Source of the DNA: Moniliella sp. 'wahieum'
Lineage: Eukaryota
Length of the DNA: 64,000 bases
NCBI GenBank assembly: GCA_003971905.1
Contig: RSEE01000039.1
Location: forward strand, 496,001-560,000
Reading direction: 5' to 3'
The notes below the pieces were generated by a model that had not been told where the DNA came from, did no database searches, and worked only from the letters and a program-made list of their open reading frames with translations. Shown one piece after another: positions 1 to 64,000 of this stretch. The first letter of the stretch is position 1; the number at the start of each line of letters is the position of its first letter. The position numbers and the translations under genes are program-made.

Positions 1-1094
1 CACACGCCCTGCGCAGCATCCGCCCACACACGGTCACCACTCCTTACGCGTCCGCATTGCATCCGCACTCGTACGCCGCTCCACTGCGTCCATGACCCAT
101 TCCTCAGCGCTCCGCCTCAGCGCCAACGCCTCGTCCGCGCGCAGCAGCGCGCAGCACAGCGCACCGACACTCGTCGCCTGCCTCGGCGTGGCTTGCGCTC
201 GTCCCCACTTGCCCTCCCGCCACGCCCGCCCCCTGCCACAAGCCGAGGCTTGCAGCACAGACACGGTGTCTCCGCCGCCGGCCGCGCCGGCCGCCCCGCC
301 ACGGCCATCCCATACTCAGCGCGTCCCCGCCCGGCCTGCCCGGCCATGCCATGCCATGCCATTCTTCCTCCTCGCCTGGGCAGTACTGCAGAATGGGCGT
401 TGGACCATCGTCGGCCCTCGATGGTCCCATGCCCAGGACAGACGTACATACCGCTGACACCCTCCCTCCTGCCCCCTCCTCCCCACTTTGGCCGCGCTGC
501 CCAGCCCAAACCCTAACCTGTTTGTCCCTCCAGGCCGCGCCGATCGCACCAAGCAGTGCCCGTACCCAGGGAACATGCAGCGTACAACGTGCAACCCCCG
601 CCCCCAGCGTACGCCGTACCAGCACAGCAGCAGCATAGCATCCTCGCCATCGATCCTCCCACTCCGTGTAGAACGTGGAACGTTGTTGAACGTTCAAGCG
701 TGAAGCTTGAAGCTTCAAGTAGCAACGTCACCCGTCATGCGCACACGATGCACCGTGTACGGTGTGTATTCGGACCAAGCAACGCACCGCAAAACCAAGC
801 CAAGCCCTGGCAAACCCCAGAAGGGACCCCACAGGGACCCCTGGCCACGTGGGACTTAGGACCGCAGGACCCGAGGGGTCGGCCGTGACGCGTGACGCGT
901 GACGCGTGACCGGGCGAGCGACGGCAGGGCCACGCGCGCACGCCGCTGCCCGTGTCGGCTAAAAGGCATGGCTAACCGGATAATGCCTCGCAAACCCCAT
1001 ATCCACCATCGCATCATTGAGCACACTATGCCATGTGCACTGACGGAATCGCATTCGTCCCGTTGCGCGAAGACGTCCATTCGGTTGAAGGTGG

Positions 1095-1245
1095 TGTCAA
1101 GGCCGGGCGATGCGAGTGGGACCAGGAGTACCAAGTACCAAGGGAAGCAAAAGATGCACTGGGAGAGGCAAGCAGAACAGGATCGGCCAAGAGCAACAGT
1201 GAGATGGTTTCTAGGATATGAGCTAAGAGAACCATGTGCATGACA
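1095..1245. mobile_element. Short solo LTR (copy 1, 151 bp)
   Basis: Starts TGTCAAG, ends TGACA, flanked by GGTGG/GGTGA (5-bp TSD, one mismatch). Core AAGTACCAAGGGAAGCAAA..GCACTGG..AGAACAGGATCGGC..AGCTAAGAG is shared with 32625-32755. Confidence 0.75.
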
Positions 1246-2637
1246 GGTGAATTCGATTAAAGTGCCCGTCGCGTTGAACGTTGGCGCGGACCGTGACCGA
1301 CGGTCAACCTCTGAGGCGGTATAGGCTGGTAACGCTCTCAAAGGCTATAGGATCGCTAGTAGGGTATGTGTATGGTCTGGTGCAGTAATCAAGGAAGACT
1401 ACCTGACGTGCGTTGTGACGCCTCAACTAACGCGTGCGCGATGGGGGTCTATGCTATATCCACATTGGGACCAGCCCCTTTACTGCCCTTGCTTCCCGCT
1501 CCCCTCATCTTCCCGTTGGAGGAAGGGGACCTGGGAGAGGGGGGAAGCTTTTGTGGGAACAATCAAAAGGTTACCCACCGCAGGATGCACACGACGGAGG
1601 CATGCATATCATGTGGGATGCGAAAGGCAAAAGGCCCAGTGTAATAATATACTCTCGTCGGATCGTGGGGGTTATGCAGCATGATGCAAATGATGGACGA
1701 TCCGTCGCACTACCATAGACCACTGTAGAGTGTCTCTTCTCGGGGCTCTCTCATGGACTAATGTGGGCCTAGAGCATTAGGTCGTTCCGGTTCATGTAGC
1801 ATCGACTTGGATGATTTTTTAAGTGACGGTGTGGCTTGTTCGCTTGTTTTCCCTCCGTGATTCATCTCGGAGATGCTGCTGCCAGAGGTTGTACGATGAG
1901 CCGCAAAGGTACCCAGCAAAACCCACTACTCCCTTCCTCCCCTGCTCTTTACCGTTATTCACGAGTTAAATCTTCATCCGTACCAATGGGCCGTGCTCTT
2001 CACAGGAAATCTCACCGCCCCATCTCCCTCACGTACAAACAGGTTCAGATGCCATTCAGACTCTCAAAAGGCAAACTCTGGGCACACTGCAATCTCTCCA
2101 GACATGTGGGGCTTTACAAGTAGTAGAGGGGGGATGGGAGTGCATCCTCACAGTCACCGTTGAAGGTATACACGAATCGCCGAAGATCCAGGACTTGGGG
2201 ACCCTAATTGTTGCCCCGCGAACAAGTTCGTCGCTAGCAACGGCTTCTCTACGCGCCGTTGGGCTGATACTCGGGTTGGAGCCGTTTCTGATCCTGTGGT
2301 CGCTAAAGAGAGGCGGTAAGTGCATGTCAGGGGGGACGGCCAAGTCGCCTTGCACAGCCACCTCCACTCCTTTATCCTCGCTATCAGTTCTCCACTTCTT
2401 TCCCTATCACACGACGCAAGTTCTCTATCTATCTCTATCGCTCCCTATTGTGGCTCTAACCCACAACAGCCGTCTCTTGTTCTGTTCTCTGTCTCTCTCT
2501 CGTCTAAAGTCCGCAACACTACACATGGCTTCGATTCGGTTTCTCGCCTCGTGCCTCTCGTGCTTGGTCCTGACTTCTCCCCGTTATTGACGCGTATCCC
2601 CTTTACGCTGTAGACCTGTTGGCCTTTCCTGTGTTCC

Positions 2638-2735
2638 CCTCCTCTTCTCTTCTCTTCTCTTCTCTTCTCTTCTCTTCCTTCTCTTCTCTTCTCTCTCTTC
2701 TCTTCTCTTCTCTTCTCTTCTCTTCTCTTCTCTTC
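2638..2735. repeat. (TCTTC)n pyrimidine microsatellite
   Basis: About 95 bp of nearly pure C/T, mostly TCTTC units. Confidence 0.95.
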
Positions 2736-4833
2736 AATAAAACCTGCCTGTTCTTAGATCCAATTGTGATGGTCCAAGCCACCCACCACTCTTTTCCCCT
2801 TACTGTTCTCTTCTAGGCACTCTAGATAGAAGATCCGCTCGCTTATCTTTCGATCAACTCGCTTGCCCTCCCTCGCCGCCGGAGCTCCTCGCTTCCAGGA
2901 TGTCTCGTTAAAGTGCAAGCTCCTTCTCGGACGCTGCCTGGCTCTGTCCGACGACTATTGGCGGGCGGAACCTTGGTTGGGCGAGCCAGAAAGAGGCGCA
3001 CGTCCAGGCTGACATGAGATTTGAGAGATAATGTTAACAATATATGGGAGCTGGATGAGATGCGGGATGGGGCATAAGGCACGCGAGAGCATTTGGCGAC
3101 CGAAGGAGGCAGCAGCGACCGAAGCAAGAATGGAGCCTGATGGCTTGGCGAGCGCCGTGCGGGTGGTGTGGGGCTTGCGTGCGGTGCAAGCGCGGGGGCC
3201 GAGGCTGGGCAGACTGGTCTGCTGCCTGGCGGCCGAGGCGTCACGCGTCACGCGTCAGGCCTCAGGGTTGTGCAATTACGCGCAAGCGAGAGGGGCGGTG
3301 GGGCGCATCTAATAGAAGCGCCGACTGCCCTTCTGCAGCGCCGCCTCTCGCTTGTGTGGGGAGATATATACCTCTAGCCGAACAGCACGACCAGAGCCAC
3401 GAACAGAAGCTTGCAGCGCAACCTTGGAGAGGGAATGGCGCTATAGAAGTACTACCGAGTCCCGACCGCCGCTCGCCTGTGTCGCTGCCACTGGCACCGC
3501 GCCATCCCACGCCCGAACCCCACAGCGGCAGTAGAAGAGCACCCGTCGGGACAGGGACAAAGTAATACCTACTAGTACGCAAGTGGCACTGGGCAAACAC
3601 AACCTGGCAACCATCAACACCTCGCCGGCGTTGTTCTTTCTGAGCCCCCTTTCCCCCTCTCCCTCTCTGGTAGCCTCACCCACGTCTCACTCCACCCACG
3701 CTCCCCGCCAGCCCCTTCTGTGCGCTCCCAAAACGCTCTGCCCTGCCACCTGTGTCCACTGGGTTTTCCATTTGGGGCGCCGGGAGCCGGTCCCCCCGTG
3801 GTCCAAAACCCACTGGCCTCTCCGTGTCCCTCTCCTTATTGTCAAGTAATAGAACGCAACCGTATCGCCTCATCCTGACGGCCAAGCGTCCCCACTTTCG
3901 CCGTCTGTCGTTGTCTCTGTTGCGGCAAAGGCGCACGGACACGGAAGATGTCCAGGCCACCTCGCCCGGCTCCGCCTCTTCCTCATCCGCCGAGCCAAGC
4001 GGGTCTCTGCCCCTTCTCTTCTCTTCCGCTTACGCCGCCAACCACGCGAGGAGGAGGATCCAGTGGAGCATGCCAAAGAGGTGCCTGCCGCGACTCACAG
4101 TCATCCCCTCCCCACCATCGAGCACCAGCCACCTCACCAATGACCTCTCCTCGACGGTCCATCCGCCATTCCATCACCAACTGCGACGAAGCAGACTCAT
4201 CGCCCACCCCCTCTCCCTCCTTCTCTCCCCCAGCTTCTCCTGTACCCTGGCTGTTGAACAGGGTACGCCTAGTTCCTCCGGGTTGAAGAGTTCCTTCACA
4301 CACACACGTCCATCCCAAACCACTAACCATAATCGCGTTCGATTTGTAGGCCCAACAACATCGCGCATCAAACAAGAACCATCCTTACCCGGTAGCACTT
4401 CTGACCCTCCCTTCCGACCCAACCGGGAAGCAAACCACGACCGAGGACGTGCCTCGGGCCAGCCCGCACCTTCCTACCACACCACCCTCACCACCACGCA
4501 GGCGGCGCCCAGGCTCAGCGCGACCGGTTCTGGATTCACCTTCGTACGCTTTCCAGATAGGACCGGCACGATATTAACCCACTCTTTTTTGCATTTGGCC
4601 CCCCTCCCAACCTCATCCAGGAGGGATCTCTCCCGCTCAATGTCTGTTCCACGAACCGGGAGAACCGACTGGATCCCCTTTGCCTCCCTCGCCGAGCGCG
4701 ACACAACGCCTCTGTCTCCCAGCCACATAGCCCTCTCCCGCCGACTGGAAGGGTCCGAGCAGCCGGTTCCCACTTCCATCTACACGCTTCCTATCCCATC
4801 CAGTAGGCCAGCACTTCCCCGTCAAGCGTAGTA

Positions 4834-6489
4834 GTGGATGAGGAGGTTCCCCTCTATCGCCGCCCCACCTCGTCAGAGGTTCGGGTGCCGACTCAATCTG
4901 GATTTCGGGGCAGATCGCGTTCGCTCGGCACTATCCCTGGTCCTCTCCACCCGATTCTAACCCCAATCCCACCCATTAGTTCTTTTTCCACACTCCATGA
5001 GGGTGTGCGGAACCAGCCTCCGCTAATCACACAGGCTTTACCAACACCCGCCATCCCTGCCACAGCCGATGACCCCAGTTCCTCTTTTGCTGCGGGTACT
5101 ACTGTCACCACGCATCTTGATGTGCTGTTGGGTTCGGACCCTCCACCCCCCGTCTACCTCCCCCGCCGCAGCGATGCCAGTAGTGCGGTGCCTGGGTCCG
5201 TGGCGCCTGCTAGGGAGGAAGAAGGCCAAGAACGTCTTCCTTCATACATATGCTGGGTTCACCTCGAGGGTTATTTGCCGCGCAAGATGGAGTTCACAGC
5301 TCCCGGGGTGCACGCCAACGATCGTTCTTGGCGCCGGTTCTACTTTGTTCTGCATGGAACCCAGCTGAGTGTGTACAGGGGGGACATGAGCACGGTGGTA
5401 CCGCGCCAAGTGGCGCTCGAGGCGTTTGGAACGATCGAAGGCTACCTTGCCTTTCCCGATCCCATCAGCGAGGACGAAACCAGTGCAAGCAACTCCAAGG
5501 TCACCTCCTTCTCCATGGCTCAGACTGCAAGTCAAGCTGCTCAACAGGCTCGTCATGCCATCCATCTCCCTCTGCTTCTCTCCCGCCCCTCCCCTGACCT
5601 TGGCTCGGACGAGGCAACAACGACGACCAGCTTGCGTCACGCCATGGCCCATCCCTCGGCCAATCTACAGGCCGCCCTGCGCGACAAGACGTACACTAAT
5701 CCCTATGCCCAAGGAGCTGATCCGTACGGAACCAACTTGGTCCGCACCTATTCCCTCCAAGGGGCCCAGTCGGGCTTGGCCGCCGACTATCGCAAGCGGA
5801 GGAATGTGGTCCGTGTCCGGGCTGAGGGGGAACAATTTTTGCTGCAGTGCAAAGATGTTCAGCATGTGGTCCATCTCATCCAAGCGCTTCAGGCCGCTAC
5901 GGCCGTCGCACTGGATCTGGACCAACGGCCGATGCCGTACTTGATCACGTTGCCCCGTCGTCGACGCATTGGCCGTCATCTGTCTCCCGAAGTACTCAGG
6001 GCGCAACGTGAACGTCAGTTACTTTTTCGCGAGGCAGCCCAGCTATCCGCAGCACAACGGCGTTCCCTCTCTGACTTTCGTCGGCCTGGTACCAACGACC
6101 TGTTGGGCTCCCCTGCCACCCTCATTACCCCCCCCAACCCCCAGCCAACCACGCGCCCGCCATCCTCTTCCGACCCATGGCCCCCGAATCGCCTACGTCC
6201 TTTTCCCCCTCTTCGCGCTTCCACATCTCCCCTGCGGTGCATCGTGCCCCGTGGCTTCGTCGGCCCGCAGCTCCAGTCTTCGAACCTATGCCGATGCTGG
6301 AACCGTTGTTGCATCACTCATCCTCCCCCTCTCCGCCGCCGGGAGACGATTCCCGCACGTCTCGTACTCCGCATAACGTGCCCACTTCACACAAGTACCA
6401 ACCACTTCCGTAGCTCTTGCCTCGGTTCGTCCCCTTGGACTGGGATGGATGAGGACAGCCCCCTTGACAAGTGGCTTGCCTCTCCCTGA
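4834..6489 (+). CDS. Fungal split PH-domain protein (YHR131C/YNL144C-like); probably starts further upstream in ORF 3752-4831 via a frameshift
   Basis: Motifs LPSY..VHLEGYLPRKMEF..DRSWRRFYFVLHGTQLSVY and RTYSLQGAQSGLAADYRKRRNVVRVRAEGEQFLLQ..ALDLDQRPMP..TLPRRRR. Confidence 0.8.
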   Translation: MDEEVPLYRRPTSSEVRVPTQSGFRGRSRSLGTIPGPLHPILTPIPPISSFSTLHEGVRNQPPLITQALPTPAIPATADDPSSSFAAGTTVTTHLDVLLGSDPPPPVYLPRRSDASSAVPGSVAPAREEEGQERLPSYICWVHLEGYLPRKMEFTAPGVHANDRSWRRFYFVLHGTQLSVYRGDMSTVVPRQVALEAFGTIEGYLAFPDPISEDETSASNSKVTSFSMAQTASQAAQQARHAIHLPLLLSRPSPDLGSDEATTTTSLRHAMAHPSANLQAALRDKTYTNPYAQGADPYGTNLVRTYSLQGAQSGLAADYRKRRNVVRVRAEGEQFLLQCKDVQHVVHLIQALQAATAVALDLDQRPMPYLITLPRRRRIGRHLSPEVLRAQRERQLLFREAAQLSAAQRRSLSDFRRPGTNDLLGSPATLITPPNPQPTTRPPSSSDPWPPNRLRPFPPLRASTSPLRCIVPRGFVGPQLQSSNLCRCWNRCCITHPPPLRRRETIPARLVLRITCPLHTSTNHFRSSCLGSSPWTGMDEDSPLDKWLASP

Positions 6490-6813
6490 CCCAGTACCCC
6501 ACCTTGTCCCACATCTTCCCTCGTCGGGCTAGCTTCCCCATCAACGCCTATACCGTTCCATTACCCCACTCGCTTTGTCCTCGTTTTTGTCTTTGCCTGT
6601 GTCCTATTTCACGAGTATCATACACGGGCTCCTGAGCGATACCCTGCGAGTTCCATCCAGATCGCTTCGCAGGAATCATGAGGTGATAGCAGGTCATTCG
6701 ATAGGATCACTGTCAGCTTATTGTTGCTCTTTGCTCTCCACACTGTGTGGGTGGTTTGCTCTTCAGTCGCATGTTGCAGTATCTACGCTGTAGTGCGGCG
6801 TAGGCCCTCTCGC

Positions 6814-7862
6814 TCACGCGCGCGCCTTGCGGTCCTGCGCCTTGCCCCACTCGACCAACTCGCGCATCATGGACTTGGCAGTGGAGGTGTACCCCCAGCC
6901 AAACAGGACAGCATGGTTGAGTTGGTGGTAGAGGTGGTAGAGCTGGATGCGTTGGCCGTACCCCGGCTCGAGGCGGGGCAAGACTTGATGGTACGCTTCA
7001 AACGAACCGGCAAAGCCACCAAACATGTGCATCATACCTAGGTCCGCCTCGTTGTGGCCATAGTACGACGCTGGGTCGTAGATCACCGCCTCTCCGTCCG
7101 CCACGGCGGCGTTACCGGCCCACAGGTCGCCATGTTGGATGGCCGGGCGAATGTGGGCGAGCTGGGCTTGGGAAAAGAGGTGCGGGTAAACGTGGATGCG
7201 CAACTCGCGTTCGAGCTGGGCCAGCATCCGGTCGCCCGTTTGTTGTACCAAGGTAAGATGCGTCGATCGGCGAAAAACGTGAGCCAGGAGCGGGTCCAGG
7301 TATTGTCCAGCTTTGTATCGCCACAAAACGTCGGCCCATCAAATCCGTACTCGCCCCGCTCGTTCGTGCCGTACTTGTGCATCAAGGCCAAGGTCCGGCC
7401 TAGCTGGGCTTGCGAGCGCGCCGACAGGCGCGCCGAGATGTCTTTGTAGTCGCTTACCAAGTACGCTTGGCCTGCCGGCACGCCTTGCACTTCCCCTTGT
7501 TGCGTCACGCCCAGCGCATGCACACGCGGGACCATGTTCCATGCCACATCGGCTTCGGCGCCCTGGCCACCGGCCAATTCGGTACCTTCTTCCACGGCTT
7601 GTCGCGCGCGTGCCAGTCCCGCGCCCATGGCGAGCAAACTCCTCCCCTCGGCCAAGAGCGGGGCAGCGACGGCAGAGCTCTTGGCAAACACTGCCGTCGG
7701 TTCCGACCGGTTCCAGCGCTCGGCTTCGGATTCGGTCGGGGTCAAGCTCCAGATCGCACCGCCTTGGTGCGAGATGAGCGAGCCGAGCGTCGGCGCACAC
7801 TTGGCGTGCAACAGTGCGCGCATCTCCTCTGTCCCGCGACCGCGGGAATGCAGGTAGCTCAT
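6814..7862 (-). CDS. Fructosamine-3-kinase / ketosamine kinase family (frameshifted)
   Basis: YGFDGPTFCG..DNTW..SW..FFADRRI (ORF 7083-8753), then HGDLWAGNA, IYDPASYYGHNEADLGMMHMFGGF and LYHLYHQLNHAVLFG (ORF 6814-7326). In-frame ATG at 7862. Confidence 0.9.
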
Positions 7863-8927
7863 GATCAAGCCGTGGTAGGTGTGCGGGTTGAGTGTATCCA
7901 GCCACGCCGAGTCGATATCGGTCGCACGGTCAAGGATAGTAGCTACCACGGTTCCGATACCCAGCAGCGCTGCGCCAGGCCACACACTTGTCTCGCCTCC
8001 TGCGCGGCGGGGGCGGGTGTGCAAGCAAGCGCACGCGGTCCAGCTCAGCGGGCGAGGCCACGGCGGAGGCGGCAGATAAGAACAAGAACGGGATGGCGAG
8101 CTGAGGGGAAGCGGAAGGGAGACCAACGGTCGAGCTGAGCAGCGCAGGAGAGGCAAGGCACAGGACCGAGGATCGGGGTGCAGGGAGCGGAGGGCGGGGA
8201 TCGAGGGTGGATGGGGGGATGGGGCGGCAGGTGCTGAGTGAGCAAGGACGACGCTGTGAAGCTTGACTTGAAGCGCCAGAGTGACTAGTGATAGATGATT
8301 GGTGATTGAATTGCGCCGTGTGCTGGAGATCAGCTGACAGATCCGCCAGGCGGCGCTAGCCCAGAAAATTGGTCTGTGCGCGCTGAGGCACATCAGACAC
8401 ACAATCGCGCTCGCTTTTGCCGCCGATTCGCCATCGCACCGGTGCCACCCTTGCCGTCGGTCTTTCCATCGGCCGTGGTCTGCCTGGCATACGACGGCGG
8501 GCAGGGCGGCTCGCGGCATACGTCTGGCTCGGCACACGCCTCTATGGTCTATTTCTCGTCGCTGGCCCGCACCAATCAGGTCCGCATAATGTGAGAAGAG
8601 CAGAATGCAATATCGGCGGTGGCAGTAGATAGCACACTCCCACCCGCGTCCCAGCATTTCCTTTTTGAGGCCAGAGTGGTGTGGTGGTTCGGCATGAGGT
8701 CGGGGAGAAACAAGGTTGGAGAGCACCGGATGCGATGAAGAATCGAAGGGCAAGGGAGGATAGGGGGAAAGGGCGATACGAGACGGGATAGGGCGAAGAC
8801 ACGATGCGAGGAACGAGAAGCGGGGAAACGGGTTTGGTTTTGGAGGGTGGGGGGAGAGGAGGGGGCAAAAGGCACAGTGGTGATCGTGGAGATTGCCTGC
8901 CTAAAGCCCAAGTATCTCCTTCCTCAC

Positions 8928-11900
8928 TCAACGACGCGCCTTGCCTCCCGTCTTGCCACGGCCCTTCTTCTTGCCGCCCGACTTTTTGCCGTCGGTGCCA
9001 TTGATGTAGCGGACGAGGGAGTTGATGTCCATCGACTCGAGCAGCTCTCGTGCCTGTTCGGTCATCTCCTCCGTCTCGGCTGCGGCGGTACGGGGGCAGC
9101 GGGGCGGGCCTGGGCCACCTGCGCACGCGCCTGAGCCAGCACAGCCGCATTCTCCCGCACCAACTTCTCCTGCTTGGCATTCGACACGGCGGCCGAGGTG
9201 AGCATGTTGAGGAAATCGTTCGCCGTCTTGGTTTGTTCGTCCTCGGCGCCCAAGCGGGCAACGAGAAGGTGGTGCGTCTCGCGCGCGTGCTCGACGGCCA
9301 TCTTGAGGTCCTGGACGTAAATGTAGGCCTCGGCCAGCACATAGGCCGCCTGGGCCGTGTGGTACGAGTCGGGACCAAACAGCTGCTTGCACTGCTCGTA
9401 CCCCGTCTTGGCCACCTTGAGCGCCGTGTCGTACCGGCTGATCGACATGAGCGTGGAAGCGATCTGGTTCAGGCTCTGGATGCTTTCCGGATGGCTCGCG
9501 CCGTAGATCAAGTCCCACAGCTCCAACGCACGGTTCTGGCACAACAGCGCCTCCTCCGTATTCTTGTTGATCCGCTCCATCACGGCCATGTTGGTGTAGT
9601 ACAGCAGCGTCTCCTGGGCGTCCAGACCCAGCGTCCGCTCGGCGATCGTCACGGCTTGCTGCTGGAAGCGCAGCGCATGCGAAAACGACAGCATCTCCGC
9701 CATTGCCTCAGGCAGCTCAGGAAGCGTGACCTCCTTGCCCTCCTCCTTGGCCTCCTTGGCATGCGCCTCCTCCAAGGCGCGCGCCGTGGCAAACGCATGG
9801 ATCGTCTGGGCATACTCCGAGTACGCGCGGGCCACGACCGGGTGGATCGAACCGTAGATGGTCTCGTACGAGGCCAAGGCACGCTGCATCAGTTCCAAGC
9901 CCAGTGCGCTGTCGCCGCGGTTGAGCGACACGCGACCGGCTTCCATCAGCTCATCAATAAACGCCGGGTGCGGCGCGGAATCCTTGATGATCGGCACAAG
10001 GTTGAGCACATCCGAAGGCACAAACGTCGTGTTGGCGTTGGCTGCGGCCAAAATCGCGGCGGTGGCCAGCGTGTTGGGCTTGGGCTTGTCCGCCGCACGA
10101 CGGCGCTTCTTCTTCTTGCCCTCGCTCGAGGCGACTTGGGTCGCCGACGCAGACGCCTCGGCATCCGAAGCGGCCTCCTTGGCCTCAAACTCATAGTCGC
10201 GCAGCTGGAGCTGGATCCCGTTGGCCTGGCACACCGCACGAAGCAACTGCTTCTTGGGCCCGTCTCGAGGTAGTCGGCCGCAAGCTCGTAGCGGAACCGC
10301 TTGCCCACTTCGGTAACCACACGCTCCGACAGCGAGGCCGGCGTCAGCTTGGTCCATTCCGGCTTGTCCGTCGCCGAGTCAAAGGGCGTGGGCAGGTGCA
10401 CGGCTTCCGGCCGCGCGTTGCGAGCGCCACCAAGAAGACAGTTGAGGAAGTGGCCGTGGCGGCCAACTGTTCGTCCGAACGCGCCTCCTTGAGCACCTGG
10501 CGGAGCAGGCGCTTGGTTGCGCGCTGCACCATCTCGAGCACGGCAATGCGCTGGAGCGTGTCGAGGTACGCTTGGTACCCCGGGTCCAGAGGCTCGCTGG
10601 TCTTTTGCAGTTTCTCCTTGTTCTCTGGCGCACAGAGCGAGGCAATGAGACCCAAGTAACGCACATTGATGCCGCGCAAGTGCAGTTGCTTGGTCAGACC
10701 GACACCGTCAATGACCTGCAGCAGGCCGCTGGCGGCCTCGGCGACAAAGCGAGGAATGGCAGTCTCACGCAACCACTTGCTCGCGCCACGCACCGAGGCC
10801 ACCGTGGGGTCACTCTCATCCGAGACCAGCACCTTGTACTCGTGCTCCTTCCGTCCTCGCCAACCGGCACACGGAACTCGACAAACGCGTCCGCATTAAA
10901 CGAAAGCTGGAATTCCTGCGGGTTCAACTTGAGCTCATCCAGCGCCTTGGTCTTGTCGTCCCCTTCGAGTTCGGAAGCCTTGGCAAGCAGAGCAGCACGC
11001 TTCTCCGTCACCCACTTGCTGAACTGATCCGCCGTGTAGGCCTCGATCAGCTGCGGGCGCAGAATGGCAAACTTGTGCGGGTAGGTCGCTGGCGTGTCGT
11101 CGGCATTGAACGCCTTGCCACTAATGTCGTGCTCGAGCCACTCAATGTCAACCGGGTTCAGGCGCGCCAGGTCAAGCACGTAGCGCCGGCCATCCGAGCC
11201 AAGGAGACCCTTGCACTCCAAGCTGCCCCAGAGCGGGTGCTTGACGCCATCCTTGTCGGCAATCTCGTGCTCGGCGAGGTGAAGTTGCTTGGCAACCAGA
11301 CCAAACAGCTTGTGCATCACCTTGTCCGAACGAATCACGCTCGCGCCATCCACACCGCCATACACGATCGAGGTCTCCTCGAGCGACAGGGTGTCAATGG
11401 GCGCCGCAGGCTCGTCGATAGCGCGGCCCTCGGCCTTGGCCACCTCAGCCTTAGCTACCGCCCCGCTTCCGCCAGGGCAGCGGCGGTGCGCTCGGCCGCT
11501 TTGCTCTCCGCCTGAGCAAGCTCCTCTTCGTCCATCGGCGGGTCTTCGTGCTTGCGGAAAAGACCAGGGACGATACTCTGGACAACCCAGCGCTCGCCCT
11601 TCCAGTCAACCAAGCACGTGGCCAGGGTAGAGATCCCGGGCACACTGGCCGTGTTGATCAACGACAGCGCCGAGGTGTCCTTGCTCACCACCACGTGCGC
11701 CGCCTCGTCTCCACCCAGGTGCGGGTAGAGCCCGACGCCGTCGAGGCCCTTGGAGATGAACAGGTTGTTGGTCACGTACATGTGCGCGTCGACCGGGTCG
11801 GTCGGGTTCATGGCCACCACGTTACCTGCCGCCACGCGCGGCACGGCACGCAGCGCAGCTTGCGTAAAGTCAAAGTTGAGGCGGGCCAGGTAGCGCTCAC

Positions 11901-13324
11901 GGATCTGACGATCGGCAACCGTGTCCTGCGGCAGCTCGCGCGTCGTTTGCAGATCCTCGTTCCAGTCCCGGCCAGCATCAATCGTCTCGGGCGAGGTGCC
12001 TCCGGTGAGGAGGTAGGCCATCTGCACACGCAGCGGGTCGGGCTGCTGAGCAAAGCGCCGAGCCAACCAGGGGTACGCAGCTTGGGTCGTCGTCGCGCCC
12101 ATGACGGCGAGCACGTCGCGGTTGCCAAGCGGGTCTTGGAAGAGGGAGACAAAGTGCTGCGCAAACTGCGGGCTGAGGGAAAGGAAGAGGTCGTGAAGCG
12201 AGGCGGCGGCCTGGGCTCCAGCCTTAGGAGTCGGGTCAAAGGTGGAAGCCGTCGTGTTGGACACGTAGAACCCGTTCGCCGAGGCAACAATGTAAAACAC
12301 CTCGTTCTCTTGCGTCGCAGCGTGGATGTAAAAGTAGTGGCCTTGCAGCTCCAAGTTTTGCGGCGGCGGGTTCCATGCCGCAAGAGCAAAGTGACGCAGG
12401 AATTGGGGCGAAGGACGCAGCTTGCGCGCCTGCTCCGGAATCAGCGCCGAGGTAGGCACTTCGGGCCAGGCATCCGTCCAGTCGGCAAAGATTTGCTCGT
12501 CCTTCTTAGCCTTGGCTTCCTCCTCCTCCTTGGCGGCGACAGCCTTCTTCTTTTGTTGCTTGGTGGGGGCCGTGCTGACCGCATTCGTCTCCTTGAGCCA
12601 TGCTTCCTTGTTGCGCACAGCATCCTGCACCGACAGACCGGCATCAATGGAAAGCGCACTAGGATCAGGCGTGTTGACCTGCAACAGTTCACGGAACCGG
12701 ACAAAGTGCAGGCGCGCATCCGCCTCCGTGTAAGGCACTGTCAAACAGGGGTCAGCATCATGGTTTGCGAGGCAGAGCAGAGTGAGGTGAGAACGCACCG
12801 TAGGCAAGGTAAAGGTCAAGCTCTTCCTTCTCCTCCGACGCCAGGTCAAAGACGTTGTGAAGCTCGGTGAACTCGGGCAGCTTGTCCGACAGGACGGGCT
12901 TGCCATGGGCCATCTTGGGCTTGCCGTCTTGGCCACGGATGGGCTTGCGGAAGACGTAGGAGCCGAGCCAGTAAGCTCTGTGAATTCGTTGAGCGTCGTA
13001 CGAATCTCATTGAGCGAGTCGGTCGGCATGAGGCTCAAGGCAGGGTCGGGCCCAGGCTGGGCACGCCAAGCTTCTTGTCCACATTCGCTAGCAATGGCCT
13101 GTCGGGGAGGTGGAGGGTGAGCTGCACCTGGGCATCTGGAGCAGGCCGGACAGGCGTGCGTGCGTCAGCGCTGCACGCAAGGGGGGGGGGGAGGGACAAC
13201 ATACTCTCCAGGGCGTCCAGCGCGGCCTCCTCGGTGCCGGGCTGCTCCTGGGCAGGGCAGCGTCGGGGGCAGGGTGGGCGTGGGGGTCTGGGGAGACACT
13301 GGTGGGCTGCTGGTCGGACGCCAT
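8928..13324 (-). CDS. CLU1: Clustered mitochondria protein Clu1/CluA (CLU domain plus TPR), with introns and frameshifts
   Basis: PYTEADARLHFVRFRELL, WNPPPQNLELQGHYFY, RDWNEDLQTTRELP, QSIVPGLF, SLECKGLLGSDGRRYVLDL, LHLRGINVRYLG, QQQAVTIAERTLGLD, spread over ORFs 11455-13038, 10694-11443, 10344-10832 and 9062-10357. Confidence 0.93.
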
Positions 13325-14598
13325 GGCGGAGAGGAAGACCAAGATCCACAGAAGCGGCGGGAGCAGTGGCTGTGGTGGTGGGCGGGCAGGAAGAAGGACG
13401 GGTACGAGTCGGGTGCGTAGCTCGGCTGGCCTGCCGGCTGACTGGGCGCCGGCGGAAGCAACCAGAAATTCCTGCGCAGTGTTCCGCCCCGGGCGGGCGC
13501 GGAGCCAGTGTCGCCCCATTCCGCCTGCCTTCTCCGGGTTTTTGCCGCGAGGCCAGGATGATGCACGAGGGGGGGGCTGCGCTGAGCGCTGGCCGGCGGC
13601 CGTCGGCGGATTAATTTCACCCCCGTCTTCTCGCCTCTCCTCGCCCTGCCCTGCCCTGCCCTGCCCTGCCTCGCCTGGCCCATCCCATGTCCACCGCTCA
13701 ACGTCAACATCGGCCTGTCGACGCCACCCGTGACATGACCAGTGGCCTGCCTCGAGGCCAGAGAGAGAGGCGCTGGTGGCTTGTGGGCTTCCAGCCTGCG
13801 AAGGCGGCCGTGGACGTCTGCACACGCTATTCCGTCCTACCCGCTTCGGTCTTGGGGCCGCCACCAGCTGCACCCCCAGCCGGTGACGCGTGGAAAAGGG
13901 AGACCGGGGAGCGGCCGGTGGACACTGCTGAGCTTCAGGTGCGCTTCTCACACGTCCGGTCCCGCCCGCTCACACCGCTCACCAAGCCGGGGGACGCGCT
14001 GAGGTAAGCGGGGCGGGTGGGTGTGTCAGCAACAGTGACTGTGATGCGTGATGCAGTGAGGTTCTGAGATCTGAGAGGGAGAGGGAGACCGGAGAAGGCT
14101 GGTGCTTGAAATTCACCAGCCAGCTGCCGTCGGGGTGGGATCGGTGCAACAAGGTGCTGGCGCCGCTGCGCACCCCTTGCATGCCCCGCGCCGCCCGCCA
14201 GGGACGCGTCAGGCAGCTGTGACGCACACACGGGGGCCGTGCTGGCGGGGCCGCCGCCAGCGCACACGGGGGTGTGACATGTGTGATGCATCATCCGCAC
14301 ACGCCGGCGCGGTGCGTGGGGATGCGCAGCGCATCGTGTGCTACCGGCTACCCTCCCATTCACGAGCATGCACGCGGCGCTCGGGATCGACTCGGGTATT
14401 AGTAACAAACAACCGGCCCTTTTCAAGTTCAACGTTCAGTGAACTCACCGCTACAAGCGCTGCCCCCCCGCAGCAGGCGGCGCTGGCCGCCCCCGAGGCT
14501 GTGCTGCCCAGGCCAGGCGAGGGCCGTGCAACGTGGGCGCTGCGCTGGCCGTCTGTCCCTCCGCCCCACCACCCGCCTCCGCTTCCCCGCGCCCCACC

Positions 14599-15696
14599 AT
14601 GAGCCAGTTCTCCCAGTTCGCCGCCGCCCAGAAGGCGTACGACCACTACAACCGCGCCTCGGCCGCCGTCCAGCCCCACTACCAGAAGGCCCAGCCCTAC
14701 ATTGCCAAGCTCCAGGCATTGCTCCAGCCCTATGTCCAGCCCATCGACCGCGAGCTGTCCCGCTTCCCCTCGCTCGTCCGCTTTGAGCAGCAAACCGGCA
14801 TCAAGAAGGCCTACTTGGGCATTGGCGTTTGGTCTCTTTGCCTTGTATGTCCTGCTCCTTGTCTGGCTTGCATCCCCCTTTCCCCCGCCGCTGACCCATC
14901 TCCCCCTGCAGTTGATCTTCTTCAACGTCTTTGCCTCGCTTCTCACCAACGTGCTTGGCTTCTTCATCCCGGCGTACTACTCGATGAAGGCGCTGCAATC
15001 CCCGGGCGGCGCCGACGACACGCAGTGGCTCACCTACTGGTCCGTCTACGGTTTCTTTGCCGTGCTCGAGACCGTGTCAGACCACGTGCTGTACTGGTTC
15101 CCCTTTTACTACACGGCCAAGTCGCTCTTGCTCGTCTGGCTCATGCTGCCCCAGACCCAAGGCGCAAAGATTGTGTATGCCAATGTGCTTCGGCCTATCT
15201 TCTTCCACACGCCCAAGGGGACTGTGCCTACGGGCTACAATGGCACGGACAAGTCGGGTCTGTTTGCCGAGACGCCGCCCGGCGCGCGGTCCCCCCCGTG
15301 CCTACCGCTCCTGCCGTCCCTGCCGCTCCTGCTGTCCCTGCCGCCTCGGCGCCCACTCATGCCCCCGCTCCGGCCGCCGCAGCGCCTGCCTCCTTCGCCG
15401 CCTCGGTTCCTACTGCGGCCTCTGTACCGTCGGCCGCGTCCGCGGTGCCGACTAGCAGCCACACAAACCTGTCCAGCGGCCTGGCGGGCCTCGCTTCGCA
15501 CGCCTCCTCGTTGCCCTCTGCCCCGGGCGCCGGTGCTGGTGGATTCCATCTCCCCGCGCAGGCTGAGGAGGCGCTGCGCTCGGGCCAGGTGCCGCATTTG
15601 GATGCGTCGCAGATCCCGGAGGAGCTCAAGCCGGCGCTGAGTGCGATGGCCCAGCAGGGCCAGTTCTCTCAGGCGCCGACGGGCTTTGGATTGTAA
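14599..15696 (+). CDS. YOP1: ER-shaping protein Yop1/REEP (TB2/DP1/HVA22) with an Ala/Pro-rich C-terminal tail
   Basis: IDRELSRFPSLVRFEQQTGIKKAY; LTNVLGFFIPAYYSMKALQSPGGADDTQWLTYWSVYGFF..YWFPFYY..WLMLPQTQGA. Intron about 14845-14911 (GTATGT..CTGAC..CAG). Confidence 0.92.
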   Translation: MSQFSQFAAAQKAYDHYNRASAAVQPHYQKAQPYIAKLQALLQPYVQPIDRELSRFPSLVRFEQQTGIKKAYLGIGVWSLCLVCPAPCLACIPLSPAADPSPPAVDLLQRLCLASHQRAWLLHPGVLLDEGAAIPGRRRRHAVAHLLVRLRFLCRARDRVRPRAVLVPLLLHGQVALARLAHAAPDPRRKDCVCQCASAYLLPHAQGDCAYGLQWHGQVGSVCRDAARRAVPPVPTAPAVPAAPAVPAASAPTHAPAPAAAAPASFAASVPTAASVPSAASAVPTSSHTNLSSGLAGLASHASSLPSAPGAGAGGFHLPAQAEEALRSGQVPHLDASQIPEELKPALSAMAQQGQFSQAPTGFGL

Positions 15697-17281
15697 CATG
15701 TATCATGTAACATGTAACCCGGTTCCAGTGCATGTGCCAACATGGTGTGGTATCCCACTGCAAAAGAAGGCTGGCTTGTCCTTCTACCCCCCCCCCCCGG
15801 CTCTCTACGAGCCACCGTTCTTGCTTGATCTTGTTGCTCCTGTCTCGTGTCGATTCGGGTCCTGTGCCCCCGTCCCAGTTCCATGTTTTGTGCCCCCTGG
15901 CGCGCACGCTTGGACATTCATTTGAAGCTTGGTCGGCCTGGATTCTGGTCCCCGATCGGGGTTGGGCTTGGGATTGGTAGTGAACAGTGGACGATGTGCT
16001 ACTGGATGAGCGAGTGCTGCTGCCAGATGGACTTGCACAATGCGTGGGGCGAGGGAGGATGGCGGGCAGGGGGAAGGACACGAGGCGCAGTCGGCGCGCG
16101 CAAAGAGAGAGATGACGTTGTTCTGTTACATAGTAAGGGGAGGTGCGGGGGATGGTCTACATGGGTACACCAGCATTGCGAGGGACTAGGAAGACATCTA
16201 TCTGTGTGCCTTGCAAGGCAAGGCGAGGGCAAGTCGATGGTCCCGGTCAATAGGGCTGGTTGATGGGGAGGCCTTGATGCGTGGCGTCGAACGGAGCCCC
16301 TCGACGTCAACCGTTGTGGCGAACGCTGGAGTATCCTGTGTCCACGGCTGGCAGATGGAACCAAGGCAGAAATCACCGAAACAGAGCTTCTTCGGCCTGC
16401 TTCGTCTCTATTACCTCTTCCATAGGGGGTGCTTATACCCGGGCGTTGCTGGCCAGGCAGACGGCACCTTGTCTTGCCTGGGATTTCGGCAATCCGTTTC
16501 TACTCTAACAAGGAGGATCAGGGGGGGAGGCGGTGTGTGAGTAGATGCGGCAGGGCTACGCGATCCATTCATTCAGAGAGGGCAACACCATGGTGGGCTT
16601 GCTGCTACTCATTCTGGTTGGCCAGCATAGTCGTAGGGCTTTTGCTGGGGAAGCAGCTGCTGGTACCGTCACGCGTCATCCGCGAGATGCCCGCCGTGGC
16701 GTGGCGGGGGCCGCCCCCTGGTCGGTGGCCATGGACGCGGACACAATGCGCCGACGACAACACCTTGCCGGTGAAGCGGTTGGGTTGGCATGGCGGACAT
16801 GCTGACCTGAACATTGCAAGCCCCGCTGGGGGCGACGCATGCCACGGCCTGGAGGCTGGCAGCCGCCAATTGATGCTCTGGAAAAGACGGAATCCCGACA
16901 GTTCCAACGGATGCCACACTGGCGCCATGCGCAGCGCTGGCCAGGGTGCCGCCACGCGACCAGGGTACCCAAACGCAGCCACGGTCGCCTGGCGCCAGTG
17001 TGTCCCCGCCGCCGCATCCTGCGACTGCCGGTTGCCGTCCCGGCTCCCCCGCAGCAGCCCGCAGCAGCACAGTCGCCCGCCCCCCCGGCCGGCGCCGTGC
17101 CTGCGGGGGGCATGGCTGGGATGGGATGGCCCCACTCGCACTCGCATCTCACATGCACATGCTCCCCAGCAGAGCTTGCCATCATTAACCACCACCACCT
17201 CGCCGTCTTCTCCGCCTTGGCACCCACATTCTTTTGTTGCTCTGCCCCCCCCGGGGCATCCACGTTCCTTTCCCCGTCGCC

Positions 17282-19848
17282 ATGGCCCCCCCACCCCCGT
17301 CCCCCGCGTCTTTGCCTCCCCTCACCCGCTCCCCCGTCCGACCCGTGCCCCGCACCCCGCCAACCTCGGCTGGCTCCGCCTCCCGCCCGCCCCGCTGGCA
17401 CCGACGCCCTGGCCCATGCCCACACTGTCTACGCCTCCGTCCTCACCCCCTTGGCCCTCCGCCCGGCCCCACACCACGCGACGCGACTCCCTTCACTGCC
17501 CTTGCTGACCTCGCTCTCTGCCCCGACCCCAACAACAGTGTGCAGTACTACAGCAAGGTGAGCAGCACATCACGCGCCCCCCTTGGTTTGGTGCCCTTGT
17601 ACTGACCCTGCTCAGGTAACCCAGCCCATGTCGCTCCACCTCATTGAACACAATGTTCGCGCCCGCGCCTACCCCTCGCCATCGGCGTTCGAGACAGACG
17701 TCCTTCAGCTCTTTGCCAATGCCCGCCTGGCCAACAAGCCTGGCTCCGAAGCCTACAGCCAGGTGGCTCGGCTGCAGCACGTGTACCTGGAACTGGTCAA
17801 CTGGCCCTGTGCTAGCTCGATCGAGGCCGTTGAGGCTCACATGGACGCCGTCGTCCACCTCGCCTCCCTTCGGCCTACGCCATTCAGCTCTGTCCCCATT
17901 GGCCCAGGAGAGGCGTCGATCCATCAAGCGCAGCCGGGTTCTGAAATGCCCGCCACTTGCACTGCCGATGTCATCTCTCGTGCTCGTCTGCACACCGTGA
18001 CAAGATTGTTTTGGACCACGCCGAGTTCAAGGGCGAGACGTACCGTGTAGGCGATTGGGTCCACGTGCTCAACCCTTCGGACCCCTCCAAGCCCATTGTG
18101 GGGCAGATCTTCAAGGTGCTTGAAAAGATACCCGCAGCCTCCACCTCCTCGGGCGGTAGGACATTGTCGACGCCTGGATCGCCAGCCTCACCCTCCCCGC
18201 CCCTCCCCTCACCAACGGGGCAGTATTATGTATCCGTCTGCTGGTACCACCGCCCCGAAGAAACGGTGCATGCAGCCTCACGCCGGTTTATCCCCAATGA
18301 GGTGTTTAAGACGGGGCTCATGGTCGACCACAAGATTCAAGATATCGTGGAAAGGTGCTTTGTCATGTTCTACACGCGCTTCATTCGTGGCCGTCCCACG
18401 TCTGCGGTTTGGAACGCGGCAACGCAGCAGCTTTATGTGAGCGAGTTCCGCTACAACGACCTGACCCGCCAGTTCACCAAGATCAAGTCGTGGAACTCGT
18501 GCATCCCGGAGGAGCTGCGCGGGGGGGAAGTACCTATGGATCCATTTGTGAAAGCCATCGTTCCCGAACGCCAGCCATCGCCTTTTCTCCTCGGCGTGGC
18601 GGACGGGCCTGGGTTCCTTCTTGCCGAAAGATCCACTCCTTCCGCTTCGATGACCACTGGCCTCCCCTGTCGCGCAAGCGACCTGCCGACGAGCCTGCTT
18701 TGGATCTGCGGACCAAGAAGGAATTTGCCATGCGGTCCCATTGCGCTGCGCAGGCTCCCTCCCTGTTGCCTACCAGGGGCATGAACGAGTTCCTATCTCC
18801 TCACCCATCCTCGCACCCGATGGTCATGCTTCCGCCTTCGCCCTATGCCCCGTTCTCCTTCGCGGTCCCGAGCCCTATGGCTCTGTCGCCATCCCCCCCA
18901 TGGCCGAGGTGAACTACCGTCCTAGTTCGGCGGGTGGGTTGGACGCAGTCATGCAGTTCGGGGCCCCCTCCTTCGCGCTCGAACCCTGCTCGCGCACGGG
19001 CAAGCCCAGGTCGCAGACGCTGCAAGACAACCTGCCGCAAGACGCGGTGCCGGCGACCCATTGGCTCACCGCGCCCACGCAACGCGTGCGCCACAGCAGC
19101 GTGCCCATCGACGCCGACCGCACGGGCTTCCTCTCCCCGCTCGTGCTTCCGCACCTGTCCCCCTCCACCCCTGGACCCGGCATGGTCACCGCGCCCGTTT
19201 CGCCCTCGCTGCTGATGGAAGGCCCGGTCCCGTTCGTGCCTTCGGCCGCGGCCGCCGCTACACCTGCACCTGCCACTACGGTCCCCCCCCGAATTGGGTC
19301 ATGGCTTCCCCGCTGCCCATGGAGATGCCGGCGCCTAGCGTGCAAGAGCCGCTCATTCCCGAGTTGACCTTCGATTCGGCCGCGAGCTCGGTGGGGGACG
19401 TATCCTGTTCTAGTTCGTGGCTTGGGTCTGGGTCGGGATCTGGGTCGGGGTCTGGGAGCGGCGCACCTGTCCCCCCTCGGTTGGCAGTGCAGGAGGTCGC
19501 GTCGCCCGAGATGGATGGTCGCCGTTTTGGTTGGCAGCGGCGGGAGCGGCATGCGGCAGTCCGTTGGGCGTGCTGCGTCGTGCATCGCTCGATACGTCGG
19601 GCTGTCTTGCCTCGTTCAACGATAAGCACAAGGACAAGGACAAGGACACGAACAAGCATGCGCGCAAGACGGAGACCATGACCACGCCACCGAGCTCGGA
19701 GGACGAGACGGTATATGGCAAGCTGTCTGACGCACCTTCGCTCACTGTCCTCTCCCCCTCGCCCGTCGACAAACTCTTTCCCCTCCCCACCGACACCCTC
19801 GCCGGCCTGGACAAACTCTTCTTCCCCCTAGATGAGTTGGCGGACTGA
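17282..19848 (+). CDS. Rsc1/Rsc2-like chromatin remodelling subunit (bromodomain plus BAH)
   Basis: Bromo-like YYSK|VTQPMSLHLIE..FETDVLQLFANAR..NKPGSEAY; BAH YRVGDWVHVLNPSDPSKPIVGQIF..VCWYHRPEETVH..EVFKT..KIKSWNSCIPEELR. Ends approximate. Confidence 0.8.
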
Positions 19849-20405
19849 TCAGCGTCCCCCCCCCCCACCAGCCCATGCTCGGCTCGGCCATGGTCGTCTG
19901 CAATACCCGTGACGCTGTTTCAGCGCTCTCACCCCCCCCCTCCCCACACACCCTAATAGGCGTTACCCTACTTGACCCGCCGCCTTCTCGCCCCAAGTAT
20001 TCTCGTTCTATGCTCTGCTCTCTACTCTGCTCGCCCCGCTCGTGCGCGTGCACGTGCTCCTGCCTGTGCACCCTCTGTCGTTCTTTGCCCACCGCCTTGC
20101 CCATCTACCCCCCCTACTATACTGGATTGATTGATACCTACTACCCCTCCACCTACCCCCTCTCCATCCCCATCACCTCCTCCTTCGTCCTCCTTCTCGC
20201 CCTTCACTCTCACTCTTACTCTCACTTTCCTTCTCGCTTTCATTCTTTTTCGACCTGCACTGGTTGCGGCCTCTATTCCCCCGTTGAGTATATCTTGGTT
20301 CTGCATCCTGCTATGCTCGTGCTGGCGTACTAGAAGCTTGAAGCTGGACGGGGCCCGTAGCGTTCGTTGGGGTTCGTGGTGGCGACTGCACCCCGCGGCG
20401 CCGCC

Positions 20406-20451
20406 CCCACACACCGCTCCCACACACCGCTCCCACACACCGCTCCCACAC
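20406..20451. repeat. 13-bp minisatellite (CCCACACACCGCT) x3
   Basis: Direct tandem copies visible. Confidence 0.85.
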
Positions 20452-21624
20452 TGAGTACTGGTGGGCAACCAGAAACCAGAAACTTGAGCCGGAATCAGTT
20501 CAAGTGGCGGGTAGAACCCATTGGTGTACACACGTTCGCTGAAGCGTGAAGCGTGAAGCGTGAAGCGTGAAGCTTGATGCAAGGACCAGAGCGGGGAAAA
20601 GGCGGGCCAGTTTGAGTTTGAGCCTATAGCATACCGTTGGAAGCCGTGGTGTGAGACTCGCATGTGAGATGGGGATGCAAGAACGGGGGTGCTCCCCCCC
20701 CTACTGGGCCCTTTTGTCCGTATAGTACGAATAGCGAATAGGACACAGTTGTGGTCCACACATAGACGTCCTTCGCGTGCTACAGGTACCCCTCTCGCCT
20801 ATGAGCCGCAAGATCCAGGGTTGTTGGCCCGCTGTGGCGGTCTGTGGCCTCTCTTTGCCTCAGTCTCTCTTCTGCTTCGTTCAGCCTTCATAGCTAGAGC
20901 ACCACGCTTCTGATCCTCGCTGTGCTTCAAGCTTCATTTCGCTTTGTTGGTGAGGGGGGGGGCTGTGACATGTGACATGGGCGGCCTGTGATGCATGTGT
21001 TGATTGATGGCACAAGCCGGTAACGCGGTAACAACGCGGTAACGCGGTAACAACGCGGTACGCGGTAACGATTATGATTACGTGTACTATGAGCCACAGA
21101 AGGGCACAGAGGGTGATTTGGGGTTCACCGTACACGGGGGTGGTACCATTGTCAGCGGCTCTGTTGAGATGTCAGAATCGCTCAACAGAAACTAGTAACT
21201 TGAGGGTGGAGACGTCCTGGGGAGGGTTATACGGGATTTGCCTGTATTGCTATTGGTATCTGAGGTGGACCGAGGCTGTCGTGCGAAATGCCACACGTGA
21301 GATCTGAGACACGGAACATCATACAACGTCGTCTCAGTACGTCAGTACGCGTCTGCTTCTGACAAGAAAAATGGGCGTGAGCTGCCGTTCAAAGCTCAGA
21401 AGACTCAGGCTTGGCCACGAGGGCGCGCTGAGCGGCTGAGCGCCCTGCGCAACACAGTAACGAAATGTAACAGGCACAGATTGTGCCCCCAGGCGCCGCT
21501 TCCAGCTGTGATGTGCTTGGCAAGTGCCAGCCGGGGCAATCTTCGTATTGGTATACGGCTGATGGTGCTGCCAAGTCAATCGAAAAGCGGGCCGCTCGCT
21601 ATTGGTAAGACCACTGCCTCTATC

Positions 21625-21978
21625 CAGTGTGCGCTCCGCGGACACCAAGACGACCGCGGTCAGTTCGATCCACCCCACGGCACACGCCAACAAAACAAGA
21701 CACAGAGAGTAAATGCAGGTGTATATACTGAGTGTGAACACATGTGTGACATGTGAACGCGAACCTTGAAGCTTGAAGCTTGAAGGCTTTTGAAGCTTTG
21801 AAGCTTGAAGCTGGGAAGATGATGGACCCACTAGCAGTGTGCGCTCCGCGGACTACAAAAGGCAACTGCGGTCAGCCTCATCCGCCCCACTGTGTGCACA
21901 CGCTAACAAAGCACACAGAGAGTGAATACGAGAAGAGTGCAGATGTATATACAGCGTGAGCATGTGAGCGTGACGCGT
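21625..21978. repeat. Diverged direct duplication of about 135 bp (period 210 bp), separated by a (TGAAGCT)n array
   Basis: Both copies start CAGTGTGCGCTCCGCGGAC (21625, 21835) and share GCGGTCAG, CCCCAC, ACACAGAGAGT and TGTATATAC. Confidence 0.85.
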
Positions 21979-22998
21979 GAACCTACTTAGAGAGGAACGA
22001 GAGGGCCAACGTTCAACTTGACCGCTCAGCCGCTCAGCCGCTCAGCCTGAGTTGCAATGACGGGGTGTCGATGGTTGTTGATGCACTTGACGTTGAACTT
22101 CAACGTTGATGCCATTGCAGTTGACGCTGTTGCGTTGAGGGTTATTGTGTACCCCCTCCGTATCTGTTCCACGGAGCGAACGCGTGACAGCGTGGCGGGA
22201 GACTCAGCGGACACAAGTGACACGTGTGACGTGGGATGGATGATGGATGGTGGCATGAAGCAGGTGTCGTTGGGAACGTTGAACACGATGACGGATGACG
22301 CGTGACGTCCATGACGCGGATGACGCGGACGGATCCTAGATCTTAGATCCTACGTCCCAGATCTCTAGTCTGTGCCTCGTCGTCTCGTCACGCGTCAATC
22401 TTCAATAGCTTTGGAACCGTCCAGCCGTTCAGGAACGCGTAGGAACCCAGTCCGTCCTGCCGAGGTGGCGGGCCAGTATAGTTCCGTCAGAGTGCCCATT
22501 TCCCTCTGCGGCTGCTCCGCGGCGCACTTGCGAGCAGGGTCCGTTTGGGCTTCGCATGCCTTTGAGGGCAGTTCGATCGCACATCTCCATCATCCATCAC
22601 TAGTCTCTCACCACCCTGCCCGATCGGGGCCAATCACGGGTGCCGTTCTGTTCCCCCGCCTCTGCTCGGCATCCAGCTGACAAGCCTGCGCACTGATGCC
22701 TGTCTCCGGGCCGCTTCTGCGTGTCAGCGCCATCCGATGCCAGCATCGCCATCACAGCCCCCTTTACCTTACCCGTTCCATCGCATTCTTATGTTCTCCT
22801 TCCTCCCCTCCACCAGTCTCCTGCGTCGCACACAGAAGCCCATCCGACCATGCCATCCCACGGTGTGCTGTTTGGCAGGAACCGCACTGCCAGCTTAGCG
22901 ACAGCTCCATTGGCCCCACTGGCAGCATAGGCAGCAGCATCCTGCGCCACAGGCGCACCAGCAGTGGCAAGAGCCGCCTCCCGGGCATCATTACTGCC

Positions 22999-25825
22999 AT
23001 GCACGTTCCCAGTCGGCAAGAGCTGACCCAGATGGCGCTGAAGGATCCTAATGCGTTGCCCGAGGAGCCCTCTGACACATCCTCTGGCGCTTCTCTCCGC
23101 GAGGGCCCTCCTTCACCCGTCGTTTCCAGCAAGGAGGATGCAGAGCCCGGGCCGGCCAAAGAGGCCAACGCTGCGCCGGTGGACGTGCAGCCGTCGGGGA
23201 TGGAGCAGAAGGAATTGTCAAAGACAGATCTGGGCGCTGCCGAACTGGGCAAACAGCCAGGTGGATTCTGCCCTGCCTACTTCCAGCATGATTCCCGCCA
23301 TTCCCAGCAGCGCAGACGATTTGGCCTCCCAGTCGACGCTGGTGAGGGATGGATCGTCAGCGTCGCTAGGGCACAAATCGCTGCGCCCTCCACCTCCATT
23401 TTCTTTGCCCAAGGCGCTGTGTCGTACCATGGGATGCACCAAGACACTGCCTCGGCCTCGGCTCCCGTTTTGCCAGGCTCTTCCCCCCGCGTCAGTATGG
23501 ATTATGGTTCGGCCAATGCCGAACGGCCTCACCTTCTGCCCGATGGTTCCTCTTCAGCCCTGGCCCCACCTGGCGAAACTGCGCTAGAGGAAGGGGTTTA
23601 CCGCCACCCAGAGACGGGCGAGGAGACAGAGGTGGATAGAAACCACGCTGTGAAGGGTACGTTACTTCCATCATAGGTCAATTCATCCCCGGCCCCGTTT
23701 GCTAACTTCATCTCAATCTGCGCTCCCCCTTTCCCTCGTTTCGCCTCTACAGTCAAGAATGTGCCTTGAACGACGCAGATGATGGCAACGAAAGTGATTC
23801 GTGGGACAGCAGCCATGTTGTCGAGCATCGCACCGACACGTTCGACAGCACGCTGAGCACATTCTCTGTCGCCTCGTCGAAGCGCAACGCCGAATTTCAC
23901 TCTACGTTCCCGAGGCACCAGAGGACGAGTTCTTGATTGCAGGTGCGTTGATAATGCGTTGACCTGTATTTGTCTTTGCCTTTCCCTTGCCTTTGCCTTT
24001 CCCTCCTCGCCTTTGCCCCGAATACTGAACATGTATTTCCTTCTCCCCATTTTGCTCGTCTCAGACTTTGGCTGTGCGGCCATCCGGGAGCTTCTGCACC
24101 AAGGTCGTCTGTATGCAGCAGAGAACAACTTGTACTTCAACTCGAGTCTGTTTGGCTGGGTGACTAGCTTCATCATTCCCCTTTCCGAGGTGACTGCGAT
24201 CGAAAAGCGGATGACGGCGCTGGTGATTCCGAACTCGATCCAGATTTCGACTGCCAACGAGAAGGTACGTACACTCAGGGTAGCATATTACGCTCACGCT
24301 CGCACATGCTGACTGGGTTTTTTTAGTACCTTTTTGCCTCCTTTGCTTCGCGAGACCAGGCGTACGACAAGATTGTCAAGCTGTGGAAGTCGGCCAACCC
24401 ATCGTTGGATACCGATGCGGATGCCGACTTGGGAGCGGAAGAGAACGGGCCGAGCCGGATCAAACAGCGCATTGCGTCCCGCATGCATCGCCATCACAAG
24501 CTGATGAAATCACGTCTCCATCATCACCTTCGGGATACTGCTGACGAAAGCGAAGGTGGGATGGAGCGGGGATCGAAATCCAAAAGAGCCTCCTCTGCCC
24601 GCACGGGCAAAGCAAAGGGTTTGTCCCAGCAGGCCAGGGGGGCAAGGGCTTGAGCCGGCCCAAGACCCAGTGCACCGATGGCAAAGATCACTACCCAAAC
24701 GTGGTTATGGACCAAACGTACGGAGGGAGCCTAGAGACGGTGTACAATCTTCTCTTCACCTCAGGGTTTATGAAAACGTTTTTGGAAGAAGACCAGCAAT
24801 TGCTCAATGTGGAGCTGACGGATTGGCGTAAGGAGGCGGGCTCGGGCGATGCGAGAGATGCAGAGAGACGTTACATACATCAAACCGTTGAACGGGTCCG
24901 TCGGACCCAAGCAAACCAAATGCGTGATTGATGAGGTAGTTATCCATTCGGATTTTGAAGACCATACGAGCACGGTCACTACAACTCGGACGCCGGACGT
25001 GCCTAGTGGTGGATCATTTGCTGTCAAGACGCGTACTTGCCTCACCTGGGGTGGAGGATTGCGGACACGGGTGGTGGTGACGTGCGGGGTGGAATGGTCA
25101 GGGCGGAGCTTCCTAAAGAGTGTGATCGACAAGGCTTCCATTGACGGTCAAAAGGACTACTACAAGTCTTGATACCAACATACGCAAGTACATTAAGGAT
25201 CATCCACAAGAATTTGCTAGCGCCGACGCAGAGTTGGATGAAGAGACTGATGATGCAGAGGACGAGGACACGGAGAACGACGGATCGGTCTCCAAGGAGG
25301 AAGAAGCCCCTGTTCTACATGGGAATGGTTTCCTCCACGTTGTCGGGCATACTAGGAACTGTGGTGGATCACATTCAAAGAGTATCGCCATACTCGCTCT
25401 TGGTGGGCGGACTGGTACTGTGTTCTTCATTTATCACCTTCCACGCTGGTACCCCAGTGACCCCACATATGCCTAAGGCTTCAACGCCCCCTGGGCCTGT
25501 GGCCTATGATCCTGCGATTTCGGAGGCGGTCAAGCATGCCCTGCTTCAGCTTAAGCATTCTCCCGAGCTGCATGGAATGTACCACCCTACCGGGTCTGCG
25601 CATCCCTCTTCTCCCGTCTTCATGACCTCTCTCCATGTTGGTTCCCGACCCGGCTCACATCCATGCCTTTGCCATTTCCGACATCCACCGCCTGACAGCC
25701 TGGATCGAGTTCCAAGAACGGCAACTTCAGTTGGTTCGGAACGACCTGTCTTACCTCCTAAGCACCATCACTCTGCCGCTGCACAATACAAGCAGCAGGC
25801 CGAGGCAAGTGCGAAACGCGCGTGA
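22999..25825 (+). CDS. GRAM plus VASt/StARkin sterol-transfer protein (Lam/Ltc/Ysp2 family)
   Basis: GRAM: DFGCAAIRELLHQGRLYAAENNLYFNSSLFGWVT..IEKRMTALVIPNSIQI. VASt: YIKPLNGSVGPKQTKC..TTRTPDVPSGGSFAVKTRTCLTW..VEWSGRSFLKSVIDKASIDGQ. C-terminal hydrophobic segment; introns near 23675, 23943 and 24265. Confidence 0.9.
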
Positions 25826-26421
25826 GCATACGTGGGAGTACAGGTGCCACCGATCCGGCGTCCGCCCCTGCTCCTGCTTAATGAGAGACGCCATACGGCG
25901 CGCTTGGAATTCTGGAGGATTGTGCTTCTTATTAATTGTCTGCTTTCCCTGCTTTGTGTATCATACGTCCCAAGACCGCCCCCCTATCTGCTCTGCTCTT
26001 CGGCCCATGCGTGCGTCGAAGGTTAAAACATCATCACGTCATACTTGTCCGCCAAGGTCCCACTGCGCCTGGGCTGCCCCACACACGACTCGCTCCATCG
26101 GGAAATATATATATGGCTCACTCTAATCCGTCTGTCTTGCCTCGACTGCATATAGTACTACCGCTTACCGCCCGCTGGGCTTTTCTATTGGGGTGGACCC
26201 TTGGCCCGTTTGTTTGGCTTGGCACATAGCATAGTATAGGTCGACGCGTTTGGTATTTCCGCTAAAATGAGGCCGCTGCCTCGGTGTGGGGAGGAGGGGC
26301 AGGGACAGGTACAGCACAAAGCCCCCCCACCCAATTCCGCTGGTTCCGCGCTGAGCGGCCACGGGAACATAGCAGTCGGGCAGGAGGCACTTACTTGCCT
26401 TCCTCCACCAGCGTCCCGATC

Positions 26422-27430
26422 ATGCCCCCACTCCGAGGCGCGCGGTTATCGGGGCGGTCGACCTTGGCTTCTTTGCCTCGCAGCCTGCTTTTCTCGCTTT
26501 CCCCAGCCCGGCCTGGAGCAGCCCTCCTGTGCCCTGCCTCGCTTTTGCTCCTTCCCCAGGGACCAGGGCGGCGCTGCACACCTCTTGTCCTGCCCGCTCC
26601 GGCCATACCCCCCAAGAGGAGGCCAAATTGGCTGGGTTTCGTAAGGGCGCTGACCGGGGAAAAACGAGAAGAACTGAGGCAGCTGTTGCGCAATGAGCGG
26701 CTGGAGTGGCACGAGAAACATGCCCTGATCCAGCAGCGCTTGCGCGAGTACGACCCGCAGGCGGCCGAGGGCAAGCAGCAAGGGGCACTGGAGGACGAGG
26801 CGCAAACGTTGTTGGACAAGAGGAGGAGGAGAAGGAGCAAGACAATGAAGAAGGGCCGGGGCCGGAAGCGAGGCGTCGTCTGACGCCCGAAGAGAGGAAA
26901 GCGGTGGTGGATCGGATTAAGCAGATCAACGCAGGCAGTCCGTACGGCGGCCCGGCCGAGCCGCCCCCGCAAGGATGGCAACCCTACATCATCCTCGCCC
27001 TTGCCTTGTTCATACTCTATATGCTTCCCAATCCGGGCGAGACGGCGGGGCAGGTGGACTGGAAGGAGATGCGAGTGCTGCTCGAGCAGGACAAGGTGGC
27101 CTCCGTGAAGATATATGGGGACTCGATGGTGCGCGTGGTCGAAAAGACAGGCGGCACGGCTGGCCGCCCTGCGACGGCCAATGTGCACTGGTACGCCATC
27201 AGCTCGGCACAGGCTCGAGATGGAGCTAGAAAGACGCTGGAGGAGGCGGAGGTGACGTGGGAGCAGCGGCCGGTGGTGGAGGCGGTCAAAGAGGAGGAGG
27301 CGGAGATGGACGCGCCCAGGGCCAGCCTGTTGCCGCCTGCTGCCATTGGTGGCGTCGGTGGTGCCGCTGCTGCTGCTGCGGTGAGAGGGCGGGGGGTCGG
27401 GGGGGCGAGGGAGGAGGCGAGGCGTGAGGA
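26422..27430 (+). CDS. Putative mitochondrial membrane protein resembling only the N-terminal (TM plus FtsH_ext) region of m-AAA proteases
   Basis: Arg/Ser/Leu-rich presequence-like start, TM WQPYIILALALFILYML, then QVDWKEMRVLLEQDKVASVKIYGDSMVRV. No AAA motifs before CHS7. End approximate. Confidence 0.5.
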
Positions 27431-27916
27431 GCAAGCCCAGGCCAGCCATCTGTGCTGGGTCTGTGGTCTGCTGCGTCCCAGTTTCAACCGAATGAATGTG
27501 GAATGGAGACAGCTAGCACACACTGGCGCCGTGCCCGGGCGGTGCGCAATGCGGTGCAGGCCAGCTCGACTGGCGTGCAGGCCGCCACTGCGCCGCACTG
27601 CCCGCCTCTCGCCCTCGCCGCCGATCCAGCGCACAGGGGCTGTTTCGGCGTGCCACGCGTCACCTGCGGCCCAGGCACTGCGGCGCGCTGCTTGGAGCAG
27701 CCACGCCGAGGCCAGACTCCTCCTCCACCACCACCGCCACCCCCCCCCGCCGCCTTTCTGCCTCGCCGGGCCACCCACTTGCGCGCTTCGACGCTCTGGT
27801 TGCCGCATCTGCTCGCCGCATCTGCTCGCCCCTCGCCCCGCCGGCCTCCCCGATCCTCCGTCCGTTCGTCCGTCCACTCGCTTGTTCGCTCCCTCGCTTG
27901 CTCCCCCGCTCCCGCC

Positions 27917-28935
27917 ATGGGCTTCCAAGTCGGCAACTACACTGGCTCCTGCCAGCAGGTTGCCCTCCTCCCCTGTCCGCTCCTCGGCACAGCAGCCGGC
28001 GTTGCGCCCACCTGCTATGCACGCAACATCCAATTTGGCAGCACCCTCATCTTTCAAGGCGGTACGTTTCCCCCACCCCCTTCCCAACTGGCACGCTAAC
28101 CCCGCCTTCCTTCGCAGCTACATGCGTGATTCACATTTGCGCCCTGGTCATGGTCGCCATCATGTTGGTTCACATCAACACCAAGTACACCGCCATCGGT
28201 CGCCGCGAAATCAGTCTGGTCTTTTACATCTACTTCATTGAGGAGCTTCTCGGTATCTTCCTCGACTTGCTATTGTCCGCACCAGCTCGGGTGCCTATGG
28301 GTGGCTGGTGGCGGTCCACGTTGGCCTGGTACTTTCCATGTCTTGGTGTTTGATGGCAAATGGCTTGATTGGCTTCCAGATATGGGAAGATGGCACGCGC
28401 AAGTCCATCTTGGCCGTGTACGGCTCGACGATCGTCATGTGGATCATTGGCTTTGTCGTGGCTGCAGCCACGTTCAAGGGCTGGAGTTCGGCGCTCAGCC
28501 CAACGAAGCAGACGGGTCTGTTCGTGGTGCACATGATTGTTCCTGTCATATTTGTCGCCGTCTGGCTAGTCAGCCAGGTGGTTCTCGTCTTCCGTACCCT
28601 CGACACGCTCTGGCCCCTGGGTGACTTGTGCTTCGCCACGGGCTTCTACGCCATTGGTCTCGTGCTCATGCTTGCTGCCAGCCCCGAGGTGTGCAAGGGC
28701 ACAAAGCACTACGTTGATGGCCTCTTCTTTGGCGTTCTCTCCATCCTTCTCGCCGTCATGATGGTCTACAAGTTCTGGGACGACATTACCAAGGAAGACC
28801 TCGAGTTCTCCGTTGGCAACAAGCTTTCCTCTTGGGAAGTCAAGGACCCCGTCTTCTTTGGCTCCGAGACCACAGACACGCTGGTATCCACCCCCAGTGC
28901 CACGACTGAACAAAGCGGGCTACCAAGCGTTCTAA
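27917..28935 (+). CDS. CHS7: Chitin synthase export chaperone Chs7
   Basis: [79 protein letters not shown]. Intron 28062-28117. Confidence 0.93.
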
Positions 28936-30249
28936 GGTTGGAGTTACCCTATTGCCTGCCCCTGCGCTCTGCCCCTTGCCTCTGCAACCCTGCTCTCTTC
29001 TCCCTGTCCCCCTCCCCTTTGCCTCCATTCCGGTTGTTCCCCATCTCCTCTCGCACTTTCTATCCGCCTCGGACTCCGGACCTGAACCCTCCCTTCCTTC
29101 CCTTCCTTCGCTCATTCTGTTACCCCTCTGTTTGGACTGCAGGCTCGACCATCCTAAGCAAGGTTCCCCTTCTCTGTCTCTCGCTTGTCTCCCTGGGCTG
29201 TGAGATTGTGAGAGTTTAAAGCGGCCCGGTTTCCTTTTGAGGCGATGGTGACCAGCTCCGTCCCGCCCCTGCCGGGGCTGAGGCCAGCCCTGAGGCCACG
29301 CCCAACGGTGGGGTTCTACTCTTTTCTTTTCTTTTCTCTTCCCCCTTCTGCCTCCCTCCTCCCTTCCCGTCCCCCTCCCTGGGCCGGGGCTGCTCATCGT
29401 TCACTGTTCACTAATCCGGCCCGATCCTGTTTGAAGCCTTCATGTTCTGTCGACCTGCCATCCAAGACGCACATCTCTTTCGAATCTGGCTGGTAGGTGG
29501 GAACTGGTGGGGCGCCAACGAGTCAGGCTCATGCGAAAGAGCAGCGATGGTTTCAAATGTGGGCATGGTCGCAAGACTGGTAGTGGCTAGTGAGATCAGG
29601 CGGGATAGCATAGCTGAGGATGAGATGGGGTGCGCCAGGTTGGGGGGGCGTACGGTGCGAGCCAGGAAGGTGTTCTAGCCTACCTAGTCACTCTGCTCAC
29701 GTATCATCGATCCATCTCTCGCTTACGACGTGGGTCGCAGCAGCAATGCGAGCGTCCCAAGCTCCGCGGAGCTGAAGTGCCGGTACGGGGCCGGGGAGGG
29801 CGGGCGTACGAGACGAGCCCGTGCACCGTCTCGCTTGCCGGATCCTGCGTCGGCTGGCGCACGCGCAACGGGCCTGTCTGATCGACCTGATCGAGATCAA
29901 AATGACGGGACCTAAGCCGCGAGATACGTGCCCACTGCAGCATCCAGGGCTCCAACGCAGCCCTCCCTGCGACGCGCGCTCGCAGCGGTGCTCAACAGTT
30001 GTCTCGCTCACGAATAGTTCTCACTTCCATTAGCAGATGTCCCTCTGGTGGGGTGCTCCAAGCTCATCGATGACGCTCACCCTGTTGCTGTCCATCTTTG
30101 GATTCGCCCGCTCCACCACCCCCAACAGTGCGGCACATTGCTATTTTTGTCGAACGTGAGGGTGAATAATCTCGACAACGTGCCGTGGGAACATGCAGTG
30201 CAAGGGAAGAGAAAACAAAACAAAAGGGGTAGGAAGGTTATCGGAGTGT

Positions 30250-31708
30250 TTACAGTTCAAAGGGCGACTTGTTATCCCCATAGATGGTGCGGTAGAAGTT
30301 GCGCAGGTCGGCCGAAGAGGACGGTGCGGTGGGGCTGGTTCCAATCTCGTCGTTCATGGCAAGAAACTTGAGGCCAGCTGCGATGCGGTCCTGTACAGTG
30401 GTGCGGACATCCTCGTTGGAGGCCGAGTCGGACGTCCACATCTGCAGCAGGGTCGCCTTGTTGATCACATTGGGAGGTACAACAGCAAAGGATAAGGCAG
30501 TCTCCTCCTTTCCTGGCGGTCGCAGTCCCTTGGGCATGCTCCCATCCAGGGCAGTGTATGCATGGACCAAAAGCGGCGTGATCAAATCGTCGTAATGGCG
30601 AAAGCGGTGGGAGAGGGTCTTGTTTACCTCGGCCCCAAACTTGAGTGCTGCACCTTCCAACGCGGTGCGGGTGTAAACGAAGGGGGCGTGCTTCACATAC
30701 CGTGGCGGGAAAGCAAGGCTGCTGGCAGGTCCATAGGTTTGCTCGATCACGTCCAGCGTGTGGAACGTGCTAAAGCGCCAAATATTTTGGGAAGGAACCA
30801 GTTGGTCGTAGTCATCCGGCTTGCTAATTTCGCTGTCCTCGAGAAACTGCAGCACACCGCGCTCGGGTCCACGGCCACGATAGCCATTCTTGGCCCACCG
30901 CACGCCCGGAAGGACACTCGAGCGGCCCCGAGGATGAAAAAGTCCCTGGGATGCAAGGGAGAGGGAAAGGTGTAGTCGTCATTACAGTGGATGATCCACT
31001 CATGTCCGTCAAATGACTTGCAGGCGGAGGGGTGGAAGTTTGTGGAGAAACGCTTCGACAATGTTCGAGCTAAAAGTAGGACGGGCTTCAGGAGGAATCA
31101 AGATATTTTGGTCTACCCACTCAATGCGACCCTCCGGGTCTGCTTCCCCGTCGCGGCGGCCGGGGAGGGATGGGGGACCAACGTACCGCTCACATCCACG
31201 GGCGGATGCGCCAGACGAACAAAAGAAGGTGGTGAAGGGGAGACAACAACAATCCGACCCGTGTGCCAGGGAAGGTGGAGCGCCAGCGTACGCAAGCTGA
31301 ACTTGAGGTCGTCATTGTCCCGATCCCGATCACACCAACGGCAAAGTGGCCTCCATACTGTTCGCGCAGCCGACGGTTCTCGGGATCGCTTCCATTGACC
31401 CACGTGTAGACAATCGTCGCATTGCGCCCATTGCCACTCGGGTTCAAGTTCCAGCGGCGCAGATGCTGCGGCCAGCGCAGAGGTGGCATTGAGCGACGCG
31501 GCGGGTAGTCCGTGAGAAGAGCGTGCACTGGGGTCCATGGTCGCAGCCATGACGAGGATGAGGACGAGGGCGAGGGCGGCGAGAGCGGTAAAGACGCGCG
31601 ATGCGAGGGACTCGCCGGGGGGCACTGCGGCCTGGGGAGTGGCTCGCCGTGGGGCTCATCGCTGTCGGGCACGGGCTGGTATCGAGGGAGGGTGCCCATG
31701 ATGCCCAT
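30250..31708 (-). CDS. Stealth-family hexose/pentose-1-phosphate transferase, type II membrane protein
   Basis: N-terminal TM; CR1 IVYTWVNGSDP; CR2 RDNDDLKFSLRTL..LPW..GRIVVV and IIHCNDDYTF..DFF; CR3 KHAPFVY..TLSHRFRHYDDL; CR4 KFLAMNDE..KSPFEL. Confidence 0.88.
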
Positions 31709-32624
31709 GGCAAGCACAGCGCAGGGGGAGGGCGAGGGGCGAGGAGGTGGAGGTGGAGGTGGAGGTGGAGGTGGAGGTGGAGAGGATGAGGCCGGGGGGG
31801 TCTGAGGGGGGCTACGGGCTGTGGAGGGTGGGCAGGGCGGGTGGCGTCTGCGTCTGCTTCTGCATCGGGAGGGTTACCGGTTAGAGTGCGCAGCCGCTGT
31901 CTTGCGTCGCGAGGCGCCAAGAGGCGGAGGAAGCGGGAGGCAGGAGAGCGGCGTGGTGCGGCAGGCACCCGGCGAGCGAAAGCAGGCTTGGCAGCCGCCA
32001 AGCGCCAGTCTAATCGCAGCGCACCGCAGCCGGCCTCGCGTCGCGCCAGTGTCCGCCCTCGCTCGTCCGCCCGTCGCTGGTCCTGCGATCGCAGCCACAG
32101 GGTCCAGCGCGGGGCACTCGCCCCGTGCCTTGCGCCGCCGCGGTGCAGCGTGTGAGTAACTAGTAACTAGTTACGAGCAACTATGGAAGTACTAAGTACT
32201 GCGTCCTGATTAAGATCGCGTATCGCACGCCTCAGGCACATTCCGTTCACTACGTTCACTCTTCACGCAAAGCTCCGCATGCTTCCGCTCCACATATGCT
32301 TCCTGCTCCATCTGCACCCCCCTGGCCTGCCGGAGCAGGACAGGACCCTGCCCCCTGTAGCTCCCGACGCCTCTCGTCCGCTCTTCGTTCTCGCCTCCAT
32401 CATCCACATGCTCGCGTGCCGCCCCCCACACGACCTCGTGGAGAATCAATGTCCAAATCCGACTTGGCACGCCCGCCGCTCGACTGTGGGCGAGGCCTGT
32501 ACGACACGTGTCTGTGACAGCATGGCAGCTGCAAAAAAGCCACAACTGCCCCAAAATGAACAATTAACGAACGTTAAACCCAATCGACATGGAGATAACA
32601 TCGATAACAGCCTACCCTACTATT

Positions 32625-32755
32625 TGTAAGAGTCGGGTGACACGAGTGAGGCGAAGTACCAAGGGAAGCAAAGGACGCACTGGTAGGGGAAAGGAGAACA
32701 GGATCGGCGAAGAGCGATGAGAAGATTTACCTGATTAGCTAAGAGGTCCGTGACA
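32625..32755. mobile_element. Short solo LTR (copy 2, 131 bp)
   Basis: TGTAAG...GTGACA flanked by a perfect 5-bp TSD CTATT (32620-32624 and 32756-32760). Homologous to 1095-1245. Confidence 0.85.
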
Positions 32756-34342
32756 CTATTCCCCCCATATATCGTTAGTCACTTCTAAGAATCCTATACA
32801 CCCTGTGCTACTGTTCCCTGCTGGTGTTACTCAAGCGAGGTCCATACCGCGTCCTTCATCTCGTGTGTGCGCTCTTATCGCCAAAAGCTCGCAACTGATG
32901 CTTGCTCCACCGCATGTGCTCTTCGACATCTCCACATTCTATTTTTTCGCTTAATTCTGCATCAGACCAAAGCTTTTTCAGCGTCTTCCTCTCAAAACTA
33001 TTAGAGCAATAACAAAACATATTTCTTCCTCTCTGTACTGTGCAACAACCTCTGGCCATCACTACAGCACCAGTTCGCCCGGCATGGTCTTGGGCGGCGA
33101 GAAGAGGCGCAATAGCGGTCCCAGACCAACTCATCGGCAGTGGATCCCGCCCTAGTCTCAAGTAAGGAACCGCGATGTTGCCTCACTCAATATGGTAAAC
33201 CCTCTTCGTATACTCTTCAATCGCCAATACATGCACATTGCCCGTCAACCTATAGGCCGAGTCACTTGCGCGCATTCGAGTCGATCTGCGCGGCCACAAG
33301 CTTCAAGCTCTGCCCCGCGCATCAGCAACGCTTGAACCACTTGGTACTGAAGAGAAGACGTTAGTGGTCGCAACTACTGTAGACTCATTTTGCTGTGTAT
33401 CCACTCTTTTCGATCTAGAGCCTCTAATTTGGTTTGATCCTCACGCATGGACTGCAAAATATATTGGACTCACAGCAAAAGCTAGAGCCCCCTTGCTCGT
33501 CGGATACTCCTATTAGAGTTCCTTCGCATGGATCTTTGGCCCATATGGCACGGGGAAGTTACTGATCAAGATGGGAGGGGGGAGGGTAATAACAAAGTGG
33601 AGGCAACTCACACAAACATTGTCATAGGAACGTGATTATATACGAGTGATCAGAATGAAGTCGCGTGTGCATAACCCGGATTGCATGGGCCAGTGTGTTC
33701 TTCACCACCTCTCTGTGAGACATTCTCTCCATGGTGGGTCTCAGGGGGCCATGGAAAACACCATCCCTATATATATAGCTGCCCAGACTTGAAAACCCGA
33801 CCAAAAAGGGTGCAATAACTTTCTATAGTCAGAGAGGTGTGGTGTGGCCATATGTGGCATGTGAGTAGCATTTGAAGCGCTCTTGTGCATCTATACCAGG
33901 GACTGTATAAACTTTGCACACTTGCCCCCGCAGTTACAACATATGTTCGGTACCTAGATTGCCAGACGAATAACTAGTAACTAGCAACTCTCCTATTAGT
34001 AACTGTGGTGCTAAGAACTAATGAGCTTCACGTTAAGCTTCCGTGACGCTGTGTGCTGTGAAATGCCATGCACACTAGTAACTTACTCTCGCGGGAGAGA
34101 TGTTCGCCCATGACATTTTTATGATGCATGGCATGATGGCACTATGATGGACACGATGTGCATGATGCGCGCGACGCCACATGTTCCCCTCTTAATAAGC
34201 TTTGGTGGAGAAGTTGCTGTGCTGCGTAAACGGAATTAAAACGTCAGTGCGGGGACGAAGACTTATTTAACTCCAGCCACCTCCATCTGGTGCTCCACAC
34301 TTGCTCACCTGTGGCACATGGTTAGGCCGATGAGTTCGCTTT

Positions 34343-34439
34343 TAGTAGACATACGCTGTGGCTGAAATAGTAGACATACGCTGTGGCTGAAAGGAATAGA
34401 TGAGAGATGACATGCATGACATGCATGACATGCATGACA
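34343..34439. repeat. 25-bp tandem duplication followed by (CATGCATGA)x3
   Basis: TAGTAGACATACGCTGTGGCTGAAA at 34343 and 34368; 9-bp repeat at about 34410-34439. Confidence 0.9.
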
Positions 34440-34576
34440 GAAGACCATTTAGGAGCTGCGTATGCACGGGCAGGAAAGCCTCTCAAAGAGTGCACCATCA
34501 CCCACACAGCGTATATTCCCACGACCACCATATATTTTTCGCACAGTGGGCGCCTCGTCTAACCCGTTCCATCTTC

Positions 34577-35656
34577 ATGTCCAACCCGTCGAATCGACCG
34601 CCAATATCCAATGGGTATTTTGAAGAAGAAGCACAAGAGGCGCCTTTGCAGCAGCTTTTTAAAGCTGCGCAATCACCTCCTCACCCTCAAGCTTCTTCAA
34701 TTGAGCAGCATCGTGCACGGAGTGAAGAAGAAACGAGAGCCAACCCAACACTGCTGAGCTCGTCCGAATATGACTCGGTCCAGAACCTACTGTCTTTACG
34801 AACCCCAATCCAACCTGGGACCCTGACTGAGGCCCACCACAACCTTCGTCCTCGTACTCGTATACGGTCGCTGACTGATGGTACTAGTCCAACCTCCCCC
34901 TTTCCCAGCATCTTAAGTGTCCCATTGCACCATCGACAGGTACCTCCTCTGGCCAACAACACAGAGGCTCTTCGTCCGGCATCATTTCCTCCGTTGCCTG
35001 CCCCTCCACGCCCAGGACGAGAGATGTGGGAGGCAACGCAGGCCGCCTTGGCACCACGTACCCAGTGTCATCCTGCGCCCAGACCGATTCTTACGCAGAA
35101 CGAGCGTGCCCAGGAACGCAACCCCTTCCTATCCCATCCTCGGTACAATTCCCAAGGCCGGTTCATTCGTATTGACGGATCCTCTGGGAGGGTATCGATG
35201 ATACCAGGTCCCCATTCCCGGCGCTCTTCAACACACACGAATCCGGGCACCGTTCCGTACCGCTCCGCGCCGTACCATCGCAACTTCTCTTCCAGAGCCT
35301 TAGCCCACTCTCCCACTTTCCCTACCCCCCATACCAATGACCCTACCCTAAGATGCGTTCAGTCATCCCATTCCGCTCATCACCCGCACATGCTACAGCG
35401 CAACCGACCCGGAAGACCTCCCGTTTTTTATCCATCCCCCGCAGTTGCCGGCTCCAATCCCGACGGGCCATTCTCTTCCACCTCTCCATCTACGCAGTAC
35501 TTGCCACCATCAACATCATCGCCTGATGTTGCACCCCCCTCCTCATCTGATGGTGGTACGACTACTAGTAGTAGTGCTGCGCTCAGTTCGGCCCGACTCC
35601 ATCTCGCCTCTCCTGTCAACTTCTTCTCCCAGTGCCTGGTCTGTCTATTCCCTTGA
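34577..35656 (+). CDS. Hypothetical Pro/Ser-rich disordered protein
   Basis: Long open frame (track ORF 34400-35656) in lower-GC DNA. No recognisable domain. Confidence 0.45.
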   Translation: MSNPSNRPPISNGYFEEEAQEAPLQQLFKAAQSPPHPQASSIEQHRARSEEETRANPTLLSSSEYDSVQNLLSLRTPIQPGTLTEAHHNLRPRTRIRSLTDGTSPTSPFPSILSVPLHHRQVPPLANNTEALRPASFPPLPAPPRPGREMWEATQAALAPRTQCHPAPRPILTQNERAQERNPFLSHPRYNSQGRFIRIDGSSGRVSMIPGPHSRRSSTHTNPGTVPYRSAPYHRNFSSRALAHSPTFPTPHTNDPTLRCVQSSHSAHHPHMLQRNRPGRPPVFYPSPAVAGSNPDGPFSSTSPSTQYLPPSTSSPDVAPPSSSDGGTTTSSSAALSSARLHLASPVNFFSQCLVCLFP

Positions 35657-36926
35657 TACAACCTCTCACCATGCTAATCCGTCTCGTCGACAACATGGTC
35701 CCGACAATGAACGGATTTAATCATTCTCGATGTGGGGGGCATAGTATACAAACCACACAGGTATTTATTCTCGCCGTCACAGCATTCACCGACCTTCAGC
35801 ATCTCCGTCTTGGTATATACTCAAGACCCAGATATCCCGGTAACACACACGCCCCAGAGGGAATGGGTACTATCTCCTTGTTCACTTTTCCGAATCGAGT
35901 ATCACGGAAGTGTTGGACATTATGGGGCCGAATGTATTGACAAATGGGGGCAAGTCGATGGTGGAAAGCTCGTTTGGAGTGTGGAAAAAAGGCTGGGGAC
36001 GTTTAAGGGCGAGAGAAAAGGACATACGAAGAGTCTTGGGGGATATCGGGAACGGGACATGGAGAGAGAGCGGTCAAGGAGAGAAAGGCGTTACGGTGAA
36101 CGCTACCGCGGGGATTACGGCGCAGCACATGCAGACGGGTTAGGGGCTAATGATGCATCAGAAAAAAAGGGAGGGGAATAGAGCGGGAGAAGTATAGACA
36201 AAGGGGTAGGTAGGATTTACTACTAGTAGTAGGGCAAATCGTGAGCGATAAGGTTTTGGACAGCGGGAACTCGCTCAACCCCCCGGATCCGTGAGGGAGA
36301 AAACAACAGCGGAGGGAAGGATGGAAGGCTCGGCAGTGCCAAACATCAGGTTGGCCCTCTTGAATGGCTTCTTTTGCAGAGTAATACTAGTACTAGACAA
36401 GTTAGGACGGCCATATACGGCGCGAATTGCAAGCCCTTACCACCGCGGCACTCGCCATACCCGATGTGCATATGGCGGAAGCGACGCGCAAATCCAACTT
36501 GCCCCCATCACTGCGTTGGGCCGGGAAGAGGTCAAGGTAGAGGCTAGAGGGGTATCGAAACCATGCATATAGGAAGGAAGGGAGAGGGAAACCGTGGTAA
36601 CCAAACGACTGTTGCCTCCCCATCCATTTTCGAGGACGCAATAGTCGATTGCTCCACCCTCCGAAAGGCACCCACATCATTCGAATCGGCGATGGCGAAT
36701 ATACTATGGACGCTGCCAGTTACGCCGCCGCTGCTCCATCCCCGCCCAGTGATGAAAAGCAGAGTATGTTGCTTTTCCCACCAGCCCGCTTCTTCCCTGC
36801 CCTGCCGTGTTACGTTCCTGCTCCTTTTCCCCATCTTCTACCGCGTTCGCTCCTCGTACAGAGAATGTGCATTGGTTGGCCTCCATGGAACTAGCCAGGA
36901 TCGCATCTCCGTGCACCCCGTCCTCC

Positions 36927-39120
36927 TCACTTGTTGTTCCACGCCCGCTGCTTTGCCGAGAGGAAAGAGCCAAAGTTGTTGATAGCCGAGCGGGCTTGTG
37001 TGGCCGCCTGGGCTCCGCCGCTGCGGCAGCTGTCGCTGCTTCCGAAGCTTGCTGGCTCAGATGCGGGGGCACCTGCCACGACTGTCCAGCCCCTTCTTGC
37101 GCAGGAAGCGGAGTCTGCTGCTGACGCTGTGCCTGTGCCTGTCGCTGGCCCTGGCCCTCTTGAGGTTGCTGGTATGTGGCCCATCGTTCCCCCAGGTCGT
37201 TCTTCGCGCGATCCGCAAACCGGGACAGGCCAGCGTACCCGGCAGAGGGGACTTGCCCAGTGCCTCCCGCGTCGGCTCGAGGTTCTTGTTAAGGGCGTGA
37301 CGCGCTCATTCACGTGCCACTGTTGCACTTGGCCACGGAGCTGTTCGTTGGCCGAGCGCAGATGCGAGTCCAACCCCCAGTCGTGCAGGCCCTGGGACAC
37401 GCGCAGCCCCACATCCTGCAACAACGTTACAGGGCCCTCGCATGGATGCCCTGTCGACGCCAACGGGCTCACATCCACCCCACCATCAGGCAGCGTCGGC
37501 AACGCGGCGGACGAGGCCGCATCCCAAACGCCAAACGCCGGTTCCGCCAACGCCGCAACAAAGTCGCGCCCAAAATGGGCAAGAGCGCATACGGTCCGGC
37601 GGCGGCACCTCCAGCTTCTCCCCTTCCTCCTCGTTTTGCAGCTCTTGCAGGGGCGTGGGCGGGACGGGCGTGTGGTGGGCAACCTTGACTGCTCCAAGCA
37701 GATTGCCCACATAGGTTTCGAACTGGTGCCGGATCCAGTCGTCGCTTCCCCGAAAGGAGAGGGTGGTGGGGCGACTGGGGTTGTCTGGGTCCCAGGTCTC
37801 TACCACGGCCGAGATGATCTCGTCGATCCACTTGCGGTCCGAAGCGGTCAAGGCCACCAGCTGGGCCAAGCGCGGACCGCGGACTAACTGCGCCTCTTCC
37901 GGCGACAGCAGCCCGGCATCCTGGGCTTTCTCCCCCTTGGCCAGAGGGAATTCAATGCTGCGTTGCTGCAGATCCACAAAGGCATCAATCACCACGTCAT
38001 TCTGCGAGCGAAACACGGCATTGCTCGTGCCCACCAGCCAGTGCTGCGCCGACAGCGAGCTCATCTCCTGCAACGGGATGTAGGGCTGGAATAGGGCCCC
38101 CTCACCAAAGAGTGGGAAGGGTAGCGCGCCAACCCTTTCAACGGGTTGGGCCCACCTTGCTCCACCGTCATCCACCCTGGCTCCTCCTCCTCCTTTCGCT
38201 GGGGTAGGGCACGCTGCTTCTCTGCCCGCGCCTTGAGCCGGTCGTCAGTGTTGTGCAGCAGCGCCGAGGCAGCATCCTGTAACCCGCCCTGGGTCAAGAT
38301 GCCCGGAACAAGCGAGACAATCGAGTATTCGTATGTGCACAGCCGCTCGATCGGATAGCCATGCAACATGACCCGCTTCTGAAGCAGGATGAGCTTGAGC
38401 AACACAAGCAGCTTGCCACGCCAGTCGTACACTAGCTCGCGCAACGAGGTGCCCATCCCCAGCGCGCTGGCACTGTCGGCCGTGACGAGCGAGAGATCCC
38501 CTCTTCCTCTCCACCCCCTCCTTCTCTCCTCTGCTCCGTCGTCCTGCTTGGGAAGCGCGCCAAGCCCCTGCCTGAGCCCCGTCTCAAGCGTCTCGTAAAA
38601 TTCGCTGAGGATCGTCGTGTCGCTGAGATCGGGCTGGGCAAAGTAGGCTTCCGTGACGATCCCCAGTTTTTGCCGCACCGGACCAAATACTGGCTGGCGC
38701 GCTAGCACCACCACTGCCTTCTGCACGGCCGAACGCGTGACATCGGCGCTTTGTGGGTCAGCTGGGAGGTCATGACCTGCCGCTGGCAGCTGATCCCAAA
38801 CAGCGTTGCGTTGGGCACCGATCCGGGCGCATAGAGGTGGAAGTAGCAGAAGTCTTCGTTCGACTATCCAAAGCACAGGAGCGTTAGACCAGACGGAGGG
38901 GCGTGGACAGAAGGCAGGAGCGACGTACAAGGTGGGAGCCGTCGGGCAGAGCAAAGAACGGGAGGTCGGTGAGCAGGTCCTGGTCCTGCATCAGGTCGGG
39001 GGGGAAGGTGTGTTCGACCTGCGGGCCGACCTGGTGGTGGAACTGGACCACGGCGACACCGAGCACGATGTTGTCCTGGGCGTTGTGCGGCGCATCGGAG
39101 GCGCTGCTGGAGGAGGACAT
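36927..39120 (-). CDS. AVL9: Avl9 (DENN-related late secretory pathway protein)
   Basis: VVQFHHQVGPQVE..LPFFALPDGSH; DVTRSAVQKAVVVLARQPVFG..KLGIVTEAYFAQ; LKLILLQKRVM; FQPYIPLQ; LTASDRKWID; FRGSDDWIRHQFETY. Confidence 0.92.
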
Positions 39121-39668
39121 GGCAGCGAGTGCGGTGGGCGCGAGCGCGACGGCAGGAGGCCGAGGGAAGTGGCAGCGGGAGGCGGTCGAGGGGGCCGTCG
39201 CCGTCGCCTCCACGTGGGCGCGCGTGCGCGGATTGGAAGTTTCAGCGGGCGATCGGATCGCCACTCGTTTCAACCCAGACGAGCAGCTGGCCAGCTGGCA
39301 GCGGCGGTTGCGTCTATGTTACCCACGTGCACGACACGTCTTCCTTCTCGCAGGCCCATTCCCCGCCTCTCTATCTCGTTTTGCTGTCGCCAGGTAGAAG
39401 CGCAGCCATCGGATGGCAGCCCACCCACCTCAACACGGAGGCACTGGAAACCTACTGACCACTCCACAAGGCAAGTCTCCTGGGGCGATGCACATGCAAG
39501 TGATATTACCATGGACCAAGCCAGCACGACGGTGCCTGAGGTAGCGTCCCTTTTGGTTCGGCTAGATCCACAGTAAGAAGCTGGAACGAACGGCGTTGGT
39601 CTGCAGCAGCATGTTGGGAAGCAGCCATCCCCTCTTTGGCAATGGAAAACGGCCCACGCGCTCGCGCT

Positions 39669-40300
39669 CTACACCATCTCCGCCTCCCCGCCGGCCTTCT
39701 CGATGGCGGCAATGATCTTCTCCGCATCCTCCTTCGGCACATTGTCCTTCAGGATTTGCGGTGCGCTCTCGACAAACTTCTTGGCCTCCACCAAGGACAT
39801 GGTCGAGTTGAGCGCCTTGACCTCCTTGATCACCTTGGCCTTCGCGCTGCCTTCCTTCAGCCCCTTGAGCTTAATGGCGAATATGTCTTTTCCTTGGGCT
39901 TCTCGGCTTCCTCAGCCTCTTCGGCTGGCGCCGCGGCCGCACCGGCACCGGGCGCAGCGGCTGCCACGGGCATCGCAATGTCCGTGATGTTCAGCCGCTC
40001 CTACATGGGGGGGGTCAGCCGGGGGGAGCAGCAGGGACAAGGCATAAGCGGGTGGAAAAGGGAGACGTACCTTGAGGAGCGTAACCAGCGACGAGGCTTC
40101 CAGCAGCGTCAACTTCTCCACTGTCTACGATCGCGACCAACTTGGGGTCCGGCGGGGCCCTTGGGCGCCTTGGAGGGAGCAGCGCCGTTCGCCTGCACCG
40201 CCGACACACTGAGTGCGCGCACCGATGGCCTGCCGATGGCCGGCGAGGCGGGGGCGCGTGCAAGCGCGCGCAGACCAGCACGGGGCACCAGGGCAAGCAT
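39669..40300 (-). CDS. MRPL12: Mitochondrial ribosomal protein L7/L12
   Basis: Presequence; KLTLLEASSLVTLLK|ERLNI; KAKVIKEVKAL..LVEAKKFVESAP..KDNVPKEDAEKI..KAGG. Intron 40070-40001. Confidence 0.92.
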
Positions 40301-40481
40301 CGTCGCGTTGGATCAGAGCAGCAGACGCCGCCCGCGCGCGAGAATGGCGGGCAGAGAGCGCAGGAAGGTCTTCTGGCGCTGACCGTAACGCCCGGCTGCC
40401 GGGCAGAGAAGGAGGCGGCGGCTGCCTGAGCGGCTCTGCAACATTCAATTCCGATGGCCTCCACGTTCGTTCGCCGTTGAT

Positions 40482-42147
40482 TCAACGCCCCACTATCCTC
40501 GCTTCCGCTGGGCCGTCGATGCCACGCGCAGTCGGCCACAGAGCAGCGGATAGACACCCTTGGTGTCCGTCATGGAGGTCCGACCACGGACCACCACAGT
40601 GGCCATTGCTGCCCCCGTCCCTCCGTGCGCTGCTGCACTTGCATCCCTCTGGGGCATCCATGTCTTGATGCGCGTCTGGCTCCGCATTCTCGTCGGCTGC
40701 GGGCCTCAAATATAGTACAGGGTCTGTAGCAGCCTCGGCAAACAGGAGGCAGACGGATAGGGTGCCAACACCAACGGGTCGGCCAGCCGGTCGGTGTAGG
40801 CCCGCACCAGATCCGCCCAGGGGAGAAGAGCGTGCCCTTGGGCAGGTCAGCGGGGGAGCGAGCCTGCGGGCGCCGGAACGAGGCGGAGGCAAACGCGCTT
40901 TTCACTGCAGCGTTCAGCTCGGCGGCCTGGACGACACGCAAGGGCGCCGCCGCTTCTGCCTCGTCCATCTCGTGCAGTGCGGGGGATCCAGGCGTGTCCC
41001 CGCCCAGATCGTTGTGGGTCTCCCTCAACAGGCGCCCCAATGTGGCATCCGGCCCATCGGGAATGTGTGCCACCGTCTCCAGGCCACGGTGGATGTTGGG
41101 AAGGCGGCGGCAAGGGCGTGGAGCATGTCGTTCCCCTTCGCTCTCCAATTGAGCAGGAACGCCAGATTGCCGGCCCGGTTGGTATCAGCCTGTGCGCGCA
41201 CAGCATCCTGCGCCCGGCGTGCAAGGTCCCACAATCCACTTTGGAACACGATAGGTCGAGGCAGAAGGTCGGGTGGGCGGAAGGGTGCTGCTGTAGGTCC
41301 CCGCGTCTGCCATGGCAGCCATAAGGGGCTGGAAGATGCGTCTCACACGGTCTTCGAACTCGCTGGGACCCCACACGACCCCGCCCTCGTTCCATGGCGC
41401 AAGGCAGGCGACATGCCAAAGTGGTAGACGGAGACCAACAACAAGTCGTCGGTGGGGAGGTGGCAGTAATCGGCAATGTGATGGGTGGTGTGGAAGCTGT
41501 TCTTGGGCGGAGGGCGGGCCCGCTTGTCGAGATTGCGTTTGCCCGGATCCAACTTTGTGGCCCAGGGTGAAAGCCGGTCACACTACGGCCGGCTGGCCGG
41601 CCAAGGCGCAAATTTGATGCACCAACGCGCGGTCCGTATGGTCGCCCACGAGCAGCACAGTCCGGTGCTGCATGGTCGCGTTCCACACCGCTTCGCCTCC
41701 CGCACTGCCGGACGCCATGTCCAGATACGCCTTTCCGGGTGGGTGTAGGCCGGCATGGTAAGGGGAGGAAGGAGAGCGGGATAAGAGGTAGGCCCAGAGC
41801 GCACTGCCCCCGACCGGAGTGCAGCTGTCGTCAAAGGTGTGCCATTGGGCCAACGGGCCTGGGACGTCGGCGGGGTAGGTGATGGGCATATCAGAGACGT
41901 AGCCCGGCGACTGCAGAGGGTCGCAGCCGCCCCGGCGCGGTTTGCGCACCCGCACTGGGCCAGACCAGGACAACGGCAAGGAAAACCTACCGGTGCTCAT
42001 CACCACCGCCAGCGCCACCCACAGCGCACAGAAGAGGGCGATGATGCGCCCCGCACGCAGCACCATTGGGGACGCCAGCGGCTGCGCTCCGGCGCCGGCG
42101 CCGCGCACGAGCCGCTGGCCAGTAGGGAGCGCCATATTCGATGGCAT
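40482..42147 (-). CDS. Cap64/Cas3-like (SGNH-like) type II membrane glycan-modifying protein
   Basis: TM IIALFCALWVALAVVM; CDPLQSPGYV; RTVLLVGDHTDR; HIADYCHLP..VSVYHFGM; FEDRVRRIF; SGLWDLAR. Resemblance to the Cryptococcus Cap64 family is from memory. 3' end uncertain. Confidence 0.55.
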
Positions 42148-43230
42148 TGGCGAGCGCGGGGCGGGGGTGGGCGTGAGGGAGAAGGCGGCGCACAGACGCA
42201 CCAGAGGGGTGTTCTCTCTGCGCTCTGCTCTCGCCTGCTCTCGCTCTCGCCCGCTTTTGTCCCGCACGGGTCTGCGCTCTGCCGCTGCTCCGCCACAGGG
42301 ACGCTTTCGAAGCGCCCATAGCCATCGACGGCGCACGTGACTCTAAAACGCCGCAACGTGCGTTCAACCTTTCATTATTCAATGCTGCCTGTTGAGCTAG
42401 GTGTTGGCTCGTGCTTTGGCCATGTCCCTTCAGTTCCTCCTCAGGTCTAGGAGCTCCGCTGGTTTCCCTCTCCTGTTTCCCTCCTTGTCCCACAGCTTAG
42501 CCCCTGATGGCACTCGCTGCTTGATGTTCCTCTGTAGGCAGTGCTGGTTGCCACACCACCACCAGTGCGATTGCATCCCCCTCAAGGACCATCAGGCCAT
42601 CAGGACTCTAGGTCTCATCACTGCCCCCCCTCTGGGTTTTCTCCGAAGGTCAAAACATCTCTCATTCCTTTCCCACATCAGTCCCCCATCAGAAGACTTA
42701 GTGAGAGGAACGATGGAGACGAGCGTTGCGACATCCGCCCCGCTCGAATAACTTATGCATGCTGTGGATATCATCTTCCACGGCTAGTCATGCTCGCATG
42801 GGCTTATCGGCATACGAAGCCTTGTTGTGCCCATTTTGCGCTCATAGTCTTGACAGAACCCTTCATCTGCCTATGAGCCTTGACAGAACCCTTCATCTGC
42901 TACGCGCCGGCTGCGCATCAGCGCATCAGCACCTTTGAAAAGGCGCACGGGCAGCTTTACTTAGCATTATTTACTTCCCAACCAACCCTCTGTGTGGGTC
43001 GCTCTGTCGCCCTTTCCAACTTCACGCTTGCGAGAATCTACAACTCACGCCTCTCTCAATATGCTTCCACATGTCGCGCTGTCTTGAGGCATCGAAAAGT
43101 AGACTGAGTGTGCCTTTAATTGCGGGCAAGAAAGCGGTAGCGCTCCGGGTTAAACGTTAACTAGACCACTGTCTTGGCTGCTTAGGTTCGCTGCGCTTTT
43201 CTCTCGTATCGGGATGCGATATCCAAGCCC

Positions 43231-43237
43231 TATATAA
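43231..43237 (+). promoter_or_regulatory. Candidate TATA box
   Basis: TATATAA followed by a pyrimidine-rich leader, upstream of the hairpin/PNRC locus. Confidence 0.5.
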
Positions 43238-43534
43238 TACTGGTGCCCTTGTGCCCGTCACGAGCTCCCACTCGCATCTCCTTTCCCCACACCCCCAGAC
43301 ATTAAGACCCCCAACACCAAAAATCCCCACCACCCTGCCCTCTTCCGTTCGTCTACCACGCCCATCTCGGCATTATGGCGTCTTCGCCGAATACGCGTCT
43401 CACCTCACCTCATGGTACAGCCCATCCTCGCTGTTGAACCCCAACACCAACCCCCCACTCCCATCCGGAAAAGCAGCGGTTCGTGGAACACAAAAGTTCT
43501 CCATTCGCACGCTACCGAAAACCCAGAAGAAAAC

Positions 43535-43832
43535 TGTCATAGTTTGGCTGATCTCGCTCCCATTTCCAATTTCTTCGTCTCGAGCGTCTCGCTCCTTCCC
43601 TGTTCCTTCCACTTCGCACCATGTCCTCTGTTCTTGCTTCTTCCCACGAACGATAATGTCACAATCGGGGCTAGGCGAGGGAGACCAGGATGGACTAGGC
43701 CAAGGGGTGTAGCAATCGTTCGTGGGAAGAAGCAAGAACAGAGGACATGGCGAAGTGGAAGGAACAGGGAAGGAGCGAGACGCTCGAGACGAAGAAATTG
43801 GAAATGGGAGCGAGATCAGCCAAACTATGACA
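43535..43832. repeat. Long near-perfect inverted repeat (arms 43535-43654 and 43715-43832, 60-nt loop)
   Basis: The right arm is the reverse complement of the left except for one 2-nt indel (ACTTCG[CA]CCATG). Confidence 0.97.
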
Positions 43833-44471
43833 AAACATCCCGCATTGCTTCGCAACCACAACAACACCCTAGTTCAGGCCCCTTGCCTCCTTCTAGTGAC
43901 CCACGACGCAAATATTCAGGCCAAAGCAGGAATGCACGCCCTGCTTCTTCCAGACGCTCAACTGGAAACCACGCAGGCAAGCGCAAGGATTCAATGTCAT
44001 ATCCTCTTGCCCCTGCAAAACACGCCCAGCATCCCCAAACGCAGAATATCTCATCCAGGCAAGACAGATGATTCCAGCAGCCCCCGCGTCCGCTCTCGTC
44101 CTGCGCAATCACGCAAAAAAAAGGACAAAAAGAAAAAGGTGTCACGTAAGACTACAATCACGCCCTACAGCAAGAACCGCGAACATCAGCTGCATTCGGA
44201 CCGCTCCTTCTCCCCGCCACCCACAGATTACTCCGATTTTTATGCTGGACCTCGTTTTTGCAACTCGCCCCCACCGGAGCAGCTGCCAACCCCGAAACGC
44301 CACCTGAAGGGGTCTTCGATGGAGATGGGTGGCAAACCCTCTCCTCCTCACCGTTTCTTCCAGTGTACCATGCTCTCCCGCCAAGCGATGATCTTTCGGA
44401 GGGGAGCAGTGCTATCGGGCTGCACCATCTCCAGCGGTTCGGCCAACCTTCCCCCCTCTTCCATCAATTGA
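43827..44471 (+). CDS. PNRC/Edc1-like mRNA decapping coactivator (start could instead be 43412)
   Basis: FYAGPRFCNSPPPEQLPTP matches the YAGxxFxxSPxPxxLPxP motif, within a basic disordered protein. Confidence 0.7.
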   Translation: MTKHPALLRNHNNTLVQAPCLLLVTHDANIQAKAGMHALLLPDAQLETTQASARIQCHILLPLQNTPSIPKRRISHPGKTDDSSSPRVRSRPAQSRKKKDKKKKVSRKTTITPYSKNREHQLHSDRSFSPPPTDYSDFYAGPRFCNSPPPEQLPTPKRHLKGSSMEMGGKPSPPHRFFQCTMLSRQAMIFRRGAVLSGCTISSGSANLPPSSIN

Positions 44472-45034
44472 CCCTGGGATCACCTTCCTCTCCTCTCGGG
44501 ACCTCCGACGTGTTACTGCAGGAGGGTCTACCGACCATAACCCCACGCATCCAGCAGGCCCCGAGACGGTCAACACACTCATGCAGAAGAGTTTGATCTT
44601 CGGCTTAGAGTCTTCGGTTCCCGCCGAGTAGCATATTGGAAGTCAAGAAAGGCACGATGTGTCTTTCTCTGTCATATGACATGTCTCTTCCTGTGGGTGG
44701 AGTGGTTTTGGTGACACGCCATTTCTTTCGGAATAATCCCTTTTATACCTGCCTCTCTGTCTCCGTCTTTTCTTCTGTTGTCACTTCTACTAAAACCCAA
44801 TGAAGGGAAAGCCTCCTTTCCCCCTTTTCTTTACGCTCATGGGCGATATATACCCACCGCGCCTCGCCGCCTCCCGACGCTTTCTCTCGTGCTCAATCCC
44901 CATCCTACCCAGTGAATTCCATTCTCTCTCAGCCCAAGCCCTCTCATGTGTTCATCTCTCTTTTCTCCTCCCAGTGGGCCTGCGTTGAATTGCAGGTGGC
45001 GACGAAATTAACGCAATTGAATGAAACCATATAT

Positions 45035-45118
45035 ACGCGTCGTATCGGCTGTGGACGTGCCGTGGGTGTCTCGACGCGCTTCAGCGCGTGGGCCCAACAC
45101 ATTAGGTAATTAACGCGT
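45035..45118. promoter_or_regulatory. MCB-like (ACGCGT) elements upstream of RAD51
   Basis: ACGCGT at 45035-45040 and 45113-45118, with CGCG cores between. MCB/MBF control of RAD51 is established in yeast. Confidence 0.55.
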
Positions 45119-45201
45119 TTAAAGTGCCTGGCTCGGGGGGACGTCGGCTGGCGTAGGCATTTGGCTAGGCGAGCACGACCACCAACCCCCCCACTCCCAC
45201 C

Positions 45202-46425
45202 ATGTCCGACACCGAAGCACACCACGCCGAAGCGGAATTCGAGGCCGAACGCCAGGAGGGAGAGGGGGAGGAGGAGGAGGAGATGGATATCGGGGGACCT
45301 ACACTCGTGTACCAGCTACAAGAGTGTGGCATCCCCGAGGGCGACTGCAAGCGGCTTGCCGAGGCAGGGTACCACACCGTTGAGGCCGTCGCCTTTAGCC
45401 CCAAGAAGAATCTTTTGCTCGTCAAGGGCATCTCAGAGGCCAAGGCCGATAAGATCCTCAAGGAAGGTGCGTAGTGCTGCCTTATATGCTGCGGGGAGCA
45501 CCATGCTGATGCTTGAGTGCAGCATTGCAACTCGTTCCTATGGGCTTCACTACCGCCACCGAGTTCCACCTCCGCCGCACTGACTTGGTTTACATCACCA
45601 CCGGATCCAAAAACCTCGATGGCATTCTTGGGGGAGGAATGGAAACCGGAAGCATCACTGAACTGTTTGGCGAGTACCGGACAGGAAAGAGTCAACTCTG
45701 CCACACCCTCGCCGTCACGTGCCAAGTTCGTCCCCTCCTCACCTTGCGTTGGTAGTGCCCCACGACTGACTGAGATCTAGTTACCAATCGACATGGGCGG
45801 AGGCGAGGGGAAGTGTCTCTACATTGACACGGAGGGGACCTTTGTAAGTGCGCATATCCTTTCGCACTACCCCAAGCGCATTCACTGACCCCGCGTCCAT
45901 ATCCAGCGTCCAGTCCGTGTCCTCGCCGTCGCGGAGCGTTACGGTTTGAACGGTGACGAGGTGTTAAACATCGCCTATGCTCGTGCGCAGAATGCGGATC
46001 ACCAGCAACATCTTCTCCTTATGGCATCTGCTATGATGGCCCAATCTCGGTTTTCCCTCATTATTGTCGATTCGCTTACCAATCTGTATCGGACTGACTT
46101 CAGTGGGCGCGGCGAGCTCAGTGCCCGCCAAACCCACCTTGCAAAGTTTCTTCGCACACTCCAGCGCCTCGCTGACGAGTTTGGTGTGGCCGTCGTGATT
46201 ACGAATCAAGTTGTGGCCCAGGTCGATGGCGCTGTCTTTGGTGGCGACTCTAAGAAACCCATTGGGGGGAATATTGTCGCTCATGCATCCACCACCCGCT
46301 TGGCTTTGCGAAAGGGCCGCGGCATCCAACGTATCTGCCGCATTGCCGATTCACCCTGTCTACCCGAGGCGGATGCGGTGTATGCCATTGGCCCTGAAGG
46401 CATTTGCGACCCAGTACCCGAATAA
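45202..46425 (+). CDS. RAD51: DNA recombinase Rad51
   Basis: [78 protein letters not shown]. Introns 45467-45522, 45726-45780 and 45844-45906. Confidence 0.98.
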
Positions 46426-46550
46426 TGTTTTCCTCCTGTGGCCTTCTCCCTGTCCCATGTGCACCATGCCGTTCTAGATCCTCGACCGCATCCCCCTTTC
46501 TTCGCAAAAGAGCGTCTCTACTGTTTCGTAGCACCAAGAAATACCACATT

Positions 46551-47687
46551 TCATTTGGTTGCTTCAATCCTCTGGCGGGGGTTCGCTCTGAACCAAGGAC
46601 GCCTTACCATCTCCTGTAGTCGCTCCACATCTCCATCCGCATACTCCTTAGCTCGCACTCGTACCGTGTAGAGAACCGCCTCAATTTTGCGGATGCTCTC
46701 CTGCGTAACTGACTGCTTCTTCTTCAGTTCTCGCCGGCTGCGAAAGGGAAGTCGCGCATGAAACTCCTCCAACGTCTCATACAACTCTCGGAGCGTAGCA
46801 AGGGCTGACTTGACCACACTCCCCGTCACATCGCCCGCCCCCACCGCATTCGTCGCCACACGCATCAACTCCCCAGCCACATCCGAGATTCCTAGGAGGT
46901 ACCGCGTCGGCGGGACAGAAAAGACCTGCACCTTGTCCGTTGTGCCCATGGGCTCGGAAGGAGAGGATCGTGGGTTGACCAGGTCTTCCGTGGCGCGCCG
47001 CTTGAGCGGCGGGCCACTCGCCTCCTCTTCCTCCGGCACCGACGGGGAACGTAGAAGAGGTCTTGCACTACCCTGTATGGAATCAAGGCTTGATGTTGCA
47101 AAAAGTACTTGAGCGACAAGGCTTCAATCTGCTGGCAGTCAGTTTCCTAGTTTCCTCTTCTTTTCCTCCCCCCCTCTCGATCCTCATCAAAGAGACACGG
47201 GAAACGCAACATAAACTCCTCCAGGCCCGAGCCATAGTAATGCTCGTACCGGTCGGCATCCAGGGCCGAGCCGGGGTCCAACCCTTCCTCTTGTGCCGAA
47301 GTCACGATGGCGGTGCGCACCTTTTCGAGCGCACCGTGCGCTTCCTCTAACAAGCGCGCATTGGCAGGGTGCAGGCTGCCGGGGGCACGGCCCGACGCGT
47401 CCGCCAGGTCCCGCACAAGGTTGTACCGCTGCAGCGTAAAAATGACCTTCTTGCTGTCGGCCGTCACGTCGCGTGATAGACGAATCAAGCGTTCCATCTT
47501 GTTGTGGTGTGCGTCCAGCTCGCCCCGTAGCTCAGTGAAGAGCGCCACCGTTTCCTGTGTGGCGGCGGGGGTGTCCCGCTGTGCGCCACGTGCTTCGCCG
47601 GGGCGGCCCCTGGCTCTCGTCCAGGACCACGATCGCGACCACGCCCGCGCCCGCGGGCGGAAGGGTGGTTGGACGCCGTTCGGACAT
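46551..47687 (-). CDS. TSNAX: Translin-associated factor X (TRAX), translin family
   Basis: ELDAHHNKMERLIRLSRDVTADSKKVIFTLQR; GLEEF; YLLGISDVAGELMR; KKQSVTQESIRKIE..YTVRVRAKEY. Confidence 0.88.
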
Positions 47688-48748
47688 GCTGGTGGTGCGT
47701 GGGGCTAGGGGGAATGAGGTGAACGGTGAAGGCGACCCGCAGTCGCCTGGGCGGTAGCTTACTTAGACGGAGGTTGGAGCGTGGCAAAATTCTGGACGCA
47801 CCTGCGGCCTGGCACCTGGCACGTTGACTACCAACCAGTAATAGTAACCAGCAGCCAGCAGCTAGCAGCTGGCGACCACGTAACAATTTCAAAACCCAGT
47901 CCCACCCCCCCGCCTCGTTCCGCATTCAGGGGCGGAATGAGGATGAATCCTGGCCTCCACGGAGAACGTTACTGCGCCTCCCCAAATGGGTTCCCCGCGC
48001 CGGCACAATTTTTTCGTTCTTCCTCCTCATCGCCTTTGCCGCCTTTTCTTCATCGTCTTCGGCTGCAGCCTTTCTCCTTTCGCCTTTCGCCCTTTGCCCT
48101 TTCTCCCTTTTGTTCGCCTGCCCATGCTCGTTTAGGTATGTGTTCTCTGCTCCAACCTCCCTCTTCCTTTCTGGGATGAGAAACATTGATACACACTGAA
48201 GAGTCCGAGGCCTTCTTTTGAGGCCTGTGCGGACCCATCATTAGCGCTATCTGAATTATGCCCAACTACGTGAAAGGAAGGCTGTGTACTGACTTTCGAT
48301 CTGCTTCAGTTCCTCTTCTCCAGTGTGGGCCAGTTGTGTGAGCCGGCCGGTGAGTTCTCTGGTAAGTTCTGTTCTCTTCGTTTGTGTTGTTATGCCTTGT
48401 TTCTCCCTCATGCTTTACTTGGAGCGTGGCTAGTAGCACACATGTAGTTGCTTGAGGGCCTGTTGAGCCAGTGAGGTCGAAGAAAGAGAGCCAATACGAA
48501 ACTGCACTGTTGCCAGGGGCTGCTGGTAAAAAATGGCGACACTTAATTGCTCGGCGCCGGAACCCTAGCACGCGTTTGCACCGTCTTGCTCCCATCGGTC
48601 TTGGTCTTGGACTGGGCAACCAAAACCATCACGACGGCGAGGCAACAACAAGCGGAAGGCACGCGACGCGTCTACATCACCGTCGGTGCCAACCGCGTTA
48701 CGTTGCATACGTCCGTTTTCGTCTCCTCTTATCTCCGTACCCCCCACC

Positions 48749-50011
48749 ATGGTCCTCCGCGGATCCAGCAAAGCGGATGGTACGTCTGCTTGCGTCGCGC
48801 TCCACGGCACTTCTGTACTGACCCCTGGCTTGCAGAGGATGTACAGCTGTGGGCTACGATTCGCAACCAGCTGCGCGAAATTGATGAGCTGCAGGATCGA
48901 ATCCAGCCCCTGCAGGAGGAATATGAGCGGGCCCATAATCCCACCGTCAAGTCCGAACGTTCCTTGGACGAGATACGGGAAGACCTGAACCCTCTGCTGG
49001 TGCGTGCCCACGACCTGTCGGAAAACACGATGGAGAAGGTGGATATCCTCCAGGCTCTCCTAACTTCCACGGGGGACGAGTTTGATTCGGGACGCAAACG
49101 AAGGAGGGTGGAAGCCTCGTCGCCGGGACCGACGATCTTGTCCACCTCTAGCCGTAAGGCTTCCCCCCTCTCTCCCCCCAGGCCGATAAGCCCGAGAAGA
49201 AGAAAGTGTATCGCCGCGCCCCGGCGGGCAAGGGCGTGACCAGCGCCGGCACCACAGCCGTTCCCACCAACACCGCCAACACCCTCTCCTCCTTTGGCGG
49301 CTGGACCGATCCGGCTAGGTCACGCAGGGAACAGCTCAGCTCCCAACTGCCGCTTCGCAAGGGAAGAAAGGTTGCTTTCCGCCAACCGTTGAATAAGAGC
49401 GACTCTCACGCCCCGACGACGGCGAAACGTGGATCATGGCCACCGTGCTCGAATGTATCAACAACGATCGCAATCGCTATGTGGTCAAGGATGCGGATCC
49501 TGATATGAGTTCGTCCCCCCCCTCCCTCCCCTGCACCTCTCCACGGCGTACTGGTGGATGTACGTTGGCTGACATGACATTGCATCAGGACAACATACAA
49601 TACGACCCTCAAGGCCATTGTGCCTTTGCCCGAGTCGTCCGAAACGCTGCCCACCAAAGACTATGTCGTGGGCCAAGACGTGTTGGCAGTCTATCCCGAC
49701 ACCTCCTGCTTCTACCGTGCGACCGTGCGCGGTGGGGGACCCGGACTGAAAGGAACTGAAAAGGTACGTTGGCTGGCCCCGCTGTGCTGCGCGCTTCCCG
49801 CTGCTGGTCTTTGCGGGCAAGAGAAAAAGGGGGGAACCGCAAAGGTCGCTATACAGAGAGAAAACTGACCCTCGCCTAACCCTCGGCATCGCAGCTCCGC
49901 AAAGTGTCTCCCGATTTGCTCAACATCCCGTACCAACTCGCGTTTGAGGACGACGACGACGATGTCAAGTCCGTCCCGGCCTACCTGGTGGTGGAGCGTC
50001 CCAGGGTGTAA
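48749..50011 (+). CDS. SGF29: SAGA-associated factor 29 (tandem Tudor)
   Basis: N-terminal coiled coil; QLPLRKGRKVAFRQP; WIMATV..RYVVKDADP; VLAVYPDTSCFYRATV; YQLAFEDDDD..VPAYLVVE. Confidence 0.92.
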
Positions 50012-51113
50012 TGGGTAATGGGTAATGGGCAATGGGCGCGCGTCTCCCCCGACTCTCCGATCCGGTTTGACGATTATCTTGCTCTCGTGTATGCTTCGCA
50101 ACGGACTTGCTCAATCCGCCTGACTGCCTGGCGCACCCATAGCGCACGGGAGGCACTTGTACAACTGTCGGTGGTCCGACTGGGGCGGCAGAGTGCCTGT
50201 ATAGTTACGACACCCTACCTACTCCAGGGAGACAACGGAGAGTGTATTTGTTACGGGGGACTGGTGCAATGATTTGGGATTGTCTCCGGACGCAATGCCC
50301 CCCATGTCGCATAGACTTCTCACTCAAAACACACGCCAGTCCCGTATGATCCGTCAGACGAGCGAGAGAGTCAGGAGGCAACTACTGCATCGACGGTGCT
50401 GCGCATATCCTCCGCGCGCCCGGCTAGGGCCACATGCGATCATCGGTACGATGCTTACTACCCTTTGCGTCCAGTCTCGACAGAACCCTTCACCTGGGTT
50501 CGCCTTTCTCTCTCTGCAAAGTTCCCACGTCCTGTTCATACCTGCCTTGATCAGCGCGATCCTCCAGTGTATACGCAGCCTTATTGTCGGAGGCGTGTCA
50601 GCTGTCGTCGGCCTTATCGTCCATCTTGCTGCGTAGTACCAACTAGACCAACCCCTTCCCAACCCTGGCCAGCACTTTGGCTACCCTTGCACCTTCTCCG
50701 GCAGTGGTTGCTCTTAGGCGGATGGTCGTTCCAATTCGATTGAAGGCTTGTAGTTAGGAATGCGTCCCATCTCGGGGCCAAGACAGGAGTGTGGTATTAC
50801 AGCGCTGCGAAACCAGCGGGGGCGCCCTTGCGGCCATTAACCAGTGCCTCTTCAGGAGGCAGCGCGAGATGCGACGGACGCAACCAATTTTCTTGGCTCG
50901 GGCTGGGGGCCTTGCATGTGCGATGCTCAGACGGCGGGCGGAGCGCTGCGTGCTGCGCACACGGCGTCTTCAAAGACTGAATCCCAGACGGGGCGCACTG
51001 GGGCCGCTGACGTCAGCGCGGGGTGCGGTCTGTGCGGCGGGCCCGATTGGGTCGCACAGACAAGCGCCGCCGCCCGCCGCCGCTCTCCCGCCAAGTGCGA
51101 GATCAGGGCCACA

Positions 51114-52698
51114 ATGAGCGGCGAGCAGTGCCACGTCGCCCACGACTGGTTCGGCTCCTTCATCGGCGTTTCCTCCTCACCGGCCTCGCCGTCTCCTACC
51201 TCCCCCAGCTCTTGCGCATCATCCTTGCCCGGAACTCCTGGGCCTCTCCCCCTGGTTCCTGCCTCGGCACCACGTCCTCCGCCTCGGGCTTCTTCAACTC
51301 CTTACCCTCCAGTGGGGTGTTGTGCGCTGCTGCCCCACCCTTGGCACAGGCCTCTGCCTCGAAGGCCTGCTCGGCGTCTTCCAGGTCGGCCTCCAGTGGC
51401 TGCTGCTGCTGAGCGTGTATGTGTGCCCTCCTTTGCTGTGGTCTACGTATCTGTGCTGACACACCACGCCCCGCAGCTTTGGCCTCTATCTCTACTATTA
51501 CCCAGAGGAGGAGCGTTACGAGCACGCGGTGGCCTTGGACGAGGAGGACCAGGCATCCGGCGACGGCTCCGAAGACGAGTCCGAGGACAGTGGGGTCCAG
51601 TCGGCGGAGCAGACGCCCAGCCCGTCTACCATTGCCCGCTTCACCGATGCTGAGCTCAGGCGGAAGAAGACGAGGTCAGCAGCAGCGCTTTCGCCCGTCG
51701 TGCCCAGTTTTTGGCCCATGTGGAAAGCTCCTCAACGTGGTCGTGCCCCGCCAGGTCCATCCCCGCTCGGACGCCCGCCGGCTACCCCGCCCGTACGGCA
51801 GGGAGCCGACGGCTCCCTTCAACCCATCGGCGCTTCCTCTGGTATCATCTCCCATTCGGCTTCGGCTTCGGCCTCGGCTTCGGCTTCGGCCTCGGCTTCG
51901 GCTTCGACTTCAGCTGTGGCGACCCCCCCATCCCAAGGTGCGGCGGTAAAGAAGGTGACGATTGCACCGCTGCCTCCGCGGGCGGGCGTTTCAAGCATGT
52001 TTGGGCTCTGGCGCCAGGAGATCCGGAGCAAGTGGCGGACCAAGACCCCCGAATGGGCCTTGGCCACCGCCTTGGCTTGGGTGGCGGCCATCCATTTCGT
52101 CTTTTGTTTCCTGGTGACCTTCATTCTTGTCTTGTCGCTGCCAGGGAGTGCGTTCCCTATCCCTGCCGACCCGTCGCTCCCTGCGCCTCTGCCGCCCGCC
52201 TTTGTGCCCAAGGGGATGAGTCCCAGCAAACTGCTGCATGGCTGGGCGACGTTCCTGGGAGTGAGTGGCACCCTGCTGGCCATGGCGCAGTACTTTCCGC
52301 AGCTACTCTACACCTTCTCCCATCGCATCGTCGGCTCTCTCTCGATCCCCACCATGCTCATCCAGACACCAGGCACGGCGGTGTTTATCTACTCGCTCAT
52401 GATCCGGCCGGGTGTGAACTGGACGAGCCTGCTGTCGTACTGCTGCACCGGTGTTCTGCAGGGCACCCTCCTTGTCCTCTGCATCTGCTTCAAGTTCCGC
52501 CAAGCCAGCCTCGGCATCGACGACTTTGGCCACCCGCTCCTCCCGCCGGGGGCGAGGAGGAGGAGGAGACACTGCCCGCTGTGTTGGCGGCGGCGCAGGG
52601 GCGGTCGGAGGAGCAGGTGCCGCCGGCGCCAGCGGAGGAGTAGGAGGAGCGCTGTGTGCTGGAGGGAGGGGGGCACGAAGCTCTGTCCCGAGGTGTAG
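51114..52698 (+). CDS. PQ-loop membrane protein
   Basis: GLAVSYLPQLLRII..NSW; WATFLGVSGTLLAMAQYFPQL..VGSLSIPTMLIQTPG..RPGVNWTS. Confidence 0.9.
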
Positions 52699-52921
52699 CC
52701 GCCGTCGGCGCGGCGCGGAATAGAATAACCCAGCCAATGGATTGCGCAGACAGGCTGTACATATGTATATCCCATCCCACAGTCGCAGCGCATAAATAAT
52801 TACTCGTCAGCCAGACCCGGTGGAGTCTGCCGTGGGCGCTCCTTCTGTGCCTCCACCTCCACCAACCTCACCTCCCGGGCCCGCCGAGCCAAGGCGCGTG
52901 CTGGTGCAGCCAACACCGACC

Positions 52922-55642
52922 ATGGCTCCGGCGGTGTCCGCGCCGCTGTACAGCCCACAGGCAACGCAGGCGGCGGCCTATGCGGCGGAGAATGCGCTGG
53001 TCCAGCGCGTGCTCCAGCTCCCGCCTCACACCTTTCGCGGCCGCAGCGGCGTGCCCTCCGTCCCTCCCCTCCTGCCAATCGCCCAGCTGCCCCCGCTCTT
53101 GGCTCACCGCGATGGCGCCGCGCCGCTGGACGAGGGCCTCATCGCACTCGACCACGAGCTGCAGACGCTCTTTGCCGTGCTTCTCCACCGCCTTGTCCTC
53201 CCCTGGCACCGCCCGCTCACCCCCGAACGTGGCCTGTGCCAGGAAGCCCACACCCTCGTCGCCCACCTCACAACCCGCATCCTCTCCCGCTTCCCTCCTA
53301 ACGGTGGCGGCAGCTGGCCCCAGCTCTACACGCTGCTCGCCTCCGAACTCCCCTCTCTCGTCCAGAGCCACTGGACTACCTATCGCGCCCCCCTCCCGCC
53401 GCGCGGGAGCGACTGGGGCAACTTGATCTTCTCACCCGTCCTCATCCCGGCATCCGCCTGCCCAGTGGATGCAGCCCACTCGCGCCTGTCTATGTGCGAG
53501 CCTTGGTGGAACAAGTCCTCATTTCCACCCTAGAGCAGGAGGAGACACAGTCGCAAATCGTCTTGTTTCTCCTCAGGGACATCTTTACTTCGGCCCTCCT
53601 GATGGGACTCAATGGGGCCAGGCCCGTTTTCTGGGCAACCGCGCTTCACTCCATCTTGGATGCACTCCAGACGCTCTTGGGCAACATGATTCAAGCATAC
53701 CGTCCTCCCCCGGCCAAGAAGCGGAAGGTGGCTGGCCTGGCTGTGACAGGAATCACTCTCCTCTCCTGGGTGGTGAGCTGGGTTGCTTTGGTTGGCCAAC
53801 TTGTCTGTGGCTCCTGTTTGTTCCTTTCTTCCTTCCTCTAACGTGCGAGACCTCTATCGCTGTGCCAGGATCGTTCCCTGAAGACACGTTGGGGCCAGCA
53901 CCGCTATCAACGCATCCTCTCCTCCTGTTTCTGCCCCTGCTTCGCCCCCTGTCATACCTGGAGCTGAAGGCGCTGCGCTGCGGGCGTATGTGACGGCGTT
54001 GGACGATGCGCTAGATTTGCGTCGCACTGTCCTCGGCTCTCTTCTCTCCCTCGTGCTCCGCGTTGTCATGGCCTTCTCCGCCGGCGCCTCGAGAGCTGGG
54101 TGACGTCCCACCTTGCGCGTGTGCTTACAATCCCACAACTCACCTACCTTCTCCGTTCCATTCGCACCGCCGCCCTGCCCTTGGACAAAGATGATCTGCC
54201 CCCGGGTTTCCGGACCCGGTCCAACCGCCTGACTTTGTGCGTCAGGCCGCCGAACGACGCAGTTGGTCCACCCTGCCCGACCATGCGGCCGATGCCTTCT
54301 TCTCGTTTGTGCTGTACGTCGTGGTGCTGGGTCAAGCCTCCTTGCCCCTGTACCCGCTCCCGCCCAGTGTGTGGGTCGCTGCCCAGTCCTACACCGCGGC
54401 GGGGGGAAAGCTGTACTCGTACCCTGTGCGCGACGTTACTGCCAACCCAGTCTACCTCCCGCCGCCTCCTCGGCAGGCGCCCACATGGACACCCCCTTAC
54501 TGGCTCGCGCTTGCATCAAGCTGTCCGTACTGGAGCGCGCCACGCGCTTGCGCCCCTCTGTGCCCCCGATGCCAGCCCGCTCGATACCCGTCTGGCATTG
54601 ACCCTGACTGAGCGCGTGGCAGCGGTGCTGGAGCCTGGCCTGCTCGCCTCTTCGCTTGCCTCATCACCTTTGACCCTTTCTGGCCCCCCTCTTCCCATCC
54701 AGGCTACCGTCGCCGACAACGAAGGTCAAGACAATGGTGGGGACACGGGTGAGCGTCGGACGCCGCGCCACGTAGTGAGCAAGTCCAGTTCCAGCTCGCT
54801 CGTGTCGCTCTCCCGCGTCCAGCTGCAGGGAGGCAAACCGACTGCACCGGCCGTTTCAGGTGTGGCAGTGAGTCGGTCCGATTCGGCAGGCCCGCCAGTG
54901 TCCTCCGTTGGACCAACTTTGGGGCTGGGAAGCACAACACCTGAGCCGGAGAAGACGATGGTGTTCCCAGAGGCTCCTGTTGCGTACTCCCCCGCCCCAC
55001 GTCCACTATCGCAAGCCCGAACGACCATCTTACCCCTCTCGTACGCATCTGCCTCCGTCGCGTTCCCCGTGCCCGTTACTATCGTACCGGAGCCCGAGGT
55101 GCGCGAGCGCGAGATCAAGCGCATCGAGCTGCCGGCCTCCGCGCCTCGCGCCCACCCGCATCGTGAATTTTCAGGCGGGACTGTCGGCCTAGAGGGCATC
55201 CCTGAGACCGCACCGCATTCTCCCGCGCACTCGGGTACGAGCAACGGAACGTTTGGCGAACGCGTCTTTCGCCCGGCCACTTTTCTACCCGCTCTCTCAC
55301 CGCTCTCGTTTCCCCGCCCGCCGTTGCCTCCACTGCCGCCACGGCCAACTTGACCCCCATCTTGGGCGGCGCACGGCGCGATCTGCAGCGCCACAATTCT
55401 AGCTCTGCTACTCTTTGCCCACCCAGAGTACCCCCCTCAGCGTTTGCTTTCGCTCGCTGAACAGCCTGGCTCTGACCCCCCTCCCCAGGTGCTGGCCAGC
55501 GACAAAATGCGCAAGTCTACTTCTTCTTTCTCGTTGGGATTTTTGTAACTGGTACCCGTGGCCTTGCGCCGCCTCGGGTGGCACCGGGTGCCGAGACATT
55601 GAAAATCTATACCATCATGTTCTCCTGCTTGGCCCTGCGTAG
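52922..55642 (+). CDS. PXA-domain protein (Pxa1/sorting-nexin-like), frameshifted
   Basis: LDHELQTLFAVLLHRLVLPWHRPLTPE; YVRALVEQVL..EETQSQIVLFLLRDI. Boundaries uncertain. Confidence 0.6.
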
Positions 55643-55764
55643 TGCCCCTGGGCAGGTGGTATGGGCGACAAGGACCTCGTAAGCTGAGGAATGAGATCGT
55701 TGGCTGCCTCCGCCTGAAAGGACCCGAGACAGGGTGGTGAGATGGGCACGACGGATGCTGCGAG

Positions 55765-56172
55765 TCAGTGGTCTGGTACGGGGATGTCCGCCTCGGCGTC
55801 GTTGTCCTTGTCTTTGTCCTTGTCCTTATCCTTGTCCGTCTCCTGCTCCTGCCTCTCCCATGTATAGTCGCGCTCGACACGGCAGATGCGAGTGGTGTAG
55901 GTTTGGTACCAGGCGTCGCGTCCGCGCTGCTGGGCAATGGCGTGGGTGGCATGTTGGCGCCACTGCGCGATGGCGTCGAGAGACGACCAGTAGGAAACCG
56001 TGATCCCCAACGCCTCCTCCCGCGCCGATTCGACACCGAGAAAGCCTGGCTGGCGCTGCGCCAGCCTGATCATGGCCTGCGCCATCGTCTCGTATCCCAC
56101 CTCGACGTCCGTCCGCACCGAGCTGAAGATCACGGCGTAGTACGGCGCGGGAGGCGTGGAGGCAATGGCCAT
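55765..56172 (-). CDS. Antibiotic biosynthesis monooxygenase (ABM) domain protein, bacterial type
   Basis: Intact intronless ORF: TPPAPYYAVIFSS..GYETMAQAM..LAQRQPGFLGVESARE..GITVSYWSSLDAIAQWR..H..AQQRGR..WY..RICRVERDY. Confidence 0.92.
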   Translation of the reverse strand: MAIASTPPAPYYAVIFSSVRTDVEVGYETMAQAMIRLAQRQPGFLGVESAREEALGITVSYWSSLDAIAQWRQHATHAIAQQRGRDAWYQTYTTRICRVERDYTWERQEQETDKDKDKDKDKDNDAEADIPVPDH

Positions 56173-56698
56173 GCTTGCGTGTGGAGGATGGGCTGGGGGG
56201 GGTGTTGGATGGGTTGCTGGGCGGGGTTCGGGGTATAAGTTGGCAGCTGAATGTGGGGCTGTCGAGTCATGAGTTACTAGTTACAAAGGATGGAGCAACC
56301 ACAACCTATCAATTAGGAACCACGGCGGCTGGCAGATCTGAAATTGCGGCTGGTGCGCACGGCACCTCAACACGGGCAGTGTCTTCGATGCGCGCGGGCC
56401 AGCGGGAGGTGCTAGAGGGGCGTCCAACGGCGGCCAGAAGAGGCGGCAAGGTGGCCAGCAGACCAGCGAGCGTGGCGGCGGCGCAGAGACACGCAGCACA
56501 CCCACCCACACCCAGGATGGACCGGGGAAACAACAAGTTAACCGTTAAGTGCGCACCGCACGGCCACCGCGCCAGATAGCCAAGCTCTCATCACCTCCAC
56601 GTCACATCGCTCCTTCCTGTCCCACCTCCAGCCACCTCCACCTCCATCACCACCACCACCTCCTCCTCCACCGACGCCCATCCCGTTGACGCGAGCCG

Positions 56699-59261
56699 AT
56701 GAGCGCGCAAGCCTGGTCGCTGGACAAGTGGCTGCCCAGCATGCCCCTCTGGACGACGCTCAGCGCAGTCGGCCGCTCGATTAGCCACATGGCAGAGCAA
56801 GCGCCCCAGCGGTGGCATCAGCTCCCGTCGCCTCCTCTTTCTCCCGCCCCAGTGGCCAAACTGCAGCCGGGGGTAGAGGTCGAGGCTGAGGCTGGGGCTG
56901 AGGCAGGCGCTAAGCGTGCTGCCGATGCCATCCCCCAGATTCCACCAGACGCCGACCCAGACCAGACTGATGTCCACTCGTCTGCCCTGTCTCTACCCGC
57001 CCAGGCCGACTCACCCGCCGCGCTCTCCCACTGGCTTGACGCGCTCCGGTCCCATGAGCGGGCTGCGCGCGAGGCGCAACTATCGGCGTCGCTCCAGAAG
57101 GTCGCCGACACTCCAGTGGGCTGAGAGTGTGCTGAGCACGGCCCCTCTGAGACGCGGCGGTGCAGACGCTGGCCACCCTCAGCACCAATGTGCGCGCCAG
57201 CACAACCCCCATCCGCGCCTCTTCCTCCGCTGCGGTCGATGCATTGGACCGCCTCGCCGCCCTCACCCAGGGGATCGAGGAACGCAAAACCTACTTTGAC
57301 ATGCTTACTCCCGTTACCCGCCTCCTCTCGGCCCCGTCTCCCGACTTGGCCCTCGTTGCCTCCCCCGAGTTCCTCCAGGCCTGGGACAAGATCGATTCAG
57401 GGCTACGGTTCATGATGGAGCATCCCACCTACTCGGAAGGTGCGCGTTACCACGCTCTTTTCCAGCACTCGGCTGTCCGTGCTGCTGGTCTGACCAGGAT
57501 GTGGCTGGCGCGTTACGCGGCCCACTGGGCCGAAGACGGTGCCCGCGCCCTGTCGCAGGGGGCACTGAGAAAAGGAGATGCTCGAGTCCCCCTGTGGTAG
57601 AAGCGCTCTTTGGGCCCGAGGGAACCAAGGCGCCGTTGGTACGAACGCTGTTTGAGCAACTCGAAGTGCGGGCCAAGGCTCCATCTGACCCATCCTCGGC
57701 CCAAGGGGACAAAATTGGCGTACCGGGGATCCGAGAAGTACTGATGGAGTGTCGTGCAGCGCTCTACTCTGCCCGCGAGGGCCTGCTCGCGCCTGTGCTT
57801 GCCACCCTCTTGAGCGATGTGGTAGCCTCTTCCTTGGCCTCTTCCACCCAACAGGGGAGAACGAACAACGCCTGGCGCCCCTCTGGGCCATCCTCCATTC
57901 TGCTTCCAGTGTTGGACAAGGAGACAGCGGCTGTTTCTGCCCTATTGGACACTACGTCCATCTCCTTTGGAAGGAGAAAGTGCGAAAAGCGCGTTGGACA
58001 CGCATCTCGACCGCATCTTTACAGTTGCTGTGCAGCGGGCTGCCAAACAGGCTCTTCACACCATTGCCCCACCCGGACAGACCAGTGCGGAGGACGTGCT
58101 TCGGACACTGACTCCACTCTTGCGCGAGCTCCTCCAACAGGCCAAGACACTCGCACCACCAATCCGGGGCGTATTCTCCACGTCTATCGCCCCGCCCTTG
58201 GGGAGGTGCGTGGCGTACTCCTTCGTGCGTTGGAGGGCAAAGTACGAGGGATGAGTGGCTACGTACCCAAAGCTGGCGATGGACTACCCTCAACGAATTG
58301 CCGCACGCGTGCCGCGACACTCACGCTCCCTCCCTCGTGTCGAAGGCGCAAGCGCTTGCCCGCCCAGCCACAAGGGGGGGTGAGCATCGGGGGTGCGGGG
58401 GTGCTCGATGCGGCTAATCTGTCGCAGCGTCCTTCGCAAGAGGAAGGCCTGTTCCTCTTGCCCCCGGCGAGGAGGGGGAGACGTTGGGGCCAAACCAAGG
58501 GCACCTGGTACCCACCTTTCAAAACAGGCTTTCTGTTGCTGGCACGGACCTGGGACGTGTTGGACGAGGCGTCGCTGCTCCGTGCGGGGGACCAAGTCTC
58601 GATGGGGGTGCTTCAAGCTCTCAAAGCGGGGCGGCCAGCATGGCATCGGCCAAGGGCGGCACGGCCAAGCTAAGGACGACAGCAGGTGGTCTTGGGCGAC
58701 GCCACCCCTCTTCTGCTGCGTCATGTTTTTGCTCCTCCGGGAGACGGTGGCCAGGTTCACGTGGCAGCGGACCGTGTGAAGGCGGATCCGCTACGGCGCC
58801 TGCTCTACGCCGCTCCCACCCACGAGGAAGAGGCCGCAGCGGCCACTGCTTCGACTGCGGCGGCGGCCCACGGCGACGCCAACTCTGGATCTGGCCTCGG
58901 TTGTGGGCACGCTCAATTCCCTCTGGAGCGGCCGCTTCTGGAGCACTCCAGCCAAGGGCAAGCAGAGGAGGCTGAGCCGGCCGGCCTCGCCGCTGGCGCA
59001 TGGCCCGCTCGAGACAGAGTTGCACTCGATCTCAGCGCGCTTGGTCCAGCGCACATGCGCCCCCTTGCGTCCACCTCGAGGCCGGGCCCTGTGGCCCAGC
59101 ACAGCCTGGACCAGGCGGCAAGCCAGCTGGGCAGTACCTCGACGACGGCCTCGCTCGCCGCACCCTCCTTGTCGCGGCGGCAGAGGAGATGCAGCGGCGT
59201 GGCAGACGCAGGTGCCCTCCCCGACCGGCCCGCTCTCGCGGGGTGGACTATGACGAACTAA
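56699..59261 (+). CDS. COG3: Conserved oligomeric Golgi complex subunit 3 (Sec34), divergent
   Basis: YFDMLTPVTRLLSAP..LVASPEF..DKIDSGLRFMMEHPTYSEGARYHALFQ; ECRAALYSAREGLL; TWYPPF. Several frameshifts. Confidence 0.75.
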
Positions 59262-59597
59262 GCGCAACGCGCTCCCCATTCGCGTGGCCGTAGATGCAGG
59301 TTCACGTTGCTTCCATAGAGCTTGTGTGTTGCGCGAGAAGACACCGCTACGACAAGCAGCCTCCTCCACGCAGATCGGCGCCCAACGCATCCGCCCGCAG
59401 CCTGCCCCAAGCCGGGGGGCAGGCGGGGCGAACGTTTGGGGCGCCACTTGCAGCTTGGGGCGCAGGAGGAGAGGACCATGTCCAATCTCCACTTGCGTTA
59501 TAAGCGAGCTGTCGACATCGCTTTCCCTTTTTCTTGGGGGTGTTTGGTCTGGCGACTAGGCTGGACTTCATGCTTCCTCAATTCGCCACCACCACAC

Positions 59598-61593
59598 ATG
59601 GACGCTATTATGAGCCCCCTCCCCCTCCCCCCGAGGCGACCTCGAGATGCGCAACGACGTTCATCACCAGAAGGACCTATTGGAACTCGAGGCCGAGTCA
59701 CTGCGCCGTACCGAACATGCTCTCCAGCAACGCGAGGGAGAGCTCGCTCGCCGCGAAGCGGTGCTGGATCGGCGCAAACAGGCATTTAATGTAGCCATCC
59801 AAGTCTTCCAAACCGAATACCAACGCATTTCTGCATCCTACGAGCGAATGCACAGGCTCACAGCCTCTGGTTGCATACCTCCGCAAGCATTCTCCTTGAC
59901 TCTTCCCGTGTCTACACTCGCAACCCAAACCTTCACCAATTGGGGCAGGAAGGCACAATGGCAATCCTACTCAGACCTTTCTTCAGCATCTCCTCTTCCA
60001 AGCCCGACTTCTGGCCAAGAACTGGGAATGGTCGTCAGTGGAGAAAGCTACCAAGACCACGAACAGTACTTTCTCGGGCAGAGGATTATATGTAGATCCA
60101 CCAGTTTTATAAGCAAGGTGCAAAACCATTCCAACAGACTTCTTTCAGAGCTAACAACCATGCGCACCGTACAACAGATCAGATCGATGGTTCCCCTTCA
60201 AGACACGACGGATCATCCCTGCCTTACGCAACCTGGCCATGGATTCGGGACCCGCAACAGAGTGCGATTGGTTCGACATGATACCCAGTGCTTTCAAGCC
60301 TGCTCCCTTGGCCCATCCGGTGGACAAACTCCTGGCCTCAGAAGCAAAACACAAATGACAGTCCAGATATCGAGAAGGCCGAGGAGGAACCAGCAGCGGC
60401 TGATGCCTCCATCCCTTTGGGTGCTTCCGAACTACAGTTGAATGCCTCTTTACTTCCCTCTCGTTCCAAGTGCGAAACCACGGAGGGGCACCTAATGCAG
60501 TCTCTCGGTTAATACTCGTGATGGGGTCGAAACTAGCCCAGCCATGCCTGAGTCCTCCAGTGCAGACTCTGTCACGCCATTGCCGCTCGAGAAGAATACC
60601 GCCCCTTCCATGTTATCGCCTGAGAGTACAACAGATTTTGCATTTTCCACAAGACTCGGACGAAGACGCGACCATCACTTCCGTTAAACAGACGCTTTGT
60701 CCTTCCAGAAACCTTTAGTGAATGGGGTGATGGACTCTGCAATTCATTCGCTAGAACAGGGCGATTCCCATTCCATCCTTGGAGGGACGCTATACGTGTG
60801 GCTTCCCCGCTCGGGCCCAGCCGCCCAATCGACATGTGCCCCCTCAACCCGGAAGCACAAGGTTCTTCACGTGCTCAACCTAAAGATGTGAACGTCTCCC
60901 CCACTCAGAACATCAGCAGCCGCTCCCGTCTGTCGTTTCCTTGCACCCCCCCACCCTGCTAGGTCCAGAGTTCGGAGGGAGCCCACTGATTTCAGAAGAA
61001 CCGGTGCGAAGGTCGGCTCAACAGGTACGAGTTCATTTCAGTAAGGAGGCTGGCAACCGTGTCAAGCCTGTGTACACGCCTTCCCCACCCCCAAACTTTC
61101 AGGCTCAACGTACACGACCAGTACACAAGTCCCGAGGTTCTTCGGCCTCAGCCTCACGTCTGAAAGGTCAATGCTAAACCCGTTCCCTTTGTCGCAACCA
61201 CTTCTCTCAGGGAAAGAATCAAGCCAAGGCGACGACGAACACAGTGATTGCATTTTTGTTGCCTAAAGTCCACAATCTCCCGCTTGGCTCTGGCCAACAT
61301 CCTGACACACCCACACCCACCCCCGACCCCGACAAGAACGTCGCACCCTCATTCATCTTGCGCGAACACCAGTCCCAGCCGCAGTTGGGGCCCTCCCGCA
61401 GATGAACTTAAAATTGAACTCGGTGCCAGAACTACGGGCCGGAAAAACAGACGCGCAGACTGAGCTTTGCGATGCTCTTCCTCTTCAGCAGAGCCCTTGG
61501 TCCGACAGGGTGACCATAAGCCTTCAACTGAGCTCAAGTGAGGGTAGGGATAGCAATAGACGGCGCGATGCCTGTATCGTTGCAACCGTTTAA
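59598..61593 (+). CDS. Hypothetical protein with N-terminal coiled coil and disordered body (frameshifted)
   Basis: LLELEAESLRRTEHALQQREGELARREAVLDRRKQAF in ORF 59647-60441. Downstream extent is inferred. Confidence 0.45.
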
Positions 61594-61778
61594 CATACTC
61601 TTCTGCTGCTTTGGATCGTAAACTCCCTTCTTGGTCCAGCAACTGTTCCTTTTTGTCCCATCCCGTACAAACGTTTGTTCTTACCTGCGTGTAGGTTGCC
61701 AATAATAGGGCGAGGAGATACAATCGGGGCATTTAGGTTACATTCGACCCCCAAATCATCCAGCGGGGGAATGGGATA

Positions 61779-62287
61779 TCATCTAAGTGGCTCGGGATCT
61801 GGAACCTCGTCGGCCAGGGAGGCGAGCTGGACGATGGTTGGAAACGGTTGTCCGACCCTTGGTACGGAACCCGGATATGCAATCATGTTGGTCTCGTCCA
61901 CCCAGCCACTCTGCAACCGTTGTCTTGTCGTCCTTGTTGCCCTGTCGGCACGAAGAAAGACGAGCTCCGCCTCATCTGCGCCCGTGGGGGGGGCGCGCCC
62001 GGTATACGCCCACGTCGGCCACCGGGTCCAGCTCGTCAAAACGAACTGGCACCTGTCTCGGTGGGAGGGACCTCTGCGACAGCGGCCAGTGCCTCGAGCG
62101 CCTCCCGCTTCAGCTCCTCGACCCTCGTCGCGGGGCCGACGGGAAGGACGAGGGTGAGCTTGGCGTACTTGATCCGCAGGGGGAAACAGACGGCGCGGCG
62201 CCCAGGGTTTCGGGCTGGGGTGGATGGATGGAGAAGGAGTCAGAAGAGGCTGTGCGTGCATGCGGGGCGGGGGGGGGCACTCACCAT
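61779..62287 (-). CDS. Small hypothetical protein, possibly ubiquitin-like
   Basis: ATG followed by an intron 62284-62215 (GTGAGT..CTGAC..CAG). With one frameshift, exon 2 reads RIKYAKLTLVLPVGPATRVEELKREALEAL. Confidence 0.5.
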
Positions 62288-62612
62288 CGGGGCAGGCTTG
62301 GACGCGGTCGGTTGGGGCCGGCAGGAGTGGCGGCGCTGCCCTGGATCATTAAACGACGCCAGTGCTCCGGTCGATATCAATGCGCGTCTAACCCTACTGC
62401 CTCCCGATGGGATCTGCCCGGGTGGACATCGGGGCGTCGTGAACGCAGTTCCGCGCCCGGTTGCACCGACTTTTTTTTGGCGGCGAGCTTCGGCCGCACC
62501 ACACTCGGCGAGCAACCAACCACACGCAGCAGCAGCCGCCGGACATAAGCGCCCGCTACACACCCGCTCGCCTCCACCACGTGCTGCTCGCTGCCGCTGG
62601 GCTGGGCTGGGA

Positions 62613-64000
62613 ATGACGACGCTCGACACGCTGTGGCGCTCCGCCGCCGCGCTGCCTGCGCACCACACCGCCGCCATCCTCGGCGGACGCGGTGGAGGCG
62701 CAGCTGCGCTCCCCGACCGCCGCCGCCCTCTTCCGCCCCTTTGCGCTCGCCCCCCCCGACGCCCAGCACCTGGACGCGCTCCAGCTCCCCCTTCCCTCGG
62801 ACCCCGTCGAGACGCTCCAAGTCGCCTGTGCCAGCCTTCTTTCCTTTGTGCAGGCCAACTGGACCGGCCCCGAGCTCTCCTTTCGCGCCGCGGACCTCTT
62901 GGCCGCCGCGGCCGAGCCCGCCGTTGATGCCACCGCCCTCCAAAACGGCGTCACCGACGCCCTCTCCCGCGGAGGCGAGCCTGCGTACCATCTTGCCACC
63001 GACTCCTTCTTCCTTACTTCTCCCTTCGTGTGTTGGACCAACTCGCCCCGACCGTCACTGGCGAATTGGCGATCTGGTTACCTGGTGGCGCTTGCGTGCT
63101 GCCAATGTCCTCAATCGCGTCTTGGACAGCGCAGTGTCTCTCCGGACGATCTGCAACGCGCGGTCACTGCCACCGCCACTTGGCTTCATGAGGCGGCGCA
63201 GGGCCCCGACCAGCGCTTCTGGAAGGATGTTGCTGCCCGTTTCAGCCTCGAGCAAGGGCTGCTGCTCCAACAGTTGGGTCTGACCCTGGATGCCGAGAGT
63301 AAATTCACTTCCTCGGCTCAACTGGACGGGCTGGTGTACCAGCTGACTGGTGCGCTGGGAAAGCGAACCAAGTGGCAAAAAGAGGCCAAGACGCAGCTCC
63401 TTCTCTTGGCTCGGTCCCGGGACGAGGCGGTGGAGGAAGAACAAGCTTGCCGCCCGGAGCAGACAGCTGTTTCCTCCACCCCCAAAGCCCAGCGGGACGA
63501 GGTTACTTCCGGATTCAAGGCGGCGCCGAGTGAGAGCCAGGACCCAAGCATGCCTTCCAACTACCACTTGAACGATGACACATTGCTGGAACAGACCCAG
63601 TTTACTTCGGTGCAGGACAGCTCGAACGAGCTCCCTGCGGCGTTGCGTGGGGTAGATCCCAATGCCCAGCCTCCGCTCACACCCTTTGATCAGGCTATTC
63701 TGCTCGCCCTCGCGCTCAACTTACAGGGTTCCTCAGCGGACGCCATGCTAACGGCCGAGCAGATGGGAGCGTATGTTGACCGCGTCCTGCTCCACCCGAT
63801 GAACTGGTCGGTATACACCATGGGCCTCCTCCTTCGCTCCCGCCCGAGGCCAATCGTACGCGTACTATCGAACGTAGCGTGCTCCAGCTTCAAGCGCTTC
63901 TGGACCAAATGGACACTGCCGACTCGACCGCTGCGGAGCGGCTGCGGCTCTTTTTCATGCTTGATCTCCCGCCACGCTGGGGCTGCAAGCCGAGCTGGCT
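62613..64000 (+). CDS. EMW1: Emw1/TTC27 TPR protein, 5' part (runs off the window)
   Basis: FVQANWTGP; WWRLRA; LTGALGKRTKWQ; LNDDTLLE; QPPLTPFDQAILL; HPMNWSVYTMGLLLRSR..RTIERSVLQLQAL. Confidence 0.9.

Follow-up and report, generated by a model that had tools for sequence, protein, structure and literature searches.

A long and almost perfect palindrome lies in the leader of a small gene within the window (the whole 64-kb stretch of DNA that was analysed), and we asked how it came to be there and what it may do to the gene, which sequence comparison supports as an mRNA-decapping activator of the Edc1/PNRC type. The palindrome appears to be very recent. It is best read as a young structure made in a single event, whether by insertion of a foldback/MITE-like element or by inverted duplication through a template switch, and the most likely history is that it is real genomic DNA that entered the 5' leader in one mutational step as a foldback/MITE-like insertion, a reading to which we assign a probability of roughly 0.4.

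If confirmed by sequencing reads, the locus would be a rare and clean natural case of a near-perfect 118-bp hairpin in the leader of a gene controlling mRNA decay. It would provide a natural test of whether a long endogenous hairpin in a filamentous fungus meets splicing, a scanning block or Dicer, of whether new hairpin-RNA loci originate from transposon insertion or from template switching, and of the dosage sensitivity of an Edc1-type activator to such an insertion. If the palindrome is an artefact or no more than a neutral insertion within an intron, the locus is ordinary.

Structure and rarity of the palindrome

Direct reading of the sequence confirmed the TATA box announced in the earlier note, a TATA-like TATATAA at 43231-43237 on the forward strand, followed by a C/T-rich tract. 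By our own estimate, chance alone would give a few heptamers of the TATATAA type in 64 kb.

The palindromic unit comprises 298 nt and consists of a C/T-rich left arm of 120 nt (43535-43654) beginning with TGTCA, a G-rich and weakly self-complementary spacer of 60 nt (43655-43714; G 0.40) and a G/A-rich right arm of 118 nt (43715-43832) ending with TGACA. The arms pair in two perfect blocks, one of 83 nt (43535-43617 with 43750-43832) and one of 36 nt (43619-43654 with 43715-43750), and differ from each other by a single 2-nt indel and no substitution. The 120/118-bp inverted repeat, its 2-nt indel and its 60-nt loop thus stand as they had been noted, as does the end of the right arm at 43832, just past the ATG at 43827. 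Since the arms are identical except for the one indel, the event that formed the palindrome is taken to be young.

In the folding check that the earlier note had proposed, the RNA of the palindrome reached -258.6 kcal/mol against -107.7 +/- 5.2 kcal/mol for shuffled sequences (z -29.1), and none of the 100 shuffles was equally stable; the DNA fold gave -164.9 kcal/mol (z -28.6). A stable stem-loop is present in the transcript strand, and another would be expected on the opposite strand, given the symmetry of the repeat.

Both ends of the unit are abutted flush by the direct repeat AAAC, a possible target-site duplication, with the left copy at 43531-43534 and the right copy at 43833-43836; with the local base composition a flush 4-bp match has a chance of 0.0066, to be read in the light of the fact that the repeat, like the TG/CA ends of the unit, was spotted post hoc. 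The composition of the arms (T 0.38, A 0.12) departs from that of the flanks (A 0.26-0.27, T 0.18). The spacer (G 0.40) and the right arm (G 0.36) form one G-rich block, while the surrounding stretch is C-rich on the same strand (C 0.36-0.42). Twenty-five pairwise local alignments among five segments, with 60 shuffles each, revealed no likeness of the arms or the spacer to the flanks; only two alignments beat all shuffles, both of them short matches of a segment to its own complement, one in the upstream flank and the other in the spacer.

Across the 64-kb window the palindrome is the sole inverted repeat of at least 30 nt within 3 kb. It is also the only pair of perfect arms of at least 40 nt within 1.5 kb in 855,770 bases scanned, which comprise the window and 80 fungal metagenome loci (contigs totalling 792 kb). 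Within the window the 298-bp unit was not found a second time, and an exact search with the 23-nt terminus gave no match in prokaryote genome contigs and none in viral contigs, both of which are collections without fungi. Rfam returned five matches, all far under the gathering score, the best of which (37.5 bits against 100) was of the generic hairpin or miRNA-precursor type.

The Edc1/PNRC-type gene

The open reading frame at 43827-44471 (forward strand, frame 0) encodes 214 amino acids from ATG 43827 or 179 amino acids from ATG 43932, and carries YAGPRFCNSPPPEQLPTP. The product is small, basic and rich in S, P and K; it also has the look of a disordered protein. The PNRC/Edc1 motif extends over 44241-44297 and consists of YAGPRF (44247-44264), a YAGxxF motif of the Dcp2-activating type, and, C-terminal to it, a proline-rich stretch to LPTP, of the Dcp1-binding type.

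The Pfam PNRC profile (PF15365), which the earlier note had suggested as a check, matched residues 139-157 over profile positions 1-19 of 20 with 22.2 bits against a gathering cut-off of 21 and an E value of 1.3e-4, which by our own estimate corresponds to an effective E of about 0.05 after the six-frame search space, the reading frame having been picked from the whole window. Among 177,635 solved-chain sequences the top two matches were the S. pombe Edc1 peptides 5jp4_B and 5j3q_B, with marginal E values of 0.077 and 0.16. In these alignments YAGPRF was placed against YAGPTF and SPPPEQLPTP against SPAASNLPIP, a motif of the Dcp1/EVH1-binding type; the window motif reads FYAGPRFCNSPPPEQLPTPK and that of S. 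pombe Edc1 LYAGPTFTHSPAASNLPIPT. The nearest Atlas clusters were PNRC in 30 of 30 cases. Together these results agree with the PNRC/Edc1-like identity put forward earlier.

The succession of YAGxxF and a proline-rich LPxP stretch is common to the window protein and to the Edc1-type activators, namely S. pombe Edc1 (SPAC18G6.09c), yeast Edc1/Edc2 and metazoan PNRC2. Unlike these, the window reading frame has no detectable similarity beyond the motif of about 20 residues, and its N-terminus and start codon are uncertain. In an excerpt of PMC5861098 the tandem motifs of Edc1-type proteins are described as binding Dcp1 and activating Dcp2, and from its motifs the window protein is predicted to do the same. 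A word-index search for homologues of the reading frame gave 99 candidates with none at E <= 0.001, and no candidate emerged when the word search was confined to the motif region. An exhaustive HMMER search of 1.84 billion representatives gave a single match (P0001), to a tandem-repeat protein that aligned five times with 25-31% identity; we rejected it as spurious. On its own, the gene is a routine gain in annotation.

Related loci were sought by way of the neighbouring Rad51 gene. The search pattern matched 584 stretches, 478 of which encoded relatives, and 80 loci with 69-82% identity were kept. A YAGxxF plus proline motif near Rad51 was found in 0 of these 80 fungal loci, with either the strict or the loose pattern, and tblastx of window positions 36000-52000 against them revealed no convincing shared neighbours. 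One tblastx match near the PNRC position, in locus L006, was rejected as its translation lacked the motif. No orthologous locus carrying the hairpin was found among the 80 loci.

Candidate start codons and splice signals of the leader

ATG 43827, which is itself inside the right arm, is preceded by seven ATGs downstream of the TATA box and is therefore unlikely to be the start codon in a scanning mechanism. The first upstream ATG opens a uORF of 20 codons (43375-43437, forward strand, frame 1) that overlaps a 19-nt imperfect palindrome at 43377-43395. The alternative reading frame at 43412-44071 (forward strand, frame 2) indeed reads through both arms and the spacer, as the earlier note had described, giving 219 codons; its product matched no Pfam family. 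Given the high C content and the scarcity of stop codons around the palindrome, open frames carry little weight there.

A pattern scan of the forward strand identified two candidate 5' splice sites with the sequence GTTCGT, at 43347-43352 (model M1; no ATG occurs between the TATA box and this site) and at 43479-43484, and, downstream of the right arm, a candidate branch site AGTGACC (43895-43901) followed by a 3' splice site TTCAG whose acceptor CAG ends at 43919. GTTCGT is also the donor hexamer of intron 2 of Rad51 in the same window, where the Rad51 introns carry GCTGAT or ACTGAC and the acceptor YAG. Candidate splice signals of the local type bracket the whole palindrome, and the next ATG past the acceptor is ATG 43932, in the PNRC frame. 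The palindrome may accordingly lie inside a candidate 5'-UTR intron (43347 or 43479 to 43919), with ATG 43932 as the putative start codon. The candidate branch site, at 43896, reads GTGAC and not CTGAC, and we estimate that comparable splice signals arise by chance in about 15-30% of cases.

The intron from GT 43415 to AG 43877 proposed in the earlier note fared less well: both dinucleotides exist (the AG at 43876-43877) and would join ATG 43412 in frame 0, but the splice signals are weak, and the two GTTCGT donors, the AGTGACC branch site and the acceptor ending at 43919 are better candidates. An intron of 49 nt or of 82-85 nt from GTCATA at 43996, which would lead from frame 2 to frame 0, was discarded for its poor donor and branch signals.

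The codon-usage score placed frame 0 at the top for windows starting at 43770-43890, and no frame upstream of about 43650 scored as coding; the signal is weak, as held-out Rad51 exons scored just 0.10 and 0.32. The GC3 profile and the codon-usage score are too weak to settle the reading frame or the start codon.

Origin of the palindrome and its possible effect on the gene

We infer that a small non-coding element with terminal inverted repeats of 120 bp and TG...CA ends was inserted into the 5' leader and duplicated a 4-bp target, AAAC. The sharp ends of the unit and the flush AAAC repeat back this reading, as do the unlikeness of the arms and spacer to the flanks, the shift in composition and the rarity of such repeats (1 in 855,770 bases). 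The inserted element would have introduced ATG 43827, and the original start codon would be ATG 43932, which is suggested by the seven upstream ATGs, the enclosing splice signals and the codon-usage profile. Against an insertion stand the single copy in the 64-kb window, the departure of AAAC from an RTATAY target, the post hoc recognition of the repeat and the weak splice and codon signals. The earlier note had offered a very recent inverted duplication as one possibility; this comes close to what the sequence favours, with its arms free of substitutions, sharp ends and flush 4-bp repeat, while insertion is preferred as the origin.

Like foldback/MITE elements, the window unit is short, non-coding and composed mostly of terminal inverted repeats, and is flanked by a 4-bp duplication; it differs from them in being known from one copy in the 64-kb window. 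A target duplication of 4 bp is unusual among the common fungal DNA transposon superfamilies. Ginger2 elements, in an excerpt of PMC2836005, have TGTNR termini, inverted repeats of 50-180 bp, 4-bp duplications and a preference for RTATAY targets, and the only fungal Ginger2 given there is a vestige in Malassezia. The window unit resembles them in its TGTCA...TGACA ends, which fit TGTNR, its inverted repeats of 118/120 nt and its 4-bp repeat, and differs from the description in that excerpt in its target, AAAC (context GAAAAC/AT) rather than RTATAY.

The G-rich spacer and right arm within a C-rich stretch have the look of an inverted copy of local C-rich DNA, and it is conceivable, if on balance unlikely, that a local template switch or a staggered-break inverted duplication made the palindrome in one step. 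The nascent strand would have copied the left arm and the next 60 nt off the opposite strand and then returned, so that a 60-nt segment was inverted and an inverted copy of the 120-nt arm was added; an N-terminal coding region of the gene that had once been longer may thereby have been divided. When the unit and one AAAC copy were deleted in silico, ATG 43412 was left as a uORF of 52 codons, while deletion of the 298 nt alone or reversion of the template switch gave a single long reading frame of 253 or 313 codons, respectively, with the motif included. The inferred ancestor of 313 codons (upstream flank, left arm, reverse-complemented spacer and downstream flank) would run from ATG 43412 into the PNRC motif in frame, and a long ancestral frame of this kind mildly favours a template switch; however, in a region poor in stop codons an open in-frame ancestor would arise by chance with a probability of about 0.2, the product of 0.665 for an open spacer and the one-in-three chance of the right frame. 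The left arm is also unlike the upstream flank in composition (T 0.38 against 0.18), and the flush AAAC repeat is not predicted by a template switch. Further studies reportedly describe template-switch mutations that create hairpins in a single step. Perfect hairpins arising in one event are documented in an excerpt of PMC10710096, where the copied tracts measure 28 and up to 83 bases; the tract copied here would measure 178 nt. As in those examples, a reverse-complement copy lies next to its source, the spacer appears inverted, a new structure results and existing promoters could transcribe it; the longer tract and the flanking 4-bp repeat set the window apart from them.

Perfect palindromes are also a known product of chimeric library molecules, and the uniqueness of the feature in 856 kb would suit an assembly or library artefact, with a chimeric fold-back molecule incorporated into the contig. 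This is improbable given that the palindrome occupies a mid-contig position with unique sequence on both sides, that its 60-nt spacer is non-palindromic and that neighbouring genes such as Rad51 read cleanly, and a 2-nt indel between the arms is not expected from a single folded-back molecule. We hold it equally improbable that the hairpin has been selected as part of the gene, evolved for self-regulation by start-codon occlusion, as a Dicer substrate for siRNAs or milRNAs, or as a structured intron that would tune the level of the decapping activator. The hairpin does lie on the sense strand between the TATA box and the reading frame, with ATG 43827 buried, and its perfect 118-bp duplex is sufficiently long for Dicer; the extreme rarity of such repeats makes its place in an RNA-decay gene notable, yet this location is a single coincidence. 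Old functional hairpins normally contain bulges and G-U pairs, whereas the arms here, with no substitutions, offer no covariation and show the pattern of a new mutation. The search turned up no orthologous locus with such a hairpin, a PNRC gene was found near none of the 80 fungal loci linked to Rad51, and every Rfam match stayed under the gathering score of its family. Animals reportedly possess natural loci for long hairpin RNAs, among them the hairpin-RNA (hpRNA) endo-siRNA loci of Drosophila. Hairpin small-RNA (milRNA) loci of fungi are reported near or within genes and introns in an excerpt of PMC9757828. LIRBase is without fungal data and covers arms of >400 nt only.

Under the preferred insertion reading, the element would sit within the non-coding leader and might be spliced out with a 5'-UTR intron running from 43347 or 43479 to 43919; without the 302-bp insertion this intron would measure 271 or 139 nt. 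Splicing would take the hairpin out of the mRNA, and the gene would work normally. A hairpin kept in the transcript would bury AUG 43827 in the 118-bp duplex, block scanning ribosomes and, given an RNAi-proficient fungus, be cleaved by Dicer; the net outcome would be a weakened allele and not a designed switch.

Self-silencing, in which the hairpin regulates its gene by way of its own dsRNA, is possible. In its specific form, the palindrome would be processed by Dicer within the pre-mRNA of the decapping activator, whether exonic in the 5' leader or intronic and mirtron-like, to yield siRNAs against its own leader, a proposal that we regard as very improbable. Such siRNAs would be directed at the leader of the gene itself, given that AUG 43827 is part of the right arm. 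If true, the locus would be a natural cis-acting hairpin-RNA locus of a filamentous fungus, linking RNA interference directly to the dosage of a decapping activator and caught very soon after its birth. The window duplex is, like those of hpRNA and milRNA loci, long, near-perfect and intramolecular, and would be a Dicer substrate if transcribed. It differs from hpRNA loci in lying within its own presumptive target gene and not at a separate locus aimed elsewhere, and its stem is far longer than is typical of milRNA precursors.

A rare palindrome at the front of the PNRC-like gene

Analysis of the nucleotide sequence identified a TATA box (TATATAA) at 43231-43237 and, downstream of it, a 298-bp inverted repeat (the palindrome) with arms of 120 nt (43535-43654) and 118 nt (43715-43832) around a 60-nt spacer (43655-43714), all as described in an earlier note on this DNA. 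The arms comprise a perfect outer block of 83 nt (43535-43617 with 43750-43832) and a perfect inner block of 36 nt (43619-43654 with 43715-43750), and one 2-nt indel is the sole difference between them. RNA folding of 43500-43870 bore out the proposed hairpin, giving -258.6 kcal/mol against -107.7 +/- 5.2 kcal/mol for 100 dinucleotide shuffles of the same segment, none of which was equally stable (z -29.1); the corresponding DNA fold was -164.9 kcal/mol (z -28.6). The palindrome is the only inverted repeat of at least 30 nt within 3 kb in the whole window, and the only one with perfect arms of at least 40 nt within 1.5 kb in 855,770 bases, comprising the window and 80 fungal metagenome loci collected via Rad51 similarity. 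It is thus real in the sequence record, far beyond chance and rare.

Identity of the gene and its neighbours

The ORF at 43827-44471 (+ strand, frame 0) encodes 214 aa and hit the Pfam PNRC model (PF15365) over residues 139-157, scoring 22.2 bits (E 1.3e-4), above the curated cut-off of 21 bits, although the ORF was picked from the whole window and the effective significance is therefore weaker, at an estimated E of about 0.05. A search of 177,635 distinct solved-chain sequences with the 56-residue segment around the motif returned as its top two matches the Schizosaccharomyces pombe Edc1 peptides 5jp4_B (E 0.077) and 5j3q_B (E 0.16), the alignment spanning YAGP-F--SP----LP-P. Passages of PMC5861098 link tandem YAGxxF and proline-rich motifs to Dcp1 binding and Dcp2 activation. 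All 30 nearest ESM Atlas clusters were PNRC, the top one scoring 0.90 and having 190 of 256 features in common; one of the 30 comes chiefly from Ascomycota, its members being about 144 aa long. Outside the motif, no relative was detected by word search with the ORF (99 candidates, none significant), by word search with the motif region (no candidates) or by an exhaustive HMMER search of 1.84 billion representatives, whose single match was a tandem-repeat protein and was rejected as spurious. On the motif evidence we accept the ORF as an Edc1/PNRC-type protein with a predicted function in decapping activation, in agreement with the earlier note.

The window has a G+C content of 60%, and the neighbours of the PNRC-like gene are Avl9 (37486-38990, - strand), Rad51 (45202-46425, + strand) and a Translin-family gene (46554-47704, - strand), the last represented by two ORF pieces matching PF01997 (E 1.2e-20 and 6.4e-8) and lying convergent, tail to tail, with Rad51. 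In some organisms, Translin/TRAX proteins have ties to RNAi and other RNA processing. The segment from 39500 to 42400 is rich in G+C (62-72%), and both of its strands carry long open frames that overlap; four ORFs checked from it gave no Pfam match. The three short Rad51 introns (GTGCGT...GCTGAT...CAG, GTTCGT...ACTGAC...TAG and GTAAGT...ACTGAC...CAG) define a local pattern of GTNNGT donors, CTGAY branch sites and YAG acceptors, which is typical of filamentous ascomycetes. Over its last 160 residues Rad51 shared only 69-82% identity with its 80 best-matching relatives in metagenome contigs, a low value for this protein that points to a divergent lineage or a rapidly evolving copy.

Start codon, candidate intron and possible effects

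Seven ATGs (43375, 43412, 43621, 43656, 43690, 43747 and 43804) lie between the TATA box and ATG 43827, which is itself paired within the hairpin stem, so a scanning ribosome would be unlikely to start at 43827 on the full-length leader. Hairpins stronger than about -50 kcal/mol block ribosome scanning. A pattern scan of the + strand found candidate GTTCGT donors at 43347 and 43479, a branch-like AGTGACC at 43896 and a candidate acceptor ending at 43919; the donor hexamer is that of Rad51 intron 2. The resulting candidate introns, of 573 nt (donor 43347) or 441 nt (donor 43479), each enclose the whole palindrome and would move the start codon to ATG 43932, the first after the candidate acceptor, which keeps the PNRC frame and yields a protein of 179 aa; with donor 43347, exon 1 contains no ATG. 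These splice signals are weak evidence for an intron, since the branch site is not of the local CTGAY type and chance occurrence is estimated at 15-30%. Three copies of GTTCGT lie within about 370 nt of the + strand (43347, 43479 and 43718), against an estimated 0.4 or so expected in the 1.5-kb scanned region; the copy at 43718, located at the right arm's inner end, shares the 8-mer GTTCGTGG with that at 43479.

Codon usage, scored after training on 1,334 codons of nearby genes, peaked in frame 0 in scoring windows starting at 43770-43890 (0.14-0.16), and upstream of these no frame scored above zero; this is a weak method, as held-out Rad51 exons reached only 0.10 and 0.32. The GC3 profile was uninformative. 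The frame-2 ORF at 43412-44071 matched no Pfam family and sits in a C-rich, stop-codon-poor stretch where long open frames are common.

If the candidate intron is used, the hairpin would leave with it and would probably be neutral; it might even bring donor and branch site effectively closer together. Long hairpins kept in an mRNA block scanning and, in RNAi-proficient fungi, are cleaved by Dicer. A retained hairpin would block scanning, bury AUG 43827 and expose the transcript to Dicer if this fungus is RNAi-proficient, leaving the gene as a weakened allele.

Origin of the palindrome

No substitutions separate the arms, which makes the event young unless gene conversion has kept them identical; the very recent inverted duplication that the earlier note gave as its alternative is broadly supported. 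The palindrome has sharp ends (TGTCA and TGACA) and is abutted on both sides by AAAC (43531-34 and 43833-36), a flush 4-bp match with a chance probability of 0.0066 at local base composition but noticed after the fact. In 25 pairwise alignments among five segments (60 shuffles each), arms and spacer showed no similarity to the flanks, and only two matches stood out, both short and self-complementary, one each in the upstream flank and the spacer; arm base composition is unlike either flank. This anatomy points, tentatively, to a young, small foldback/MITE-like insertion (probability about 0.4). The ends, the 118/120-nt inverted repeats and the flanking 4-bp repeat resemble Ginger2 elements, for which parts of PMC2836005 give TGTNR ends, 50-180-bp inverted repeats and 4-bp duplications, whereas AAAC does not fit the preferred RTATAY target and, in the same parts, fungal Ginger2 is known only as a vestige, which speaks against membership. 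Copy number is the key criterion for a transposon, and no second copy of the unit was found in the 64-kb window.

Somewhat less probable than such an insertion is a one-step inverted duplication by template switching. Spacer and right arm form one G-rich block in an otherwise C-rich strand, and an ancestor reconstructed by joining the left arm to the reverse-complemented spacer would have an ORF running without interruption for 313 codons from ATG 43412 into the motif, which is weak evidence since such an ancestor would be open by chance at about 0.2. Portions of PMC10710096 document perfect hairpins made by template switching in single events, but the examples there were 28 to 83 bases long, whereas the tract here would be 178 nt. 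We regard an assembly artefact as improbable, as the unit lies mid-contig between unique flanks, its spacer is non-palindromic and its arms differ by an indel. The main idea of the earlier note, a selected hairpin through which the gene would be controlled by its own dsRNA, is about as improbable and, unlike the note's gene identity and recent-duplication alternative, drew no positive support: no covariation was seen, though identical arms could not reveal any, none of the 80 Rad51-linked fungal metagenome loci had a PNRC-motif gene near Rad51, and none of five Rfam matches reached the gathering score (best 37.5 bits against 100). The hairpin-RNA reading keeps some value because sections of PMC9757828 report hairpin small-RNA loci inside fungal genes or close to them, often doubtfully annotated, and describe natural long hairpins as still little explored. 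Other origins take up the small remainder.

Two smaller repeats lie upstream. A 25-nt direct repeat (AGYCTTGACAGAACCCTTCATCTGC) at 42846-42900, with two copies 30 nt apart and 96% identical, precedes the TATA box by about 350 nt and may have arisen by slippage or represent a promoter element that was duplicated. An imperfect 19-nt palindrome at 43377-43395 (GCGTCTTCGCCGAATACGC; 16/19 positions self-complementary) begins 2 nt into a 20-codon uORF starting at 43375 and, when the upstream flank was compared with itself, scored above every one of the 60 shuffles.
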